Source: an uncultured Bacteroidota bacterium (GTDB lineage: Bacteria > Bacteroidota > Bacteroidia > Bacteroidales > P3). From it: a stretch of DNA of 64,000 nucleotides. This document shows positions 1 through 64,000 of the stretch, piece by piece. The notes under the pieces are model-generated. The model did no database searches. It saw only the letters and a program-made list of their open reading frames with translations, and had not been told where the DNA came from. The DNA is taken from contig CADAWR010000014.1 in assembly GCA_902791695.1 (NCBI GenBank), positions 6,717 to 70,716 of the forward strand, given 5' to 3'. Both the position numbers and the translations under genes were made by a program. Position 1 is the first letter of the stretch. Every line of letters starts with the position of its first letter.

Positions 1-2
1 TG

Positions 3-275
3 CTTTGCGCCGGCGAGAAAGGCCGCCGCTGCGCCCTGCCGCATGCCCGCGTGATGATACACCAGCCCATGGGTGGCGCCGACGGTCAGGCCACCGACAT
101 GGAGATCACCGTGCGCGAGATACTGAAGCTCAAGAAGGAGCTCTACGAGATCATCGCCAAGCACAGCGGCCAGCCCTTCGAGCAGGTGGAGAAAGACAGC
201 GACCGCGACCACTGGTTCACCGCCGAAGAGGCCCTGAAGTACGGCATGATTGACGAGGTGCTGACGAAGAAGTAA
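3..275 (+). CDS. clpP: ATP-dependent Clp protease proteolytic subunit, C-terminal part (5' end outside window)
   Basis: Frame open to the window edge. Translation LCAGEKGRRCALPHARVMIHQPMGG...TAEEALKYGMIDEVL matches the conserved ClpP C-terminal half. Confidence 0.9.
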   Translation, partial: LCAGEKGRRCALPHARVMIHQPMGGADGQATDMEITVREILKLKKELYEIIAKHSGQPFEQVEKDSDRDHWFTAEEALKYGMIDEVLTKK

Positions 276-320
276 ACACTATTCTTGCTAAAGCAAAAGC
301 CTAAACCGGGCTCCTATAAG

Positions 321-362
321 AAACCATGCTCATGATTGGAGATAATCATGAGCATGGTTTTA
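321..362. terminator. Perfect 17-bp stem hairpin between convergent clpP and the BspA-like gene (bidirectional terminator candidate)
   Basis: aaaccatgctcatgatt-ggagat-aatcatgagcatggttt followed by tt. Lies between two convergent stop codons. Confidence 0.6.
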
Positions 363-384
363 TTGGTACTTACTGGTTCCGGCG

Positions 385-2265
385 CTATTGTATCACCACA
401 ACCTTGCGGGCTGGATGGTTGCCTATCTTTATCATGTAGGTTCCTGCGACGGGGATGTAGAAGCGTAGGGGGATGTCATAGTCCTGCTTAGTGGCAAGAA
501 CGCGACCATTGATGTCGAAGAGTGTCACTGGATTACCCTCTGCCCCCTCGACCACTATCTGCCCTTGGCTTGCGTATATGTTGGCATTCAAAACCTCCAT
601 ACCGCCTATGCCCTCATGGGGAATATAAATGGTGTCGTGGATGACGATGGTGTCATAGATATATTGTGGCAAGTAAATGGTGTCATGAAGCCAAAGTGTA
701 TCAGTCTCAGGAATCAACAGAGTATCAGTCACAGTTATGGTGTCGTATAGTATCAACGTTAGCGTGTCTGTAATTGTGATAAAAGTGGTATCGTGAACGG
801 GAACATATACATAAAGTGTATCATGAAGTACCAGCGTGTCCTGGTAGGGAGTACCATTTTCATAGAAGTATGCCGTTAGTTGAACATCACCGACGACGGC
901 AAAAGTATATGGATTGAATGTTGAGCCATCGCTCCAATGCGAAAATATGTAGCCGCTGTAAGGAACAGCCACAACCGATGCGGCCGAGCCGTAAGCATAA
1001 TTGCCGAAACCAGTACACGTACCGTGAGTAATGCTGTCGACTTGAAGGCTTACGGCGAATGTGTCAATGCCGAAGATTGCGGTACGGTAAGCGTTTGCTG
1101 TGACAACAAATGGCCGCGGGTTCTGTGTATTGCCATCGCTCCACCGGACAAAATGATATGGTGATACCGCTGTTGCTGTCAGCATCGTGGTATCAAGATA
1201 TTCAAACACGCCGCCACCACTGACTGAACCAATTGTTGGGTCGGAACTCTGCACTTCAACCGTGTATTGGTTCTTGGCAAAACCTGCCGTCAGCGTACTG
1301 TCTCTATCAATCATAAGAGTGTCGGGATTCGCCATGCTGCCGTTGCTCCATCCAGTAAAATGGTAGCCATAGTTCGGGATTGCTTGTATCACAGCACTTG
1401 AGTCACATCTCACGTCATGTAGGTCCTCGTCTTGAACAACCTGTGCTGTGCCCCAATCGGGTGCCGTAGAAGATACCGACATAGAGAGATTCACCGATGG
1501 CACAAGATATGTATGGTTTGCACCGAACTTTGGATAATACGAGTGGTATGAGCCACAGGGGATGTCTATGACAAGGTGAAGTGTGTCGGTATAGAAAATG
1601 TCGCCGATCCATGGGGCAACATTAGAGAGAAAGATAAGAGAGTCCAAGTGCTTACCGTGTGATAAAGCTCCGCTGGCTATACTATTCACCGAACGGCCGA
1701 ATGTTACAGACCGAAGGCTGTAACACTGCGAAAGGGCGCCAGCTCCTATTGTAGTTACTGCGTCGGGAATGACTATTGAAACAAGTGATGTGTCGGCATC
1801 AAAAGTTTGACTTGCTATCGCAGTTATTGAATCCGGCAGAGTCACGGATGCTATATTATGGCAGCCACCGAAGGCCCCTTGGCCTATCTCTGTTACTGAA
1901 TTTGGAATGACAACCTCCGTCAAATACTGGCATGGACCGAACGCCCACATGCCGATAGTACGCACCGTATTGGGGATGACTACATGTTGCATCTCTGCAT
2001 ACGCAAACGCTTGGTAGCCGATTGCGGTCACGGGATACGTAATGTTGTCGTACACGATGCTGTCGGGAATTATCAAGGTGCTGTCTATCAAACTGCCATA
2101 GTTTGGGTAATTGTAACTTTTAAAGGTTACTTCTGCCTCACCGTTAGCAATATTGTAGTACAAAACATGACCTGACGGGGTTGTGTCCGGGTAGTTGTAC
2201 ACTTGAGCAGCCACACCGATTGTGAAAATGCAACCGATAAGAAATACCAATGTCTTTTTCATCAT
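385..2265 (-). CDS. BspA-like leucine-rich-repeat cell-surface protein with Listeria-Bacteroides (InlB B-type) repeats and a T9SS C-terminal sorting domain
   Basis: Start chosen at the internal MMKKTLVFLIGCIFTIGVAAQ signal peptide (ATG 2263-2265). Has LRR_5-type repeats (IPNSVTEIGQGAFGGC..., IPDAVTTIGAGALSQC...) and three Y(H/I)F(T/V/S)(G/R/H)WSDG repeats. The C-terminus (...GTYMIKIGNHPARKVVVIQ) is Por_Secre_tail-like. Confidence 0.85.
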   Translation of the reverse strand: MMKKTLVFLIGCIFTIGVAAQVYNYPDTTPSGHVLYYNIANGEAEVTFKSYNYPNYGSLIDSTLIIPDSIVYDNITYPVTAIGYQAFAYAEMQHVVIPNTVRTIGMWAFGPCQYLTEVVIPNSVTEIGQGAFGGCHNIASVTLPDSITAIASQTFDADTSLVSIVIPDAVTTIGAGALSQCYSLRSVTFGRSVNSIASGALSHGKHLDSLIFLSNVAPWIGDIFYTDTLHLVIDIPCGSYHSYYPKFGANHTYLVPSVNLSMSVSSTAPDWGTAQVVQDEDLHDVRCDSSAVIQAIPNYGYHFTGWSNGSMANPDTLMIDRDSTLTAGFAKNQYTVEVQSSDPTIGSVSGGGVFEYLDTTMLTATAVSPYHFVRWSDGNTQNPRPFVVTANAYRTAIFGIDTFAVSLQVDSITHGTCTGFGNYAYGSAASVVAVPYSGYIFSHWSDGSTFNPYTFAVVGDVQLTAYFYENGTPYQDTLVLHDTLYVYVPVHDTTFITITDTLTLILYDTITVTDTLLIPETDTLWLHDTIYLPQYIYDTIVIHDTIYIPHEGIGGMEVLNANIYASQGQIVVEGAEGNPVTLFDINGRVLATKQDYDIPLRFYIPVAGTYMIKIGNHPARKVVVIQ

Positions 2266-2276
2266 GTCCTTATAAT

Positions 2277-2292
2277 TATTTTTGCAAAAATA
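2277..2292. promoter_or_regulatory. Back-to-back Bacteroidota -7 boxes forming a 16-bp palindrome (TATTTTTGCAAAAATA); candidate bidirectional promoter
   Basis: TAnnTTTG reads on both strands. The minus-strand copy is about 20 nt upstream of the ATG at 2265. Confidence 0.4.
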
Positions 2293-2345
2293 CAAACAAA
2301 TAGCCAACTGGCAAAAAATAATTTCATCATGTCGCGGAAAATGTG

Positions 2346-2353
2346 TAATTTTG
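2346..2353 (+). promoter_or_regulatory. Candidate -7 promoter box (TAATTTTG) for the DUF3791/DUF3990 cassette
   Basis: Matches the TAnnTTTG consensus, 26 nt upstream of the ATG at 2379. Confidence 0.4.
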
Positions 2354-2378
2354 CATCTTGAAAAAGCATATATAAAAT

Positions 2379-2600
2379 ATGGGGAATAAACAGCAAGATA
2401 TAGCCTATTTCCTGTCGTTCTGTACAGAACAGTACAAGAACGAGAAACACCTGTCTGGCGGTGAGGCTGTTGAAGTGTTAGGTAAATATGGGGTGTTGGA
2501 TTATCTTGCAGAACATTACGAGATGCTGCATACCCAAGGTCGTCAATGGCTGATGGAAGACATTGACGAATATATTGCATTACGTAGAAAGGAGGCTTAA
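2379..2600 (+). CDS. Small helical protein, DUF3791-like
   Basis: 73 aa (MGNKQQDIAYFLSFCTEQYK...MLHTQGRQWLMEDIDEYI). Family recognised from memory. Its stop overlaps the next start (TAATG). Confidence 0.75.
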   Translation: MGNKQQDIAYFLSFCTEQYKNEKHLSGGEAVEVLGKYGVLDYLAEHYEMLHTQGRQWLMEDIDEYIALRRKEA

Positions 2601-3085
2601 TGAAACTGTATCACGGAAGCTTGGAAATTGTGCATAAGCCTGAAATACGCAAGGCAAACCGCACTCTCGACTATGGTAGTGGCTTTTACACGACGACCTC
2701 GTACGAACAGGCAGAAGCTTGGGTAAGACGCCGTATGGATGAGACCAAACGTGGTAAGGGCTTTGTGAATATATACACAATTCCGGAGTCTTTGCCGTCA
2801 TTCTTGCAGCAATTGATATTCCAATCGCCCACAGAAGAATGGGTGGACTTTGTGATGCGCAACCGTACAGAAAAAGGTTTTGTGCACGACTATGATATAG
2901 TATATGGCCCGGTGGCCAACGATCGCGTATATGCTGCCTTTGCCCTTTATGAAGGAGGTCTTTTGAACAAGCAAGACCTTATAAAGGAGCTTAAGGCCTA
3001 CAGTCTGGTGGACCAATACTTGTTCCACACGGAGGCGGCTCTCCAGGTACTAACATTTGTAGAAGCAAAGGAGGTGGCGCTATGA
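2600..3085 (+). CDS. DUF3990-like protein; predicted ADP-ribosyltransferase-fold (H-Y-E type) enzyme
   Basis: 161 aa. N-terminal KLYHGS and DYGSGFYTTTSYEQAEAW resemble the PARP-type LWHGS / GKGIYFADMVSKSANY elements. Start and stop overlap both neighbours. Confidence 0.8.
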   Translation: MKLYHGSLEIVHKPEIRKANRTLDYGSGFYTTTSYEQAEAWVRRRMDETKRGKGFVNIYTIPESLPSFLQQLIFQSPTEEWVDFVMRNRTEKGFVHDYDIVYGPVANDRVYAAFALYEGGLLNKQDLIKELKAYSLVDQYLFHTEAALQVLTFVEAKEVAL

Positions 3086-3300
3086 ATCTCGACATCACAC
3101 AAGGCAATCTTTACCTCATCCTGCCATCGAAGGTAAGCCGTATGGCAGAGATGCTTGCCGCCGACACCGGGAAGGACATCGTCCAGGCGGTGAAAGAGAT
3201 ATACATGTCAGACGTGTATAAGCAACTGGAGCAGGAATCAACCAAGCAGTGGCACCTTGGGCCAGTGGCGCTTTATCAAGAAATGTTAGCAAGTAAATAG
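3082..3300 (+). CDS. Small helical protein, second DUF3791-like paralog
   Basis: 72 aa, 4-nt ATGA overlap with the upstream gene. Its C-terminal ...ESTKQWHLGPVALYQEM parallels the first paralog. Confidence 0.7.
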   Translation: MNLDITQGNLYLILPSKVSRMAEMLAADTGKDIVQAVKEIYMSDVYKQLEQESTKQWHLGPVALYQEMLASK

Positions 3301-3312
3301 ACAGCTACGTAT

Positions 3313-3750
<438 letters not shown>

Positions 3751-3752
3751 AC

Positions 3753-4871
3753 GTGAATTATCGTAAATTGGCCGTGAATTGCCGTAATTTGATATTCTCG
3801 CTTTTAGCATTGCTGACCTTCAACGCATGCCATGCGCAACCCTCTGTTGTGCCACAAGGAGCTACTTTCCTGACGGGTGCCGAAGTGCTGATGAAACAGC
3901 AGTTGCCAGCGGGACACGTGGCTGTAGTTGGTAACCAAACCTCCATCGTTGGAAACACACATCTGGTGGACACCTTGATTGCCAGTGGTGTGAACGTCGC
4001 CAAAATCTTCTGTCCCGAGCATGGCTTCCGTGGCACTGCGGCGGCGGGCGCCCACGTCAGCAACAGCACCGACCCCAAGACGGGACGGCCTATCATATCT
4101 TTATATGGCAAGAACAAGAAGCCCACGCCGGAGCAGTTGAAGGATGTGGATTGTGTGGTCTTCGACCTGCAGGACGTAGGCTGCCGTTTCTATACCTATA
4201 TCTCCACGCTGCACTATGTGATGGAGGCCTGCGCGGAAGCGGGCATACCGCTCGTTGTCCTCGACCGCCCCAACCCCAACGGCCACTATGTCGACGGGCC
4301 GGTGCTGGATACCGCTCACTACCGCTCGTTTGTGGGCATGCACCCTGTGCCGGTGGTCTATGGTATGACCATCGGCGAGTATGCGCAGATGATCAACGGC
4401 GAACACTGGCTGGCTGGCGGCAAGGAGTGCCGCCTCACAGTAGTCCCCATGCAGGGTTACCGGCGCGACTCGGTGGGCTATGAGCTGCCCGTGCCGCCGT
4501 CGCCCAATCTGCGCACGGCGCATGCTGTGGCCCTCTACCCAAGCCTCTGCCTCTTCGAGGGCACCAACTGCGGTGTCGGGCGAGGCACCGACTACCCCTT
4601 CGAGTGGGTCACCTACAAGAAAGACACCCTCGACTTGCGGCAGGAGGATGCTCCGACGGCTTTCAGCCTCAAGTACCTGATGTATATGTACCGCCGCGTG
4701 CCCAAAGGAAAATTCTTCCTCATGAACAACTTCTTCGAGAAGCTGGACGGCAACGGCGACCTGCGCCGCCAGATAGAGGCCGGCATGAGCGAGGAGGAGA
4801 TACGTGCCACGTGGCAACCTGCGCTGGACGAGTTCAAGAAGGTTAGAGAAAAGTATTTAATTTATAAATAA
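3753..4871 (+). CDS. DUF1343 family protein (exo-beta-N-acetylmuramidase NamZ-like), secreted
   Basis: GTG start and signal peptide ...FNACHAQ. VAVVGNQTSIVG...HLVD and FCPEHGFRG are typical of DUF1343. Confidence 0.85.
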   Translation: MNYRKLAVNCRNLIFSLLALLTFNACHAQPSVVPQGATFLTGAEVLMKQQLPAGHVAVVGNQTSIVGNTHLVDTLIASGVNVAKIFCPEHGFRGTAAAGAHVSNSTDPKTGRPIISLYGKNKKPTPEQLKDVDCVVFDLQDVGCRFYTYISTLHYVMEACAEAGIPLVVLDRPNPNGHYVDGPVLDTAHYRSFVGMHPVPVVYGMTIGEYAQMINGEHWLAGGKECRLTVVPMQGYRRDSVGYELPVPPSPNLRTAHAVALYPSLCLFEGTNCGVGRGTDYPFEWVTYKKDTLDLRQEDAPTAFSLKYLMYMYRRVPKGKFFLMNNFFEKLDGNGDLRRQIEAGMSEEEIRATWQPALDEFKKVREKYLIYK

Positions 4872-4872
4872 C

Positions 4873-5508
4873 ATGAAGAAAGTAATCGTTATGATGGCAG
4901 CTGCCGCCATGTTGTTTGGCGCCTGCTGCACGAAACAATGTGACACCCCCAGCATTTCGGGAGTGGTGATGGAGAACATTCTCGCCCGCAAGAGCGTGCG
5001 CTCCTACAACGGCGACAGCATCCCTGCCGACGTGATGGAGAATCTGCTGCGCGCCGCCATGGCCGCCCCCAGCGGACGCGACCTGCGCCCCTGGCAGATT
5101 GTGGTGATGACCGACAAGAGCCAGTATGAGACCGTCTTCGAGGGCAACTTCAACATGCAGAAGTTCATGGAGAGCGGCGCTGTGATTATCCTCTGTGCCG
5201 ACACCGTCTTCACCGCCCCCACGCGCGAAGACCCCGACGGCCCTGCTGTGACCCAGGTGAACCACCTGTGGCGCGACGACATGGGTGCCGTCACCGAGAA
5301 CCTGCTGCTGGCTGTGGAAGCCTACGGCCTCGGCGCCTGCTGGACGGCCTGCTATCCATATCCCGACCGCATGGATCCCATCAAGAAAGCCCTGCAGCTG
5401 CCTGCCACGGTGGTACCCTACGCTGTGGTGCCCATCGGATACCACGACGGTACGACGCAGCCCAAGGACAAATGGGACGAGAGCCGCATACACTACAACC
5501 GCTGGTAG
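4873..5508 (+). CDS. Nitroreductase family protein with lipoprotein-type signal peptide
   Basis: MKKVIVMMAAAAMLFGAC, then RKSVRSY...LLRAAMAAPSGRDLRPWQIVV. Confidence 0.85.
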   Translation: MKKVIVMMAAAAMLFGACCTKQCDTPSISGVVMENILARKSVRSYNGDSIPADVMENLLRAAMAAPSGRDLRPWQIVVMTDKSQYETVFEGNFNMQKFMESGAVIILCADTVFTAPTREDPDGPAVTQVNHLWRDDMGAVTENLLLAVEAYGLGACWTACYPYPDRMDPIKKALQLPATVVPYAVVPIGYHDGTTQPKDKWDESRIHYNRW

Positions 5509-5530
5509 AGGAACAATGGTAAAAGAAAAA

Positions 5531-5560
5531 AGGTGCCACCCTGAAGGATGGCACCTTTTT
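5531..5560. terminator. Bidirectional intrinsic terminator between nitroreductase and recQ
   Basis: aggtgcca-ccctgaagga-tggcacct, flanked by an A-run upstream and a T-run downstream. Confidence 0.65.
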
Positions 5561-5562
5561 GA

Positions 5563-7767
5563 TTAGTGACCATAATCGGCCATGAACTTGATGCGCATGA
5601 GGCGTATCTCCTCTTCTGTGTAGTCGGGATCATCGCTGAACTCCTCGTAGGCATCCTCAAGGGAGTCGCTTTCGGAGTTGCGCCAGTAGTCGAGCAGAAC
5701 CTCTTGATGATCCTCCTCGATATTGTCGTTAATATAATAGTCTATGTTGAGCTTGGCCCCGCTGGCAATGATGTGCTCCATCTCCGTCAGAAGTTCCGAC
5801 ATGTTGATCCCCTTGCCCGCAGCGATATCTTCGAGACTCTTGCGGCGGTCTATAGACTGTATGATGTATACCTTGAGGCCCGATTTGTTGACAGCGGAGC
5901 GCACTACGATGTCCTGCGGACGCTCGATGTCGTTGTCGTCGACGTACTGCTTGATGAGCTCAATGAATGGTGCACCATGTTTCTGTGCCTTTGCGATACC
6001 TACACCGGAGCAATGCGCCAGTTCTTCGATGGTGCATGGGTACTGCAGCGTCATGTCCTTCAGCGAAGTATCCTCGAAGATTACGTATGCCGGTAGTTTC
6101 TCGCGTGCGGCGATACTACGTCGCAGACTCTTCAGCTGCACATAAAGAGCCTCGTCGCCAGCGGCGGAAGCGCCACCAGCGTTGGCAGCTATTTCCTCCT
6201 CGTCTTCTTCTGCGGCAGCTGAGTAGTCGTGGTCGCAAGCCACCATTATACTATATGGCTTCTTAATGAACTTCTGGCCAGCAGGTGTGACCTTAAGCAC
6301 GCCGTACTGTTCAATCTCCTTCTGCAGCAAGCCTTCAAACTGTGCCTGACGCAGCACAGCCTTCCAGAAGAGATCGTTCTTGTCGGCACCAGCCCCAAAC
6401 TGGTCGAGATCGTCGAGGTGATAGTTCTTGGTGTTGGCATTGCGGCGACCCATAAGCACATCTACAATATCCTTGGGTTTGAAAGCCTGCTTCATGGCAA
6501 AGATAGTCTCCAAAGCCAACGCCACTTCCTCCTTAGCCTCTTCTTGAGGCTTCGGGTGCAAGCAGTTGTCGCAATTGCCACAATAGGGCTCGGAGTAATC
6601 CTCACCGAAGTAGCGCAATATATTCAGGCGACGGCAGGCGGAGCTCTCGGCATATGAGACCATTTCCTGTACCAGCTGACGAGCCATCTCCTGCTCGGTG
6701 ACGTTCTTCTCGGTGAAGAATTTGTAAAGCTTCTCAACGTCCTGCTCGCTATAGAAAGCTATGCAGCGGCCCTCGCCACCATCGCGGCCAGCGCGGCCAG
6801 TCTCCTGATAGTAGCCCTCGATACTCTTGGGAATATCATAGTGTATAACAAAACGCACGTCGGGCTTGTCGATACCCATGCCGAATGCAATGGTGGCCAC
6901 TATGACATCCACCTCTTCCATAAGGAACTTGTCTTGGTTCTCCGCACGGACCTTGTTGTCGAGACCCGCATGGTAAGGTAGTGCCTTGATGCCATTGATG
7001 ACCAGCAACTCGGCTAAATCCTCGACCTTTTTGCGTGTCAGGCAATAAATGATACCGCTCTTGTTGGGATTCTCTTTTATGAAACGGATAATCTCCTTGT
7101 GCAACATCATGGGGTCGGCAGGCTTGGGGCGCACCTCATAGTACAGGTTGGGCCGGTTGAACGACGACACAAAGGTCTTTGCCTTCTCCATGCCGAGGTT
7201 TTTGATGATATCCTGCTGCACCTTAGGCGTTGCCGAAGCGGTGAGGGTGAGTATCGGCACATTGGGCTGTATGGCTTTGATGGCCTCGCGCAGACGGCGA
7301 TATTCAGGGCGGAAATCGTGGCCCCACTCTGATATACAGTGAGCCTCGTCAATAGCAAAGAATGTAATCTTTATCTGCTTAAGTAGTTCTATTGTATCCT
7401 CTTTGGAGAGGGTTTCTGGAGCCACATAAAGGAGTTTTGTGTCACCTTTCAGCAGATCGTCCTTCACTTCATTCACCTGCTGGCGGGAGAGCGATGAGTT
7501 GAGGAAGTGGGCCACATAGTCGCTGCCTGACGTATAACGCACAGCGTCCACCTGATTTTTCATAAGCGCTATCAGTGGCGACACCACAACTGCAGTACCC
7601 TTAAGAATCATGGCTGGCAGCTGATAGCATAGGCTCTTGCCGCCGCCAGTAGGCATTATGACGAAAGTGTCATTACCGTCCAGCAGACTCTGTATAATGG
7701 CCTCCTGGTCGCCTTTGAACTTGTCAAAGCCAAAGATTTCTTTAAGATATGTATGTAAATCTTTCAT
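5563..7767 (-). CDS. recQ: ATP-dependent DNA helicase RecQ
   Basis: 734 aa. Has F(G/K)FDKFKGDQ, TGGGKSLCYQLP, a DEAH box (IDEAHCISEWGHDFRPEY), the zinc-binding CGNCDNC and an HRDC-like C-terminus. Confidence 0.95.
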   Translation of the reverse strand: MKDLHTYLKEIFGFDKFKGDQEAIIQSLLDGNDTFVIMPTGGGKSLCYQLPAMILKGTAVVVSPLIALMKNQVDAVRYTSGSDYVAHFLNSSLSRQQVNEVKDDLLKGDTKLLYVAPETLSKEDTIELLKQIKITFFAIDEAHCISEWGHDFRPEYRRLREAIKAIQPNVPILTLTASATPKVQQDIIKNLGMEKAKTFVSSFNRPNLYYEVRPKPADPMMLHKEIIRFIKENPNKSGIIYCLTRKKVEDLAELLVINGIKALPYHAGLDNKVRAENQDKFLMEEVDVIVATIAFGMGIDKPDVRFVIHYDIPKSIEGYYQETGRAGRDGGEGRCIAFYSEQDVEKLYKFFTEKNVTEQEMARQLVQEMVSYAESSACRRLNILRYFGEDYSEPYCGNCDNCLHPKPQEEAKEEVALALETIFAMKQAFKPKDIVDVLMGRRNANTKNYHLDDLDQFGAGADKNDLFWKAVLRQAQFEGLLQKEIEQYGVLKVTPAGQKFIKKPYSIMVACDHDYSAAAEEDEEEIAANAGGASAAGDEALYVQLKSLRRSIAAREKLPAYVIFEDTSLKDMTLQYPCTIEELAHCSGVGIAKAQKHGAPFIELIKQYVDDNDIERPQDIVVRSAVNKSGLKVYIIQSIDRRKSLEDIAAGKGINMSELLTEMEHIIASGAKLNIDYYINDNIEEDHQEVLLDYWRNSESDSLEDAYEEFSDDPDYTEEEIRLMRIKFMADYGH

Positions 7768-7882
7768 CTCTTACAACAATATTTAACACAAAGTTGCGTT
7801 ATTCAAAGTAAATTAACGAACAGCGTGTTTAAACGTTTACAAAGATACAAAAAAACGTTGAACTGACCAAATAAAAAATGCA

Positions 7883-8845
7883 GTGAAGAGCCGTGAAGAA
7901 ATAAAACAAATTGCCGCTCAGGTAATTACTGACGAAAAAAAAGCAGTAGAAAACCTGCTCAACCACATAGATGATGCCTTTGCCGAAGCTGTCGAAACCC
8001 TGTTTTCAACCTCCGGACGCGTTGTTGTAACCGGTATCGGCAAGAGTGCCAACATTGCTACCAAGATTGTCTCAACCATGAACTCCACCGGTACGCCGGC
8101 CCTCTTCCTGCATGCCGCCGATGCCATCCACGGCGACCTGGGCATGGTGCGCCCCGACGACGTGGTGATATGTATCTCCAAAAGCGGCAACACACCAGAG
8201 ATAAAGGTACTCGTGCCCCTTATCAAGAACTTCGGCAACCGCATTATCGCCATTGTCGGCAACCGAGATTCGTTCCTCGCCCACGAGGCAGACATAGTGC
8301 TCGACACAACCGTGGAGCACGAGGCATGCCCCAACAATCTGGCACCTACCAGCAGTACCACGGCCCAGCTGGTCATGGGCGATGCCCTCGCTGTGGCACT
8401 CATTGAGTGCCGCAACTTCTCCGCACGCGACTTTGCTCGCTTCCACCCCGGCGGAGCCCTCGGCAAGCAGCTCTATCTGCGTGTAGCCGACCTATACATA
8501 CAAAACGAGCGCCCGGCAGTACCGCCAACGGCAACCATCGATGAGACTATCCTAGAGATGACATCCAAACGCCTCGGATGCACCGTGGTCATGGAGAACG
8601 ACACCATACGCGGCATCATAACCGACGGCGACCTGCGCCGCATGATGCAAACATTCCATTCACCGCAGACCGCTGCCGATATCATGCATCCTAACCCCCG
8701 CACCATCCTCGACAGCGAATATGCTGTCAACGCACTGCAGCTCATGCGCAACAATTCCATCACGCAACTCATCGTCGTCGATGCCGACAACCACTATCTC
8801 GGCATCATCCACATACATGATATATTAAGAGAAGGCATAATATGA
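7883..8845 (+). CDS. kdsD: Arabinose-5-phosphate isomerase (KpsF/GutQ/KdsD family; SIS + tandem CBS)
   Basis: GTG start. SIS motif [13 protein letters not shown], then a C-terminal CBS pair. Stop overlaps the lptB start. Confidence 0.9.
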
Positions 8846-9666
8846 AGCTCTACACCGACAAAGTCGTAAAAATATACCGCTCGCGCACTGTCGTGAAAGA
8901 GGTGTCAGTAAGCGTAAGCCAGGGTGAGATTGTTGGTCTGCTCGGCCCCAACGGCGCCGGTAAGACCACAACGTTCTACATGGTCGTGGGCATCATAAAG
9001 GCTAACAGTGGCAGGGTGTTCTTCGAGAGCACCTGCGAGGCCGATAAGAACAATCCTATGTTCGAACACAAGCATGCCGAACGCCCCGAAGGCAATGCAC
9101 CGTGGCGCCTCGAGATTACCGACTTACCAATGTACCGCCGCTCACAGATGGGCGTGGGCTATTTAGCCCAGGAAGCCTCTGTCTTCCGCCAGATGTCGGT
9201 AGAAGACAATATAGCATCCATCCTTGAGTTCCGCAAGGACCTCACCAAGGAGCAGCAGCAGGAGAAGCTGGAGTCGCTCCTCGACGAGTTCCGCCTTCAG
9301 CACATACGCAAGAGCAAGGGCATACAGCTCAGCGGTGGCGAACGACGCCGTACTGAAATTGCCCGCGCTCTGGCCAACGACCCAATGTTCCTGCTGCTCG
9401 ACGAGCCCTTCGCCGGTGTCGACCCCATAGCCGTGCAGGACATCCAGGACATCGTGGCGCACCTCAAGGAACGCAACATCGGCATCCTCATCACCGACCA
9501 CAACGTGCGCGAGACCCTCGCCATCACAGACCGCGCCTACCTCCTCTATGAGGGCAACGTGCTGCACCACGGCACCCCCGAAGAGATGGCCGCAGACCCC
9601 GATGTAAGAGAAAAATACCTCGGCCGCGACTTCGAACTGCGCCGAGCCAAAACACAACAGATATGA
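8842..9666 (+). CDS. lptB: LPS export ABC transporter ATP-binding protein LptB, with an extra loop of about 29 aa
   Basis: Walker [11 protein letters not shown]-loop YLAQEASVF, signature LSGGERRR and Walker [13 protein letters not shown]. Insertion [29 protein letters not shown] lies between Walker A and the Q-loop. Confidence 0.9.
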
Positions 9667-10709
9667 GCCGCTACTGTGTCATCATGGCCGGCGGCATCGG
9701 CAGCCGCTTCTGGCCCCTCAGCAAAAACAACTATCCAAAACAGTTCCTCGACATACTTGGAACCGGCAAGAGTTTCATCCGTGCCACATATGAACGCTTC
9801 CTACCTTTGGTACCGCCGGAGAACTTCATTGTCGTCACCAATGCCGCTTACAAGGACCTCGTCCTGCAGCAACTCCCCGAAATCAAGAAAGGAAACGTGC
9901 TCTGCGAGCCCATGCGCCGCAACACCGCGCCATGCATCGCCTACGCCGTATATCACATCCTCAGCCAGTGCCCCGAAGCCTCCATTGCCGTCACTCCTGC
10001 CGACCACCTCGTCACCAATGAGGTAGAATTCCAGCGCATCATAGGCCGTGGCCTCGACTTTGTGGAACAGCACCGCGACGCCCTCATGACCATCGGCATC
10101 AGGCCCTCACGCCCAGAGACGGGTTACGGCTACATCGAGGTTGCCACCAAACCAGGCGACGACATCGTCCCCGTGGCCTCCTTCAAAGAGAAGCCCAACC
10201 TCGAGACTGCCAAACAGTTCCTCGCGGCAGGCAACTTCTTCTGGAACTCCGGCATCTTCCTCTGGAGTACAGATGCTATCATGGACGCCTTCCGACAGTA
10301 CCTGCCCGACCTTGTGCGCCTCTTCGACGAAGGCAAGGACAAGTTCGGCACCTCGCAGGAACAGGCCTTCATCAACACACAGTTCGAGCGCTGCGAGAAC
10401 ATCAGCATCGACTACGGCGTCATGGAGCGAAGCCAGAGCCGCTACACCGTCGCTGCCGACTTCGGCTGGAGCGACATCGGCACATGGGGTTCGCTCTACA
10501 CACACGCTACCCACGACGAAGCGCAGAATGCCGTCAGCGGTCACGCCGTGGTGGTTGACACGCGCGACAGTGTCGTCAACATCGAAGACGGCTACGAGGC
10601 CATAGTCCAAGGCCTGGACCACTGCCTGGTGGCCTTGCGTGACCACTCGCTGCTGGTATGCCGCCTCGACGACGAGCAGCAGATAAAACACTGGGTTGAG
10701 AAACTCTGA
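9663..10709 (+). CDS. Mannose-1-phosphate guanylyltransferase-like nucleotidyltransferase
   Basis: [20 protein letters not shown]-terminus, with TPADH and GYGYI motifs. ATGA overlap with lptB. Confidence 0.85.
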
Positions 10710-10716
10710 AAACACA

Positions 10717-10753
10717 AATGCGGGCCGCTCGATGAGCGGCCCGCATTCTTTTC
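10717..10753 (+). terminator. Intrinsic terminator after the kdsD-lptB-manC-like operon
   Basis: aatgcgggccgctc-gatg-agcggcccgcatt followed by cttttct. Confidence 0.7.
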
Positions 10754-10759
10754 TACCTC

Positions 10760-10918
10760 TTAGTTCAAGAAGAGGTCAACCGGCATGCCCTCTATCTCCA
10801 CAGTCCTGTAGCTGCGGGCGAAACTCATGATGTTTTGCACCACTTGCTCCGAGGGGCGTATGTCTGTGCTTGCAGGCGAAAATGTGTCAATGCTCGTAAA
10901 ATCGTATTCCTGCATCAT
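10760..10918 (-). CDS. Possible small ORF (52 aa), not in the supplied track
   Basis: Manual translation: MMQEYDFTSIDTFSPASTDIRPSEQVVQNIMSFARSYRTVEIEGMPVDLFLN. Co-directional and last in the efp/QC gene string. No homology recognised. Confidence 0.3.
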   Translation of the reverse strand: MMQEYDFTSIDTFSPASTDIRPSEQVVQNIMSFARSYRTVEIEGMPVDLFLN

Positions 10919-11026
10919 ACGCGCCGTATTTTGGTTATTATTAAATTCACTAATAATAACACCATTGTTGCACTTTTATTGTGCAAAGCCAAAAATTTAA
11001 CATTTTTCCTTTACTACAGGAAAAGC

Positions 11027-11443
11027 TTAATATATAAACAGCGTGGTGCCGTCCGGGCTGGCATGGTACTGGTGCAACGGACACACCGTCGAGGAGCCCT
11101 CGAGCGGCGAGCCGCTAGAGACCACCTCGAAGCGAGAGCCGCACGAGGGGCATTTCAACGTCACCGCGTTGTGGTCATCGTCGGGCAGCATGCGCACGTC
11201 GTGGTCCTGCGGACAGGCACACTCGAAAGCCATGTACTCGCCAAAGCCGGAACAGCGCACCAAAATGCCGCGATGACCCTTGTTGAGTACCACTGTGCCG
11301 CCCACGTTGTTGTAGATATCCGGAAAGTCGGGCAAATATATAGCACCGGTCTCCCCTATCGGCACATCGCACCGGTCACGCTTGCAGGCTGTCAGCGCAA
11401 GCACACTGGCAACAATATATAGCCAACGTCTCACTTGCTGCAA
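11027..11443 (-). CDS. Cys-rich lipoprotein (Rieske-fold-like?), hypothetical
   Basis: Lipobox LALTAC. CACPQDH...CPSCGSRF motif pair. 13-nt overlap with the upstream QC gene. Confidence 0.65.
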   Translation of the reverse strand: MQQVRRWLYIVASVLALTACKRDRCDVPIGETGAIYLPDFPDIYNNVGGTVVLNKGHRGILVRCSGFGEYMAFECACPQDHDVRMLPDDDHNAVTLKCPSCGSRFEVVSSGSPLEGSSTVCPLHQYHASPDGTTLFIY

Positions 11444-12423
11444 GGATAGTCGCCGTAAATGGTTTTCATAGTGACCACAGCCACCGTGCGCATAGCCTCT
11501 GCGCTGAGGTTGTCCAGATTGTCAGTGGTTGTGTGCCAGTGCGTGAAGAAACTGGTGGTACCGCTGTTCTGCACGATATCAACCATCGGTATGCCGGCAA
11601 TCTGGTTAACATACATGTGGTCGTCGAGTATGGGATCCGTGTTCTGCGCCACAAAGATATGGCCATAACCCAGCGCAGCGGCCACACTCCATATCTTGTC
11701 AGTCAATCCCGGCGCATAGTAGCGGCTCACCTGCTCCTTGGTATAGCGGGGCTGCATGGTGCCCACCATGTCGAACAACACACCGTAGACGGCATTGTAG
11801 GCCGGCACATGGCGGTTCTGCGCCCAATATTGTGAGCCCTTGCACCAAGTGTTGTCTTCATAGCCGTCGGCCCACTCGGGCTGGCCCTGGTCCTCAACAT
11901 CGAAGAATATAAAGTCCACGCCCACGCTCGGCACCATCTGGCTCATGGCGCGAGCCATCTCCATCAGCACCGCCGACCCCGAGGCGCCGTCGTTGGCGCC
12001 AGGCACCGGCTTGCGGTGGTTGCCCTCGTCGGGGTCATGGTCGGCCCACATGCGGCTGTCCCAGTGCGCCGCCAGCAGCACACGCTTGGCGGCCTGCGGA
12101 TTCAGCGAAGCTATGATGTTTTTGCCCGGCACCGTACTGCCATCCCAGAGGGTGGCCTTGAAAGGCTGCACCACCACGGTGTCGCACCAGCGGCTCATCT
12201 GCGCCGCAATGTATTCGGCACACTGCTCCCAGGCCTTCGAGCCCGGTATACGGTTGCCCAACGACACCTGTGCGGCAGCATAGCTGTAGGCCGAATCGAC
12301 ATTGAACTCAGGCACGGCAACCTGAGTGTAGTCCGTCGACGGTGCCGACGGACGCTCTGTCGGTTTATGCTTGCAGCCTGCCAGCACAAGCAAGCAGGCT
12401 GCAATTATTGCAAGTCGTTTCAA
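11431..12423 (-). CDS. M28-family glutaminyl-peptide cyclotransferase (glutaminyl cyclase) lipoprotein
   Basis: Lipobox LVLAGC. LLAAHWDSR, GANDGASG and FFDVEDQG metal-site motifs are typical of type II QC / M28 enzymes. Confidence 0.85.
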   Translation of the reverse strand: MKRLAIIAACLLVLAGCKHKPTERPSAPSTDYTQVAVPEFNVDSAYSYAAAQVSLGNRIPGSKAWEQCAEYIAAQMSRWCDTVVVQPFKATLWDGSTVPGKNIIASLNPQAAKRVLLAAHWDSRMWADHDPDEGNHRKPVPGANDGASGSAVLMEMARAMSQMVPSVGVDFIFFDVEDQGQPEWADGYEDNTWCKGSQYWAQNRHVPAYNAVYGVLFDMVGTMQPRYTKEQVSRYYAPGLTDKIWSVAAALGYGHIFVAQNTDPILDDHMYVNQIAGIPMVDIVQNSGTTSFFTHWHTTTDNLDNLSAEAMRTVAVVTMKTIYGDYPCSK

Positions 12424-12432
12424 ATCTCAATC

Positions 12433-12996
12433 TTATTTAAGACGTTCTGCATACTCGCAGGTGCGGGTGTCGACCTTGATGCGCTCGCCCTCCTTGATGA
12501 AGAGGGGCACGCGGACCTGCACGCCGGGCTCCACGGTGGCGTCCTTCATGGCGTTGGTGGCGGTGTTGCCGGCAAAGCCGGGCTCGGTATAGGTCACGAC
12601 GGTCTCGATGAACGGCGGCAGCTCGCATGTCAGCGGGGTCTCGGTGTCGGCCTCGACGGTAATCTCAACATACTGGCCGTCCTTCAGGAACTGCGGGGCA
12701 TTGATGATGGTCTCGGGGATATATATCTGCTCGTAGGTCTCGGTGTGCATGAACACATGCATGTCGCCCTCCTTGTAGAGATAGGTGTAGGGGCGGCGCT
12801 CCACGCGCACGATGTCAATCTTGGCACCGCTGGGGAAAGTGTTCTCCAGCATGCGGCCGGTCTTCACGTTGCGCATCTTGGTGCGCACAAAGGCGGCGCC
12901 CTTGCCGGGTTTCACGTGGAGGAACTCAACGATGGTGTAGATGTCGTTGTTGAAATTGATGCAGAGTCCGTTCTTGATGTCGGTGGTTGTTGCCAT
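12433..12996 (-). CDS. efp: Elongation factor P
   Basis: [43 protein letters not shown]... is classic EF-P. Confidence 0.95.
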
Positions 12997-13010
12997 AAAT
13001 TACTGAATGT

Positions 13011-13280
13011 TTATTTGTTATTATTGTTTTTCTTCTTCTCTTCGGCCAGAAGCAGCGTCAGGCGCCGCAGGTCGTCGTGCAGCTGGTCAATCTCCTCCTC
13101 GGCGGCCTTGAAGCGGCGGCGCTCCATAAGCCATCGCATGGCTATGGCCAGTGCCACAAGTATCATCGTCAGCGACAGGCGCATCGGGTTATCCTTCATC
13201 AAGAAGAATATCGCCGTGGCAACCAAAATCAGCACGTATGATGCTATCTCATATATCTTTATAACAGTCTTGTGGCTCAT
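13011..13280 (-). CDS. Small membrane protein, hypothetical
   Basis: Start taken at MSHKT (ATG 13278-13280). Two hydrophobic helices, then a charged coiled tail ending KKKNNNNK. Confidence 0.55.
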   Translation of the reverse strand: MSHKTVIKIYEIASYVLILVATAIFFLMKDNPMRLSLTMILVALAIAMRWLMERRRFKAAEEEIDQLHDDLRRLTLLLAEEKKKNNNNK

Positions 13281-13344
13281 TTTCACGTTAGATTTGAAAG
13301 TGCAAATATACACATTTTTTTATAAATGGAAATATTTTTTCATC

Positions 13345-13446
13345 CCCGCACCTGCGCACCCGCTCCGTACCCGCTCCGTACCCGCTCCGACTGTTCACCG
13401 GTTGTTTAACGGTTTTTGGTCGGAGGGGGGACGGAGCGGGTACGGA
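13345..13446. repeat. Intergenic palindromic element, copy A (truncated; contains 3 tandem 11-nt units ACCCGCTCCGT)
   Basis: ccgtacccgctccg...ctgttcaccggttgtttaacggttt...cggagcgggtacgg. Shares arms with the copies at 30431, 40417 and 54028. Confidence 0.8.
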
Positions 13447-13551
13447 AGTGCTTGGGATGGGCATGAGGCGGACTGGAGATGGCGGGAATTATTTTGGCGG
13501 CGGCATACTTTTTCGGCCGGGACGGCGTTAATGGGGGAAAACAACAACATC

Positions 13552-14226
13552 ATGGAACTGAAAGAGACTCTAAAGGATTTGGTATTCAGCAAGAGCGAGT
13601 TGAAGAAGACCGTCTTCGACATCACCAAGGAGACCTTCGAGCTGTTCCGCTCGACAACGCGCGAGCTCATAGGCCTCTTCCACGAGCAGTGCATCAAAGA
13701 GGGCAAGAACGTGGCCTTCGAGTTCACCGACCGCGGCGACTTCGAGTTCGAGGTGAAGTTTGCGGGCGACATACTGCTGTTCATGATGCACACCAATGTC
13801 TTCGAGATTCCGCGCGACCACCAAGTGATGAAGTCGCCCTACATACGCGAGGACACGACGCGCTCCTACTGCGGTGCGATACACATCTACAATTTCCTTG
13901 CCGACTCGTTCGCCTACCAACGTGACAATGACTTGGGCTATATGATTGGCCGCGTGTTCGTTAACAAGGAGAAACACTACTTCATCGAGGGCAAGCGCGA
14001 GCTGGGCATGCTGTACACGAATTTCAACACATCCGTTGTAAATCAGGACACTGTGCAAGGTATAGTGGAATCGGCCATCGAGTACACCACCAATTTTGAC
14101 CTTTTGACCCCTCCGTTCGACGAAGTCAAGGTGGTCTCGGTGGGTGAGATGAAAAACAATTTCGACAAAAAATCGCTTGTCACCGGCAAACGTTTAGGCT
14201 TTAGGTTTCAAGCAGATAACGAGTAG
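13552..14226 (+). CDS. Conserved hypothetical protein
   Basis: This is the only plausible coding part of the 736-aa ORF. It starts at MELKETLKDL (alternative MGENNNI at 13531), has normal composition and sits downstream of repeat A. Confidence 0.7.
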   Translation: MELKETLKDLVFSKSELKKTVFDITKETFELFRSTTRELIGLFHEQCIKEGKNVAFEFTDRGDFEFEVKFAGDILLFMMHTNVFEIPRDHQVMKSPYIREDTTRSYCGAIHIYNFLADSFAYQRDNDLGYMIGRVFVNKEKHYFIEGKRELGMLYTNFNTSVVNQDTVQGIVESAIEYTTNFDLLTPPFDEVKVVSVGEMKNNFDKKSLVTGKRLGFRFQADNE

Positions 14227-14286
14227 ACGGCAGAGGTTTTCAACCGATGGAGTTGAAAAAAATTTTGCCATGTCGAAAATAGTTAG

Positions 14287-14294
14287 TAATTTTG
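14287..14294 (+). promoter_or_regulatory. Candidate -7 box (TAATTTTG) upstream of tRNA-Glu
   Basis: TAnnTTTG match about 50 nt upstream of the tRNA 5' end. Confidence 0.35.
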
Positions 14295-14346
14295 CACCCG
14301 CTTTTTGCGGAAAAAGTACCCTTTAGGGTAGCCCCAAAAGCACTGC

Positions 14347-14421
14347 GCCGCGTTCGTCTAGTAGGCCCAGGACGTGAGATTTTCATTCTCAAAATCGCGG
14401 GTTCGAATCCCGCACGCGGTA
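14347..14421 (+). tRNA. tRNA-Glu (anticodon UUC)
   Basis: Manual cloverleaf. Acceptor GCCGCGT/ACGCGGT. D arm GTCT-AGTAGGCCCA-GGAC (Glu-typical). Anticodon stem TGAGA/TCTCA with loop TT-TTC-AT. T arm GCGGG-TTCGAAT-CCCGC. Discriminator A. No encoded CCA. Confidence 0.9.
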
Positions 14422-14463
14422 CGAGAGAACAAGAAAAACAAAGAATAAGAACAACAAGAATTT

Positions 14464-14715
14464 ATGGCACACCACAAGTCTGCAAAGAAAAGAATCCGCT
14501 CCACTGAGAAAAAGAGAGTCGAGAACCGCTACTATGCCAAGACCATGCGCAACGCCCTGCGTGACTTCCGCGCCCTGACCGACAAGGCCGTAGCCACCGA
14601 GCGCCTGCCCAAGATGGTCTCCATCATCGACAAGCTGGCCAAGCGTTCTGTCATCCACAAGAACAAAGCCGCCAACCTCAAGTCGAAGTGCATGCGTCAG
14701 GTCAACGCCATGTAA
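14464..14715 (+). CDS. rpsT: 30S ribosomal protein S20
   Basis: MAHHKSAKKRIRSTEKKRVENRYY... Confidence 0.95.
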   Translation: MAHHKSAKKRIRSTEKKRVENRYYAKTMRNALRDFRALTDKAVATERLPKMVSIIDKLAKRSVIHKNKAANLKSKCMRQVNAM

Positions 14716-14749
14716 GCGGCGACCGCGCAACAGCGAGCAGAAAGACAAT

Positions 14750-14780
14750 AGCCGACCGCCGCAAGGGGTTGGCTTTTTTC
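14750..14780 (+). terminator. Intrinsic terminator after rpsT
   Basis: agccgacc-gccgcaagg-ggttggct (one G-U pair) followed by tttttt. Confidence 0.6.
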
Positions 14781-14809
14781 TGTTCAAGACGAGCGCACAA
14801 ACACATTAA

Positions 14810-16135
<1,326 letters not shown>

Positions 16136-16159
16136 AGGAAAGTAAATAATAAAAGGAAG

Positions 16160-16185
16160 GGCAGGCTTTCGCCTGCCTTTTTTTG
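16160..16185. terminator. Bidirectional terminator between eno and the MarC-family gene
   Basis: ggcaggc-tttc-gcctgcc followed by ttttttt, with A-rich sequence upstream. Confidence 0.75.
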
Positions 16186-16186
16186 T

Positions 16187-16774
16187 TTATCCATGGAAGA
16201 CCGCCATGATGTTGCCGACAAAGAGCTTGACGGCCATGGCGAGAAGGATAACACCGAAGAACTTGCGCAGCACGTAGATGATGTCGGCACCCAGCCAGTG
16301 GGTTATCTTGTCTAGGTAGCGCAGCACGAAGTAGTCGATAATGATGTTGAGTGCGAGGCCAATCATGATGTTGATGGTCTCGTACTCGGCGTGCAGCGAG
16401 ATGAAAGCGGTGATGGCCCCCGGGCCTGCTATCAACGGGAATGCGATTGGTACAATGCTGGCACCGGACGAGGCGGGCTCGTTCTTTATGATGTCGCGCC
16501 CCAGTATCATCTCGAAGGCGAGGATAAACAGGACCACAGAGCCGGCGACGGCGAACGACGGCATGTCGATGCCGAAAAGCTTGAGCAACTGGTCGCCGAC
16601 GATGAAGAAGCCGACGAAGAGCAGCAGTGCAGCGCCGGTGGCCTGGAACGGCTTGATTTTCGTACCCTTGTCGCGCATAGACACAAAGATGGGTATCGAC
16701 CCCGTGATGTCGATGATGGCGAACATCACCAAGAATGAGCTGAAGATTTCCTTAAAGCTTAATACTTGTAACAT
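16187..16774 (-). CDS. MarC family (UPF0056) integral membrane protein
   Basis: 195 aa, multi-pass hydrophobic, with FAIIDITGSIPIF and PLIAGPGAI motifs. Confidence 0.88.
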   Translation of the reverse strand: MLQVLSFKEIFSSFLVMFAIIDITGSIPIFVSMRDKGTKIKPFQATGAALLLFVGFFIVGDQLLKLFGIDMPSFAVAGSVVLFILAFEMILGRDIIKNEPASSGASIVPIAFPLIAGPGAITAFISLHAEYETINIMIGLALNIIIDYFVLRYLDKITHWLGADIIYVLRKFFGVILLAMAVKLFVGNIMAVFHG

Positions 16775-16777
16775 ATA

Positions 16778-17719
16778 TTATTGCGGTTTTACTGTATCTT
16801 CAATGATAGACAGATAGTTGCGGTAGCGTTCGGCGCTGATGCGGCCTTCTTCGACGGCCTCCTTGACGGCGCAGTGGGGCTCGTGGCGGTGAGTGCAGTT
16901 GGCGAAGTAGCAGTCGTGCAGCACAGCGCGCATCTCGGGGAAGAAATGGGATAACTCCTGCGGCGTGAAGTCCACCATGCCGAACTCCTTGATGCCGGGG
17001 GTGTCGATCAGGTAGCTGAGTGGCTGAGTGGCCGAGAGGCTGAGTTCAACGGGGTGGATTTCCGCGAAGGTTGTCGTGTGCTTGCCCTTGAGGCTCCAGT
17101 CAGAAATGGCGCCCATCTTGAGGGCCAGGCCGGGACAGATAGCGTTGAGAAGGGCGCTTTTGCCAACGCCACTGTGGCCACTGAAGAGAACTGTCTTGCC
17201 TGCAATGAGAGTCTTGAGGTCATCAATACCGGTACCTTTTAGGGCAGAGACCTCGAGCACAGGATAACCAACGGAACGGTAGAGTTCCGAGAGCTCGTTC
17301 TGCATGGCACACAACTCGTCGTCGACAAGCAGGTCGCACTTGTTGAAGACTATACATGCCGGTATGTGGTAGGCCTCGGCAGTGACAAGCAGGCGGTCGA
17401 TAAAGCCCGTGGAGGTGCGCGGCAAGCCGAGGGTGGCGACGATGCACAGCAGGTCTATGTTGGCGGCAATGACGTGGGTCTGCTTGCTGAGCTTGGTGGC
17501 GCGGCGCACTATGTAATTGTTGCGGTCGCACACCTCGTGTATCACGCCTGTACCGTCGGCTTCCATAGCGAATAGCACATGGTCGCCCACGGCAACAGGG
17601 TTGGTCTGCTTGTTGCCACGCAGACGGTAGTTGCCACGCAGGCGGCATTCGACAATATTGCTATCCACCAATACCCGGTACCAGTTGCCGGTAGTTCTTA
17701 TGACCAAACCTTCCTGCAT
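16778..17719 (-). CDS. rsgA: Ribosome small-subunit-dependent GTPase A
   Basis: Start set at MQEGLVIRTTGNWYRV (ATG 17717-17719). Circularly permuted GTPase motifs NKCDL and GHSGVGKSALLN. C-terminal zinc knuckle CTHRHEPHCAV. Confidence 0.9.
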   Translation of the reverse strand: MQEGLVIRTTGNWYRVLVDSNIVECRLRGNYRLRGNKQTNPVAVGDHVLFAMEADGTGVIHEVCDRNNYIVRRATKLSKQTHVIAANIDLLCIVATLGLPRTSTGFIDRLLVTAEAYHIPACIVFNKCDLLVDDELCAMQNELSELYRSVGYPVLEVSALKGTGIDDLKTLIAGKTVLFSGHSGVGKSALLNAICPGLALKMGAISDWSLKGKHTTTFAEIHPVELSLSATQPLSYLIDTPGIKEFGMVDFTPQELSHFFPEMRAVLHDCYFANCTHRHEPHCAVKEAVEEGRISAERYRNYLSIIEDTVKPQ

Positions 17720-17770
17720 TGTTTTCAGGCTGCAAAAATACGACTTTTTTTTCACATGGATTATTTTTGC

Positions 17771-17778
17771 TATATTTG
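17771..17778 (+). promoter_or_regulatory. Candidate -7 box (TATATTTG) for cdd
   Basis: TAnnTTTG 22 nt upstream of the ATG at 17800. A second match (TATTTTTG) is at 17762-17769. Confidence 0.4.
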
Positions 17779-17799
17779 CAGCAATAATCTTGAGCTAAA

Positions 17800-18273
17800 A
17801 TGACAGAGAAATCACTGACAATCAAATATAAGGAGTACGTTAATATCGACTCTTTGGACAAAGCCGACAAGGAGTTGATGCTACGCGCAATAGCTGCTAC
17901 CGACGGGGCCTATGCGCCCTACTCGGGCTTCCATGTAGGTGCCGCTCTGCGGCTGGCTGACGGCAGCATTGTTGTGGGTAACAACCAGGAGAATGTCGCC
18001 TATCCATCGGGGCTCTGCGCCGAGCGCACGGCTCTCTTTGCGGCCTCGGCCCAGCGGCCCGATATGCGCAACTACACCGCACTTGCAATAGCAGGGCGCA
18101 ACGCTGCCGGTGAACTCTGTGAGGCGTCGCCATGCGGTGCTTGCCGTCAGGTAATGTTGGAATACGAGCAGCAGCAAGGTCATGCGTTACGTGTCCTATG
18201 TCTACAGCGAGGTGGTTCGGTGCGTGAAGTGAGCAGTGTGGCCGACCTGATGCCGTTCAGTTTCGGCATGTGA
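17800..18273 (+). CDS. cdd: Cytidine deaminase
   Basis: CAERTALF and PCGACRQVMLE zinc-binding motifs. Confidence 0.9.
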   Translation: MTEKSLTIKYKEYVNIDSLDKADKELMLRAIAATDGAYAPYSGFHVGAALRLADGSIVVGNNQENVAYPSGLCAERTALFAASAQRPDMRNYTALAIAGRNAAGELCEASPCGACRQVMLEYEQQQGHALRVLCLQRGGSVREVSSVADLMPFSFGM

Positions 18274-18324
18274 GCAGCGCATAAAAAAAGTAAAATAATT
18301 AAGCGCGGAATAAAAATTATTTTG

Positions 18325-18332
18325 TATTTTTG
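18325..18332 (+). promoter_or_regulatory. Candidate -7 box (TATTTTTG) for the tdh-like gene
   Basis: TAnnTTTG about 100 nt upstream of the ATG at 18433. Confidence 0.35.
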
Positions 18333-18346
18333 TAAGCGTCAACCGT

Positions 18347-18385
18347 AATGGCAACATTACACAACAATGTGTGCCATTGCGTTTT
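18347..18385 (+). promoter_or_regulatory. Leader hairpin followed by a short U-tract (possible attenuator)
   Basis: aatggcaacatt-acacaac-aatgtGtgccatt, then gcgtttta. Lies between the candidate promoter and the start codon. Confidence 0.3.
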
Positions 18386-18432
18386 ATGGGTATAAATAAC
18401 TAAATAACAGATAATATAAAAATAAAATAACG

Positions 18433-19380
18433 ATGAAAAAGATTCTTATCGTCGGTGCAGGCGGACAGATTGGTTCCGAGCTCACCCGTAATCTGAGAGA
18501 CATCTATGGCGACACTAACGTTGTGTGCAGCGACCTGCGTCCCCTGAAGGGCGACCCCTACGAGCGTGGCCCCGTGGAGCGCATCGACAGCACACAGATT
18601 ATGCAGATAGCCGCTGCGGTGAAGCAGTACAACATTGACACCATCTACAACCTGGCGGCCATCCTCAGCGCCACCGCCGAGTTGAACCCCATGCTGGGTT
18701 GGAATGTAGGTATCGGTAGCTTGGTCAACTGCCTAGAGGTGGCCCGCCTCTTCGGCTGCGCCGTCTTCACTCCCTCCAGTATCGGTGCTTTCGGCCCCTC
18801 GACGCCGCATGTCAACACCCCGCAGGACACCATCCAGCGCCCCAACACCATCTACGGCGTCACCAAGGTCACCGGCGAGCTGCTGAGCGACTACTACTTC
18901 ACCCGCTTCGGCGTCGACACCCGCTCGGTCCGCTTCCCCGGCCTCATCAGCTACCAGACCCTCCCCGGCGGCGGTACCACAGACTACGCTGTGGAGATCT
19001 ACTATGCCGCCGTCAAGGGCGAGAAGTTCGTCTGCCCACTGAAGAAAGGCACCCTCATGGACATGATGTACATGCCCGACGCCCAGAAGGCCATGATCGA
19101 CATCATGGAGGCCGACCCCAGCAAGCTGGTGCACCGCAACAGCTTCAACGTCACAGCCATGAGCTTTGGTCCCGAAACCATCTACGAGGTCATCAAAAAG
19201 CGCTACCCGCAGTTCGAGATGGTCTACGAGCCCGAGCCCATCAAGCAGGCCATCGCCGACTCCTGGCCCGACAACATGGACGACTCCTGCGCCCGCAAGG
19301 AGTGGGGCTGGAACCCGCAGTACGACCTGGAGAGGATGACCGACGACATGATCCTCAACCTCAAGAAGAAGCTGCTGTAA
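18433..19380 (+). CDS. NAD-dependent epimerase/dehydratase family protein, L-threonine 3-dehydrogenase-like
   Basis: MKKILIVGAGGQIGSELT Rossmann N-terminus and catalytic YGVTK. Overall resembles short-chain-type TDH of Bacteroidota. Confidence 0.8.
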   Translation: MKKILIVGAGGQIGSELTRNLRDIYGDTNVVCSDLRPLKGDPYERGPVERIDSTQIMQIAAAVKQYNIDTIYNLAAILSATAELNPMLGWNVGIGSLVNCLEVARLFGCAVFTPSSIGAFGPSTPHVNTPQDTIQRPNTIYGVTKVTGELLSDYYFTRFGVDTRSVRFPGLISYQTLPGGGTTDYAVEIYYAAVKGEKFVCPLKKGTLMDMMYMPDAQKAMIDIMEADPSKLVHRNSFNVTAMSFGPETIYEVIKKRYPQFEMVYEPEPIKQAIADSWPDNMDDSCARKEWGWNPQYDLERMTDDMILNLKKKLL

Positions 19381-19435
19381 TTTTTTAGTAGTTAAGTAGA
19401 TAGTAGATAAGGCAATACTGATACAAACCCCAAGC

Positions 19436-19474
19436 GAAGGCTACCGACCGAAAAGATTGGTAGCCTTCTTTTTC
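19436..19474 (+). terminator. Intrinsic terminator after the tdh-like gene
   Basis: gaaggctacc-(13 nt)-ggtagccttc followed by ttttt. Confidence 0.7.
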
Positions 19475-19555
19475 GTAAAAAATGTTAAAACCAACCCTCG
19501 CCGCCGCTCCATTTATAATGTCAGGGTTATTATATTTGTAGAGAGGCACAAAACG

Positions 19556-20055
19556 ATGACTCAAAAGGACACGGACCGATTCGACGACTTCGACTCTCTG
19601 GTGGCACGCCACCGGAAGTTGATTCGTGGCCTCTGCTGGTGGAAGGCCGGCGGAAAGGCGTGGCTCATGTCCGAACTGATACAGGAGGTGACGACACAGC
19701 TGTGGCACTACCGCCACAAGCTGCGCCCCGATGCCACCCCCGGCGAGGAGCGCAAGTGGGTGCGGTTCCATTGCCGCAGCGTCTTTGCCCACAGCATACG
19801 CAAAGGGGAGCGTGAGGTAGAGGTGGTGCCACTGGAGGAGGCCGCACATGTAGCTGTCGACGAAGGGCGTCATACCGAGCTTATCGACCGACTGGCCGCC
19901 AACTCACCCATCAGGAACACCGTGTGCTGGAGCTAATTCTCGACGACTATACCGACGGCGAGATAGCCTCCCTGCTGCGCATTGGCGAGAATGAGGCCAA
20001 GCATCTCCATGCCCAAGTGATTGAAAAGATGAAACGTAATGCCAATATAATATGA
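19556..20055 (+). pseudogene. Sigma-70 family RNA polymerase sigma factor, interrupted by a frameshift near 19901-19905
   Basis: A region-2-like part (FDSLVARHRKLIRGLCWW...LIQEVTTQLW...) ends at TAA 19934-19936. The region-4 HTH (LTHQEHRVLELILDDYTDGEIASLLRIGENEAKHLHAQVIEKMKR) continues in another frame to TGA 20053-20055. One extra C after AAC at 19901-19903 would fuse the two parts. Confidence 0.7.
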
Positions 20056-20076
20056 ATATGGACGGATGCTGAGCAT

Positions 20077-20334
20077 GTGCGCAGGTTGTCGCGCGAGGTA
20101 GGTGGCGATGCGGAGGCTTTCTGCGCACATCGTCGCCTGCAGCTGCGCGTGGCCGCCACGGTGCTGATCATCCTGCTGCCGGGTGTCTATGCCATGCTGC
20201 TGCCCCAGCGGGTCGACGACCGGCATGTGCTCTGCAACCAGCGGGGCGAGGAGCAGCTGGTGCTCAACCGCGCCTGCAGCGCCTTGAACACATGCGACGA
20301 CCCGAATGTGGTAAGATTTAAAATGGAAAGGTAA
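20077..20334 (+). CDS. Small single-pass membrane protein (possible anti-sigma partner), GTG start
   Basis: 85 aa with the TM segment VAATVLIILLPGVYAMLL. Position directly after the sigma gene. No homology recognised. Confidence 0.4.
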   Translation: MRRLSREVGGDAEAFCAHRRLQLRVAATVLIILLPGVYAMLLPQRVDDRHVLCNQRGEEQLVLNRACSALNTCDDPNVVRFKMER

Positions 20335-20346
20335 CAAAAACAGACA

Positions 20347-20904
20347 ATGAAGCGCAACGCGATCATATATATAGGTGTCTTGCTACTGCTAATGGCGGCG
20401 GTGACAGCATGGAAGATGCATCCCGAGCCGGTGGAAGGCAGCGAGCTGTACCAGCGGTATAAGGACCTGCCTGGTGTGCGCGTGGGCTTCGTCAAGGACT
20501 TCCCGATTAACGACTCGCTCACCTGCGACGTCACCACCTTCGAGGCCCTGACCGACGAAGGCTGGGAGTGGATGCTGGACAGCTTGGGAGTGAGGAGTAT
20601 GGCTGAGATGTATGCCTTCTTCGACTCCATCTATCTCGCATCGGGAATGTCAGAGGAGGATTACGCTAATACAATCGACTTATGGCAGAGCAAGCGCTTC
20701 CACCCCGAGGTGCAGGGAGACTCGAATATGCTGGGCAACAGCGTGGACTGCAACCTGGCCTCGCCCCACTACCGCTGGTTGGCGGTATACCATGCGACTT
20801 CTAACGAAGAATTGGATGCAGTCATCAACTTCCATATAAAATATCAGATGGAGCATCCGATGTCGATGATGCCGACAAAGGACAAAACAATAAAACCAAT
20901 ATAA
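20347..20904 (+). CDS. N-terminally membrane-anchored hypothetical protein
   Basis: MKRNAIIYIGVLLLLMAAVTAW anchor, normal composition. Sits between the sigma locus and the giant gene. Confidence 0.65.
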   Translation: MKRNAIIYIGVLLLLMAAVTAWKMHPEPVEGSELYQRYKDLPGVRVGFVKDFPINDSLTCDVTTFEALTDEGWEWMLDSLGVRSMAEMYAFFDSIYLASGMSEEDYANTIDLWQSKRFHPEVQGDSNMLGNSVDCNLASPHYRWLAVYHATSNEELDAVINFHIKYQMEHPMSMMPTKDKTIKPI

Positions 20905-20935
20905 ACGCGTTATTATTTTTTATAACTATAAATTG

Positions 20936-23900
20936 ATGAAAAAAGTATTCTTTGCATTAGTGGCCCTGATGGGGCTGATGTGTCATCAGGCACAGGCGCA
21001 GAGCGTCGGTTGCGACGACACAGTGCATTGGGGCACACCCCTCTCGTTCGAAGCCAACAAGTGTTGCTGGACAGTGCTGGAAGGACCTACCGACTGTTTC
21101 TATGCCAGTACCAACCAGATTGACTGCAACTACGACACCCTCGCCGACCATCGTTTCCTGTCGCCGTGGGTAGAGATCCCCTCGTTTGCCGCCACCGACT
21201 CGCTGGTATTGATATATGCCACCCAGGTGAGCTGTACGGCCGACTATAGCGTGGCCATCACCACCGACGGGGTAAACTACGACACCTTGCGCCGGCGGAT
21301 GGTCGACAACTACGAGCACGACACCATACTGCTGGGTGCCTATGCGGGCCAGGTGGTGCGCATAGAGTTCTGCCACTACGGTTTGAACAGCCGCTTCTAC
21401 CCTTACGCTGGCGACTGCTCCTATGCGGCGGACTATCACTGGCAGCTACTGTTCCAGTCTATGCAATGGCGCAGCCTCGTCTACCCGGTGGCGACCTGGT
21501 GGGTGCCCACAAAGGCTTATGTGGGCGAGACCACCTGGCTGCGGGCCTCGCTCACCAACGGCTCACACACGGGGCTGACCTACACATGGCACTCGTCGCT
21601 GACGGGGCAGACCCTGACGGGCGACAGCGTGGGATTGGCCTACACGGCGGCCGGCCTGGACACCCTCACCCTAGTGGTCAGCAACGCCTTTGGCAGCGAC
21701 ACGCTGACGCAGACGGTGACGGTGGTAGATTGCGGCGATGTCATCACCGCCCATCCGTGGAAGGTCGACTTTGTGAATGAATACGACTGTTGGCGCACAG
21801 TAGGCACAGTAGGCTGGAGCTATGCAAGCAGAAACATCTCGGGCAATACCTACTATGGTATTTCAGCATTACACAACAGTGGCGGCGCCAATATCATCTC
21901 TTCGCCGGCGGTAGTGCTGCCTACCGACTCGACAGGGCTGCGCCTATACTGGAAAGACTGCCGACTTGGCAGTGGTACTTCAACATACTATGTGCTGGTT
22001 TCCACCACCAGCCGCTTCGACATCGCGGAATACGACACCATCTTTACCTGCACCTCGCAGACCAGCAACCTGACACAGCGCAGCGTTTCACTGGCCAACT
22101 ATGCCGGCGACACCGTGTATATAGCCTTCTGCAAGATGCTTCAGAACGGCCGTCAAGTCTTCTTCACCGACGTGCAAATGTACAACGCACTGGCACCGAT
22201 AGGTGTAATAGATGCTCCCAACTATGTACTTGTAGGCGAAGCGGCGAACTACACCGTAACCTTGTCGCAGGGCGATACCCTGGGACTTACCGTCACCCTG
22301 CACAGCGCGCTGAAGGATTCGTCGTGGGCGATGAACGCGGATGGTTCGGGCAACGGCTCCTGGGGACTCGACTTGGTATATGACACGCCGGGCGAAGAGA
22401 CTGTGACAGTAACCGCCAGCAACGCCCAAGGCACCCTGATGTTGAATGCGAATCTGGGCGTCTTTGTCTGCAACACTGTCAGCACCTTCCCCTGGGAGGA
22501 GGACTTCAGCAATGCCGCCGGCAGCTACAATGCCTGCTGGACCATCAACGGCTACAGCCACAAGAACAGCAACTACTCCTCCTACGATGAGGAGACCGGC
22601 GAGTACTGGACGTTGACCAACTACATGAGACCTTCCGCCGCCGGCAACTATATGATTACACCGCCGATTGCCATCCCCGCCAATGAGACCAACATGACAT
22701 TCATGGTCGAGTATGTAAGGGGAGCCTTGGACATTCGTGTGTCGCCCACTGCCTCGACCGACACAGCATTGTTCACCGACTTGCTGTTTACCGAACCGAC
22801 AAGCAACTATATCAAACGCCGCTGGATCAATCTGGGCGCATACGCCGGGCAAACCATACGTGTGGCACTTGTCACCACCAATCCAAACAACCAGTGTATA
22901 AACCGCGTATGGGTGGGTGTCGACACCCTGCCCTACATCGGTACCAAGGTCTCGATGCCTGCCAAGATACATTGTGACTCGACGGCCCTCTGCACCGTAG
23001 CCCTGTTCCGCGGCTCCACCGACGGGCTGCACTACAGCTGGACATCGGCCGTGGGTGGCATATTCACCACCAATGCCTTGGGAGACAGCGCCTGGGTGAA
23101 CTACGGCGCTGGCTTCAGCAGCACTGAGGACACTATCACCGTCATTACCACCAACGCCTACGGCGCCGATACGGTGACCAAGCCGCTGCATATCATCGAC
23201 TGCACGCCGGCACTCACATTGCCGTGGAGGGAGACCTTCGACGACGGCTTGGCCTGCTGGTATAAGCCTGAAGGCAGCAACTTCGGATATTGGAATAACA
23301 ACTGTATGCATTCCTACTGTAACAGCGACACTATCGACAGCTGGATTATGTCGAAGGCCGTCGCCATCCCTGCCGACACCAACAAAGAGGTGATATTGGA
23401 ATGGACGGCGGCTTCGAGCGACAACACCTTTGTACATACCTACTATGTGTTGGCCACCACCAGCGCCAACTATACAGACACTGCAAACTACATACCCCTC
23501 TACTACGACAGCTCGGCACATCCCACCTATTCTACTTTCGACAAGCGCAGCGTGAGTCTGCGCCAGTTTGCCGGCCAGACCATCCATGTGGCTTTCCGCA
23601 ACAGGCCGGTGAATGCGACAGGCAGCAATTACCGCCTCATCATTGACGACGTCGCTATTCGCTCGGCACAGTTGCCGGTGGTGAGCCTGTCGGCCCCCAC
23701 CACAGTCAACAGCCACGAGGATGTGACCTACACGGCCACCTACGTCGAGGGCTCGACCAACGGGCTCAGCCTCACGTGGCATAGTGCGCTGCTCGACAGC
23801 ACTTGGACAGGTCTTCTGCCTTCGGCCGCAAACTGGGCGCTTGTCTATCCGGTGGGCGGTTATGACACCATCACTGTTATCGCCACCAACATCTACGGCG

Positions 23901-26900
23901 CCGACTCCACCACGAGAGTAGTCATGGTCAACAGTTGCCTCATCGACAACCTGCCTTATGAAGAGACCTTTATTGGCGTGACCGCCACGACCTACAACCA
24001 CTCGTCGGGTGGCAAAGTACCCAACTGCTGGCATCGCTACTGGGCGGGCAACACCAACTATATGCCGCATGTCATCAACAGTTACCTCAGCTCAACGGCC
24101 ATCAACACCTACGTCCAGTCCAACCCCGCCTTCTTGCTGATGGCAGGTTCCGGTAGCGGCTTTGACAGCGTGGCCACGGTGGAGAGTCCTATTTTCGATG
24201 CTCCGCTGAACGAGCAGTTACTGTCATTCTACTATATGTACGAGGGTGCCAACCATGGCCAGCTGAGCGTGGGCTATATGCAGAACGGTGCTTTTGTGGA
24301 AGTAAAATCCATGGAGCGGCAGGTCACAGGGCGCACCGATACGGTGAGCCTCAGCGCCTTCCCTGCCGACGTGCATCGCTTCGCCCTGCGATGGGTGAGG
24401 AGCGATGTTTGGTATGGTGTTATCGTCGACAACATCCGTGTCTTTGCTCCCGACACCCTGCCTCATGTGCACCTGACCGTCCCAATGTTCATTACCTATG
24501 TGGGCGACACCACCACCTACAACGCCTACCTGACCGACGGCATGGCCGAAGGCTTGACCTACACTTGGCACAGCACACTGCTAGGCACCACTGTGGTGGC
24601 CGGTAGCCAGTGGTCGGTGGTCTATAATACCTCCGGCTATGACACCGTCACTGTCATTGCCACCAACGCCTACGGCAGCGACACAGCCTGGGGAGTACAT
24701 TATGTGGACACTTACCCGCTGCCGCAGGTCACCATCGTCGGTCCCGCCTCGATGACGCTGCAAGGCAGCATCGACAGCCGCACGGCCAACTTTATCCCCA
24801 CCCTCAACAACTGCTCACCCAACGGTCTGACCTACATGTGGCACAGCACACTGTTGAACCAGTGGTCAACAACCAGTGGCCAGTGGTCGGTGGTTTATAA
24901 CACGGGTGGCATCGACACGGTCACCCTCATCGTCAGCAACGTCGATGGTGCCGATACCGCCACTAAGATTGTGAACATCTACGACTGCCGCGGCCTCGCG
25001 GCGCCTTACTTCGAGGACTTCGAGAGCGTGACACCCGAATATTGGAGCAGTGCCTACGGCAACTTGCCTGATTGCTGGGGCAATATTGCTATTGGCGCAT
25101 CACATAGGCCCAAAGTCGTCAGCAGTTATCTGTACATAAGCAACCTGCCCGACCAGGCGTTGCTGATAATGGCTGGCAACGGTTCTGGGTACGCCGATGC
25201 AGCATACGCTCTGTTGCCAATCTTCAGTGACTCGCTACAGCAACTCTCGGTGGCGTTCGACTACCGTTGTGAGTCGGCCAGCTATGGCAACCTCACGGTA
25301 GGCTACTGGAACGACAGCCTGCTGACCTTCCATCCGGTGCAGAACCTCGCGTCTCATACAGGCAACTATCTCCGTGACACCGTCAGCTTTGCCGCCGTCA
25401 CCGCTTCGGACAACCACACGCATATCGCTCTGAAGTGGTATTGCAGTGGTTCGTTCTACGGTGTTGTGATTGACAACATCGAGGTGTTCCGCGACAACGG
25501 CATCTTGGCTCCCGAAATGCTGACGGTGGAGAATGTCACTGCCTATTGTGCCACCCTCCGCTGGTCGGAAGTTGATACCGCCACAGCCTACCGCGTTACC
25601 CTCGGTGGAGCCATGAGTTTGGACACCGTGGTGACAGACACCACCATCACCCTGTGCAACCTAGAGGAGGATGCCGACTATAACGTCATGGTGGTGCCCT
25701 TGGTGGGCAGCGAGACCGGCCGTGCTGCTTCCACCGCTTTCCACACCAGAATGCTCTGCGCTCCACTGGCCAATGTGAGCATAAGCCCCGATGGCATCAT
25801 CAGCTGGCAGTACGACACCATCGGCGAAGAAACACCCACTGGTGTAATAATTGAGATAACCGAGACGGCAAGCGGTGCACCAGTGTCGGTCGACACAGCC
25901 TATACATCGCCCTACTTCCCTGCCTCTACCATGCCCGGACGGACTTACACCTTCGCGATAAGAACTCTTTGCGGCAGCATCACCTCGAACACTGTCATTG
26001 AAACCACAATCACACGTGCAATGCCAGTGCCTAACACCTGCGCCGAGGTTGCAAGCACCACTACTGTCACCAACAACCGCTTCCTTGACAACCTTATCCA
26101 CCGTAAGAACTACAGCCAGATACTGTATCCAGCCGACTTTGCCGCCAGCACCGATACCCTATATGGTATCTCTCTCCGTGTGGCGCAGATCATACAGCAC
26201 TACTCCAATGCAGCCCAATGCTATTACGACATTTACATAGGCCAGACTTTAGCCAGCACCATAAGCGCACCCGTGACGGCCGACAGCCTCACAATGGTGG
26301 CCGAGAACACATACATCTCTATGCCCCAAAACTACACTGGGTGGAAGGATATAGTGTTTGACATTCCCTATGTCATTGATGCTACGCGCAATCTGATAGT
26401 CACCATCGTCGAGCACTCATACCCCAGCTGTATACCCCTCTACGGTGTGCACACCGACAGCAACTGCGTCCATTTCGTGCAGACTGCCGACCACCAATCC
26501 GACTACACCAACCCCTACACCCTTAACTTCAACTGGGAGGTCAACACATACATCCCCGACATCCGCCTGCTGGGCGGCTGCGCATCAAATGTATGCATAG
26601 CACCCGACGTTACGGTTACAGCACAAGATACCCACAACGTGAGCCTCAGTTGGCAACAACTCGGAGCTGAGAGCATGTGGCTGGTGGAGTATCGCACCAT
26701 GACCGACAGCTTATGGACGGCCTTCGGCACCGTATCCACTCCCTCTTGCACCGTTACCGGACTGCATCCATCCACCATATACGAATTGCGCGTGGCATCA
26801 CTCTGTGCCGACACCCTCTACAGCGAGCCGGACACCGTGCTGACCACTTGCGGCTTGCTTGAGCCACCCTATACCATAAACTTCCTCTTCGACGGCGAAG

Positions 26901-28471
26901 TGCCTTGTTGGACGCTTAGCAGCGGTGTATCCCACTACTACTGGCGTGGCCTAGTATTCTATCACTTCGACGACAGGCCTGAGCGTTACATTGTCACCCC
27001 ACAGGTGGCCGTAGACATCAGAAACTTGCGTGCCGTGATTACCGCCAAGAATGGCGGCGTTTCCCACCTGATTGACAGCTATGCAGTGGGAATATGCAAC
27101 AGCAGCGATGGAAACGGTGCGGTGTGGATTGACACCGTTGAGGTGGGAAGCACATCACAACAGAATGAAATCTACTTCAACCTCTACAATCCCCCCGCTG
27201 GAGAGTCCGCAACCGGACGCTATGTAATTCTCCAGTCGGTAGCCGGAGATGTCGCTATCGAAGAGTTCACTCTCGAGGTTTTCACCGACTGTGTGCCAGT
27301 GCGCAGCATAACGGCCAGCCAAATCACCGAGAACACAGCCATGCTGCAATGGGAGGGCAACAATGCCAGCCACTCCTTTGCCGTCTACCTCGACAACTCG
27401 CTCATAGCTACACAGACAAACAACACCATATCACTGACCTCGCTTACGCCTAACACAGAGTACACCGCCGCCGTGCGTAAGATATGCGGAACAGGCGACA
27501 CCGCCGCTGCCGTCACCATCACCTTCCGCACCACATGCACCCACATCGGCCTGCCCTATTTCGACAATTTCGATTATGACACCGTCAACGAGTTGGTATC
27601 TGAATGCTGGACATTCCACCTCTCCACCGACAGAGCACGGATTCAATTAGTCAACGTTGGCAATGTCAAGGCCCTATCGCTGTACGACTACGAAGGCGAC
27701 AGACCTAACTACATCTGTTCGCCGCGTCTGATGGTGGGAACCACGGGCGCCGTGGTGCGGTTCAAGGGGCAGACCACCTTCAACAGTAGCATCGAGGCTG
27801 GTGTGATGATTGACGTCGACGACACATCCACCTTCATTCCCCTGACCACTGTGGCTGTAAACAATGGTGGCATGGCATGGTATGAGTTCTCGACCGACAG
27901 CGTGGCCGCATGTGCCGCTGCCGGCACCTACACCATCGCTTTCCGTTGGGAATACAATGACGAGGCTCTCATTGACTCACTCAGCGTTACTGCGGTGCCA
28001 GTCACTACCCTCACTATCACCCTCGCTGTCAACGATACCACCATGGGCACCGTCAGCGGCGCCGGTACCTACAATGCTGGATCTACGGTCACCATCACCG
28101 CCACACCCAACGAAGGCTACCGCTTCGTCACCTGGAGCGACAGCGTCACCTCGCCGACCCGCGTATTTGTCGTCACCTCCGACCTTTCGCTCACCGCCTA
28201 TTTCGCTCCCTCAGGTGTGGGTATCGACGGCACAGAAGGCTCTGCGCAAAATGTTGCCATCCATCCCAACCCCACCACAGGCGATGCACACATCAGCGTA
28301 AGCATGCCATCGGTTGTCACCGTGACCGACCTGCAGGGCCGCACCGTGATACAGCCGACGCAGGTCGACTCCACGCTCCGCATTGCAGAAGGCACCTTGC
28401 CCAAAGGCATCTACTTCGTCAGTGTGGGCAACAGCGCCGGCACTGTGGTGAAGAAGCTTGTGATACAATAG
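20936..28471 (+). CDS. Giant (2511 aa) modular T9SS-secreted surface protein
   Basis: Signal peptide ...CHQAQAQ. Six reiterated modules, each a PKD-like unit (GLTYTWHS...DT(V/L)T(V/L)(V/I)...N.(F/Y)G(S/A)D(T/S)) paired with an anchor-J/MAM-like unit (PW.E.F...CW). At least three FN3-like units (e.g. VTAYCATLRWSEVDTATAYRV). An InlB-B repeat (GYRFVTWSD). A Por_Secre_tail (...KGIYFVSVGNSAGTVVKKLVIQ). ATG 20936 is preferred over TTG 20933. Confidence 0.9.
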   Translation: MKKVFFALVALMGLMCHQAQAQSVGCDDTVHWGTPLSFEANKCCWTVLEGPTDCFYASTNQIDCNYDTLADHRFLSPWVEIPSFAATDSLVLIYATQVSCTADYSVAITTDGVNYDTLRRRMVDNYEHDTILLGAYAGQVVRIEFCHYGLNSRFYPYAGDCSYAADYHWQLLFQSMQWRSLVYPVATWWVPTKAYVGETTWLRASLTNGSHTGLTYTWHSSLTGQTLTGDSVGLAYTAAGLDTLTLVVSNAFGSDTLTQTVTVVDCGDVITAHPWKVDFVNEYDCWRTVGTVGWSYASRNISGNTYYGISALHNSGGANIISSPAVVLPTDSTGLRLYWKDCRLGSGTSTYYVLVSTTSRFDIAEYDTIFTCTSQTSNLTQRSVSLANYAGDTVYIAFCKMLQNGRQVFFTDVQMYNALAPIGVIDAPNYVLVGEAANYTVTLSQGDTLGLTVTLHSALKDSSWAMNADGSGNGSWGLDLVYDTPGEETVTVTASNAQGTLMLNANLGVFVCNTVSTFPWEEDFSNAAGSYNACWTINGYSHKNSNYSSYDEETGEYWTLTNYMRPSAAGNYMITPPIAIPANETNMTFMVEYVRGALDIRVSPTASTDTALFTDLLFTEPTSNYIKRRWINLGAYAGQTIRVALVTTNPNNQCINRVWVGVDTLPYIGTKVSMPAKIHCDSTALCTVALFRGSTDGLHYSWTSAVGGIFTTNALGDSAWVNYGAGFSSTEDTITVITTNAYGADTVTKPLHIIDCTPALTLPWRETFDDGLACWYKPEGSNFGYWNNNCMHSYCNSDTIDSWIMSKAVAIPADTNKEVILEWTAASSDNTFVHTYYVLATTSANYTDTANYIPLYYDSSAHPTYSTFDKRSVSLRQFAGQTIHVAFRNRPVNATGSNYRLIIDDVAIRSAQLPVVSLSAPTTVNSHEDVTYTATYVEGSTNGLSLTWHSALLDSTWTGLLPSAANWALVYPVGGYDTITVIATNIYGADSTTRVVMVNSCLIDNLPYEETFIGVTATTYNHSSGGKVPNCWHRYWAGNTNYMPHVINSYLSSTAINTYVQSNPAFLLMAGSGSGFDSVATVESPIFDAPLNEQLLSFYYMYEGANHGQLSVGYMQNGAFVEVKSMERQVTGRTDTVSLSAFPADVHRFALRWVRSDVWYGVIVDNIRVFAPDTLPHVHLTVPMFITYVGDTTTYNAYLTDGMAEGLTYTWHSTLLGTTVVAGSQWSVVYNTSGYDTVTVIATNAYGSDTAWGVHYVDTYPLPQVTIVGPASMTLQGSIDSRTANFIPTLNNCSPNGLTYMWHSTLLNQWSTTSGQWSVVYNTGGIDTVTLIVSNVDGADTATKIVNIYDCRGLAAPYFEDFESVTPEYWSSAYGNLPDCWGNIAIGASHRPKVVSSYLYISNLPDQALLIMAGNGSGYADAAYALLPIFSDSLQQLSVAFDYRCESASYGNLTVGYWNDSLLTFHPVQNLASHTGNYLRDTVSFAAVTASDNHTHIALKWYCSGSFYGVVIDNIEVFRDNGILAPEMLTVENVTAYCATLRWSEVDTATAYRVTLGGAMSLDTVVTDTTITLCNLEEDADYNVMVVPLVGSETGRAASTAFHTRMLCAPLANVSISPDGIISWQYDTIGEETPTGVIIEITETASGAPVSVDTAYTSPYFPASTMPGRTYTFAIRTLCGSITSNTVIETTITRAMPVPNTCAEVASTTTVTNNRFLDNLIHRKNYSQILYPADFAASTDTLYGISLRVAQIIQHYSNAAQCYYDIYIGQTLASTISAPVTADSLTMVAENTYISMPQNYTGWKDIVFDIPYVIDATRNLIVTIVEHSYPSCIPLYGVHTDSNCVHFVQTADHQSDYTNPYTLNFNWEVNTYIPDIRLLGGCASNVCIAPDVTVTAQDTHNVSLSWQQLGAESMWLVEYRTMTDSLWTAFGTVSTPSCTVTGLHPSTIYELRVASLCADTLYSEPDTVLTTCGLLEPPYTINFLFDGEVPCWTLSSGVSHYYWRGLVFYHFDDRPERYIVTPQVAVDIRNLRAVITAKNGGVSHLIDSYAVGICNSSDGNGAVWIDTVEVGSTSQQNEIYFNLYNPPAGESATGRYVILQSVAGDVAIEEFTLEVFTDCVPVRSITASQITENTAMLQWEGNNASHSFAVYLDNSLIATQTNNTISLTSLTPNTEYTAAVRKICGTGDTAAAVTITFRTTCTHIGLPYFDNFDYDTVNELVSECWTFHLSTDRARIQLVNVGNVKALSLYDYEGDRPNYICSPRLMVGTTGAVVRFKGQTTFNSSIEAGVMIDVDDTSTFIPLTTVAVNNGGMAWYEFSTDSVAACAAAGTYTIAFRWEYNDEALIDSLSVTAVPVTTLTITLAVNDTTMGTVSGAGTYNAGSTVTITATPNEGYRFVTWSDSVTSPTRVFVVTSDLSLTAYFAPSGVGIDGTEGSAQNVAIHPNPTTGDAHISVSMPSVVTVTDLQGRTVIQPTQVDSTLRIAEGTLPKGIYFVSVGNSAGTVVKKLVIQ

Positions 28472-28496
28472 TTAGCCGACACGCTATCAATGTAAT

Positions 28497-28530
28497 ATGC
28501 GCCACCCCCAACGGTGGCGCATTTCTTTTT
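28497..28530 (+). terminator. Intrinsic terminator after the giant gene
   Basis: atgcgccacc-cccaac-ggtggcgcat followed by ttctttttg. Confidence 0.75.
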
Positions 28531-28553
28531 GCGCGTATATGGAAAAATGTTCG

Positions 28554-28561
28554 TATCTTTG
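28554..28561 (+). promoter_or_regulatory. Candidate -7 box (TATCTTTG) for the dipeptidase gene
   Basis: TAnnTTTG 34 nt upstream of the ATG at 28595. Confidence 0.45.
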
Positions 28562-28594
28562 CACCCAGAAATAATTGATAAAATAACAAACAAT

Positions 28595-30355
28595 ATGAAA
28601 CTCAACCGTATCATTGCAGCAGGCTTCCTAGGCATTGCCCTATTTGCGGCCAGCACCGCCGACGCCTGCACCAATTTCCTGTTCACCAAGGGTGCCACCA
28701 AGGACGGCAGCACCATGATTACCTATGCCGCCGACAGCCACACGCTCTACGGCGAGCTGTACTACCGCAAGGCTGCCTCCTACCCCGCCGGCACCATGTT
28801 CCAAGTCATCGACTGGGATAGCGGCAAACCCCTCATGATGATTCCCCAGGTGGCGCAGACCTACAGCGTCGTGGGCAACATGAACGAGCACCAGCTGGCC
28901 ATCGGCGAGACCACCTACGGCGGCCGCGAGGAGTTGGCCAACGAGATTGAAGGCGGCATCGACTACGGCTCGCTCATCTACCTCACCCTGCAGCGCGCCA
29001 AGAACGCCCGTGAGGCCATCCAGGTGCTCGCCGGCTTCATGAAGGACTACCCCTACCACAGCGAGGGCGAGAGCTTCAGCATCTGCGACCCCAACGAGGT
29101 GTGGATCCTCGAGCTCATCGGCAAACGCCCCAACACCGTCAAGCCCGAGCTTGCCAAGAAGCTCAAATACAAATACACCGACGGCGCCGTGTGGGTAGCC
29201 CGCCGTATCCCCGACGGCTACGTCAGCGGCCACGCCAACCAGGCCCGCATCACACAGTTCCCGCAGGAAGGCAAGAAATTCCAGAAAGCCAAAGGCAAAG
29301 GCCTCCACACCGTCATCAGCAGCAAGCACCTCGATTACCTCTTCGAGCCCGAGGTGGAATGCGTCTACAGCGATGAAGTCATCACCTACGCCCGCGCCTG
29401 CGGTTGGTACGACGGCAAGGACGAGGACTTCTCGTTCTGCGACACCTACGCCCCGCTGACCTTCAGCGGCATGCGCGGCTGCGACGCCCGTGTCTACGCC
29501 ATGTTCAACCGCGTGGCCAAAGGCATGCAGCGCTACGAGAAATACGCCATGGGCAATGCCAAGGCCGAGCGCCTGCCCCTCTGGATCAAACCAGACCATC
29601 AGGTCGACGTCCACGAGGTGATGAACCTCATGCGCGACCACTACGAAGGCACCTCGATGGACATGACCAAGGACCTTGGTGCAGGTCCCTTCAACTGCCC
29701 CTACCGCTGGCGTCCTATGGGCTTTGAGCTCGACGGTCACACCTACGTCCACGAGCGCGCCACAAGCACCCAGCAGACTGGCTTCTCGTTTGTGGCCCAG
29801 TGCCGCAGCTGGCTGCCCGCCAAGGTCGGCGGCATACTCTGGTTCGGCGTCGACGACACCTACAGCACCGTCTACTGCCCCATGTACTGCGGCATAACCG
29901 AAATCCCCGAGTGCTTCCGTCAGGGCAACGGCGACATGCTGACCTACAGCGAGACCGCCGCCTTCTGGCTCTTCAACCGCGTCACCAACTTCCTCTACAG
30001 CCGCTACAGCGACATGATTGTCGACGTGCAGAAAGTGCAGGAGAACCTTGAAATGAGCTTCATCAAAGACGTTGAGAAATTCGACAAGCGCGCCGCCCAG
30101 AGCGAAGGCGAGGCCCTCACCAAGCAACTCAACGACTTCAGCGGCCGCGCTGCCGGACGCATGATGAAGGAGTGGGACCGTCTGGACAAATACCTCCTCG
30201 TCAAGTACATGGACGGCAACATCAAGAAGGAGAAGGACGGCAAGTTCGAGCGCACCGCCACCGGCCAGGCCGCCTTCCCCAGCCAGCCCCACTACCGCAA
30301 GGAGTGGCAGCAGATGATTGTCAAGGACCACGGCGACATAATCCGCGAGAAATAA
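28595..30355 (+). CDS. C69 family dipeptidase, secreted
   Basis: Start at MKLNRIIAAGFLGIALFAASTADA|CTNFLF (N-terminal nucleophile Cys after signal cleavage). 586 aa. Confidence 0.88.
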   Translation: MKLNRIIAAGFLGIALFAASTADACTNFLFTKGATKDGSTMITYAADSHTLYGELYYRKAASYPAGTMFQVIDWDSGKPLMMIPQVAQTYSVVGNMNEHQLAIGETTYGGREELANEIEGGIDYGSLIYLTLQRAKNAREAIQVLAGFMKDYPYHSEGESFSICDPNEVWILELIGKRPNTVKPELAKKLKYKYTDGAVWVARRIPDGYVSGHANQARITQFPQEGKKFQKAKGKGLHTVISSKHLDYLFEPEVECVYSDEVITYARACGWYDGKDEDFSFCDTYAPLTFSGMRGCDARVYAMFNRVAKGMQRYEKYAMGNAKAERLPLWIKPDHQVDVHEVMNLMRDHYEGTSMDMTKDLGAGPFNCPYRWRPMGFELDGHTYVHERATSTQQTGFSFVAQCRSWLPAKVGGILWFGVDDTYSTVYCPMYCGITEIPECFRQGNGDMLTYSETAAFWLFNRVTNFLYSRYSDMIVDVQKVQENLEMSFIKDVEKFDKRAAQSEGEALTKQLNDFSGRAAGRMMKEWDRLDKYLLVKYMDGNIKKEKDGKFERTATGQAAFPSQPHYRKEWQQMIVKDHGDIIREK

Positions 30356-30384
30356 GCGGCAACGCCCTTATCATTCCCCATACA

Positions 30385-30413
30385 AGCCCCCCCGCAGCGG
30401 GGGCTTTTTTTTT
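30385..30413 (+). terminator. Intrinsic terminator after the dipeptidase gene
   Basis: agccccc-(loop)-gggggct followed by a run of 9 T. Confidence 0.8.
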
Positions 30414-30430
30414 GCCCCGCTGTGCCGGTG

Positions 30431-30546
30431 CCGCTCCGAGGGCGGTACGTACCCGCTCCGTCCGTTCTACGGTTGTTCACCGACTGTTTAACGGTTTAAA
30501 CCGTCGAACAACCGGTGAACAACCGGTGAACAGATGGAGCGGAGAC
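30431..30546. repeat. Intergenic palindromic element, copy B (full length, imperfect arms)
   Basis: ...cccgctccgtccgttctacggttgttcaccgactgtttaacggttt|aaaccgtcgaacaaccggtgaacaaccggtgaacagatggagcgg... Confidence 0.8.
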
Positions 30547-30610
30547 GAAGAGGCAACGGTGAGACAGCGGTTTACGTATAAAAAAATTTCGCTGTTTATA
30601 AAAAACTTTG

Positions 30611-30618
30611 TACCTTTG
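30611..30618 (+). promoter_or_regulatory. Candidate -7 box (TACCTTTG) for the ppiD-like gene
   Basis: TAnnTTTG about 100 nt upstream of the ATG at 30719. Confidence 0.4.
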
Positions 30619-30718
30619 CATTTTTGACGAGGAGCGCACAAAGCCCCCGAGAGGGCTAGTAACGCACTAACCGACAAAACAATAGATAATAATAAAACAA
30701 ATAAAAATAACTAACAAA

Positions 30719-32827
30719 ATGGGAATTATTGGATCTATTAGGAAGCATTCCGGCTGGGCCGTTGCCATAGTCGGTATTGCCATTCTGGCATTCATTCTGG
30801 GCGACCTGACGAAAAACAACGGCGGTATCCCCGACGTTGGCAAGGTGAACGGCGAGACGATGACCTCGCAGCGTTTCAACGAGATGGTTGCCGAGATGGA
30901 GAACAACTACAAGATGCAGCAGCAGACCACCCAGGTGCCCGCCGAGATGGAGCAACAGATTCGCGAGCAGGTGTGGCAGCAGTTTGTTGACGAGACCCTC
31001 ATGGAGGAGCAGACCGCCAAACTGGGCCTGCGCGTGAGCCCCGCCGAGGTGAACGACATGTTTACCGGCACGTTCATCCATCCCTATGTGCGCCAGAGCT
31101 TCACCGACCCGCAGACGGGCCAGTTCGACGTGCGCTACGTCAACCAGTTTATCGAGAACTTCGATCAGCTTGACACCACCCGCCGCATGCAGTGGGTCGA
31201 GTTGGAGAAATATGTGAAGACCGACCGCGAGCAGCAGAAGTACACCACGCTGATCAATGCCGGTTTCTACATGCCCAAGGCTCTTGCCGCCAAGGTGGCA
31301 GAGTACAGCAACACGGTGGCCAACGTGCGTGCCGTGGCACTGCCTTTCTCGTCGGTGACCGACGAGGAGGCTGCCATTGCCGACGCCGACTACCAGAATT
31401 ACTACAACAAGCACAAGGCCGAGTTCCGTGTGCGCGAGGAGCTGCGCGACCTGGAGTTCATCGCTTTCCCGGTGAATCCCACTCCGCAGGACCTTGCCGA
31501 CATACAGGAGCAGGTGAACAAGACCTGGGCTGAGTTCCAGACGGTGCCTGCCGACGAGGTGGCTTTCTTTGTGAACGCCGAGAGCGACCGCAGCTATGAC
31601 TCGACCTACAAACGCGCCAGCGAGTTCAAGGCCCCCTTCGACGAGCAGATTGCCGCCGCCAAGGAAGGCGATTTCCTGGCTCCCGTGCTGGCAGGCAACG
31701 AGTGGATGATGGCCAAGGTCATCAGCAGCGCCGTGCGCCCCGACTCGTTGCGCGCCTCGGTCATCTATATCCTCAACCAGAATGCCGGCGGCAACATCAT
31801 GCGCAGCGACGCCCAGGCCAAGAGCCTTGCCGACAGCGTGCTTGCCTTGCTGAACGGCAACAAGATGAGTTTCGAGCAGGCTGTGGAGCAGTACAGCGAC
31901 GACCCGCAGAAGGCTGAGACCAAGGGCGATATGAACTGGCAGCTCGACGGTGGCTACGGCTTCCTGAACGAGGAGCTGGTGAGCCGCGCCGTGGGCAGCT
32001 GCTTCATCTATGAGCATCCGCAGGGCGTGGGCTATTTTGTGGTGAAGGTTACCGACAAGACCCCCGCCGCCAAGAAGTACCGCGTGGCCCTCATCAGCCG
32101 CGAGATTGTGCCCTCGAACGCCACCAACCGTGCCGTGTACAACGAGGCCAACCGCTTCGCCGGCCAGAACCGCAACTATACCGACTTCAGCGCCGCCGCC
32201 CAGCAGGATAACATGCAGGTGCGCAGTGCCCGTGTGACCATGATGATGGACAACATGGCCGGCATCAACAACGCCCGCAGCATAGTGCAGTGGGCTTTCA
32301 ATGAGGACACCAAGGTGGGCGACGTGGCCGACCAGGTGTACGAGTGCGACGGCATGTTCGTGGTTGTGGCCCTGAAGGATGTCTTAAAGAAAGGCTATGC
32401 CACCCTGGAGCAGGTGCGCCCGATGATTGAGCAGCCTGTGCGCATCGAGAAAAAGGCCGAGGTGCTGCTGGCCCGCGCCAGCGAAGCCGTCAAGGCCGCC
32501 CAGGACATCAACTCGATAGCCATGAAGCTTAACGCCACCGTCGACACTATCGACAGCGTGTCGTTCAACGACTACTACCTGGCCCGCTACGGCATGGAGC
32601 CCAAGGTGCAAGCCGCCATCGCCGCCAGCAAGGGCGGTATGGTGGGTCCCGTGAAGGGCGCCAGCGGCGTGTACGTGGTGCAGGTGGACAGCAAGGCCCC
32701 CGCTACCATCGACGAGTCGATGGTGAAGATGCGCATGGAGCAGGGTTACCGCAGCAAGGCCCGCATGGCCTCGCAGGTGCTCCGCGACAAGGCCAAGATA
32801 GAAGACCAGCGCAACAAGTTCTTCTAA
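30719..32827 (+). CDS. Periplasmic chaperone PpiD-like (SurA N-terminal domain / peptidyl-prolyl isomerase family)
   Basis: MGIIGSIRKHSGWAVAIVGIAILAFILGD membrane-anchor N-terminus typical of PpiD. 702 aa. Confidence 0.85.
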   Translation: MGIIGSIRKHSGWAVAIVGIAILAFILGDLTKNNGGIPDVGKVNGETMTSQRFNEMVAEMENNYKMQQQTTQVPAEMEQQIREQVWQQFVDETLMEEQTAKLGLRVSPAEVNDMFTGTFIHPYVRQSFTDPQTGQFDVRYVNQFIENFDQLDTTRRMQWVELEKYVKTDREQQKYTTLINAGFYMPKALAAKVAEYSNTVANVRAVALPFSSVTDEEAAIADADYQNYYNKHKAEFRVREELRDLEFIAFPVNPTPQDLADIQEQVNKTWAEFQTVPADEVAFFVNAESDRSYDSTYKRASEFKAPFDEQIAAAKEGDFLAPVLAGNEWMMAKVISSAVRPDSLRASVIYILNQNAGGNIMRSDAQAKSLADSVLALLNGNKMSFEQAVEQYSDDPQKAETKGDMNWQLDGGYGFLNEELVSRAVGSCFIYEHPQGVGYFVVKVTDKTPAAKKYRVALISREIVPSNATNRAVYNEANRFAGQNRNYTDFSAAAQQDNMQVRSARVTMMMDNMAGINNARSIVQWAFNEDTKVGDVADQVYECDGMFVVVALKDVLKKGYATLEQVRPMIEQPVRIEKKAEVLLARASEAVKAAQDINSIAMKLNATVDTIDSVSFNDYYLARYGMEPKVQAAIAASKGGMVGPVKGASGVYVVQVDSKAPATIDESMVKMRMEQGYRSKARMASQVLRDKAKIEDQRNKFF

Positions 32828-32847
32828 GATTAGGTGACAAAGTAACT

Positions 32848-32897
32848 GAGTGGCTGAGTGACTGAAAGGGAGAATAAATCCGGTTGCTCAGCCACTC
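32848..32897 (+). terminator. Hairpin with 11-bp stem and large loop between the ppiD-like and M23 genes (weak terminator candidate)
   Basis: gagtggctgag-(28 nt)-ctcagccactc. No clear U-tract. Confidence 0.3.
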
Positions 32898-32931
32898 GGT
32901 CGCTTAGTCAGTCAACGACTTAATATAAGAC

Positions 32932-33849
32932 ATGGGCATCAAGGACTGGTGGCTGAAAATTAAGAACTCGCAGGTCAGCGACGTCATCAAGCACAAGCAT
33001 CGCTTTGTGGTGATGGACACCGATACCTTCAAGGAGAAGTTCTCCTTCCAGTTGTCGGGCATCAACCTGTTTGTCACCGTGGGCATCACGGTGATAGTTC
33101 TCATTGTGCTCACCACAGTGCTCATAGCCTTCACACCGCTGCGCGAATACATACCGGGCTACACAGACACGGAGATGATAGAGCAGACCTACGCCAACGC
33201 CAAGAAGATAGACTCGCTGGAGCACGCCGTGGCCGACCAAGAGTGGGTGCTGGCCACAATGCAGGCACTGATGCGCGGCGAGGCACTCGGAGCCCAGGCC
33301 GACAGCATGATGGCCGACAGCACGTCGACGTTGGCTGTGGTGGCGGGCGCATACCGGCGCTCACGCGAGGACAGCCTGCTGCGCCTCGAGGTGGAAAGCG
33401 AGGACAGCCGCTACCAGGTGAAAGACGCTGTGAGACAAGCGGCAGGTACAGCCACCGCCGTCGACATGCAGCCCACGGTGACGCATCTCTTCTTCGCCCC
33501 CGTGAAAGGCAACATTGTCAGGCCCTACAGCAACGCCATGCGGCATTATGGCGTTGACATTGCCGCCGCCAGCGAGAGCCCCGTCAACGCTGCCTACAGC
33601 GGCACGGTGGTCTCGGCAGGCTTCACCGCCGAAGACGGCCACGTGATAGCCCTGCAGCATCCCGCAGGTGTCATCACCGTTTACCGCAACAACAGCGCCC
33701 TGCTCAAGCATCAGGGCGACGCGGTGCGCGCCGGCGAACCCATAGCATTCGTGGGCACCGGCACCACAACAGAGCTGGGGCCACATCTGCACCTTGAGGT
33801 ATGGGTTAACGGAACGCCTGTAAATCCAGAAGAGTATATTTCATTTTAA
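32932..33849 (+). CDS. M23 family metallopeptidase (membrane anchored)
   Basis: TM helix near the N-terminus. HYGVDIAA...GPHLHLEVWVNGTPVNP LytM-type motifs. Confidence 0.85.
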   Translation: MGIKDWWLKIKNSQVSDVIKHKHRFVVMDTDTFKEKFSFQLSGINLFVTVGITVIVLIVLTTVLIAFTPLREYIPGYTDTEMIEQTYANAKKIDSLEHAVADQEWVLATMQALMRGEALGAQADSMMADSTSTLAVVAGAYRRSREDSLLRLEVESEDSRYQVKDAVRQAAGTATAVDMQPTVTHLFFAPVKGNIVRPYSNAMRHYGVDIAAASESPVNAAYSGTVVSAGFTAEDGHVIALQHPAGVITVYRNNSALLKHQGDAVRAGEPIAFVGTGTTTELGPHLHLEVWVNGTPVNPEEYISF

Positions 33850-33854
33850 ATAAA

Positions 33855-34982
33855 ATGAAGAGAATAGCCATACTCGGTTCCACCGGCTCGATAGGCACAC
33901 AGGCGCTTAATGTCATACGGCGTCACCGCGACCTTTTCTGCGCCGAGGTGCTGTGCGCAGGCAGCAACGCCGACCTGCTGATAGCGCAGGCGCGTGAATT
34001 CGAGCCCAACGCTGTAGCCATTGCCGACGAGAGTCGCTACGAGCAGGTGCGCGACGCACTGGGCGACACCGACATCAAGGTGTATGCCGGCACCGACGCC
34101 ATCGTCAGTCTCATGGAGATGGAGAGCATCGACATGGTGCTGGCGGCCATAGTGGGCGTGGCGGGCCTGAGGCCTACGCTGCATGCCATAGAGCACGGCA
34201 AACCTATCGCCCTGGCCAACAAAGAAACCATGGTGGTGGCCGGAGCCATTGTCACCGAAGCTGCACGACGCCACCGCGTGCCGATACTGCCCGTGGACAG
34301 CGAGCATTCGGCCATATTCCAGTGCATTGTCGGTGAGGTGAGCCCCGTGGAGAAGATACTGCTCACCGCCAGTGGCGGTCCTTTCCGCTGCAAAAAGCGC
34401 GACGAGCTGGCCACGGTGACGCTAGAGCAAGCCCTGAAGCACCCCAACTGGAGCATGGGGCGCAAAGTGACTATAGACAGCGCGACGCTGATGAACAAAG
34501 GTCTCGAAGTCATTGAGGCCAAGTGGCTCTTCGGCGTCGACGCCAAAGACATAGTGGTACATGTGCACCCGCAATCGGTGGTGCACTCCATGGTGCAGTT
34601 CGCCGACGGCAGCGTGAAGGCGCAGCTCGGCATTCCCACCATGGAGACTCCGATACAGTACGCCTTTAGCTTCCCCGAGCGCATAGAGAGCTTCCTGCCA
34701 CGCCTCGACCTCTTCAGCCAGCATACGCTGACATTCGAGCGACCCGACACGGAGACCTTCCGCTGCCTTTCGCTCGCATACAAAGCCATAGAACGCGGCG
34801 GCAACATGCCCTGCGTGATGAACGCCGCCAACGAGGTAGCCGTGCAGCAGTTCCTCGACGGCCGTATTGGCTTCCTTGACATTGCCGACCATGTGGAACG
34901 CGCCATGCAGGAGGCACATTACATTGCAAATCCGACATTAGACGACTTGATAGAAACTGACAAAACCGTAAGACAAAAATGA
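33855..34982 (+). CDS. dxr: 1-deoxy-D-xylulose 5-phosphate reductoisomerase
   Basis: ILGSTGSIGTQAL, LANKE, DSEHSAIFQ and NKGLEVIEA motifs. Confidence 0.95.
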   Translation: MKRIAILGSTGSIGTQALNVIRRHRDLFCAEVLCAGSNADLLIAQAREFEPNAVAIADESRYEQVRDALGDTDIKVYAGTDAIVSLMEMESIDMVLAAIVGVAGLRPTLHAIEHGKPIALANKETMVVAGAIVTEAARRHRVPILPVDSEHSAIFQCIVGEVSPVEKILLTASGGPFRCKKRDELATVTLEQALKHPNWSMGRKVTIDSATLMNKGLEVIEAKWLFGVDAKDIVVHVHPQSVVHSMVQFADGSVKAQLGIPTMETPIQYAFSFPERIESFLPRLDLFSQHTLTFERPDTETFRCLSLAYKAIERGGNMPCVMNAANEVAVQQFLDGRIGFLDIADHVERAMQEAHYIANPTLDDLIETDKTVRQK

Positions 34983-36379
34983 ACTGGTTAGCACTTATAC
35001 TGAGCCTCACGCTGCTCGTTGCCACGCATGAGCTAGGGCACCTGCTGTTCGCCAAACTGTTCCACACGCGCGTGCGCCGGTATTACATATTCTTCAACCC
35101 CTACTTCTCCATCATCAAAGCCAAGAAGTTCGGCGGCAAGTGGCACTTCCTGTTCTTCAACAGCAAGACCCCCGACAGCTGGGATGAAAAGAACCTTGCC
35201 CCAGAAGACCAGGACAACACCTTGTGGGGCCTCGGCTGGGTGCCGCTGGGCGGTTATTGCGACATAGCCGGAATGGTTGATGAGACAAAGAGTGCAGACG
35301 ACCTCGAGGCAGAACCGCAACCTTGGGAGTACCGCACCAAACCAGCATGGCAGCGCCTGCTCATCATCAGTGGCGGCGTGTTGGTAAACTTCATCTCTGC
35401 ACTACTTATCTACGGCATGATGTTCGCCCATTGGGGCAAGGACGAGCTGCCGCTGCGCGCCGCCACATTGGGCTATGACTACCATGAGGTGATGCTCGAC
35501 GAAGGCTTCCAGAACGGCGACATCATCTACGCCATAGACGACAAAGACTGCTACGAGTTCACCGACGCCACCAGCGCCCTGCTTCTCGACAACCCAAAGA
35601 GTGTCACCGTGCTGCGCGGCGATTCGCTGGTGGAACTCACCATGAGCGGCCACCTGCTGGAGAAGGTCAACAATATGGGTGCCAAACAACTGATGGGTTA
35701 CCGCATCCCCTTTGTGGTACGCAGCGTGGTGGATGGCGGCAACGCCGACAAGGCAGGCCTGATGGCCGGCGACAGCATCGTCAGTGTCAACGACAGCATG
35801 CTGACCGCCTTCTCCGACATCACAGCGGCACTGGGTAAACACACCGACGACACAGTGAGCATAGGTTTCTACCGCGGCGGTGAGCTTATGGCGCTACCCG
35901 TAGCCGTCAATGACGCCGGAAAGATTGGCGTGCAGGCCGAGACCAACATTGCACGCCTTTTCAGTGGCTACCGCCATGTGGACTACACCTTCTTCGAAGC
36001 AATCCCAGCCGGCATCAGCCACGGATGGGAGACCCTCACCACCTACATCTCCTCGCTCAAGGTGCTTTTCTCGCCCGGCGGTACAAAGCAACTCGGCGGC
36101 TTCAAGGCCATGGCCGACCTCTTCCCCGACCATTGGGTGTGGCAGGCCTTCTGGGAGCTCACCGCCCTGCTGGCACTGGTGCTGGCCTTCATGAACATCA
36201 TACCCATCCCTGGCCTTGACGGCGGACATATACTCTTCACCCTGTGGGAGATTGTAACACGCCGCAAACCCTCCGACAAATTCCTCACCGTTGCTCAGAA
36301 TGTCGGCATGTTCCTACTGCTGGCACTTATGATTCTGGCCAACGGCAACGACATACTACGCTGGTTAGGCCTTATGTGA
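34979..36379 (+). CDS. rseP: RIP metalloprotease RseP (site-2 protease)
   Basis: HELGH motif, a PDZ region and the C-terminal NIIPIPGLDGGH. Confidence 0.9.
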   Translation: MNWLALILSLTLLVATHELGHLLFAKLFHTRVRRYYIFFNPYFSIIKAKKFGGKWHFLFFNSKTPDSWDEKNLAPEDQDNTLWGLGWVPLGGYCDIAGMVDETKSADDLEAEPQPWEYRTKPAWQRLLIISGGVLVNFISALLIYGMMFAHWGKDELPLRAATLGYDYHEVMLDEGFQNGDIIYAIDDKDCYEFTDATSALLLDNPKSVTVLRGDSLVELTMSGHLLEKVNNMGAKQLMGYRIPFVVRSVVDGGNADKAGLMAGDSIVSVNDSMLTAFSDITAALGKHTDDTVSIGFYRGGELMALPVAVNDAGKIGVQAETNIARLFSGYRHVDYTFFEAIPAGISHGWETLTTYISSLKVLFSPGGTKQLGGFKAMADLFPDHWVWQAFWELTALLALVLAFMNIIPIPGLDGGHILFTLWEIVTRRKPSDKFLTVAQNVGMFLLLALMILANGNDILRWLGLM

Positions 36380-37800
36380 TGAAGAAACTCGACCGGCTCA
36401 TACTACGCTCATTCCTCGGCCCACTGGCGCTCACCTTCACGCTGTCGGTCTTCGTGCTTCTGATGCAGTTCGTATGGAAGTACATCGACGACATGGTGGG
36501 CAAGGGTCTCGAATTTAGCGTCATTGCCGAGCTGCTGCTCTATGCCTCCGCCACCTTTGTGCCCATGGCATTGCCCATAGCGGTGCTCTTCGCCTCCATA
36601 ATGACTATGGGCAACTTCGGCGAGAAATACGAGCTGGTGGCCATGAAGGCCGGCGGCGTCAGCGTCAGCCGCGTCATGCTGCCCATGACCATCGTCGTGA
36701 TGCTGCTCACCGGAGTAGCCTTCTATTTCGCCAACAATGTGATGCCGGAGGCCATGGTCAGCTACCGCAAGACCCTCTACGACGTCACCCGCAAGAAGCC
36801 TGCCATCAACATACGCCCCGGCGAATACTACAAGGACATCGAAGGCTACGTCATACGCATCGGCAGCAAGTCGCAGGACGGCCGCACCCTTGAGGATGTA
36901 ATCATCTACGACCACACCAAGGGCAACTCCGAGACCGCCGTCATCGTGGCCAAGCGCGGCACCATGCAGTCCACCATCGACAACCGATACCTCATCTTCT
37001 CGCTCGACGATGGTTACACCTACACCGAATCCGCTACCGGCGAACACCGCGACACGCGCCCCATGACCTCGGTGAGCTTCAGCCACCAGACCCTCTCCTT
37101 CGACATCTCCTCCTTCGCCTACAACAAGAGCGGCGAAGACCTCTTCAAGGGCAGCTACCAGACCCTCAACGTTGCCGAACTGGGCATAGCCATCGACTCG
37201 CTGGAGCACAACCTCGAGCAGCGCCGCGACGCTTATCGCCGCGACGCCGAAATCAACATGCGCACCTGGCACCGCTACCTGGCCGAAAGCCCAAAGCAAC
37301 ACCACGTCGAGGCTTTCAACCTCCATACCCGCATCGATACCCTCGACGCCGATACCCGCACCAAGGTATTAAACCGCGCACGTTATGTGGCAACCACCGC
37401 ACGCACCGACAGCCGGAACTACGGCGAGACACTCTATTCCGAACGCGAATACATGAACCGTCACGAGATCGAACGCCAGCGCAAATTCACCCTCTCCATA
37501 GCCTGCTTGCTCCTCTTCCTCATCGGCGCCCCCTTCGGCTCCATCGTGCGCAAGGGCGGTCTCGGACTGCCGCTGGTGGCATCGGTGGGCTTCTTCGTAC
37601 TCTACTACGTCGTGGGCATGATTGCCGAGAAATCGGTGCGCGAATCCGTCATGGGTCCCGAAGGCATGTGGGTATCATCCTTCGTCATGCTGCCCATAGG
37701 CCTCTTCCTCACCCTCCAGGCCACCACCGACTCGTCGCTCTTCGACGGCGCGACATGGAAAAAACAATTCAGGCGAATCTTCAAGCCAAAGCATATATGA
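36379..37800 (+). CDS. LptF/LptG family permease
   Basis: Start at MKKLDRLILRSFLGPLALTF (ATG overlaps the rseP stop). YjgP/YjgQ-type topology. Confidence 0.85.
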   Translation: MKKLDRLILRSFLGPLALTFTLSVFVLLMQFVWKYIDDMVGKGLEFSVIAELLLYASATFVPMALPIAVLFASIMTMGNFGEKYELVAMKAGGVSVSRVMLPMTIVVMLLTGVAFYFANNVMPEAMVSYRKTLYDVTRKKPAINIRPGEYYKDIEGYVIRIGSKSQDGRTLEDVIIYDHTKGNSETAVIVAKRGTMQSTIDNRYLIFSLDDGYTYTESATGEHRDTRPMTSVSFSHQTLSFDISSFAYNKSGEDLFKGSYQTLNVAELGIAIDSLEHNLEQRRDAYRRDAEINMRTWHRYLAESPKQHHVEAFNLHTRIDTLDADTRTKVLNRARYVATTARTDSRNYGETLYSEREYMNRHEIERQRKFTLSIACLLLFLIGAPFGSIVRKGGLGLPLVASVGFFVLYYVVGMIAEKSVRESVMGPEGMWVSSFVMLPIGLFLTLQATTDSSLFDGATWKKQFRRIFKPKHI

Positions 37801-38570
37801 AAGAGATACATGATTTCCGCATAGCGGAACGCCAACAGCTGGGCGACCAATACTTCCGTCTGGTGCTTAAGCACGACGGCACGATGCAGCCCGTCGTCCC
37901 CGGCCAGTTCGTCGAGGTGCTCGTCGAGGGCTCGCGCGACGTCATGCTGCGCCGCCCCATATCGGTGCACGACGTCAGCGACAGCACGCTGACCCTCCTC
38001 ATCCAGATTGTCGGCAACGGCACCCGCCGTCTTGCCGAGCTCTCCGTCGGCAACCGCCTCAACGTCGTCTACCCCCTCGGCCACGGCTTCACCACCGCCC
38101 TGCCCTCAGGCAGCAAAGCCCTCCTCGTGGGCGGCGGTGCCGGCACAGCACCCCTGCTGCACCTGAGCAAGGTGCTCAAGGCAAGCGGCGTGCATTGCAC
38201 CATACTCCTCGGCGGCCGCACCGCCAGCCTCATCCCCGTGCAGGACGACTTCCGCCCCTACGGCGACCTGCTGCTGGCCACCGACGACGGCTCCCTCGGC
38301 CACCACGGCATCGTCACCACGCACCCAGCCTTCGCCAACGCCTACGACATGATATACACCTGCGGCCCCACGCCCATGATGAAGGCCGTGGCCCGCAGCG
38401 CCGCCCAGCGCGGCATACGCTGCGAGGTGAGCCTCGAGAACATGATGGCCTGCGGCGTAGGCGCCTGCCTCTGCTGCGTCACCGACACCGACCAGGGCCA
38501 CCGCTGCGTCTGCAAAGACGGCCCCGTGTTCGACATAAGTACAATGCATAAATGGTTCGAGCAATGTTAG
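37797..38570 (+). CDS. pyrK: Dihydroorotate dehydrogenase electron-transfer subunit
   Basis: Start at MKEIHDFRI (ATGA overlap). FAD/NAD-binding RRPISV and a C-terminal 2Fe-2S motif [11 protein letters not shown]. Confidence 0.85.
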
Positions 38571-39463
38571 CAGTCAAAGTCCATAACCTCACGCTGAAGA
38601 ACCCCGTGATGACCGCCAGCGGCACCTTCGGCTACGGCGAAGAGTTCGCCGACTTCATAGACCTCAACCGCCTCGGCGGCTTCATCGTCAAGGGCACCAC
38701 CGGCACCCACCGCGAGGGCAACCCCTACCCCCGCATGGTGGAGACCCCCTCGGGCATGCTCAACTCCGTGGGCCTCCAGAACGGCGGCGTCGAGAAGTTC
38801 TGCACAGAGGTTTATCCCCGCATCCAGCACCTCGACACAAACATCATAGTCAACGTCAGCGGCTCCTCCATCGAAGAGTACTGCGACGTAGCCTCGCAGG
38901 TCGACGCCCTCGACCGCATACCCGCCATCGAGCTCAACATCAGCTGCCCCAACGTCAAGTGCGGCGGCATGGGCTTCGGCACCAGCCCCGACATGGCAGC
39001 CCAAGTCGTCTCCGCCGTGCGCAAAGTGTACCACAAGACACTGATAGTGAAGCTCTCGCCCAACGTCACCAACATCGCCGAGATTGCCAAGGCTGTCGAA
39101 GGCGCCGGTGCCGACAGCGTAAGCCTCATCAATACCCTGCTGGGCATGGCCATCGACATCGAACGCCGCCGCCCCTTCATGGCCAACGTCACCGGAGGCC
39201 TCAGCGGCCCCGCCGTCAAGCCCGTGGCCGTGCGCATGGTGTGGCAGGTGGCCCATGCCGTCAAGATTCCCGTCGTGGGCCTGGGCGGCATCTGCACCGC
39301 CGAGGACGCCATAGAGTTCCTCATGGCCGGTGCCACAGCCATCGAGGTGGGCACCGCCAACTTCATCGACCCCGCCGTCACCGTCAAGATCATCGACGGC
39401 ATGGAGGCCTGGTGCCAGCGCCACGGCGTCAACGACATCAATGAGATTATCGGCATAATATGA
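38564..39463 (+). CDS. pyrD: Dihydroorotate dehydrogenase B, catalytic subunit
   Basis: [31 protein letters not shown] and [10 protein letters not shown] motifs. An alternative ATG is at 38552. Confidence 0.9.
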
Positions 39464-40296
39464 TACTCATAGCCGACAGCGGCAGCACCAAGACCACCTG
39501 GATGGAGGTGGAGACCGGCAAAACGGTACTCACCGAAGGCCTCAACCCCCATTTCTCCGCCGACGAGCGCTTCCATGCCGCCTGCACCGTTGTCCGCCAG
39601 CAAATTCCCACTGCCGACTACCCACCGCAAACCATCTTCTTCTACGGTGCCGGCTGCGGCAACGTCACACAGCGCGAGCGCGTGGCCCGACTGCTCGCTA
39701 AAGCCTTTGGAACAAGCGACATACAGGTAGAGACCGACATGCTGGGAGCCTGCCACGCCACCTGTGGCCATGAGGCCGGCCTCGTGGGCATCCTCGGCAC
39801 CGGCAGCAACGCCTGCTACTACGACGGCACCGCCATCCTTTACCAGCCCTTCAGCACCGGCTACATCCTCGGCGACCACGGCTCGGCCAACCACGTGGGG
39901 CGGCGCCTGCTGCAGGACTACCTGTCCGGCATCATGCCACAGCACATAAGCACCATGTTCCATGACACTTACCCCCTTACACAGGAGCAGTTCATCGACC
40001 GTGTGTACCACCAGCCCAATGCCAACCGTTTCCTTGCCTCGCTGGCCCCTCTCGCCGTGCAGCACCTCGACGACGACTACTGCTTTCAGGTCATCTACAA
40101 CAGCCTCGCCGACTGGTACCGCTACCAGCTGGGCCCCATCGTCGACCGCAGCGGCTGCCGCACCCTCTCGCTCGTCGGCAGCTACGCAGCACACATAGAA
40201 CCAGCGCTTTGCCGCCTTGCCGCCGACCACGGCCTCACCCTCTGCGGCGTCCCCGCCGACCCCATCGACGGCCTCCGCCGCTACCACCGTAAATAA
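39460..40296 (+). CDS. BadF/BadG/BcrA/BcrD-type ATPase (N-acetylglucosamine kinase-like)
   Basis: [14 protein letters not shown] and [13 protein letters not shown]-fold phosphate motifs. Confidence 0.8.
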
Positions 40297-40416
40297 AACG
40301 TTTTTTTACGCCGGAGGCTTCCCCATCAATAGAGCACAGTTCTCCTGCCAGAGCCGCCCATCTCCTCCTCCACCAGGTTAGGTGAGGGCCCACCAGGGCA
40401 GAGGAGTGTGTCGCAC

Positions 40417-40550
40417 CCCTACCTACCCCCTACGTACCCTCTCCGTCTGTTTTACGGTTGTTCACCGGTTGTTTAACGGTTTAAACCGTCGAACAACCGG
40501 TGAACAACCGTAGAACAGACGGACCGGAGTCGTAGGGGCGTCGAAAGGGG
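40417..40550. repeat. Intergenic palindromic element, copy C (most complete and symmetric)
   Basis: cccctacgtaccctctccgtctgttttacggttgttcaccggttgtttaacggttt|aaaccgtcgaacaaccggtgaacaaccgtagaacagacgg.ccggagtcgtagggg. Dyad centre at 40482/40483. Confidence 0.85.
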
Positions 40551-40605
40551 AGCGACTGAGTGGGGGAGTTTTTATAAAAAAAGTATGTGATTTGAAAAAT
40601 ATTCG

Positions 40606-40613
40606 TATCTTTG
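40606..40613 (+). promoter_or_regulatory. Candidate -7 box (TATCTTTG) for the T9SS cargo gene
   Basis: TAnnTTTG about 190 nt upstream of the ATG at 40804 (long leader). Confidence 0.35.
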
Positions 40614-40803
40614 CAGCCGGAAACCATAAAACAACACGATTATGTTAATCAGTATTCCTGTACAAAGACATTCAATGTGCCTTTTTTGTCTGTTCCGACG
40701 GACGCTGGTGTGTGTTACCCTGATTACCCCTATGGAGTAACCAGTTTAGCAATTTATTCTTATACCGACCGTATCTATCAGAGTGTATTAACTACAATTT
40801 GCG

Positions 40804-42291
40804 ATGAATAAGATGAAAAGAGTTTTGTTATTGTTCCTCAGTTTTGCATTATGCTTAATACCCACGGTGGTGAATGCCCAGACTGACACATTATATGGTC
40901 GTGTGCCATATTTCCACTATAACTATTATGACAGCAACTGGTGCAAATCGCAAGTGAATCAAGGAATATTGTATTACACGTTGCCTAGGAATGTTATAAT
41001 AAATTCTTTAGGTGTCGAGAAAAATAGTAATGTGCGCTATGGATATGGAATGTGTGTGTATGGCACTGAAGTGCCTGCTTCGGAAATTGCAATTCAAATG
41101 GATATGGACAGCGCAATGGAAATGAAAGGTATTGCATTTGGATACAACTATGTAGTACCAGAATGTTGTCATCCGGTGGGGGGGCTACAATTTCCTAATA
41201 GTAATATATACAATACCATAAACTACATTTTCAATATATATGATATTGGTATGAATGTTTTGTGGACGGATACTATCGCTACACAAGACCTGCGAATAGA
41301 CCATTATATGGAAGCTGGGTTTCATTTAACATCGGAAACATGGGAGACTGCATACCGTCAATGGTACAGCAACACTGGTGAATTTCAAGGTTATGAGGCA
41401 CCGGAGTACATTGGCCTATGTTATGTCATGTTCGACACTTCAATTTATGTTCCAGAAACATTTTACATCGGCATCACGTCGTCTACGCCTATTAATATAC
41501 AATATGACACGTCATTGGTAATAACTACATTTATTGAATGTTATCCATATGGCATGAGTGGTTATGACTCCATATGGTGTATGCCGTATGAGACACGACG
41601 GTATCGTGTATCACAGGGTAGCGGGGAGGCAATAAATGACTGGGAGGATGAGGAGTGCCACTACGGGGTACAGACCTGCCTGTATCCGATATTGGATTTG
41701 CCGTGCGATGACATCAGTGGGTTGCGCTGCGAGTCGGTCGGCAGTGCGGGGACAGTGGCATTTGTGCAGTGGGATGCGAACCCGAGGCATGCGGCCTATG
41801 AGGTGAGCTACGGCCCCAAAGGTACGCCTGCAGGGGCGGGCACAGTGGTGACCACCACGGTGCCGCGCTTCATGCTTACTCTCGACCGCAACACGCACTA
41901 TGACTTCTATGTGCGTGCACGGTGCGATTACGACACCACGAAGTGGAGCGCCTGGAGCGACACGCTGCATGTGCATCTGGCGACGCTTGATATACAAGGC
42001 GCAGAATCTGTTGAATGTAGCATTATGCCGAACCCGGCGCACGGGAGCGTTACGGTGCAGTGCAGCGAAGGGATAAAAAAGGTGGAGCTGTTCACGGTGA
42101 AGGGGGAAAGAGTTAATGTGACACACGCCCCCGCCCTTGGCAGAAGTTCACAGGACTTCTGCCCCCCATCTAACTTAGAGGGGGAGCTGAGAAGCTGCAG
42201 CCTTGACCTCACGGGGTTGGCCAAGGGCGTTTACATCGTGCAAATAACTACGGCACAGGGCACTGCGGCCCGCAAGCTGGCGGTGGAGTGA
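40804..42291 (+). CDS. Hypothetical T9SS-secreted protein (novel N-terminal domain + FN3 + C-terminal sorting domain)
   Basis: Signal peptide ...PTVVNAQ. FN3-like GTVAFVQWDANPRHAAYEVSYGPKG...YDFYVRARC. CTD IMPNPAHGSVTV...GLAKGVYIVQITTAQGTAARKLAVE. Confidence 0.8.
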   Translation: MNKMKRVLLLFLSFALCLIPTVVNAQTDTLYGRVPYFHYNYYDSNWCKSQVNQGILYYTLPRNVIINSLGVEKNSNVRYGYGMCVYGTEVPASEIAIQMDMDSAMEMKGIAFGYNYVVPECCHPVGGLQFPNSNIYNTINYIFNIYDIGMNVLWTDTIATQDLRIDHYMEAGFHLTSETWETAYRQWYSNTGEFQGYEAPEYIGLCYVMFDTSIYVPETFYIGITSSTPINIQYDTSLVITTFIECYPYGMSGYDSIWCMPYETRRYRVSQGSGEAINDWEDEECHYGVQTCLYPILDLPCDDISGLRCESVGSAGTVAFVQWDANPRHAAYEVSYGPKGTPAGAGTVVTTTVPRFMLTLDRNTHYDFYVRARCDYDTTKWSAWSDTLHVHLATLDIQGAESVECSIMPNPAHGSVTVQCSEGIKKVELFTVKGERVNVTHAPALGRSSQDFCPPSNLEGELRSCSLDLTGLAKGVYIVQITTAQGTAARKLAVE

Positions 42292-42441
42292 GCGGCAGGA
42301 GTGTTAAAGTATAGTTAAAAAAGGCTCTTCCGGTCGGGAGGGCCTTATATTATATATGCGAAAACATTTTTTCGTCGGGCACAATAATGGGGGCAATAAT
42401 GCGTTAAAGTAGACTGATAACTATAAAAAGAGAAACTAAAA

Positions 42442-42864
42442 ATGGATTTATCTAACATTCTCGTGATTGCCGGCAAGCCGGATTTGAGTGAACTGGTGTC
42501 GCAGACCAAGGGCGGCGCCGTGGTGAAGAACCTCGTGACAGGTCAGAAATACCCTGTGTTCAAGAATGACAGAATAAGCTCGCTGGGCGAGATACGTCTC
42601 TTCACGGAGACCGACGAGCGCCCGCTGGAGGAGGTGATGCAGGCCATCCACAAGGTGCTGGAGGGCAAGCCGACCCCATTCGAGCCCAAGAAGGCTGAAG
42701 GCAAGGAGCTCTTCGCCCTGCTGGAGAAAGCACTGCCCGACTACGACCGCGAGCGCGTGCATACGTCGGACGCCAAGAAGCTCTTCGCCTGGTACAACGT
42801 GCTGCTGGGCGCCGAGAAGATAACCTTCGACGAGCCTGAGGCCGCCGAGGAAAAGGCAGAATAA
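42442..42864 (+). CDS. DUF5606-like conserved Bacteroidota protein
   Basis: MDLSNILVIAGKPDLSELVSQTKGGAVVKNLVTGQKYPVF... N-terminus recalled as DUF5606. Acidic C-terminal tail. Confidence 0.7.
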   Translation: MDLSNILVIAGKPDLSELVSQTKGGAVVKNLVTGQKYPVFKNDRISSLGEIRLFTETDERPLEEVMQAIHKVLEGKPTPFEPKKAEGKELFALLEKALPDYDRERVHTSDAKKLFAWYNVLLGAEKITFDEPEAAEEKAE

Positions 42865-42889
42865 TAACCAATAAAAAAATACAAAAGCC

Positions 42890-44002
42890 ATGAAAAAGAT
42901 ACTTGTGGCGCTATGCGCAGTAACTCTCATCGGCCTGACGGCCTGCCAGAAAGACAAGGTGACCCCCGACGAGCCCACCACACAGGACAGCGGCCAGACC
43001 CCCACCCCACAGCCGCAACCCGGCCAGTCCACATGGGCCGACATTGCCGGCGTCTACAGTCCGGCGGCCAAGATTGTGGCTGTGAGCGAGAACGGCGCGG
43101 CAAGCGAGACGTGGACATGGGAGAACGACCTGCTGAAGGTTGTTGCCAACGCTAACGGCAGCGAAAAAGTGAGCTTCACGCACGACGGCCAAGGCCGCGT
43201 GGCCACCATGACCGTCAACGGCGACGGCATGCTGAGCGGCACGGTGAACGTAACTTACACTGGCGAAGATATGACGCAGCTGAGCCTTGCAGGCACAAGC
43301 AATGTATCGGCACAGCTGACGAACAGCAACCACAAACTGATGAGTGCAGACCTCAACATGGACGGCATGGATAACAGCACGTTAATCTCACTGTTCAATA
43401 CCGCTGTGGCCCAGTTCATAGGCAACAACAGTGCCGACAATATTATATCGGGCATCGACAGCGTGAGCGGCAGCATTACCTTCACGTGGGATGGTAACAA
43501 CGTCAGCACAAGCACTTCCACCATCAGCGCACGCCTGAAGACCACCATAGGACAGATAGCCGCACTGCTCAACAACGACTTCAGCATGTTTGGCCAATAC
43601 GGGGATCTGATCGCCAGCTACGCTCAGGCATCGCCCAACACGCCGTTGTATATCAATGCCACGCTGAACGACGAGAGTGACTACACGTACGACAACAACC
43701 CCAACCCTCTGCGCCGCTATATGGGCGACATGATACGGTTCGAGGACAACATGCCGAGCTTCAGTGTGACGACCTTCTCGGACAACAATATCATCGAGGA
43801 AGGACATATCGGTGTTGCAAGCATTAACATCTATACCGTCATAAACATTCCCTTCTTAGGGGAAAATACCTACCCGCTCTACAACACCGACTATAACCTG
43901 TACAACAAGGTGGTGCCCTACACCTACAGCTACCGTGCCGACGGCTATCCTGTGAGCGTCGAGAGCAACAGCGGCACCAAGACTTACACATATCAAGAGT
44001 AA
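42890..44002 (+). CDS. Hypothetical lipoprotein
   Basis: Lipobox IGLTAC, a Pro/Thr/Gln linker, then a beta-rich body with Y(T/S)Y-type motifs. Confidence 0.75.
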
Positions 44003-44007
44003 ACACA

Positions 44008-46068
44008 ATGACCTACACAGAGAAAGACAAGAGATACAAGCGCTATACTGTCACTTCGGCGCTGCCCTATGCCAACGGTCCCGTGCACATAGGACACCTG
44101 GCCGGTGTCTATGTGCCTGCCGACGTCTACGTGCGTTACCTGCGCGCCCAAGGCGAGGAGGTGATGTTCATAGGCGGAAGCGACGAGCACGGCGTGCCCA
44201 TAACCATCAAGGCCCGCAAGGAGGGCGTCACGCCACAGGACATCGTGGACCGCTACCACAAGATAATCAAGGACAGCTTCGCCGAGCTGGGCATAAGCTT
44301 CGACATCTACAGCCGCACCAGCAGCAAGGAGCACCACGAGACGGCAGCGGCATACTTCAAGAAGCTCTACGACGAGGGCAAGTTCGTGGAGAAAGTGTCG
44401 CAGCAGTACTACGACGAGGAGGCGGGCTGCTTCCTGGCCGACCGCTACATCACCGGCACATGCCCCCACTGCGGCAACGAGCGCGCCTATGGCGACCAAT
44501 GCGAAGCCTGCGGTACGTCGCTCAATGCCACCGACCTCATCAACCCCAAGAGCGCCCTCAGCGGCTCGAAGCCCGTGCTGAAGGAGACCAAGCATTGGTT
44601 CCTCCCGCTGGACCAGGACGAGCCGTGGCTGCGCGAATGGATACTGGAGAGCCACAAAGGCGACTGGAAGACAAACGTATACGGCCAGTGCAAGTCGTGG
44701 ATTGACGCCGGCCTGCAACCGCGCGCCGTCACGCGCGACCTCGACTGGGGCGTGAAGGTGCCCATTGAGGGTGCCGACGGCAAGGTGCTGTACGTATGGT
44801 TCGACGCCCCCATCGGATATATCAGCTTCACCAAGCAGCTCAAAGGCGCCGACTGGGAGAAGTGGTGGAAAGACCAGGACACCAAGCTGGTGCACTTCAT
44901 CGGCAAGGACAACATAGTGTTCCACTGCATCATCTTCCCCTCGATGCTGCACGCCGACGGCAGTTACATCCTGCCCGCCAACGTGCCGGCCAATGAGTTC
45001 CTCAACCTCGAAGGCGACAAGATAAGCACCTCGCGCAACTGGGCAGTGTGGCTGCACGAGTACCTGCAGGAATTCCCCGGCAAGCAGGATGTGCTGCGCT
45101 ACACGCTGTGCAGCAATGCGCCGGAGACCAAGGACAACGACTTCACCTGGAAGGACTTCCAACTGAAGAACAACAGCGAGCTGGTGGCCATCCTTGGCAA
45201 CTTCGTCAACCGCACGCTTGTACTGACGCACAAGTTCTACGGCGGACGCGTGCCCGCGCTGGGCAATATATCCGCACAGGACGAAGAGGTAATCAAGGAA
45301 CTTGCTACCTTCCCGGAACGCATAGGCCGCAGCATTGAGACCTACCGCTTCCGCGAGGCTTTGGCAGAAATGATGAACCTGGCCCGCCTGGGCAACAAAT
45401 ACCTGACGGACACCGAACCGTGGAAGCTCATCAAGACTGACCCCGAGCGCACCGCCACGGTGATGAACCTATCGCTGCAGATATGCGCCAACCTGGCAGT
45501 GCTCTGCGCCCCCTTCCTGCCCTTCACGGCAGACAAAATGCACCGCATCATGAATCTGCAGGCACTGGGTTGGAAAGACGCAGGTCGCGCCGACATCCTG
45601 ATGGAGGGCCATCAGATAGACCAGCCAGAGCTGCTGTTTGAACAAATTAGCGACGAGACCATACAGGCTCAAGTAGACAAGCTGCAGGCCACCAAGGCCC
45701 AGAACGAGCTTAACGCCTGGAAGCCCGCCGAGGTGAAGGCACCGGTGACCATCGACGACTTCGGCAAGATGGACATTCGTGTGGGTACCATATTGGAATG
45801 CCAGAAGGTTCCCAAGGCCGACAAGCTGCTGCAGTTCAAGATTGAGGATGGCATGGGCACACGCACCATCGTCAGCGGCATTGCCAAGTTCTACCCCGAC
45901 CCACAGGCCCTAGTAGGCAGGCAAGTTTGCTTCATCGCCAACTTCCCGCCTCGCAAACTCAAGGGCGTGGAGAGCCAGGGCATGATCCTCAGCGCCGAAG
46001 ACAAGGACGGCCGTCTGGTGCTGCTAACGCCCTCTGACATAGTTACTCCCGGCTGCAACGTGGGTTGA
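44008..46068 (+). CDS. metG: Methionine--tRNA ligase (with C-terminal tRNA-binding domain)
   Basis: HIGH-type [11 protein letters not shown], zinc knuckle [18 protein letters not shown] and KISTSRN (KMSKS). Confidence 0.97.
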
Positions 46069-46117
46069 GCTGGGAAAAATAGGTGACGGTTTCGGAATTT
46101 CCCTCATGGAAAGGCAG

Positions 46118-46125
46118 TAATTTTG
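46118..46125 (+). promoter_or_regulatory. Candidate -7 box (TAATTTTG) for the SR-rich protein gene
   Basis: TAnnTTTG 40 nt upstream of the ATG at 46165. An AAAGGAG Shine-Dalgarno-like element is at 46151-46157. Confidence 0.4.
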
Positions 46126-46164
46126 CAACCAGAAAACGAAACCAAAAAAGAAAGGAGTAACATC

Positions 46165-47181
46165 ATGAAAACCGCAAAAGCAATAATCCTCGCAGTGACG
46201 GCCATAGCGTTGGCGATGCCCGTAGTGGCGCAACCCTCGCGCAGCGGCGGTGGCGGTGGTGGCAGCCGTAGTCATTCAAGTGCCCCTTCGCGCAGTAGTT
46301 CGAGCTACAGCTCATCGAGCCGCAGCAGCGCTCCCTCGCGCAGCTACAGTGCACCGAGCTCAAGCAGCAGAAGCAGCTATAATACCCCGAGCCGCAGCAA
46401 CTCGAGCACGCCGAGCCGCAGTTACAACGCGCCCTCGCGCAGTAACAGTACCTCACCTGCAAGCAGCCGCAGCATGGGCCAGAGCGCTCCAAGCCGCAGC
46501 ATGGGTCAGAGTGCTCCGAGCCGTAGCATGGGCAGTGCTGCGAGAACCAGCAGCATGGCTCCCACGCGCAGCGATATGGGCCGTCAGGCACCTGCCGTAA
46601 GCGGAGCCAAACCAGCCGGCACGACGCCGACGCGTTCAGAAGCGAACCCCGTACGCGTCCCTTCAACAGGTGAAGGACATCACGTTGACTATGCACGTCC
46701 GGGGCACCCCGGTGGCCACCTGCCCCCTTCGGCACGCCCGATACACCCCGCCCCCTACTTCCACCACCCGTGGCATCACCACTATGTGCACTGCCATCCC
46801 ATCTACTGGGATCCGCTGCCCCCTCGCCACTGGTACTGGCCCGGCTTCTGGATGTACTGCAACAGCTACTGGTATGACTACCATGTGACCGACGTGGTTG
46901 TGGTGCGCGAGTACGTGAAAGACACCTACAAGGTCGACATAGTGACCTACGGCATCAGCGGTGACATCATGTACGCCATAGTTAAAGACGGCGGCGACAC
47001 CTACCTGCAAGTTTACGACAAGGATGACCACCTGCTGGCTGAGCAGAAGATTCACAGGAAATACTGCAACATGGTCATCGATGCCGACAACGGCGGCTGC
47101 TGGATCAGCAAGAAAGGCGACAAAGACCCGTTGCTCTTCATCTGGGCCGATGGCAAGCTGCTGATATACGAAGAAGACTAA
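46165..47181 (+). CDS. Secreted protein with Ser/Arg-rich low-complexity region, His/Pro/Trp/Tyr-rich segment and a globular C-terminal domain
   Basis: Start at MKTAKAIILAVTAIALAMPVVAQ. (A)PSRS repeats, MGQSAPSRS in about 2.5 copies, and HHPWHHHYVHCHPIYWDPLPPRHWYWPGFW. Confidence 0.75.
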   Translation: MKTAKAIILAVTAIALAMPVVAQPSRSGGGGGGSRSHSSAPSRSSSSYSSSSRSSAPSRSYSAPSSSSRSSYNTPSRSNSSTPSRSYNAPSRSNSTSPASSRSMGQSAPSRSMGQSAPSRSMGSAARTSSMAPTRSDMGRQAPAVSGAKPAGTTPTRSEANPVRVPSTGEGHHVDYARPGHPGGHLPPSARPIHPAPYFHHPWHHHYVHCHPIYWDPLPPRHWYWPGFWMYCNSYWYDYHVTDVVVVREYVKDTYKVDIVTYGISGDIMYAIVKDGGDTYLQVYDKDDHLLAEQKIHRKYCNMVIDADNGGCWISKKGDKDPLLFIWADGKLLIYEED

Positions 47182-47607
47182 ATGAAAGGCACATACGTTT
47201 ACGAATACCCCCGCCCGATGCTTACGGCCGACTGTGTGGTCGTCCGCCATCGGGCGGAGGTGCTTTTGGTGAGGCGCGGCAACGAGCCATACAAAGGGTG
47301 CTGGGCACTGCCTGGCGGCTTCATGGAGATGGACGAGACCATAGAGCACTGTGCCGTGCGCGAACTGCAGGAGGAGACCGGCATTAGCGTAGGTGAGGAG
47401 AGCCTGGCTCTCATAGGCGTCTACAGCATGCCGGGACGCGACCCGCGAGGACGCACAGTGACGGCGGCATACCGTGTGGATGTGGCTGATGATGCCAAGA
47501 CTAAGGCCGGCGACGATGCTGCCGAGGTGCGATGGTGGCCACTCGAAGCCTTGCCGCCGCTGGCATTCGACCACAACGAGATAATTACCGCAGCCAAAAA
47601 CATTTAA
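47182..47607 (+). CDS. NUDIX hydrolase
   Basis: Nudix box GGFMEMDETIEHCAVRELQEETG. Confidence 0.85.
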   Translation: MKGTYVYEYPRPMLTADCVVVRHRAEVLLVRRGNEPYKGCWALPGGFMEMDETIEHCAVRELQEETGISVGEESLALIGVYSMPGRDPRGRTVTAAYRVDVADDAKTKAGDDAAEVRWWPLEALPPLAFDHNEIITAAKNI

Positions 47608-47628
47608 CGCTGCGGTAATTTTTTTTAT
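47584..47628 (+). terminator. Intrinsic terminator overlapping the NUDIX gene 3' end
   Basis: attaccgcag-(16 nt)-ctgcggtaat followed by tttttttt. Confidence 0.65.
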
Positions 47629-47670
47629 TTGCCACAATAATATAAAAGGCGCTTCGCCGTTATAAAAAGT

Positions 47671-49260
47671 ATGGATTCCGACAAGGCAAAACAGAACGGC
47701 AACTTCATATTGGTACTCGTGGCAATGGTGCTAGGAGTGCTGATAGGCTTGATGTTTGCCTCGCACAACAACCAGAAAGCCGACGGTACGCTGGATGGGA
47801 AAGTGAGCGAGGTGATGAGACTTGTGGAAAGCGAGTATGTCGATGAGGTGGATGCCGACTCAGTAAGCGAGCGCATACTGGCGGCGATACTCAGCGAGTT
47901 AGACCCGCACAGCACCTATCTGTCAGCCCGCGAGACCGAACGCACCGGCGAGATGATGCGCGGCAACTTCGAGGGCGTAGGCATAGTGCTGCATTATGAA
48001 GGCGACACTGCTTACGTTGGGCAGGTATTGGCCGACGGTCCTTCGGCGAATGTGGGGCTGCTGCCGGGCGATATGATTGTAACCGTTGACGACGATACCG
48101 TGAGCGGTGTGGGGATGGCACGCGACAGCGTGGTAGCGCGTCTGCGGGGACCTCGCGGAACGAAAGTGGAGGTGCATGTGCAGCGTTTGGGTAAAGAGTT
48201 TGCATATACGATACGCCGGGGTGTTGTCAGACATGAGACGGTGACCTGCGCCAAGATGATTAACGACACCACAGGTTACATCCTGTTATCGTCGTTCTCG
48301 TCGACGAGTCACAATGAGTTCCACAACGCCCTTGTGACACTGAAAGGTAAAGGCATGAAGAGGCTTATCTTCGACCTGCGCGGCAATGGAGGTGGCTCGC
48401 TGACGAGCGCCGTGGGCATTACAGGCGAACTGCTGCCGACAGGCAGCTTGATAGTGTACACGCAGGGAGCCCACAGCCGCCGGCGCGACGTGAAGGCCCC
48501 GATGGGTGGTCTCTTCACCAAAGGCACTGTGGTGGTAATGGTCGACGAGAACTCGGCCTCGGCCAGCGAGGTGGTCAGCGGTGCGTTGCAAGACAATGAC
48601 CGCGCCACTATAGTGGGACGCCGTACCTTTGGCAAAGGACTGGTGCAGACGGACTTCTCGCTTAGCGATGGCTCTTCGGTTCTGCTCACTACAGCCCGTT
48701 ATTACACGCCTTCGGGGCGCTCGATACAAAGACCTTATTCCGACGGCACGAACGAATACTACCGTTCGTACCTCGAACAGTTGCTGGACGAGTCTTATGC
48801 TGACAGCATGACGGTGCATATCAACGACTCGACGCCCTACTACACCCATGGCGGCCGCGTGGTATACGGCGGCGGCGGCATAGTGCCCGACCGGCTGCTG
48901 GCATACCATAAGGACGAGTCATTTGTGTATTACAACGCATTGGCCAACAAAGGCTTGATTAACAATGTAGCGTTCCATTATGTGCTGTATCACGCCGCCG
49001 AACTGCTGAAACAATATTCTGATGCCAAGAGCTTCGGCAAAAACTTCAAGATATCAGAATCCATGCTTGAGGAACTTATCAGGGAAGGCGAAAGCAAAGG
49101 GGTGGAAAAAAACGACAAGAGCATAGCAACACAGCGGCCGTTAATGATGGCCATGCTTAAAGCATACATAGGTTTGGCCCTGTTCGGCAACGACGCCTTC
49201 TACGACGCCTACCTGCCGATGGACGAAGACCTAAGAGAAGTAATAAATATGAAGATATGA
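47671..49260 (+). CDS. S41 family C-terminal processing peptidase
   Basis: PDZ region (GLLPGDMIVTVDD), LIFDLRGNGGGS, and SASASE...GRRTFGKG. Confidence 0.9.
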   Translation: MDSDKAKQNGNFILVLVAMVLGVLIGLMFASHNNQKADGTLDGKVSEVMRLVESEYVDEVDADSVSERILAAILSELDPHSTYLSARETERTGEMMRGNFEGVGIVLHYEGDTAYVGQVLADGPSANVGLLPGDMIVTVDDDTVSGVGMARDSVVARLRGPRGTKVEVHVQRLGKEFAYTIRRGVVRHETVTCAKMINDTTGYILLSSFSSTSHNEFHNALVTLKGKGMKRLIFDLRGNGGGSLTSAVGITGELLPTGSLIVYTQGAHSRRRDVKAPMGGLFTKGTVVVMVDENSASASEVVSGALQDNDRATIVGRRTFGKGLVQTDFSLSDGSSVLLTTARYYTPSGRSIQRPYSDGTNEYYRSYLEQLLDESYADSMTVHINDSTPYYTHGGRVVYGGGGIVPDRLLAYHKDESFVYYNALANKGLINNVAFHYVLYHAAELLKQYSDAKSFGKNFKISESMLEELIREGESKGVEKNDKSIATQRPLMMAMLKAYIGLALFGNDAFYDAYLPMDEDLREVINMKI

Positions 49261-50300
49261 GAAAGCTATTGACAATACTGGCGGTATTATTGCCGCTTAC
49301 AGGAATTGTGGCGCAGAAGAGTACCTTAAACTGCACATTCACCGGCATAGGTGACGGCACCAAGGTAATGGTGTGCGAGCCACAGGGCAACCGGCTTGTG
49401 CCAACAGACACACTGACACTGGATGCCAAGGGACGTGTCAAGCTCGAGCGCTACAGCACCGACGGCGGTGCACAGTTCTTCGCGCTGGCGCTGACTCGCG
49501 CGCAGAGCCCACTGCTGCACGTGTTGTTGCTGCCGAAAGAGAAAGTGACCATGGACATCAACTACGACGAGGCACATAATGTGATGCAGATAACAAAAGT
49601 CAGAGGTTCTGAGAACATGGAAATGTACCGGCGCTACACCGACATAATGGCAGGTGTCGCCGCCGACCCCAGTCTGCAGAGCGCTATGCCACAAGCCATG
49701 GAGGCCCTGATCCGCAACAATAGCCGCCAACTGATGAGCGCTTTCCTTGTCACCTACTTTGAGAGTGCTTTCGACGAATACTACGACCTGTACAAGACTG
49801 TACGCGACAGCACCATAGCCAACTACGGCAACAACGACTTCGTGAAGCATGTCGACTCCAAAGTGAGGTCGGTGATAGCCAACGGAACCGAGGCTCCTGA
49901 CATAGTGATGGCCGACCGCGATGGCCAGCTGCGCCGCCTAAGCGACCTGCGTGGCAAGGTGGTGCTGATAGACTTCTGGGCCTCGTGGTGCCGTCCCTGC
50001 AGAGCCGAGAACCCCAATGTGGTGCGTCTCTACCACCGCTTCCACGACAAGGGCTTCGAAGTGTTCAGCGTGTCGCTCGACAACAACCGCGAAGCATGGC
50101 TCAAAGCCATTGATGCCGACGGGCTGGTGTGGCTGAACCATGTGAGCGACCTGCGTGGCTGGAGCTCAGCAGGCGGACGCCTATACGGCATTAGCTCAAT
50201 ACCGGCCACAGTACTTGTTGACCGCGACGGCAAAGTGTTGGCACGTAACTTGCGAGGACCCCAATTGGAACATAAACTAATCGAAATATTTGGACAATGA
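49257..50300 (+). CDS. TlpA-family thiol:disulfide oxidoreductase (thioredoxin fold)
   Basis: DFWASWCRPCRAENP active site, with an N-terminal beta domain. Confidence 0.85.
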   Translation: MRKLLTILAVLLPLTGIVAQKSTLNCTFTGIGDGTKVMVCEPQGNRLVPTDTLTLDAKGRVKLERYSTDGGAQFFALALTRAQSPLLHVLLLPKEKVTMDINYDEAHNVMQITKVRGSENMEMYRRYTDIMAGVAADPSLQSAMPQAMEALIRNNSRQLMSAFLVTYFESAFDEYYDLYKTVRDSTIANYGNNDFVKHVDSKVRSVIANGTEAPDIVMADRDGQLRRLSDLRGKVVLIDFWASWCRPCRAENPNVVRLYHRFHDKGFEVFSVSLDNNREAWLKAIDADGLVWLNHVSDLRGWSSAGGRLYGISSIPATVLVDRDGKVLARNLRGPQLEHKLIEIFGQ

Positions 50301-51376
50301 TAACCACAACACAAATAGAGATGGCCTTAGGCCATGTGAACGACCCCGACTTAGGGCGCAGCCTGACAGAGCTGGGAATGATAGAAAACATCAAGGTCGA
50401 AGGCAAGAAAGTGAGCTTCGATCTAGTGCTCACAACACCTGCCTGCCCTATGAAGAAAAAGATGAGCGACGACTGCATCAACGCCATCCATGAGATGGTG
50501 GACCGTGAGGCCGAGGTGGAGATTAACCTCACCAGCCGTCCGCAGCCCGACCCCAAAGAGGAGTTCAAGGAAGTCTTCAAGAACATCAGAAACACCATCG
50601 TGGTGGCCTCCGGAAAGGGCGGTGTGGGCAAGAGCACCGTGGCAGTCAACCTGGCCATCTCGCTGGCAAAAACTGGTGCCAAAGTAGGTCTTGTGGACGC
50701 CGACATATACGGCCCCTCCATCCCCATCATGCTCGGCGTGGAAGGAGAAGAGATTTATGGCCACCGTGTGGGTGACAAGACTTACATGCTGCCGATAGAG
50801 AAATACGGCATCAAGCTTATGAGCGTGGGCTTCTTCGTGGACGCCAACAAAGCATTGGCCTGGCGCGGTCCGATGGCCAGCGGCGCCTTGAAGCAACTGC
50901 TCGGCGAGACTTGGTGGGACGAGATAGACTACCTGGTTGTCGACATGCCCCCGGGAACGGGCGACATACAGCTCACTTTGGCACAGAGCATCCCCGTCAG
51001 CGGTGCCATTATTGTCAGCACCCCGCAGCAGGTGGCTCTAGCCGACGTGATACGCGGCGTGGAGCTCTTCCGCAACGAGGCCGTCAACATACCAGTGCTG
51101 GGCTTCGTGGAGAACATGGCCTACTTTACCCCTGCCGAGCTTCCACAGAACAAGTACTACATCTTCGGCCACGGCGGTTGCCGCAAACTGGCCGAGGAGA
51201 TGAACATACCTTTGCTTGGCGAGATACCGCTGGTGCAAAGTATTGCCGAGAGCGGTGACAGCGGCAAGCCCGCAGCCCTCTTCACGCCCGACAAGACCGA
51301 TGACCCCGTGCGCGACGCCTTCGACGCACTGGCGCAAAATACCATAAAAGAGATTTGCAAACTTAGCATCAAATAA
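50297..51376 (+). CDS. Mrp/NBP35 (ApbC) iron-sulfur cluster carrier ATPase
   Basis: N-terminal MIP18-like domain, deviant Walker A SGKGGVGKST and DMPPGTGD. Confidence 0.9.
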   Translation: MITTTQIEMALGHVNDPDLGRSLTELGMIENIKVEGKKVSFDLVLTTPACPMKKKMSDDCINAIHEMVDREAEVEINLTSRPQPDPKEEFKEVFKNIRNTIVVASGKGGVGKSTVAVNLAISLAKTGAKVGLVDADIYGPSIPIMLGVEGEEIYGHRVGDKTYMLPIEKYGIKLMSVGFFVDANKALAWRGPMASGALKQLLGETWWDEIDYLVVDMPPGTGDIQLTLAQSIPVSGAIIVSTPQQVALADVIRGVELFRNEAVNIPVLGFVENMAYFTPAELPQNKYYIFGHGGCRKLAEEMNIPLLGEIPLVQSIAESGDSGKPAALFTPDKTDDPVRDAFDALAQNTIKEICKLSIK

Positions 51377-51379
51377 GCC

Positions 51380-51625
51380 ATGACCGATCAAGAAAAACCG
51401 GCCGTAGAGCAAAAAGTGAAGAACGCTCTGGCACAGATACGCCCCTACCTGCAGCAGGACGGCGGCGATGTGGAATATGTCGACATGACCGCCGAAGGCG
51501 TCGTCATAGTTCGCCTTAAAGGACACTGCGGCAGCTGTCCGCACGCCATGCAGACCCTCAAGCAGGGTATCGAACAGGCGCTGAAGCGCGTCATTCCCGA
51601 AGTAAAAACCGTGGAGAAGATATGA
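51380..51625 (+). CDS. NifU C-terminal-domain (Nfu-type) Fe-S assembly protein
   Basis: IRPYLQQDGGDVEYV...LKGHCGSCPHA. Confidence 0.85.
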   Translation: MTDQEKPAVEQKVKNALAQIRPYLQQDGGDVEYVDMTAEGVVIVRLKGHCGSCPHAMQTLKQGIEQALKRVIPEVKTVEKI

Positions 51626-52167
51626 TATACACCAAGACCGGCGACAAGGGCACCACATCGCTTGTGGGCGGCACACGTGTGCGCAAAGACGACATGCGCG
51701 TGGAAGCCTACGGCACCGTCGACGAGCTCAACTCGCACATAGGCCTGCTGGCTGAAATGCTGCGCTCGAAGCATGAGAAGCATTACGCAGAGCTCAAGGT
51801 AATACAGAACAAGCTGTTCGACATACAGACCCTTCTGGCCACCGAGGACGCCGACATCTACGCCCGCCTGCCACAGCTGGAAGACAAGGAGGTGGAGGCT
51901 CTCGAGCGGCAGATTGACGCCATCACCGCACAACTGCCGCAGCTGCACAGCTTTGTCATCGCCGGCGGCAATGCAGCTGGAGCCCAAGCACATGTGTGCC
52001 GCACAGTCTGCCGCCGCGCCGAGCGCCGCGTGGTGACACTCGCACAAAGTGCCGAAATAGACGACACAATCATGCGTTTTCTGAACCGCCTTTCCGACTA
52101 TCTGTTCGTGCTCGCACGCCTCGCAGTGGTAGCCGATGGGACGACAGAAGATTTGTATACCAACTGA
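51622..52167 (+). CDS. ATP:cob(I)alamin adenosyltransferase, PduO type
   Basis: IYTKTGDKGTTSL..G..V.KDD...EAYGTVDELNS. Confidence 0.85.
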   Translation: MIYTKTGDKGTTSLVGGTRVRKDDMRVEAYGTVDELNSHIGLLAEMLRSKHEKHYAELKVIQNKLFDIQTLLATEDADIYARLPQLEDKEVEALERQIDAITAQLPQLHSFVIAGGNAAGAQAHVCRTVCRRAERRVVTLAQSAEIDDTIMRFLNRLSDYLFVLARLAVVADGTTEDLYTN

Positions 52168-52202
52168 TTGTAAATTTTATTTGTCAGTATTGGAAAAAGG
52201 TG

Positions 52203-52210
52203 TACTTTTG
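52203..52210 (+). promoter_or_regulatory. Candidate -7 box (TACTTTTG)
   Basis: TAnnTTTG 24 nt upstream of the ATG at 52234. Confidence 0.45.
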
Positions 52211-52233
52211 CAAAAATTTTTGAGCAACAGAGT

Positions 52234-52455
52234 ATGTATTGGACACTTGAATTAGCATCGAAACTGGAGGACGCACCCTGGCCCGCCACCAAAGAAGAAC
52301 TTATTGACTATGCGCAACGTACGGGTGCCCCTATGGAGGTAATAGAAAACCTGCAGGAGATTGAGGATGAGGGAGACCAGTATGAAAGCATAGAGGATAT
52401 CTGGCCCGACTACCCCACCAAGGAGGACTTTTTCTTTGAGGAAGACGAGTACTAA
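52234..52455 (+). CDS. DUF2795-like small acidic protein
   Basis: ...APWPATKEELIDYAQRTGAPMEVIENLQEIED... Confidence 0.7.
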   Translation: MYWTLELASKLEDAPWPATKEELIDYAQRTGAPMEVIENLQEIEDEGDQYESIEDIWPDYPTKEDFFFEEDEY

Positions 52456-53242
52456 TGAACACACGGTTCGCGCGACAAAACCGCGAACCATATCCGTCGT
52501 CGGCTCCGGAAACGTAGCCACCCACCTTGCCATAGCTCTTCACAACGCCGGCTGTACAGTGCGGCAAGTTCTTTCACGTTCATACGACCATGCGCAGCGC
52601 CTCGCCATGCGCGTCGACGCCGTTCCCATTGACAACCCGCTGCGACTCGACGAAGACGTAGACGTCTGCCTGCTCTGTGTGGGCGACGATTCGCTCTACG
52701 ACCTAGCTCTCGACCTGCGCCTTCGCGACTCCATCGTCATACACACTTCCGGCACCACGTCGGCATCCATTCTCAAACATATTTCGCCACGCTACGGCGT
52801 GGTGTGGTCGCCCCAGACCTTTGTGCGCGACATCGCCATGGACTACAGCCGCCTGCCGCTCTGCATAGAGGGCAGCTCGCCCGATGTGGAGATGGAGATA
52901 GAAGACCTGATGAGGCTTGTGAGCCCCTGTATCTATCACCTCGACGGCGAACAGAGGCTCCACGCACACCTCGCCGCCGTGATGGTCAGCAACTTCGTCT
53001 GCGCCCTCAACGCCACCGCACAGGATTATATGCAGAGCCACAACCTCGACTTTGAGATGCTGCGCCCTCTCGCCGAGCAAACCCTTCGCAAGTGGGACTA
53101 CGGCAACCTCTGGCACCAGATGACAGGGCCCGCCGTGCGACGCGACGAAAAGACCATTGCAACTCAGCGCAGGTTGCTGGCCGACAAGCCAGAAATATTG
53201 CGCCTCTACGACCTCATGACCGAGATAATCCAGGCGAAATGA
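52436..53242 (+). CDS. Rossmann-like / DUF2520 domain protein
   Basis: ISVVGSGNVATHLAIALHNAG dinucleotide-binding N-terminus. The only in-frame start before it is TTG 52436, which overlaps the upstream gene by 20 nt. The start is uncertain. Confidence 0.7.
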   Translation: MRKTSTNEHTVRATKPRTISVVGSGNVATHLAIALHNAGCTVRQVLSRSYDHAQRLAMRVDAVPIDNPLRLDEDVDVCLLCVGDDSLYDLALDLRLRDSIVIHTSGTTSASILKHISPRYGVVWSPQTFVRDIAMDYSRLPLCIEGSSPDVEMEIEDLMRLVSPCIYHLDGEQRLHAHLAAVMVSNFVCALNATAQDYMQSHNLDFEMLRPLAEQTLRKWDYGNLWHQMTGPAVRRDEKTIATQRRLLADKPEILRLYDLMTEIIQAK

Positions 53243-54009
53243 CATTCGTAGACACACACTGTCACCTCTACGACGAGGCTTTCGACGCCGACCGCCCACA
53301 GGCGGTGCAACGCGCCATCGACGCCGGTGTGACGACCATGCTGCTGCCCGACATCGACAGCATGTCGACCGAACGCCTGGACACCCTCTACAATCAGTAT
53401 CCCAACCATTTCCGCCGCATGGCCGGACTGCACCCGACATCCGTCAAGGAGGACTTCGAAGCGGAGCTGGCACATGTGCGCAAGCGCCTCGAAACAGGGT
53501 CGCTGGTGGCCGTCGGCGAGATTGGCATGGACCTCTACTGGGACCGCACCTACGAGGAGCAGCAGCGCGAAGTGCTCCGCCGCCAGATGAGCTGGGCCGA
53601 GGAGTTCGGCCTGCCGGTGGCACTGCATATCCGCAAGGCTCACAACGAGGTTTTCGGCCTGCTCCGCGACCTCAACCGCAGCAGCTACCGCGGTGTGATG
53701 CACTGCTTCGGCGGCAGCCTGCAAGAGGCATGGCGCGCTGTCGAGATGGGCTTTATGCTGGGCATCGGCGGTGTCGTCACCTTCAAGAACGCCACCATGG
53801 CCGAGGTGGCCAAGGCGGTACCTCTCGACCGCCTGCTACTCGAAACCGACGCCCCCTACCTGAGTCCCGTCCCACACCGCGGCGAGCGTAACGAGAGCAG
53901 CTATATCCCACTGATAGCACAGAAGATAGCCGACCTGCGCGGCATAAGCGTCGACGCGGTTGCCGAGCAGACCACCGCCAACGCCAGCCAGCTATTCGGT
54001 CTTGATTGA
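53239..54009 (+). CDS. TatD family metal-dependent hydrolase
   Basis: Start at MTFVDTHCHLYDEAF. Motifs GEIGMD, LHIR, MHCFGG and ETDAPY. Confidence 0.9.
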   Translation: MTFVDTHCHLYDEAFDADRPQAVQRAIDAGVTTMLLPDIDSMSTERLDTLYNQYPNHFRRMAGLHPTSVKEDFEAELAHVRKRLETGSLVAVGEIGMDLYWDRTYEEQQREVLRRQMSWAEEFGLPVALHIRKAHNEVFGLLRDLNRSSYRGVMHCFGGSLQEAWRAVEMGFMLGIGGVVTFKNATMAEVAKAVPLDRLLLETDAPYLSPVPHRGERNESSYIPLIAQKIADLRGISVDAVAEQTTANASQLFGLD

Positions 54010-54027
54010 CAGCATCTACACCACAAC

Positions 54028-54143
54028 CCCTTCGTCCCCGGTACGTACCAAAAGCGTACTCTCTCCGTATTTTTACTACAAAAAACCGTCGAACAGTCGG
54101 AGCGGGTACGGAGCGGGTACGGAGGGGGGACGGAGAGAGTACC
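54028..54143. repeat. Intergenic palindromic element, copy D (inverted orientation relative to copy A, partly degenerate)
   Basis: gtactctctccgt...aaaccgtcgaacagtcggagcgggtacggagcgggtacggaggggggacggagagagtac. Its inner part is the reverse complement of the copy A left arm. Confidence 0.75.
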
Positions 54144-54233
54144 CACAGGCAACACATTATCAGCCGTTTGCGTGACGCACAATATTTTTCAGGCATCTAC
54201 GTTACTGGTTTATAGACAAAAACGCATTCAGAA

Positions 54234-55163
54234 ATGCACATCGCAATAGTAAAAGACGCCGTGCTGCCGGCACGTCTGTACGGTGGCACCGAACGGGTGG
54301 CCTACTCGCTGGGGAGGGCTCTTAGCCACCTCGGTCACGAGGTGACATTCCTCTGCCGTGCCGGCTCGGAAGCCCCTTTCGCACACGTGCAGGCGATCGA
54401 CCCATCGCGCAGCATAGCCGCACAGATACCTGCCGGCGTGGACATCGTGCATTTCAACGACGCGGTGCCCGGGGACATCGGCGAACGGCCATACATTGTG
54501 ACCATCAACGGCAACCTCGGCGACGGTGCCGTGGCTCCACCGATGGCGGTGTTCGTGTCGCGCAACCATGCGCAACGGCATGGTTCCGAACACTTTGTGT
54601 ACAACGGTCTCGACTGGGACGACTACCCCAAGGCCGACCTCATGCTGCAGCGCGACAGCTACCACTTCCTGGGCAAGGCGGCGTGGAGGGTCAAGAATGT
54701 GCGCGGCGCCATCCGCATCATCCGCCAGGTGCCTGGGGCACAGCTGCATGTGCTCGGCGGCACACGCCTGAACTTCAAGATGGGCTTCCGCTTCACGCCG
54801 AGCCCGCGCATACACTTCCACGGCATGGTGGACAACGACGCCAAATGCCAATATATCAGTCGCTCGCTGGGGCTGGTGTTCCCCGTGCTGTGGGACGAGC
54901 CGTTCGGTCTCTGCCTAACCGAGTCGCTATACTTTGGCGCTCCCGTGTTCGGCACGCATAGGGGCTCGCTACCCGAGATTGTGGCGCCGGAGGTGGGTTT
55001 CCTCTCCAACGACGAGGATGAATTGGCGCGACACATCGCCGAGGGGCATGAGTACTCGCCGAAACGCTGCCACGAGTATGCCGCCGACCTCTTCGGTGCC
55101 GAACCTATGGCAAAAGCATATCTTGACGTGTACCAGTCAGTCCTCGACGGCCAACGCTGGTAA
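54234..55163 (+). CDS. Glycosyltransferase (GT4/GT1-like)
   Basis: MHIAIV...YGGTERV N-terminus and a C-terminal E..FG...E motif (DEPFGLCLTESLYFGAPV). Confidence 0.82.
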   Translation: MHIAIVKDAVLPARLYGGTERVAYSLGRALSHLGHEVTFLCRAGSEAPFAHVQAIDPSRSIAAQIPAGVDIVHFNDAVPGDIGERPYIVTINGNLGDGAVAPPMAVFVSRNHAQRHGSEHFVYNGLDWDDYPKADLMLQRDSYHFLGKAAWRVKNVRGAIRIIRQVPGAQLHVLGGTRLNFKMGFRFTPSPRIHFHGMVDNDAKCQYISRSLGLVFPVLWDEPFGLCLTESLYFGAPVFGTHRGSLPEIVAPEVGFLSNDEDELARHIAEGHEYSPKRCHEYAADLFGAEPMAKAYLDVYQSVLDGQRW

Positions 55164-55179
55164 ACAACGCACTATTATT

Positions 55180-55665
55180 ATGGCAGACAAGGGAATAAAG
55201 AAGACCAACGCGGCACGGCTGCTCGACCAGCTGAAGATTGCCTACGAACTCATACCATACGAAGTGGACGAGGAGCACTTGGGCGCCGAGCATACAGCCG
55301 CAGTGCTAGGAGAGCCCATAGAGCGGATATTCAAGACGTTGGTGCTGCGTGGCGACCGGACAGGGCACTTCGTATGCGTCATCCCGGGAGCCGAGGAGGT
55401 GGACTTGAAGAAAGCCGCCAAGGTGACTGGCAACAAGAAGGTGGAAATGATACACGTCAAGGAGCTGCTGCCCTTGACGGGCTACATTCGCGGCGGGTGC
55501 TCGCCCATAGGCATGAAGAAACCGTTGCCGACATGGTTCCACCAAAGCCTTATGGACCACAAAAGCATCTATTGCAGCGCAGGCCAACGAGGCCTGCAGT
55601 TCCACCTCGCCCCCGTCGACATTCTGCGTGCCGCACATGGCACACTGGCCGACCTCACCGTCTGA
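55180..55665 (+). CDS. ybaK: Cys-tRNA(Pro)/Cys-tRNA(Cys) deacylase YbaK
   Basis: Start at MADKGIKKTNAARLLD. Motifs IFKTLV and TGYIRGGCSPIGMKK. Confidence 0.85.
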   Translation: MADKGIKKTNAARLLDQLKIAYELIPYEVDEEHLGAEHTAAVLGEPIERIFKTLVLRGDRTGHFVCVIPGAEEVDLKKAAKVTGNKKVEMIHVKELLPLTGYIRGGCSPIGMKKPLPTWFHQSLMDHKSIYCSAGQRGLQFHLAPVDILRAAHGTLADLTV

Positions 55666-55669
55666 TACT

Positions 55670-56248
55670 ATGGCAGATATCGAGCGACATCCACTGCAAC
55701 CCTTCCTGCCGCCCAACGCGCGTCTGCTTATGCTCGGCAGCTTCCCGCCGCCGCGCAAGCGCTGGTGCATGGATTTCTTCTACCCCAACCGCACCAACAT
55801 GATGTGGGAGATTTTCGGGCTGGTGTTCTTCGGCGACAGCCAGCGACTGGTGGACGCCGGGCACAAAACGTTCCGCATGGAGGATATCAAGGCCTTATTG
55901 GAAGAGCGCGGGATAGCCATCTACGACACCGCCAGCGCCGTGCGGCGCCTAAGCGGCAACGCTTCGGACAAAGACCTTGAGATAGTGGAGAAGACCGACA
56001 TACCTATCCTGCTGGAGCAGATACCACAGTGCCACGACATCGTCTGTACCGGCCAGAAAAGCTTCTCTGTTTTGACAGAGGATTATGGTGTCCCCGTGCC
56101 CACGATGGGCACCTACAACGCCTTCACAATCGCCGGCCGCGAGATGCGACTCTGGCGCATGCCTTCTTCATCCCGCGCCTATCCAATGAAACTTGACGAG
56201 AAAGCCAAGTATTACCAAGAAATGATGAAAACCATCGGAATCATATGA
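55670..56248 (+). CDS. Uracil-DNA glycosylase superfamily protein (DNA-deoxyinosine glycosylase-like)
   Basis: Start at MADIERHPLQPFLPPNARLLMLGSFPP...FFYPNRTNMMWEI. C-terminal MPSSSRAYP. Confidence 0.75.
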   Translation: MADIERHPLQPFLPPNARLLMLGSFPPPRKRWCMDFFYPNRTNMMWEIFGLVFFGDSQRLVDAGHKTFRMEDIKALLEERGIAIYDTASAVRRLSGNASDKDLEIVEKTDIPILLEQIPQCHDIVCTGQKSFSVLTEDYGVPVPTMGTYNAFTIAGREMRLWRMPSSSRAYPMKLDEKAKYYQEMMKTIGII

Positions 56249-56913
56249 CACTAAAGGAAGCCATCGTCGCACGTCATTCGGTGCGGCAGTATCAGGAGAA
56301 GGCCATCGAGGCGGAGATTATTAAGCGCCTTAATGAAGAGATTGCTTTGTGCAATCAGGAGGGCGGGTTGCATATACAGCTTGTTCTCGACGAGCCGCAT
56401 GCCTTCACCGGCGGCATGGTCAAATACGGCAACTTCAAGGGAGTGCGCAACTACCTGGCCATGGTGGCCCCCAAAGGTGCCGACGAGAAGGTGGGCTACT
56501 ACGGCGAGCGACTGGTGCTGCTGGCACAGACGCTGGGTCTTAACAGCTGCTGGGTAGGCATGTTGGTAGGCAAGCAACCCGACCGCTACACAATTGCCGA
56601 CGGCGAAAAGCTACACTGTGTCATAGCCCTCGGCTACGGAGCCAACCAAGGTGTGCAGCATCCCCTGCGGCCTATGGAAAAGTTCATCAAGGCCTCGATA
56701 CCGCTGCCCGACTGGTTCCGCCGCGGCATGGAAGCCGCCATTCTGGCGCCCACGGCAGTGCACCAGCAGAAGTTCGAGCTTGAGTTGCTGGACGACCACA
56801 CCTTAGCCGCCCGTGCACGCTTCTCATTGGTAGGTTGGGCAAAGCTCGACCTCGGCATCGTCAAGTATAACTTCGAGGTAGCCGCCGGCAAAGAAAACTT
56901 CAGCTGGCAATGA
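56245..56913 (+). CDS. Nitroreductase family protein
   Basis: ARHSVRQY, ...NSCWVG. Confidence 0.8.
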   Translation: MTLKEAIVARHSVRQYQEKAIEAEIIKRLNEEIALCNQEGGLHIQLVLDEPHAFTGGMVKYGNFKGVRNYLAMVAPKGADEKVGYYGERLVLLAQTLGLNSCWVGMLVGKQPDRYTIADGEKLHCVIALGYGANQGVQHPLRPMEKFIKASIPLPDWFRRGMEAAILAPTAVHQQKFELELLDDHTLAARARFSLVGWAKLDLGIVKYNFEVAAGKENFSWQ

Positions 56914-57194
56914 CCAACCGCCTACTGCTATATTATCTTCTTACCGCCAACCTGCTGACTTTCGTCACCTATGGCATCGACAAGCACAAGGCGCGCCATA
57001 ACCGCTGGCGGGTGCGAGAAGCATCGCTTCTGTTGCTCGCCGCCCTCGGCGGCAGTATAGGCGCATTGATGGCAATGCACCTCTTTCACCACAAGACCCA
57101 GCACAAGAAGTTCCGCTACGGGGTGCCGGCCATATTGATTATCCAGCTGGCTATTACGGCGTTTTGTTACTATCGGTACACCTCGATGGTGTAG
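56910..57194 (+). CDS. DUF1294 membrane protein
   Basis: YGIDKHKARHNRWRVREASLLLLAALGGSIGALMAMHLFHHKTQHKKF. Confidence 0.8.
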   Translation: MTNRLLLYYLLTANLLTFVTYGIDKHKARHNRWRVREASLLLLAALGGSIGALMAMHLFHHKTQHKKFRYGVPAILIIQLAITAFCYYRYTSMV

Positions 57195-58033
57195 GTGAAG
57201 GTATACTTCTCCTTCGGTGCCAGACGGTGGATATACTGGCGCTTAGAGATGTCGCCGGTAAAGCCCTTGGTGTCGCAGATACCGCACCAAGGCTCAAGGC
57301 AAACGAACGGACAGCCTTCCCTGTGTGGAGCCCAGATGCCGTAGGCTTCAGCCTGCGGGCAACTGACGGCAATTACCTCTTTGCCATTCTTGTCGCAAAG
57401 CACAGCCTTAGCCACCTGGCCATCCTCAAACATCAGCGCATCATGGGCGAAGGTGTCGGCCCCTATCGGCATCTCGACAGGAATACGTCGTGGTTCCGGC
57501 AACGGCACACGGTTGCCGTCCTCAAGTCCGTTTACGATGACAGGCGATACACTCCTCCCTTCGCGGTCGTAATAACGGATATGACCATGCAGAGCGTCTT
57601 CAGCCCTATACTCTGGCAGCATAAAGCCCGGATGGGCACCTATCTGGAACCAAGCATCCCTCTCGTCGAGGTTTTCCACCGTCCACATCACTTCCACAGC
57701 GCTGCCATGCAGCCGATAGCATACCTCCAAACCCAGCTTATATGGGTAGCTTTCGCTGAGAGAACCCGGCAGCAACCGCAGCTGTCCGTTACCAATAATC
57801 GCAAACTCACTGTCTCTCGCATAGCCATGCTGCTTCATGGTGTAGGCCTGTCCACCAACATGGAGCTCGTTGTTATACGGCTTCCCCACGGCGGGAAATA
57901 GTATCGGCGCATGGCGGTTCCAATAGGCAGCGTCACCGTTCCACAGGTACTCGTGACCCCCTTTCTTGAGGCTCACCAGCTCGGCGCCATGCTCGTTCAC
58001 CTCTATGGTGATCATGTCGTTACTTAGCTTCAT
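57170..58033 (-). CDS. Aldose 1-epimerase family protein
   Basis: ...GAELVSL...EYLWNGD..YW.RHAPILFP.VG... mutarotase-like N-terminus. 287 aa. Confidence 0.85.
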   Translation of the reverse strand: MKLSNDMITIEVNEHGAELVSLKKGGHEYLWNGDAAYWNRHAPILFPAVGKPYNNELHVGGQAYTMKQHGYARDSEFAIIGNGQLRLLPGSLSESYPYKLGLEVCYRLHGSAVEVMWTVENLDERDAWFQIGAHPGFMLPEYRAEDALHGHIRYYDREGRSVSPVIVNGLEDGNRVPLPEPRRIPVEMPIGADTFAHDALMFEDGQVAKAVLCDKNGKEVIAVSCPQAEAYGIWAPHREGCPFVCLEPWCGICDTKGFTGDISKRQYIHRLAPKEKYTFTYTIEVYR

Positions 58034-58371
58034 ACGGCTTTCAGTTCTGGTACTATGGCGAAGAATATCAATGGCTCAGTGGAGCTTGCATTGATGAGCG
58101 AGTGCGAGTGCCCCACGGGGCAGTAGTGGCACTGGCCGGGAACAAGGCGCTCTTCGCCGTCGTCATACAAGCATCGGGCCTCGCCGCTGAGGATGAATAT
58201 TATCTCGCTGTTGGTCTCGTGTTTGTGGAAGCCGATGGAGCAGCCCACCTCAAGCCGTCCTCGCATAATCTTGTTCTGTCCGTCATTAAAGGTACGGAAC
58301 ATCGTGTTGCCCTCGCCGCCTTTGAACTGCGGATTGGCAACTTCCTCGAGTTTATTGAAATCTATTACCAT
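58030..58371 (-). CDS. Cupin domain protein
   Basis: G.HKHETNSEIIFILSGEA...PVGHSHSL two-motif cupin signature. Confidence 0.8.
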   Translation of the reverse strand: MVIDFNKLEEVANPQFKGGEGNTMFRTFNDGQNKIMRGRLEVGCSIGFHKHETNSEIIFILSGEARCLYDDGEERLVPGQCHYCPVGHSHSLINASSTEPLIFFAIVPELKAV

Positions 58372-59285
58372 ATTTCTTTCGCCGGCCAGCCGTAATCTTG
58401 ATAGTAGTGGACATTGAGGTTATTGTGCTTCACATATTCTTTCAGCTGCTCCTGACGGACGGCCTCGCGCACCTGCTCGCTTGAGTGCACGTTCTCATAG
58501 ATGTCGTAGTAGCTGCCGAAGATGCGCTTGGCGCTGGCCATATTGCCGGCACCGTCGACGGCCTGCTCGAATCCTGTCACCTTGTATTTGCCGTTCTCTT
58601 TGCTCATGGTTATCGCGCCTGCATGGTTGCCACCGGAGACGCACTTCAGCGTGTCGCCCACGACGTTGTACCACATCACCCAGAAGTCGCCCATAAAGAG
58701 CCCGTCCTCCTCATGTATCATCTGCAGCGTCGGGATGCAGAGCTCGCCCTTCAGGTAATGCTCGCCAATCTCGCGCACCAGGTAGTCGCTGATGGCCGCT
58801 CTTACGGCCTGTTCCTCACGGTTGATTGCTATGTGACGTATACAGTCGGCCTTGTGCCCGTCAAAGTCAGACATCAGCCACACGCCGTCGACATTCTCCA
58901 TATAGAGCTTGTGCTCCTCAATGTCGGTAGACTCGTCGAACGAGCCATCTTCCCACTTCTGACGCACGCTGATAGTAGCCACAGCATGGGTATTGTCGGT
59001 CAGCTCAACGCCAGTCACCGTGTAGTCGGCTATCGTGCCGCCGTTGCCGGTGACGAAGTAGTAGAGCCATTCGTGGTCCATAGCCTCATGTTCCGGCAGG
59101 CGGTTGAACATCGTGTCGAGCACATTGTAGAAGTCCTCGGTCATATACTCGCGCGACTCTTCCCGCAGCTCGTGGTCGGGGATGTACTTGCACAGTTCCG
59201 CAGCCCTTTCCTTCAGCTTCTCTTCTTGGTTTCCACAAGCCGTCAGCAGCAGGGCGGCCGCCAACAATAACAATATCTTCTTCAT
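58365..59285 (-). CDS. Hypothetical lipoprotein
   Basis: Start at MKKILLLLAAALLLTAC (ATG 59283-59285). No recognised domain. Confidence 0.7.
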   Translation of the reverse strand: MKKILLLLAAALLLTACGNQEEKLKERAAELCKYIPDHELREESREYMTEDFYNVLDTMFNRLPEHEAMDHEWLYYFVTGNGGTIADYTVTGVELTDNTHAVATISVRQKWEDGSFDESTDIEEHKLYMENVDGVWLMSDFDGHKADCIRHIAINREEQAVRAAISDYLVREIGEHYLKGELCIPTLQMIHEEDGLFMGDFWVMWYNVVGDTLKCVSGGNHAGAITMSKENGKYKVTGFEQAVDGAGNMASAKRIFGSYYDIYENVHSSEQVREAVRQEQLKEYVKHNNLNVHYYQDYGWPAKEIW

Positions 59286-59299
59286 GCCAAGTATGTGTT

Positions 59300-59554
59300 T
59301 CATGATTCCTGTTTTTTTAGCTTCGGCAGCAGCTTGCCGATGCGGTCTTCCCTTACGACCTTCGGCGCCGCCTTCCCGGCCAGTACCAGCACTTTCTTAC
59401 CGTTGCGGTAGATATGCAGCTGGCGCGAGCGCACCACAGCCGTCAGCTCCTCATCCTCCTGCATAGCCTGCCACAGCCGGTGGTATTCTCCGCCCTCGGC
59501 GAACAGCTTCCGCTGCAGGTGCGAGCACATGTCGGTTGTATCAATGAGTATCAT
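59300..59554 (-). CDS. Small hypothetical protein (84 aa)
   Basis: Start at MILIDTTDM, with an ATGA overlap with the upstream gene. The longer 128-aa version overlaps the upstream coding region. Confidence 0.5.
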   Translation of the reverse strand: MILIDTTDMCSHLQRKLFAEGGEYHRLWQAMQEDEELTAVVRSRQLHIYRNGKKVLVLAGKAAPKVVREDRIGKLLPKLKKQES

Positions 59555-60168
59555 CTTTTCCAAGCGCCTATTACCTCTCCGATGTATACCGTGTGGATGC
59601 CGGCCTCGAAGCCGTCGTACCACTCCTTGGGCGTCGCGTTGCGGAAGTCCTGCTCCGTCTGGTGCCATGCGGTCATCGTCTCGCATTCTATCACCGTCTT
59701 GGCCTCCTCATAGTAGGGCGTGCCGTGCTCGGTATATGCCACGTGAAGGCCCAGCGCCGCAGCCTTGTCGCCGTCGCGGCCGCTGTTCTTGCCCATATAC
59801 TTCCATACTTCCGGGTCGTCGAACTCCATGACGGTGAAGCGCGGATGCCGCTCCATGAACTCGTAGGTGTAGCGTGCCGGCGCCACATACACCGTCACCG
59901 CCGCACGCTCGTGCCCCAGGTAGTTGCCGATGCCGCCCCAGCCGATGGTCATGGCGTTGCTCTCCGTGCTGTCACCGCAGCAGAGGATGAGGTTCTTAGT
60001 GAAGAAGGTGAAGCCGTTGTCCGTAAAATCCTTCTGCACGTCGAAAGCTTTCAATTCGCTGTTCATAGCCGCTTCCTGTTTGTCGTTATGCTTCTGATTA
60101 TTGCCGCAGCCGGCCAGCATGGCCAGCGTCAACACTGCGGCAAACAATGTGTGTATCGTCTTTTTCAT
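59551..60168 (-). CDS. Flavin reductase-like (FMN-binding split barrel) protein with lipoprotein signal peptide
   Basis: Start at MKKTIHTLFAAVLTLAMLAGC. NAMTIGWGGIGNYLG...VTVYVAPARYTYEFME is typical of the family. On the minus strand, a TATCTTTG -7 box maps to plus-strand coordinates 60190-60197, 22 nt upstream of the start. Confidence 0.75.
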   Translation of the reverse strand: MKKTIHTLFAAVLTLAMLAGCGNNQKHNDKQEAAMNSELKAFDVQKDFTDNGFTFFTKNLILCCGDSTESNAMTIGWGGIGNYLGHERAAVTVYVAPARYTYEFMERHPRFTVMEFDDPEVWKYMGKNSGRDGDKAAALGLHVAYTEHGTPYYEEAKTVIECETMTAWHQTEQDFRNATPKEWYDGFEAGIHTVYIGEVIGAWKR

Positions 60169-60249
60169 TGGTTTTATTTTTTTTGCAAAGATACACATTA
60201 TTGCTGGAACTGCCAAAAAAAACACCACGACACACACCGTTTGCCCCTC

Positions 60250-60978
60250 CTATCGCACCTCGGGAGTCAGTCCGCCATAGCTCTCGGCGGCCTTAAGGAG
60301 GGCCTCCTCGGTGGTGAAAGGCAGGTAGTAGGTGCACCGCGTGACCACCTGCTGACTGCTGCACTTCTCCGCGCGGATATGCACCAGCGCCCAACCGGTC
60401 ATGTCGTCGGCGAAGCCCTCGTCCACCAAGGCCAGCCGCCCGTCGACCTCCCGGAAAGCGTCCACCTGTAGGTCCTCTGCGCTGATGCGCACCATCGGCC
60501 GACGGCTCTCCAAGGTCTGGCGCAGGGTGTAGAGCCGCAGCTTGTCGCCACGCCGCAGGTCGGCGGCGGCAAGTGAGGTGAGCAAGGCGGCAGTGCCGTC
60601 CACCTCGCCCAGCCGCTGCTCCACCACCGGCAGCACACCGTCGCTCACCGGCATGCCGGGCAGCAGCAGGCTGGCGCCGTACATCGGTCCGAGGCACGGT
60701 GTGTAGACCACCGGCGTGCGACGCATCAGTGTGCGGAAACGGGCGTAGGCCGTGGGCGTCTTCTCGAACAGCGGCTCGCCGGCCCAGCAGAGCATCTTCC
60801 ACAGGCGACAGCTGTGCGTCAGCTGCTGCCGCGCGACGAACTGCGCCCGCGTGCGCCGCTTGGGCTGTTCACTGTGTGCCGTCCGCATAATCGTCTGTTC
60901 TCCACGGAGGTAGAATGTCACTCCGCTCTTCTTAAGGCTGCCGTTCAAGAACAGTCCCATAGACTTCTGTTTACCCAT
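60250..60978 (-). CDS. Hypothetical protein (weakly DUF6266-like N-terminus)
   Basis: 242 aa, very GC-rich. Begins MGKQKSMGLFLNGSLKKSGVTFYLRGEQTIMRT...RTRAQFVARQQ. A strong AAGGAGG Shine-Dalgarno element lies 8 nt upstream of the ATG, which is unusual for this phylum. Confidence 0.6.
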   Translation of the reverse strand: MGKQKSMGLFLNGSLKKSGVTFYLRGEQTIMRTAHSEQPKRRTRAQFVARQQLTHSCRLWKMLCWAGEPLFEKTPTAYARFRTLMRRTPVVYTPCLGPMYGASLLLPGMPVSDGVLPVVEQRLGEVDGTAALLTSLAAADLRRGDKLRLYTLRQTLESRRPMVRISAEDLQVDAFREVDGRLALVDEGFADDMTGWALVHIRAEKCSSQQVVTRCTYYLPFTTEEALLKAAESYGGLTPEVR

Positions 60979-61047
60979 AAATATATCCTCCTTATTTGTT
61001 TAACTTCTTATACCAACACCTGCAATCCACTATCTGCAAGTATCTTA

Positions 61048-61091
61048 AACGATATTTCAACGATACTTCAACGATAATACAACGATAGATA
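61048..61091. repeat. Four tandem 11-bp units AACGATAnnn(n), with inverted copies at 61090-61097 and 61123-61129
   Basis: AACGATA begins at 61048, 61059, 61070 and 61081 (exact 11-bp phasing). TATTGTTG and TATCGTT are on the opposite strand downstream. Confidence 0.7.
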
Positions 61092-61247
61092 TTGTTGAAA
61101 TATTGTAATACTAACGTTAAATTATCGTTAAAATAATGGATTACCCAACTTGCCAACACAATGTACGCCCATGAAAGGCCATTCCGGGGATAGATACAAA
61201 TTGCAATAAACTGCAAAATAATTTTTCCTCATTCCATTTTATTTTAG

Positions 61248-61255
61248 TATCTTTG
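61248..61255 (+). promoter_or_regulatory. Candidate -7 box (TATCTTTG) for the ORF6N gene cluster
   Basis: TAnnTTTG 75 nt upstream of the ATG at 61330. Confidence 0.45.
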
Positions 61256-61260
61256 TAAAA

Positions 61261-61282
61261 TCACGTATTGTATTATACGTGA
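61261..61282. promoter_or_regulatory. Dyad-symmetric operator candidate / 5' RNA hairpin TCACGTAT-N6-ATACGTGA
   Basis: Perfect 8-bp arms lying immediately downstream of the -7 box, at about the expected transcription start. Confidence 0.45.
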
Positions 61283-61329
61283 TGTATTGTTGTCGTTATT
61301 AGACTATTACAGAAAGAACGCCAAACAAA

Positions 61330-62019
61330 ATGGCCGCAGATATTGCCATAAAGGAAACAGCTGACATCGAAGTCATCAAGCATTGCATCCACGAGGTGCG
61401 GGGCATGCAAGTTATGCTTGACCGCGACTTGGCGGAGTTGTATGGGGTGGAGACTAAAGTCTTGAACCAAGCGGTCAAACGCAATATTGAGCGGTTCCCA
61501 GAAGACTTTATGTTTAAACTTAATAGAAAAGATGTATTCTTTTTGAAATCACAGCAAATAACTGTGAATGAGCATAATGTAGACTTGAGGTCACAAATTG
61601 TGACCTCAAGTCCAGAAGATATTGATGCAGAGAGCGATACGCATTTGAAATCGCAAATCGCGACTTCAAATTGGGGCGGTGGACGTTATCTACCCTATGC
61701 TTTTACTGAATTGGGTATTGCTATGTTGAGTTCGGTGTTGCGGTCGGAGACAGCCATACAGGTCAACATCAATATTATGCGGGCGTTTGTGGCCATTCGT
61801 CACGCGATAGTTGCCTGGCAGGGTGTAAACTTGAAGGTGGAGCAACTGTCGCACAAGGTCGACAATCTCAACGCCCGTGTGGACGAGATTCTCCACGAGC
61901 AAAACGAGAACAATATGGAGGTGGCCGTGCAGATAAGCGCCCTCAACGACGCCCTCGACCAACTGCGCGAGAAGCCATCAACGCCCCGGAAACGGATAGG
62001 GTTCAAACAGAAGAAATAA
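61330..62019 (+). CDS. ORF6N domain-containing protein (paralog A)
   Basis: EVRGMQVMLDRDLAELYGVETKVLNQAVKRNIERFPEDFMF...RYLPYAFTELGIAMLSSVLRSETAIQVNI.IMRAFV, with a coiled-coil tail. Confidence 0.85.
   Translation: MAADIAIKETADIEVIKHCIHEVRGMQVMLDRDLAELYGVETKVLNQAVKRNIERFPEDFMFKLNRKDVFFLKSQQITVNEHNVDLRSQIVTSSPEDIDAESDTHLKSQIATSNWGGGRYLPYAFTELGIAMLSSVLRSETAIQVNINIMRAFVAIRHAIVAWQGVNLKVEQLSHKVDNLNARVDEILHEQNENNMEVAVQISALNDALDQLREKPSTPRKRIGFKQKK
61582..61612. repeat. 31-bp perfect palindrome inside ORF6N paralog A
   Basis: GACTTGAGGTCACAA-A-TTGTGACCTCAAGTC, encoding DLRSQIVTSS. Confidence 0.9.
61834..62010 (+). repeat. Direct repeat shared by the 3' ends of the two ORF6N paralogs (copy 1)
   Basis: My manual alignment with 62820-62996 gives 17 mismatches over 177 nt, including a 40-nt identical run. 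Confidence 0.8.
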
Positions 62020-62026
62020 AAAGATT

Positions 62027-62359
62027 ATGGCAAAGGCACATGAAATAAACGTCAAAGACACTACCATCAGGACGATGAAGGTGGGAGAGACGGATTATAT
62101 CTGTATCACGGATATTGCGAGGCAGAAGAATCCGTTGGAGCCTACTGCTGTTGTGGGTAATTGGATGCGAAACAGGAACACCATAGAGTATCTTGGTATT
62201 TGGGAATATTTGAATAATCCCAATTTTAACCCCATCGAATTCGAGGGGTTTATTAACGAGGGCTTCCATCAACGTGACCGCCTGCACAAACTCAACAAGA
62301 TAGCCATCCAGCAAATGACCGTGCTGGAAGAAGTGGAAAATAGGAAACTGCTGAAATAG
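62027..62359 (+). CDS. KilA-N family remnant (N-terminal and C-terminal pieces only)
   Basis: ICITDIA...VVGNWMRNRNTIEYLGIWEYLNNPNFNPIEFEGF is the KilA-N N-terminus. The expected GRYGGTYAH/DIA.EF core is absent, and the tail LHKLNKIAIQQMTVL follows directly. Confidence 0.7.
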   Translation: MAKAHEINVKDTTIRTMKVGETDYICITDIARQKNPLEPTAVVGNWMRNRNTIEYLGIWEYLNNPNFNPIEFEGFINEGFHQRDRLHKLNKIAIQQMTVLEEVENRKLLK

Positions 62360-62369
62360 AAACATTGAA

Positions 62370-63008
62370 ATGAATGAGGAAATAATCATAAAGGCAAATA
62401 CAGACATTGAAGTCATCAAACACCGCATATACGAGGTTCGGGGACAGCGTGTGATGCTTGACCGCGACTTGGCAGAGTTGTATGGTGTTGAAACGCGTGT
62501 ACTAAATCAGGCTGTGAAACGTAATATTGAACGTTTCCCCGAGGACTTTATGTTCCAACTGACAGCAGAAGAAAGGGATAGTATGTCATCACAAATTGTG
62601 ATGACATACGGTCAAGAAGGCGATATGTCGTCACAAATTGTGATGACATCACCAAGCAAGCGTCCTAAAGTAGCCCTGCCGTATGCTTTTACCGAACATG
62701 GAGCACTGATGCTGGCTTCCGTATTGAAAAGTCCTTCTGCAATCCAAATGAGTGTGATGGTCACTCGCGCATTTATAGCGATGCGTGAAGCCCTTAGTGG
62801 TATGATGTCTGTAAACTACAAGGTGGAACAACTGTCGCACAAGGTGGATTCGCTCAATGCCCGTGTGGACGAGATTCTCCACGAGCAGAATGAGAACAAC
62901 ATGGAGATGGCCGTGCAGATAAGCGCCCTCAACGACGCCCTCGACCAGCTGCGCGAGAAACCAACAACGCCACGGAAACGGATAGGGTTTAAACAAGAGA
63001 ACAAATGA
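62370..63008 (+). CDS. ORF6N domain-containing protein (paralog B)
   Basis: EVRGQRVMLDRDLAELYGVETRVLNQAVKRNIERFPEDFMFQLT...LPYAFTEHGALMLASVLKS. Its tail is nearly identical to paralog A. Confidence 0.85.
   Translation: MNEEIIIKANTDIEVIKHRIYEVRGQRVMLDRDLAELYGVETRVLNQAVKRNIERFPEDFMFQLTAEERDSMSSQIVMTYGQEGDMSSQIVMTSPSKRPKVALPYAFTEHGALMLASVLKSPSAIQMSVMVTRAFIAMREALSGMMSVNYKVEQLSHKVDSLNARVDEILHEQNENNMEMAVQISALNDALDQLREKPTTPRKRIGFKQENK
62581..62609. repeat. 29-bp perfect palindrome inside ORF6N paralog B
   Basis: GTATGTCATCACAA-A-TTGTGATGACATAC, encoding SMSSQIVMTY. Confidence 0.9.
62625..62649. repeat. Second (one-mismatch) copy of the palindrome in paralog B, 42 bp from the first
   Basis: ATGTCGTCACAA-A-TTGTGATGACAT. 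Centres at 62595 and 62637. Confidence 0.85.
62820..62996 (+). repeat. Direct repeat shared by the 3' ends of the two ORF6N paralogs (copy 2)
   Basis: See 61834-62010. Confidence 0.8.
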
Positions 63009-63067
63009 TTGTGCTGAAAGAGATTTGGGATATAGTTAATAAATACTAATGACGTAGGAAGACAGTC

Positions 63068-63727
63068 ATGGATATTTACTATATAAAAAAGCAGGATTTG
63101 TTTTATTCCTACTGCATGAATTTAAAATTGCCAGAAGGGAATTGGGAGAGATATAGATTTGTAAATAACCAACTTGTCCAGCATGATAATTCAGGGGCGC
63201 TAATGTCCGCACTTTATTCAGTAGGTATTTTATACCAGCAACCATATAATCGGAGGAAGGGGAGGGCAGCATTTTTTCCACTATTCAGCAATTACATGCA
63301 GGTCAAGGAACTCAATGCATGTTTGAGTAGAATTGATAAAATTGATTATTTGAGAGTATTATTTGTAATTGAAACTATAAAGGATACATATCCAAATGTT
63401 GCTGTATATTTCCCAAGAAAACAAATAAATGGGTGGAAAAAATACAAAACGTTCCACTTGCAACCATTTTCAGAAAAGCTTGATGCATTTAACATTATGA
63501 ATTCATTTGAACCGACTGCTTTTTTAAATACAAATGCCGATACCATTGTGATTTTTGAAGTGTCGTCTGATCCAAAATCAATAGACAATAATATTAACGA
63601 GATAGTCAAAGTATACAACCAACAGCCCCCAAATCTAATTTACTTATCTCTTTTTACAGAGGTTGATAAGGAGGGGAAGATTCTATACTATAAAAATGAA
63701 GAAATTGGAAAAATGTTTAGGCGATAA
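63068..63727 (+). CDS. Hypothetical protein, AT-rich gene, no recognisable domain
   Basis: 219-aa uninterrupted ORF in roughly 30% GC DNA (one 60-nt line counted at 16/60). Asn/Lys/Ile/Tyr-rich composition consistent with foreign origin. Confidence 0.6.
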   Translation: MDIYYIKKQDLFYSYCMNLKLPEGNWERYRFVNNQLVQHDNSGALMSALYSVGILYQQPYNRRKGRAAFFPLFSNYMQVKELNACLSRIDKIDYLRVLFVIETIKDTYPNVAVYFPRKQINGWKKYKTFHLQPFSEKLDAFNIMNSFEPTAFLNTNADTIVIFEVSSDPKSIDNNINEIVKVYNQQPPNLIYLSLFTEVDKEGKILYYKNEEIGKMFRR

Positions 63728-63758
63728 GAGGTTAAACTAATATACAAATTCATTAATC

Positions 63759-64000
63759 ATGGCCATATTAAGATGTTCTAGTTGCGGACAAGAATACAAT
63801 TCTGTTCTTCCAGTATGCCCATCATGTGGAATAGATGTGTCAATGGCTGTTACAATTAATGAACAAGGTTCACTACACGACGGCACAGGAGGAAAGGATT
63901 TTAAGATAATTCATAGGTTGAGCACCACATTTGGAAACGATGTGACTATATTCAAGAAAGACTCTTATACTTATGGTGTAGCACAATCCATTCGTGATAT
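63759..64000 (+). CDS. Hypothetical protein with N-terminal zinc ribbon (3' end outside window)
   Basis: Manual translation MAILRCSSCGQEYNSVLPVCPSCGIDVSMAVTINEQGSLHDGTGGKDFKIIHRLSTTFGNDVTIFKKDSYTYGVAQSIRD... is open to the window edge. CxxC-N11-CxxC motif. Confidence 0.5.
   Translation, partial: MAILRCSSCGQEYNSVLPVCPSCGIDVSMAVTINEQGSLHDGTGGKDFKIIHRLSTTFGNDVTIFKKDSYTYGVAQSIRD

Follow-up and report, generated by a model that had tools for sequence, protein, structure and literature searches.

DarTG pairs an H-Y-E ADP-ribosyltransferase (ART)-fold toxin with a co-encoded neutraliser; it is carried on mobile elements and gives abortive-infection-type defence. CmdTAC is a tripartite anti-phage system consisting of an ART toxin, an antitoxin and a chaperone. 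Modification of host factors in aid of establishment is the presumed role of phage ARTs and of ART-PolyVal domains in injected polyvalent proteins, Arr is a rifamycin-inactivating ADP-ribosyltransferase, and the effector PrrC is an anticodon nuclease.

The Pfam family DUF3990 is assigned to the ART clan, to which Arr-ms and PTS_2-RNA also belong, and many families of this clan are inactive, e.g. PARP13, TASOR and LRRC9 (PMC7955679). The ART motifs I to III are defined by positions in strand 1, in strand 2 and at the front of strand 5; in the H-Y-[EDQ] clade motif I is H-x-[ST] in beta-strand 1 and motif II is a tyrosine in beta-strand 2 (PMC7955679). DUF3990 is found as the C-terminal toxin domain of the T6SS Rhs effectors Serratia Rhs5 and Enterobacter RhsA, and a small ORF immediately downstream of Serratia Rhs5 is predicted to encode the immunity protein (PMC4524185, PMC10763514). 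Our search of the searchable literature returned no published biochemistry on DUF3990 and no experiment on any member of the cassette described below.

The closest described system is PDC-M13, a phage-defence candidate proposed in a preprint (Payne et al. 2024, bioRxiv 10.1101/2024.01.29.577857). The source table of the preprint gives two gene orders for the system, A>>B>>C with 257 counts and B>>C>>A with 112. According to the accessible part of its text, PDC-M13 was named a defence candidate on the ground of "guilt by embedding", i.e. embedding in restriction-modification (R-M) operons, and abortive-infection genes of the PrrC type that lie within type I R-M operons are mentioned as well. 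PDC-M13 is a computational prediction, and that part of the text includes neither a domain analysis nor an experiment. The sole paper found to mention PDC-M13 counted it 3324 times in rumen MAGs.

A catalogued three-gene cassette

The window, i.e. the whole 64,000-nucleotide stretch of DNA analysed here, comes from an uncultured Bacteroidota bacterium and includes three short, adjacent genes, designated A, B and C. The features of the locus are as follows.

276–3312: insertion of about 3.0 kb, absent from the closest relatives, containing the BspA-like gene and the A-B-C cassette
385–2265, minus strand: gene for a BspA-type LRR surface protein, co-inserted and divergent (Pfam LRR_5, 7.9e-31, and Flg_new_2); a neighbour of the cassette by position
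2266–2378, plus strand: divergent intergenic region of 113 nt, 5' of A, which must contain the cassette promoter; -7-like TAATTTTG at 2346–2353
2379–2600, plus strand: gene A, a 73-aa DUF3791 protein, small four-helix partner
2590–2602, plus strand: A/B junction, with an AGGAGG SD-like motif at 2590–2595 and a TAATG stop/start overlap at 2598–2602
2600–3085, plus strand: gene B, a 161-aa DUF3990 protein, putative effector with a predicted ART fold
2612–2614, 2687–2689 and 2894–2896, plus strand: proposed triad of B, H5, Y30 and D99 respectively
2864–2866 and 3014–3016, plus strand: further invariant residues of B, R89 and Q139 respectively
3069–3085, plus strand: B/C junction, with an AGGAGG SD-like motif at 3069–3074 and an ATGA start/stop overlap at 3082–3085
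3082–3300, plus strand: gene C, a 72-aa small helical partner without a Pfam family
3313–3750, plus strand: dut (dUTPase; Pfam dUTPase, 1.3e-33), context outside the module

A sequence-only reading of this DNA had described three ORFs chained by overlapping stop and start codons, and both overlaps lie exactly where it placed them. The order A-B-C is identical in 80 of 80 related genome loci. The start/stop overlap is kept in 66 of 77 loci between A and B and in 76 of 77 between B and C. Of 79 loci, 37 have an SD-like 5-mer 5' of B and 56 have one 5' of C, whereas the background frequency is 17 in 668 genes (2.5%). A, B and C are real genes, strictly linked and translationally coupled.

Each of the three proteins matched its own PADLOC model over near full length: A matched PDC-M13A (PDLC04433, 9.2e-35), B matched PDC-M13B (PDLC04438, 1e-61) and C matched PDC-M13C (PDLC04441, 2e-30). 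Three adjacent, co-oriented genes that each match their own HMM constitute PDC-M13, and the cassette is one more instance of this already catalogued system, with the same families in the same order. Its earlier description as a candidate novel system must therefore be withdrawn. The coincidence of families, order and overlaps is far beyond chance because the Pfam and PADLOC matches, the invariant gene order and the conserved overlaps all agree. NCBIfam and PHROGs searches returned no match for A, B or C. What is added here to the PDC-M13 listing is the proposed H-Y-D triad of B, the probable paralogy of A and C, the gene fusions and an insertion polymorphism.

Protein B is a DUF3990 member with a predicted ART fold

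The protein encoded by B, read from its ORF, begins with MKLYHGS and includes DYGSGFYTTTSYEQAEAW further in. It is a full-length member of DUF3990 (PF13151), with residues 1–153 aligned to profile positions 1–152 of 152 and a score of 161.6 bits (cut-off 32.2, E 1.4e-47). The sequence-only reading had placed this family in the Pfam ART clan, which agrees with the published assignment, and had pointed to H5 and Y30 as the H and Y elements of an H-Y-E core. Both residues stood up to comparison. Conservation was measured over 213 homologues, down to about 25% identity: H5 is present in 209, Y30 in 213 and D99 in 212. Next to H5, G6 is found in 204 and S or T at position 7 in 195, and G6, R89, G103 and Q139 are essentially invariant. 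In the AF2 model of B, which is confident (pLDDT 95.6), H5-G6-S7 is located inside the first strand (residues 2–7), as in motif I, and Y30 in the second (29–32), which is followed by a helix (35–49), as in motif II.

For the acidic third element, two stretches had been left undecided. HDYDIVYG is favoured, as it includes D99, whereas LFHTEAAL is excluded, as its E145 is kept in only 123 of the 213 homologues. By its position in the chain, D99 directly precedes the fifth strand (100–105) of the model, and the sequence D97-Y98-D99 is compatible with x-x-[EDQ] (cf. PARP1 YNE). Q139, also invariant and positioned where strand 6 of the model begins, is an alternative third residue. Secondary-structure position and conservation together favour D99 as the probable motif III, and the conserved triad residues argue for a conserved active site.

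Foldseek comparison of the model, which had been proposed as a check on the fold, returned ART-PolyVal and PARP domains as the best matches, though weak ones. Against the PDB, the model matched PARP2 (4pjv, E 5e-3, probability 0.98, TM 0.44), with PARP14 and cholera toxin A1 ranking lower; there was no match at E ≤ 1e-3, and the TM range of 0.38–0.44 is weak. Against BFVD, an ART-PolyVal-like protein was matched at E 6.4e-5 (TM 0.52–0.56), along with several PolyVal or PARP-like proteins. A direct viral DUF3990 homologue was also among the fold matches, and ART-PolyVal was the best otherwise. The model is consistent with an ART-like fold, with a weak resemblance to ART-PolyVal and PARP catalytic domains. 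At the sequence level, searches of all PDB chains with B and with an 87-sequence profile found nothing meaningful, and Pfam and NCBIfam gave no cross-matches to Arr, Tpt1 or any characterised family. Identification of B as a DarT, Tpt1 or diphtheria-toxin-like protein was considered and rejected, all three being absent from its sequence matches and top fold matches.

These results place B near several described proteins, each of which it also differs from. As in ART-PolyVal proteins, the predicted fold is borne by mobile elements, but B lies outside any giant polyvalent protein, has no sequence-level match to ART-PolyVal and belongs to a separate Pfam family. It shares PF13151 with the Rhs effectors; unlike them, it is a stand-alone protein of 161 aa with its own ATG and lacks an Rhs/PAAR delivery region. 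No Rhs or PAAR gene is found near the cassette in the window, so the locus is not a polymorphic (Rhs/T6SS) toxin locus. As in DarTG, an ART-fold protein, here a predicted one, is encoded with small partners for which a neutraliser role is conceivable by analogy; the cassette, however, has two small helical proteins in place of a macrodomain antitoxin. Pfam and PADLOC searches with a cut-off as loose as E ≤ 1 found no DUF4433/DarT or macrodomain match for A, B or C, and the cassette is thus not a DarTG locus.

The small partners are probably paralogous

The two flanking proteins had been described as divergent helical paralogs, both of the DUF3791 family. This holds for A, which matches DUF3791 (PF12668) with 71.4 bits (cut-off 25, E 6e-20), as do 48 of 48 A-family members. 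It does not hold for C, which has no Pfam match; a weak match to DUF3791 was found in only one of 52 C-family members (E 0.041). Because C lacks a Pfam match, the label "DUF3791/DUF3990/DUF3791" is not literally correct.

The paralogy itself is moderately supported. Comparison of the A and C families by hhalign gave a probability of 74–77% (E about 2e-5, 52–56 collinear columns), a value reached only by profiles widened with viral-contig homologues, as compared with 5.5% for shallow profiles. A matching four-helix pattern is present in A and C in the model of a C-A fusion homologue. C is probably a remote paralogue of A, given the hhalign result and the shared helix pattern; BLASTP produced no alignment between the two. 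A Foldseek search of the PDB with the C-A fusion model found no match (best E 2.2), and no DNA-binding or known antitoxin fold was detected for A or C. The cassette resembles CmdTAC as a three-gene module around an ART, in this case a predicted one. It differs from CmdTAC in that its ART-like protein is of another family, it has no SecB-like chaperone, and A and C, probably paralogues of each other, match neither chaperones nor known antitoxins in Pfam.

Natural fusions join every pair of cassette genes. B-C fusions are found in P0129, P0241 and P0265, an A-B fusion in P0216, and the C-A fusion family is widespread, with 239 clusters. The only recurring gene orders are ABC, BCA and CAB, which are rotations of one gene cycle. 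Fusions of all three pairs, together with the rotated orders, argue for a single ternary complex of A, B and C. The stable fusions of B with A or C are at odds with a classical labile-antitoxin mechanism, and a model of autoinhibition or of a sensor fits them better.

The cassette lies on a low-GC insertion between clpP and dut

In the closest relatives (L167, with 96% amino acid identity in dut and 97% in clpP, and L168), clpP and dut are direct neighbours at a distance of 34–88 nt, and both the BspA gene and the cassette are missing from this site. The GC content of the inserted segment is 44–50%, compared to 55–65% in its flanks. A search for direct or inverted repeats at the ends of the insertion found none. 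The comparison indicates that the cassette entered this window as part of a low-GC segment of 3 kb inserted between clpP and dut, an insertion polymorphism. The earlier view of an insert between a surface-protein gene and dut was right in that an insertion is real, but the inserted unit is the surface-protein gene together with the cassette, between clpP and dut, and not the cassette alone. The BspA-ABC-dut arrangement recurs in another locus (L003), and the nearest relative of the cassette itself (L001) is in a different context.

The cassette had also been credited with its own promoter. The geometry suits this, as A is the first gene after the divergent region with its -7-like TAATTTTG, but on the cassette strand of 2266–2378 there is no -33 TTTG to accompany TAATTTTG, and a sigma-70 scan was not above chance (5 sites versus 2.8±1.6 expected). 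The one complete -33/-7 Bacteroidetes promoter detected belongs to BspA, on the minus strand at 2285–2315. At the other end, dut starts 12 nt after C, and no terminator-like site is present between 3300 and 3313. On account of this short spacing and the lack of an intervening terminator, transcription from the cassette promoter probably extends into dut. Here the cassette leads a probable operon with dut, amid housekeeping genes.

The cassette is mobile and found in diverse contexts

The cassette ranges over three phyla and is present on 92 plasmids. On small plasmids of 7.7–23 kb, such as one of 7.66 kb from Phocaeicola and those of 17 kb from C. botulinum, it adjoins rep. In pBF9343 of B. 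fragilis it is located beside a zeta-toxin gene, and it is also carried by widely shared 98-kb Bacteroides/Parabacteroides plasmids and by C. tetani plasmids. On viral contigs it is found near integrases, repressors and methylases, and it is also present in prophage accessory regions. On a Moraxella plasmid it is inserted between hsdM and hsdS of a type I R-M operon, with 4-nt overlaps throughout. This is the position known for prrC, but the effector of the cassette is ART-like and most copies, including that of the window, are outside R-M operons. Chromosomal contexts are hypervariable, 270 neighbours falling into 225 clusters. The cassette is mobile and resides on mobile genetic elements or within R-M operons, and its small, adjacent, co-transcribed and plasmid-borne genes are laid out as in a type II-like TA module.

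The toxin/neutraliser or defence logic suggested by the sequence-only reading suits, by analogy, the small plasmids, the prophages, the type I R-M embedding and the use of the B domain in Rhs toxins. The neighbourhood survey that it called for gave a different result: among 143 immediate neighbours of Bacteroidales loci defence genes are rare, each defence or candidate model matching at most 3 of the 143, and no defence-island enrichment is seen.

Proposed function of the cassette

We favour, with modest confidence, the view that A, B and C constitute a single mobile toxin/neutraliser-type module, the PDC-M13 family, for abortive infection or addiction. We infer the NAD+ use and toxicity of B and the neutralising role of A and C, as well as trigger and target. 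B would be an H-Y-[EDQ] enzyme with an ART fold and the triad H5-Y30-D99. It would use NAD+ and most likely ADP-ribosylate an essential cellular macromolecule, protein or nucleic acid, leading to growth stop. A and C, as paralogous four-helix proteins made in fixed proportion with B by translational coupling, would keep B inactive by binding to it, probably in the form of an A/C pseudo-dimer. Once released or activated, B would arrest the cell. The trigger may be infection by a phage or the loss of either the carrying element or the surrounding R-M complex, and the outcome may be abortive-infection defence, stabilisation of the carrying mobile element, or both.

The toxin reading of B is supported by the precedent of the Rhs toxin domains of Serratia and Enterobacter, and the contexts of the cassette are usual for TA or Abi modules. 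Counting against a toxin/neutraliser function are the weak fold matches to solved ARTs, the lack of defence-island enrichment, the position of the cassette at the head of a dut operon among housekeeping genes, the stable fusions of B, and the absence of a detectable antitoxin fold in A and C. A bolder version of this proposal, possible but rather doubtful in our view, is that PDC-M13 is a mechanistically new tripartite immune or addiction system. In it, an A/C heterodimer would clamp an H-Y-D ART and sense a phage or element-loss signal, and the freed enzyme would modify a target, possibly nucleic acid, that characterised ART toxins do not attack.

It is unlikely that the cassette is instead an establishment or counter-defence module, in which B would ADP-ribosylate a host factor, e.g. 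a defence or transcription protein, and so help plasmids or phages to establish, with A and C as specificity or regulatory subunits and not antitoxins. The nearest structural relatives of B do include ART-PolyVal domains from phages as well as a pre-ejectosome protein of a cyanophage, and B-only homologues are found in phages, e.g. gp30 of Geobacillus virus E3. A also shows faint matches to the polyvalent-protein-associated domain LPD11 (E 0.025–0.054, 3 of 48 members), but this signal is under any threshold. Carriage on conjugative and mobilisable plasmids and on phage or prophage contigs would suit such a module, yet many copies are chromosomal in non-mobile housekeeping contexts, this window among them. 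A type I R-M operon with overlapping genes would be an odd site for anti-restriction, and the domain of B serves as an antibacterial Rhs toxin.

Use as an Rhs toxin speaks equally against B being a non-toxic modifying or repair enzyme, either an Arr-like small-molecule ADP-ribosyltransferase or a Tpt1-like nucleic-acid phosphotransferase, with A and C in an accessory or chaperone role and a metabolic or resistance benefit. We regard this as improbable, since in addition to the lack of Pfam and NCBIfam cross-matches neither Arr nor Tpt1 structures are among the best 50 PDB fold matches of B, and obligate linkage to two tiny partners, translational coupling and R-M embedding are atypical of resistance or repair genes. 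Points on its side are the small size of B, its proposed H-Y-D triad, which we take to recall Arr-type enzymes, the Pfam clan shared with Arr-ms and PTS_2-RNA, and the accessory traits that some cassette plasmids also bear. Least probable of all is that B is a catalytically dead ART-fold scaffold (pseudoenzyme) in a structural or regulatory complex without an NAD+ role. The inactive precedents of the clan and the weak fold matches to active ARTs speak for it. Against it, such proteins usually lose the triad, while H5, Y30 and D99, with G6, R89, G103 and Q139, are essentially invariant in homologues of B down to about 25% identity.

Under the favoured toxin/neutraliser reading, the predicted H5/Y30/D99 triad, the A/C paralogy and the ternary complex lend themselves to straightforward experiments on a catalogued system. 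The cassette is common, as its counts in rumen MAGs and its presence in B. fragilis pBF9343 and on Bacteroides/Parabacteroides, C. botulinum and C. tetani plasmids demonstrate. Once established, the target of B and its control by A and C would provide a function for two DUFs, would explain a class of T6SS effectors, and would extend the defence/TA repertoire of gut Bacteroidales by an ART-based module.

Gene organization and conservation

Genes A, B and C overlap one another in the window, and the three open reading frames and both overlaps lie at exactly the coordinates that had been proposed from the sequence alone.

Cassette genes and their translation signals
2379-2600, plus strand: gene A, 73 aa, Pfam DUF3791 (6e-20)
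2590-2595, plus strand: SD-like motif AGGAGG before B, 4 nt upstream of its start codon
2598-2602, plus strand: A/B stop/start overlap TAATG, from the sequence
2600-3085, plus strand: gene B, 161 aa, DUF3990 over the whole profile (1.4e-47)
3069-3074, plus strand: SD-like motif AGGAGG before C, 7 nt upstream of its start codon
3082-3085, plus strand: B/C overlap ATGA, from the sequence
3082-3300, plus strand: gene C, 72 aa, without a Pfam family

The Pfam matches of A and B, the conserved gene order and overlaps and the SD-like motifs establish that the three genes are real. Scanning one genome per species identified 309 relatives of B, and each of the 80 loci kept has ORFs resembling A, B and C, tightly packed and in the same order. 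A overlaps B in 66 of 77 loci and B overlaps C in 76 of 77. In Bacteroidales loci, SD-like 5-mers precede B in 37/79 cases (47%), C in 56/79 (71%) and A in 0/79, compared with 17/668 (2.5%) for the other genes of the same loci, whose start codons came from crude ORF calls. The conserved overlaps and SD-like motifs thus show that B and C are coupled in translation to the gene before them as a conserved property, and not by an accident of the window. The AGGAGG motifs are contained in conserved C-terminal K-E codons of A and B. SD sequences are seldom used by Bacteroidota; their presence here might be explained by a requirement for coupled re-initiation, or else by a foreign (Bacillota-like) origin of the cassette.

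The cassette is a member of PDC-M13

Over almost their entire length, and in the architecture defined for the system, the window proteins match the PADLOC-DB models PDC-M13A (9e-35), PDC-M13B (1e-61) and PDC-M13C (2e-30), and the cassette is therefore a PDC-M13 member. The sequence-only reading had presented it as a candidate novel system; it was already known, though solely as a computational candidate. PDC stands for 'phage defence candidate' and derives from Payne et al. 2024 (bioRxiv 10.1101/2024.01.29.577857). In that study, cassettes embedded in BREX, DISARM and type I R-M operons were gathered and 145 kept as untested candidates. Its supplementary table lists FAM_00109>>FAM_00403>>FAM_00080 (count 257) and the rotated FAM_00403>>FAM_00080>>FAM_00109 (count 112), both as PDC-M13. 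The sole other paper found to name PDC-M13 counted 3324 instances in rumen MAGs, and no experiments on PDC-M13, DUF3990 or DUF3791 were found in the literature searched.

Fold and predicted active site of B

DUF3990 belongs to the Pfam ART clan (PMC7955679). Searching 1.84 billion cluster representatives revealed 2942 relatives of B, and no sequence match to solved structures was found. From an alignment of 87 full-length relatives (35–53% identity), AlphaFold produced a very confident model (pLDDT 95.6, pTM 0.88) with seven strands (2-7, 29-32, 53-60, 71-73, 100-105, 137-142 and 152-160). Its Foldseek matches in the PDB were weak but of the right kind, namely a cyanophage pre-ejectosome protein (1.5e-3), the PARP2 catalytic domain (5e-3, probability 0.98, TM 0.44), PARP14 and cholera toxin A1. 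Among predicted viral structures the best match was a direct homologue (27% identity, TM 0.75), followed by ART-PolyVal-like domains (6.4e-5, TM 0.52–0.56) and several PolyVal-ART and PARP-like proteins.

ART motifs are defined by sequence and position: strand 1 carries H-G-[ST], strand 2 carries Y-x-x, and the front edge of strand 5 carries x-x-[EDQ] (PMC7955679). Under these definitions B, which starts with MKLYHGS and also includes DYGSGFYTTTSYEQAEAW, carries H5-G6-S7, Y30-T31-T32 and D97-Y98-D99, the PARP1 counterparts being HGS, YFA and YNE. Across 213 distinct family members, with identity down to about 25%, conservation was 209 for H5, 204 for G6, 189 for S7, 212 for D99 and 213 for each of Y30, R89, G103 and Q139, but only 86 for D97 and 123 for E145. 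The His and Tyr elements recognized earlier are thus borne out, in strands 1 and 2. For the acidic element two segments had been left in contention: the one including D99 is favoured, and the one including E145 is refuted by its low conservation. Conservation and model together make D99 most likely the acidic residue. The invariant R89 and Q139, the latter at the start of strand 6, are candidates for further active-site residues.

A and C as putative paralogues in a probable physical unit

The two small proteins had been described as divergent helical paralogues, both of DUF3791. The family assignment fails for C: Pfam DUF3791 matched 48 of 48 diverse A-family members and, weakly, only one of 52 C-family members. 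The paralogy itself is moderately supported by profile comparison and a matching helix pattern. BLASTP detected no similarity between A and C, and their profiles, once widened with viral-contig homologues, aligned with 74–77% probability (E 2-3e-5) over 52–56 collinear columns, nearly the whole of both proteins, whereas control comparisons against B stayed below 1%. Nine ORFs were matched by both profiles. In a model of a natural C-A fusion (pLDDT 87.4), the C half (helices 4-31, 35-43, 46-52 and 63-82) and the A half (85-102, 106-115, 118-124 and 134-148) share a pattern of one long, two short and one long helix; no fold match to this model was found in the PDB.

Such C-A fusions are widespread (239 clusters), one being a 149-aa 'DUF3791' protein of Bacteroides and Phocaeicola plasmids. 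B-C fusions (the B homologues P0129, P0241 and P0265) and an A-B fusion (P0216) also occur, and the gene orders found, ABC, BCA and CAB, are rotations of a single cycle. Taken together, translational coupling, the fusions and the rotated orders argue strongly, on comparative grounds, that A, B and C act as one physical unit.

Insertion of the cassette between clpP and dut

The gene order in the window is clpP, a BspA-like LRR protein gene, A, B, C, dut, namZ, nitroreductase and recQ, so that the cassette has housekeeping neighbours. Relatives were sought in metagenomes with dut as anchor, and in the two closest (dut 96% and 89%, clpP 97% and 96% amino acid identity) clpP directly adjoins dut. 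Positions 276-3312 are therefore a 3-kb insertion carrying the cassette together with one further gene:

385-2265, minus strand: BspA-type LRR surface-protein gene

The insertion has a GC content of 44–50%, against 55–65% in the flanks, and no repeats bounding it were found. Since dut starts 12 nt past the C stop codon (3300-3313) with no terminator between, and directly follows clpP in the closest relatives, this housekeeping gene is probably now under the cassette promoter owing to the insertion.

Between clpP and the BspA-like gene, which are convergent, lies a perfect hairpin with 17-nt arms (AAACCATGCTCATGATT / AATCATGAGCATGGTTT) and a 6-nt loop (321-360). It is probably a bidirectional terminator and is located where the inserted segment has its left edge. 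The 12-nt TTTCATCATGTC occurs twice in the divergent intergenic region, 65 nt apart: the copy at 2257-2268 spans the BspA-like start codon (MMKK, minus strand), and that at 2322-2333 is an upstream duplicate. It may be a remnant of insertion or recombination, or a regulatory repeat. In the 167-kb replicon of Segatella copri DSM 18205, too, the cassette has an LRR-domain gene immediately upstream (locus L249, 4483-5214), and LRR_5 is one of the few families found repeatedly next to the cassette (3/143 neighbours); LRR gene and cassette may be a loosely co-travelling pair, or this may be a coincidence. The promoter consensus TTTG-N17-23-TAnnTTTG occurs six times in the whole 64 kb, against 0.57 expected by chance, an excess that confirms a Bacteroidota-type set of transcription signals in this genome.

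Bacteroidetes promoter consensus sites from the window scan
2285-2315
7840-7871
14264-14294
28528-28561
52180-52210
60186-60217

Cassettes on plasmids and in viruses

The surroundings of the cassette are hypervariable: the 270 neighbours from 80 loci form 225 clusters, any one Pfam family is present in at most four of 143 immediate neighbours, and defence genes are rare among these. The cassette was found on 92 plasmids. A 7.66-kb mobilisable Phocaeicola plasmid holds little beyond rep, mob and the cassette; in C. botulinum plasmids of 17–23 kb it adjoins rep, C. tetani plasmids with it also bear the collagenase gene colT, a zeta-toxin gene adjoins it in B. fragilis pBF9343, and 98-kb plasmids carrying it are common to Bacteroides and Parabacteroides species. 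In a Moraxella osloensis plasmid, hsdM and hsdS flank B-C-A and the genes all overlap by 4 nt, which reproduces the embedding behind the PADLOC candidacy. The hsdS downstream (NZ_CP069435.1; locus L250, 5208-9203) is annotated as two fragments of 681 and 552 nt, and this R-M system may have decayed or undergo phase variation. P0184, a DUF3990 representative of 281 aa, has a 120-aa N-terminal extension resembling the C-terminal part of HsdS (…LDHLITLHQRKQKLL…) and probably results from read-through or from miscalling of an ORF where a cassette is embedded in type I R-M.

The 130 IMG/VR contigs with the cassette encode integrases, invertases, DNA methyltransferases, repressors and Ant as its neighbours, and B stands alone in 10 of 80 viral loci. 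In the cultured Geobacillus virus E3 (141 kb), gp30 is a solo DUF3990 homologue (28% identity; locus L252, 2968-3576) two genes downstream of an integrase-like gene, and the A and C profiles detected no partner beside it.

Proposed mechanism and significance

The best-supported reading, which we consider on balance probable, is a toxin/neutraliser module. B would be an H-Y-D ART-fold enzyme that stops growth by NAD+-dependent modification of an essential target. A and C, produced in a fixed ratio with B, would keep it inactive by binding to it, probably as a paralogous pseudo-dimer. B would then become active on phage infection, or once the element or the surrounding R-M complex is lost, and the outcome would be abortive infection or post-segregational killing. 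The existence of stable fusions of B with A and with C fits an autoinhibition/sensor mechanism better than a labile antitoxin; CapRel is an example of a fused toxin-antitoxin of this kind. An ART that serves the establishment of mobile genetic elements or counter-defence is an unlikely explanation of the cassette, a benign small-molecule or repair enzyme is less likely still, and a pseudoenzyme scaffold is the least probable of these.

The putative toxin/neutraliser module is distinct from DarTG, as it has neither DarT nor a macrodomain, and from CmdTAC, as it lacks a SecB-like chaperone. B also differs from polymorphic toxins in having no delivery domain. In T6SS Rhs effectors, DUF3990 also serves as a toxin domain, at the C-terminus.

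New to the system are the residue assignment H5/Y30/D99 with E145 excluded, the position of C outside Pfam DUF3791 yet as a likely paralogue of A, the fusions of all pairs with rotated gene orders, the SD-like enrichment in a phylum seldom using SD, the frequent plasmid carriage and the clpP-dut insertion polymorphism. A specialist is unlikely to be surprised by these findings, yet the module is abundant and ranges over three phyla.
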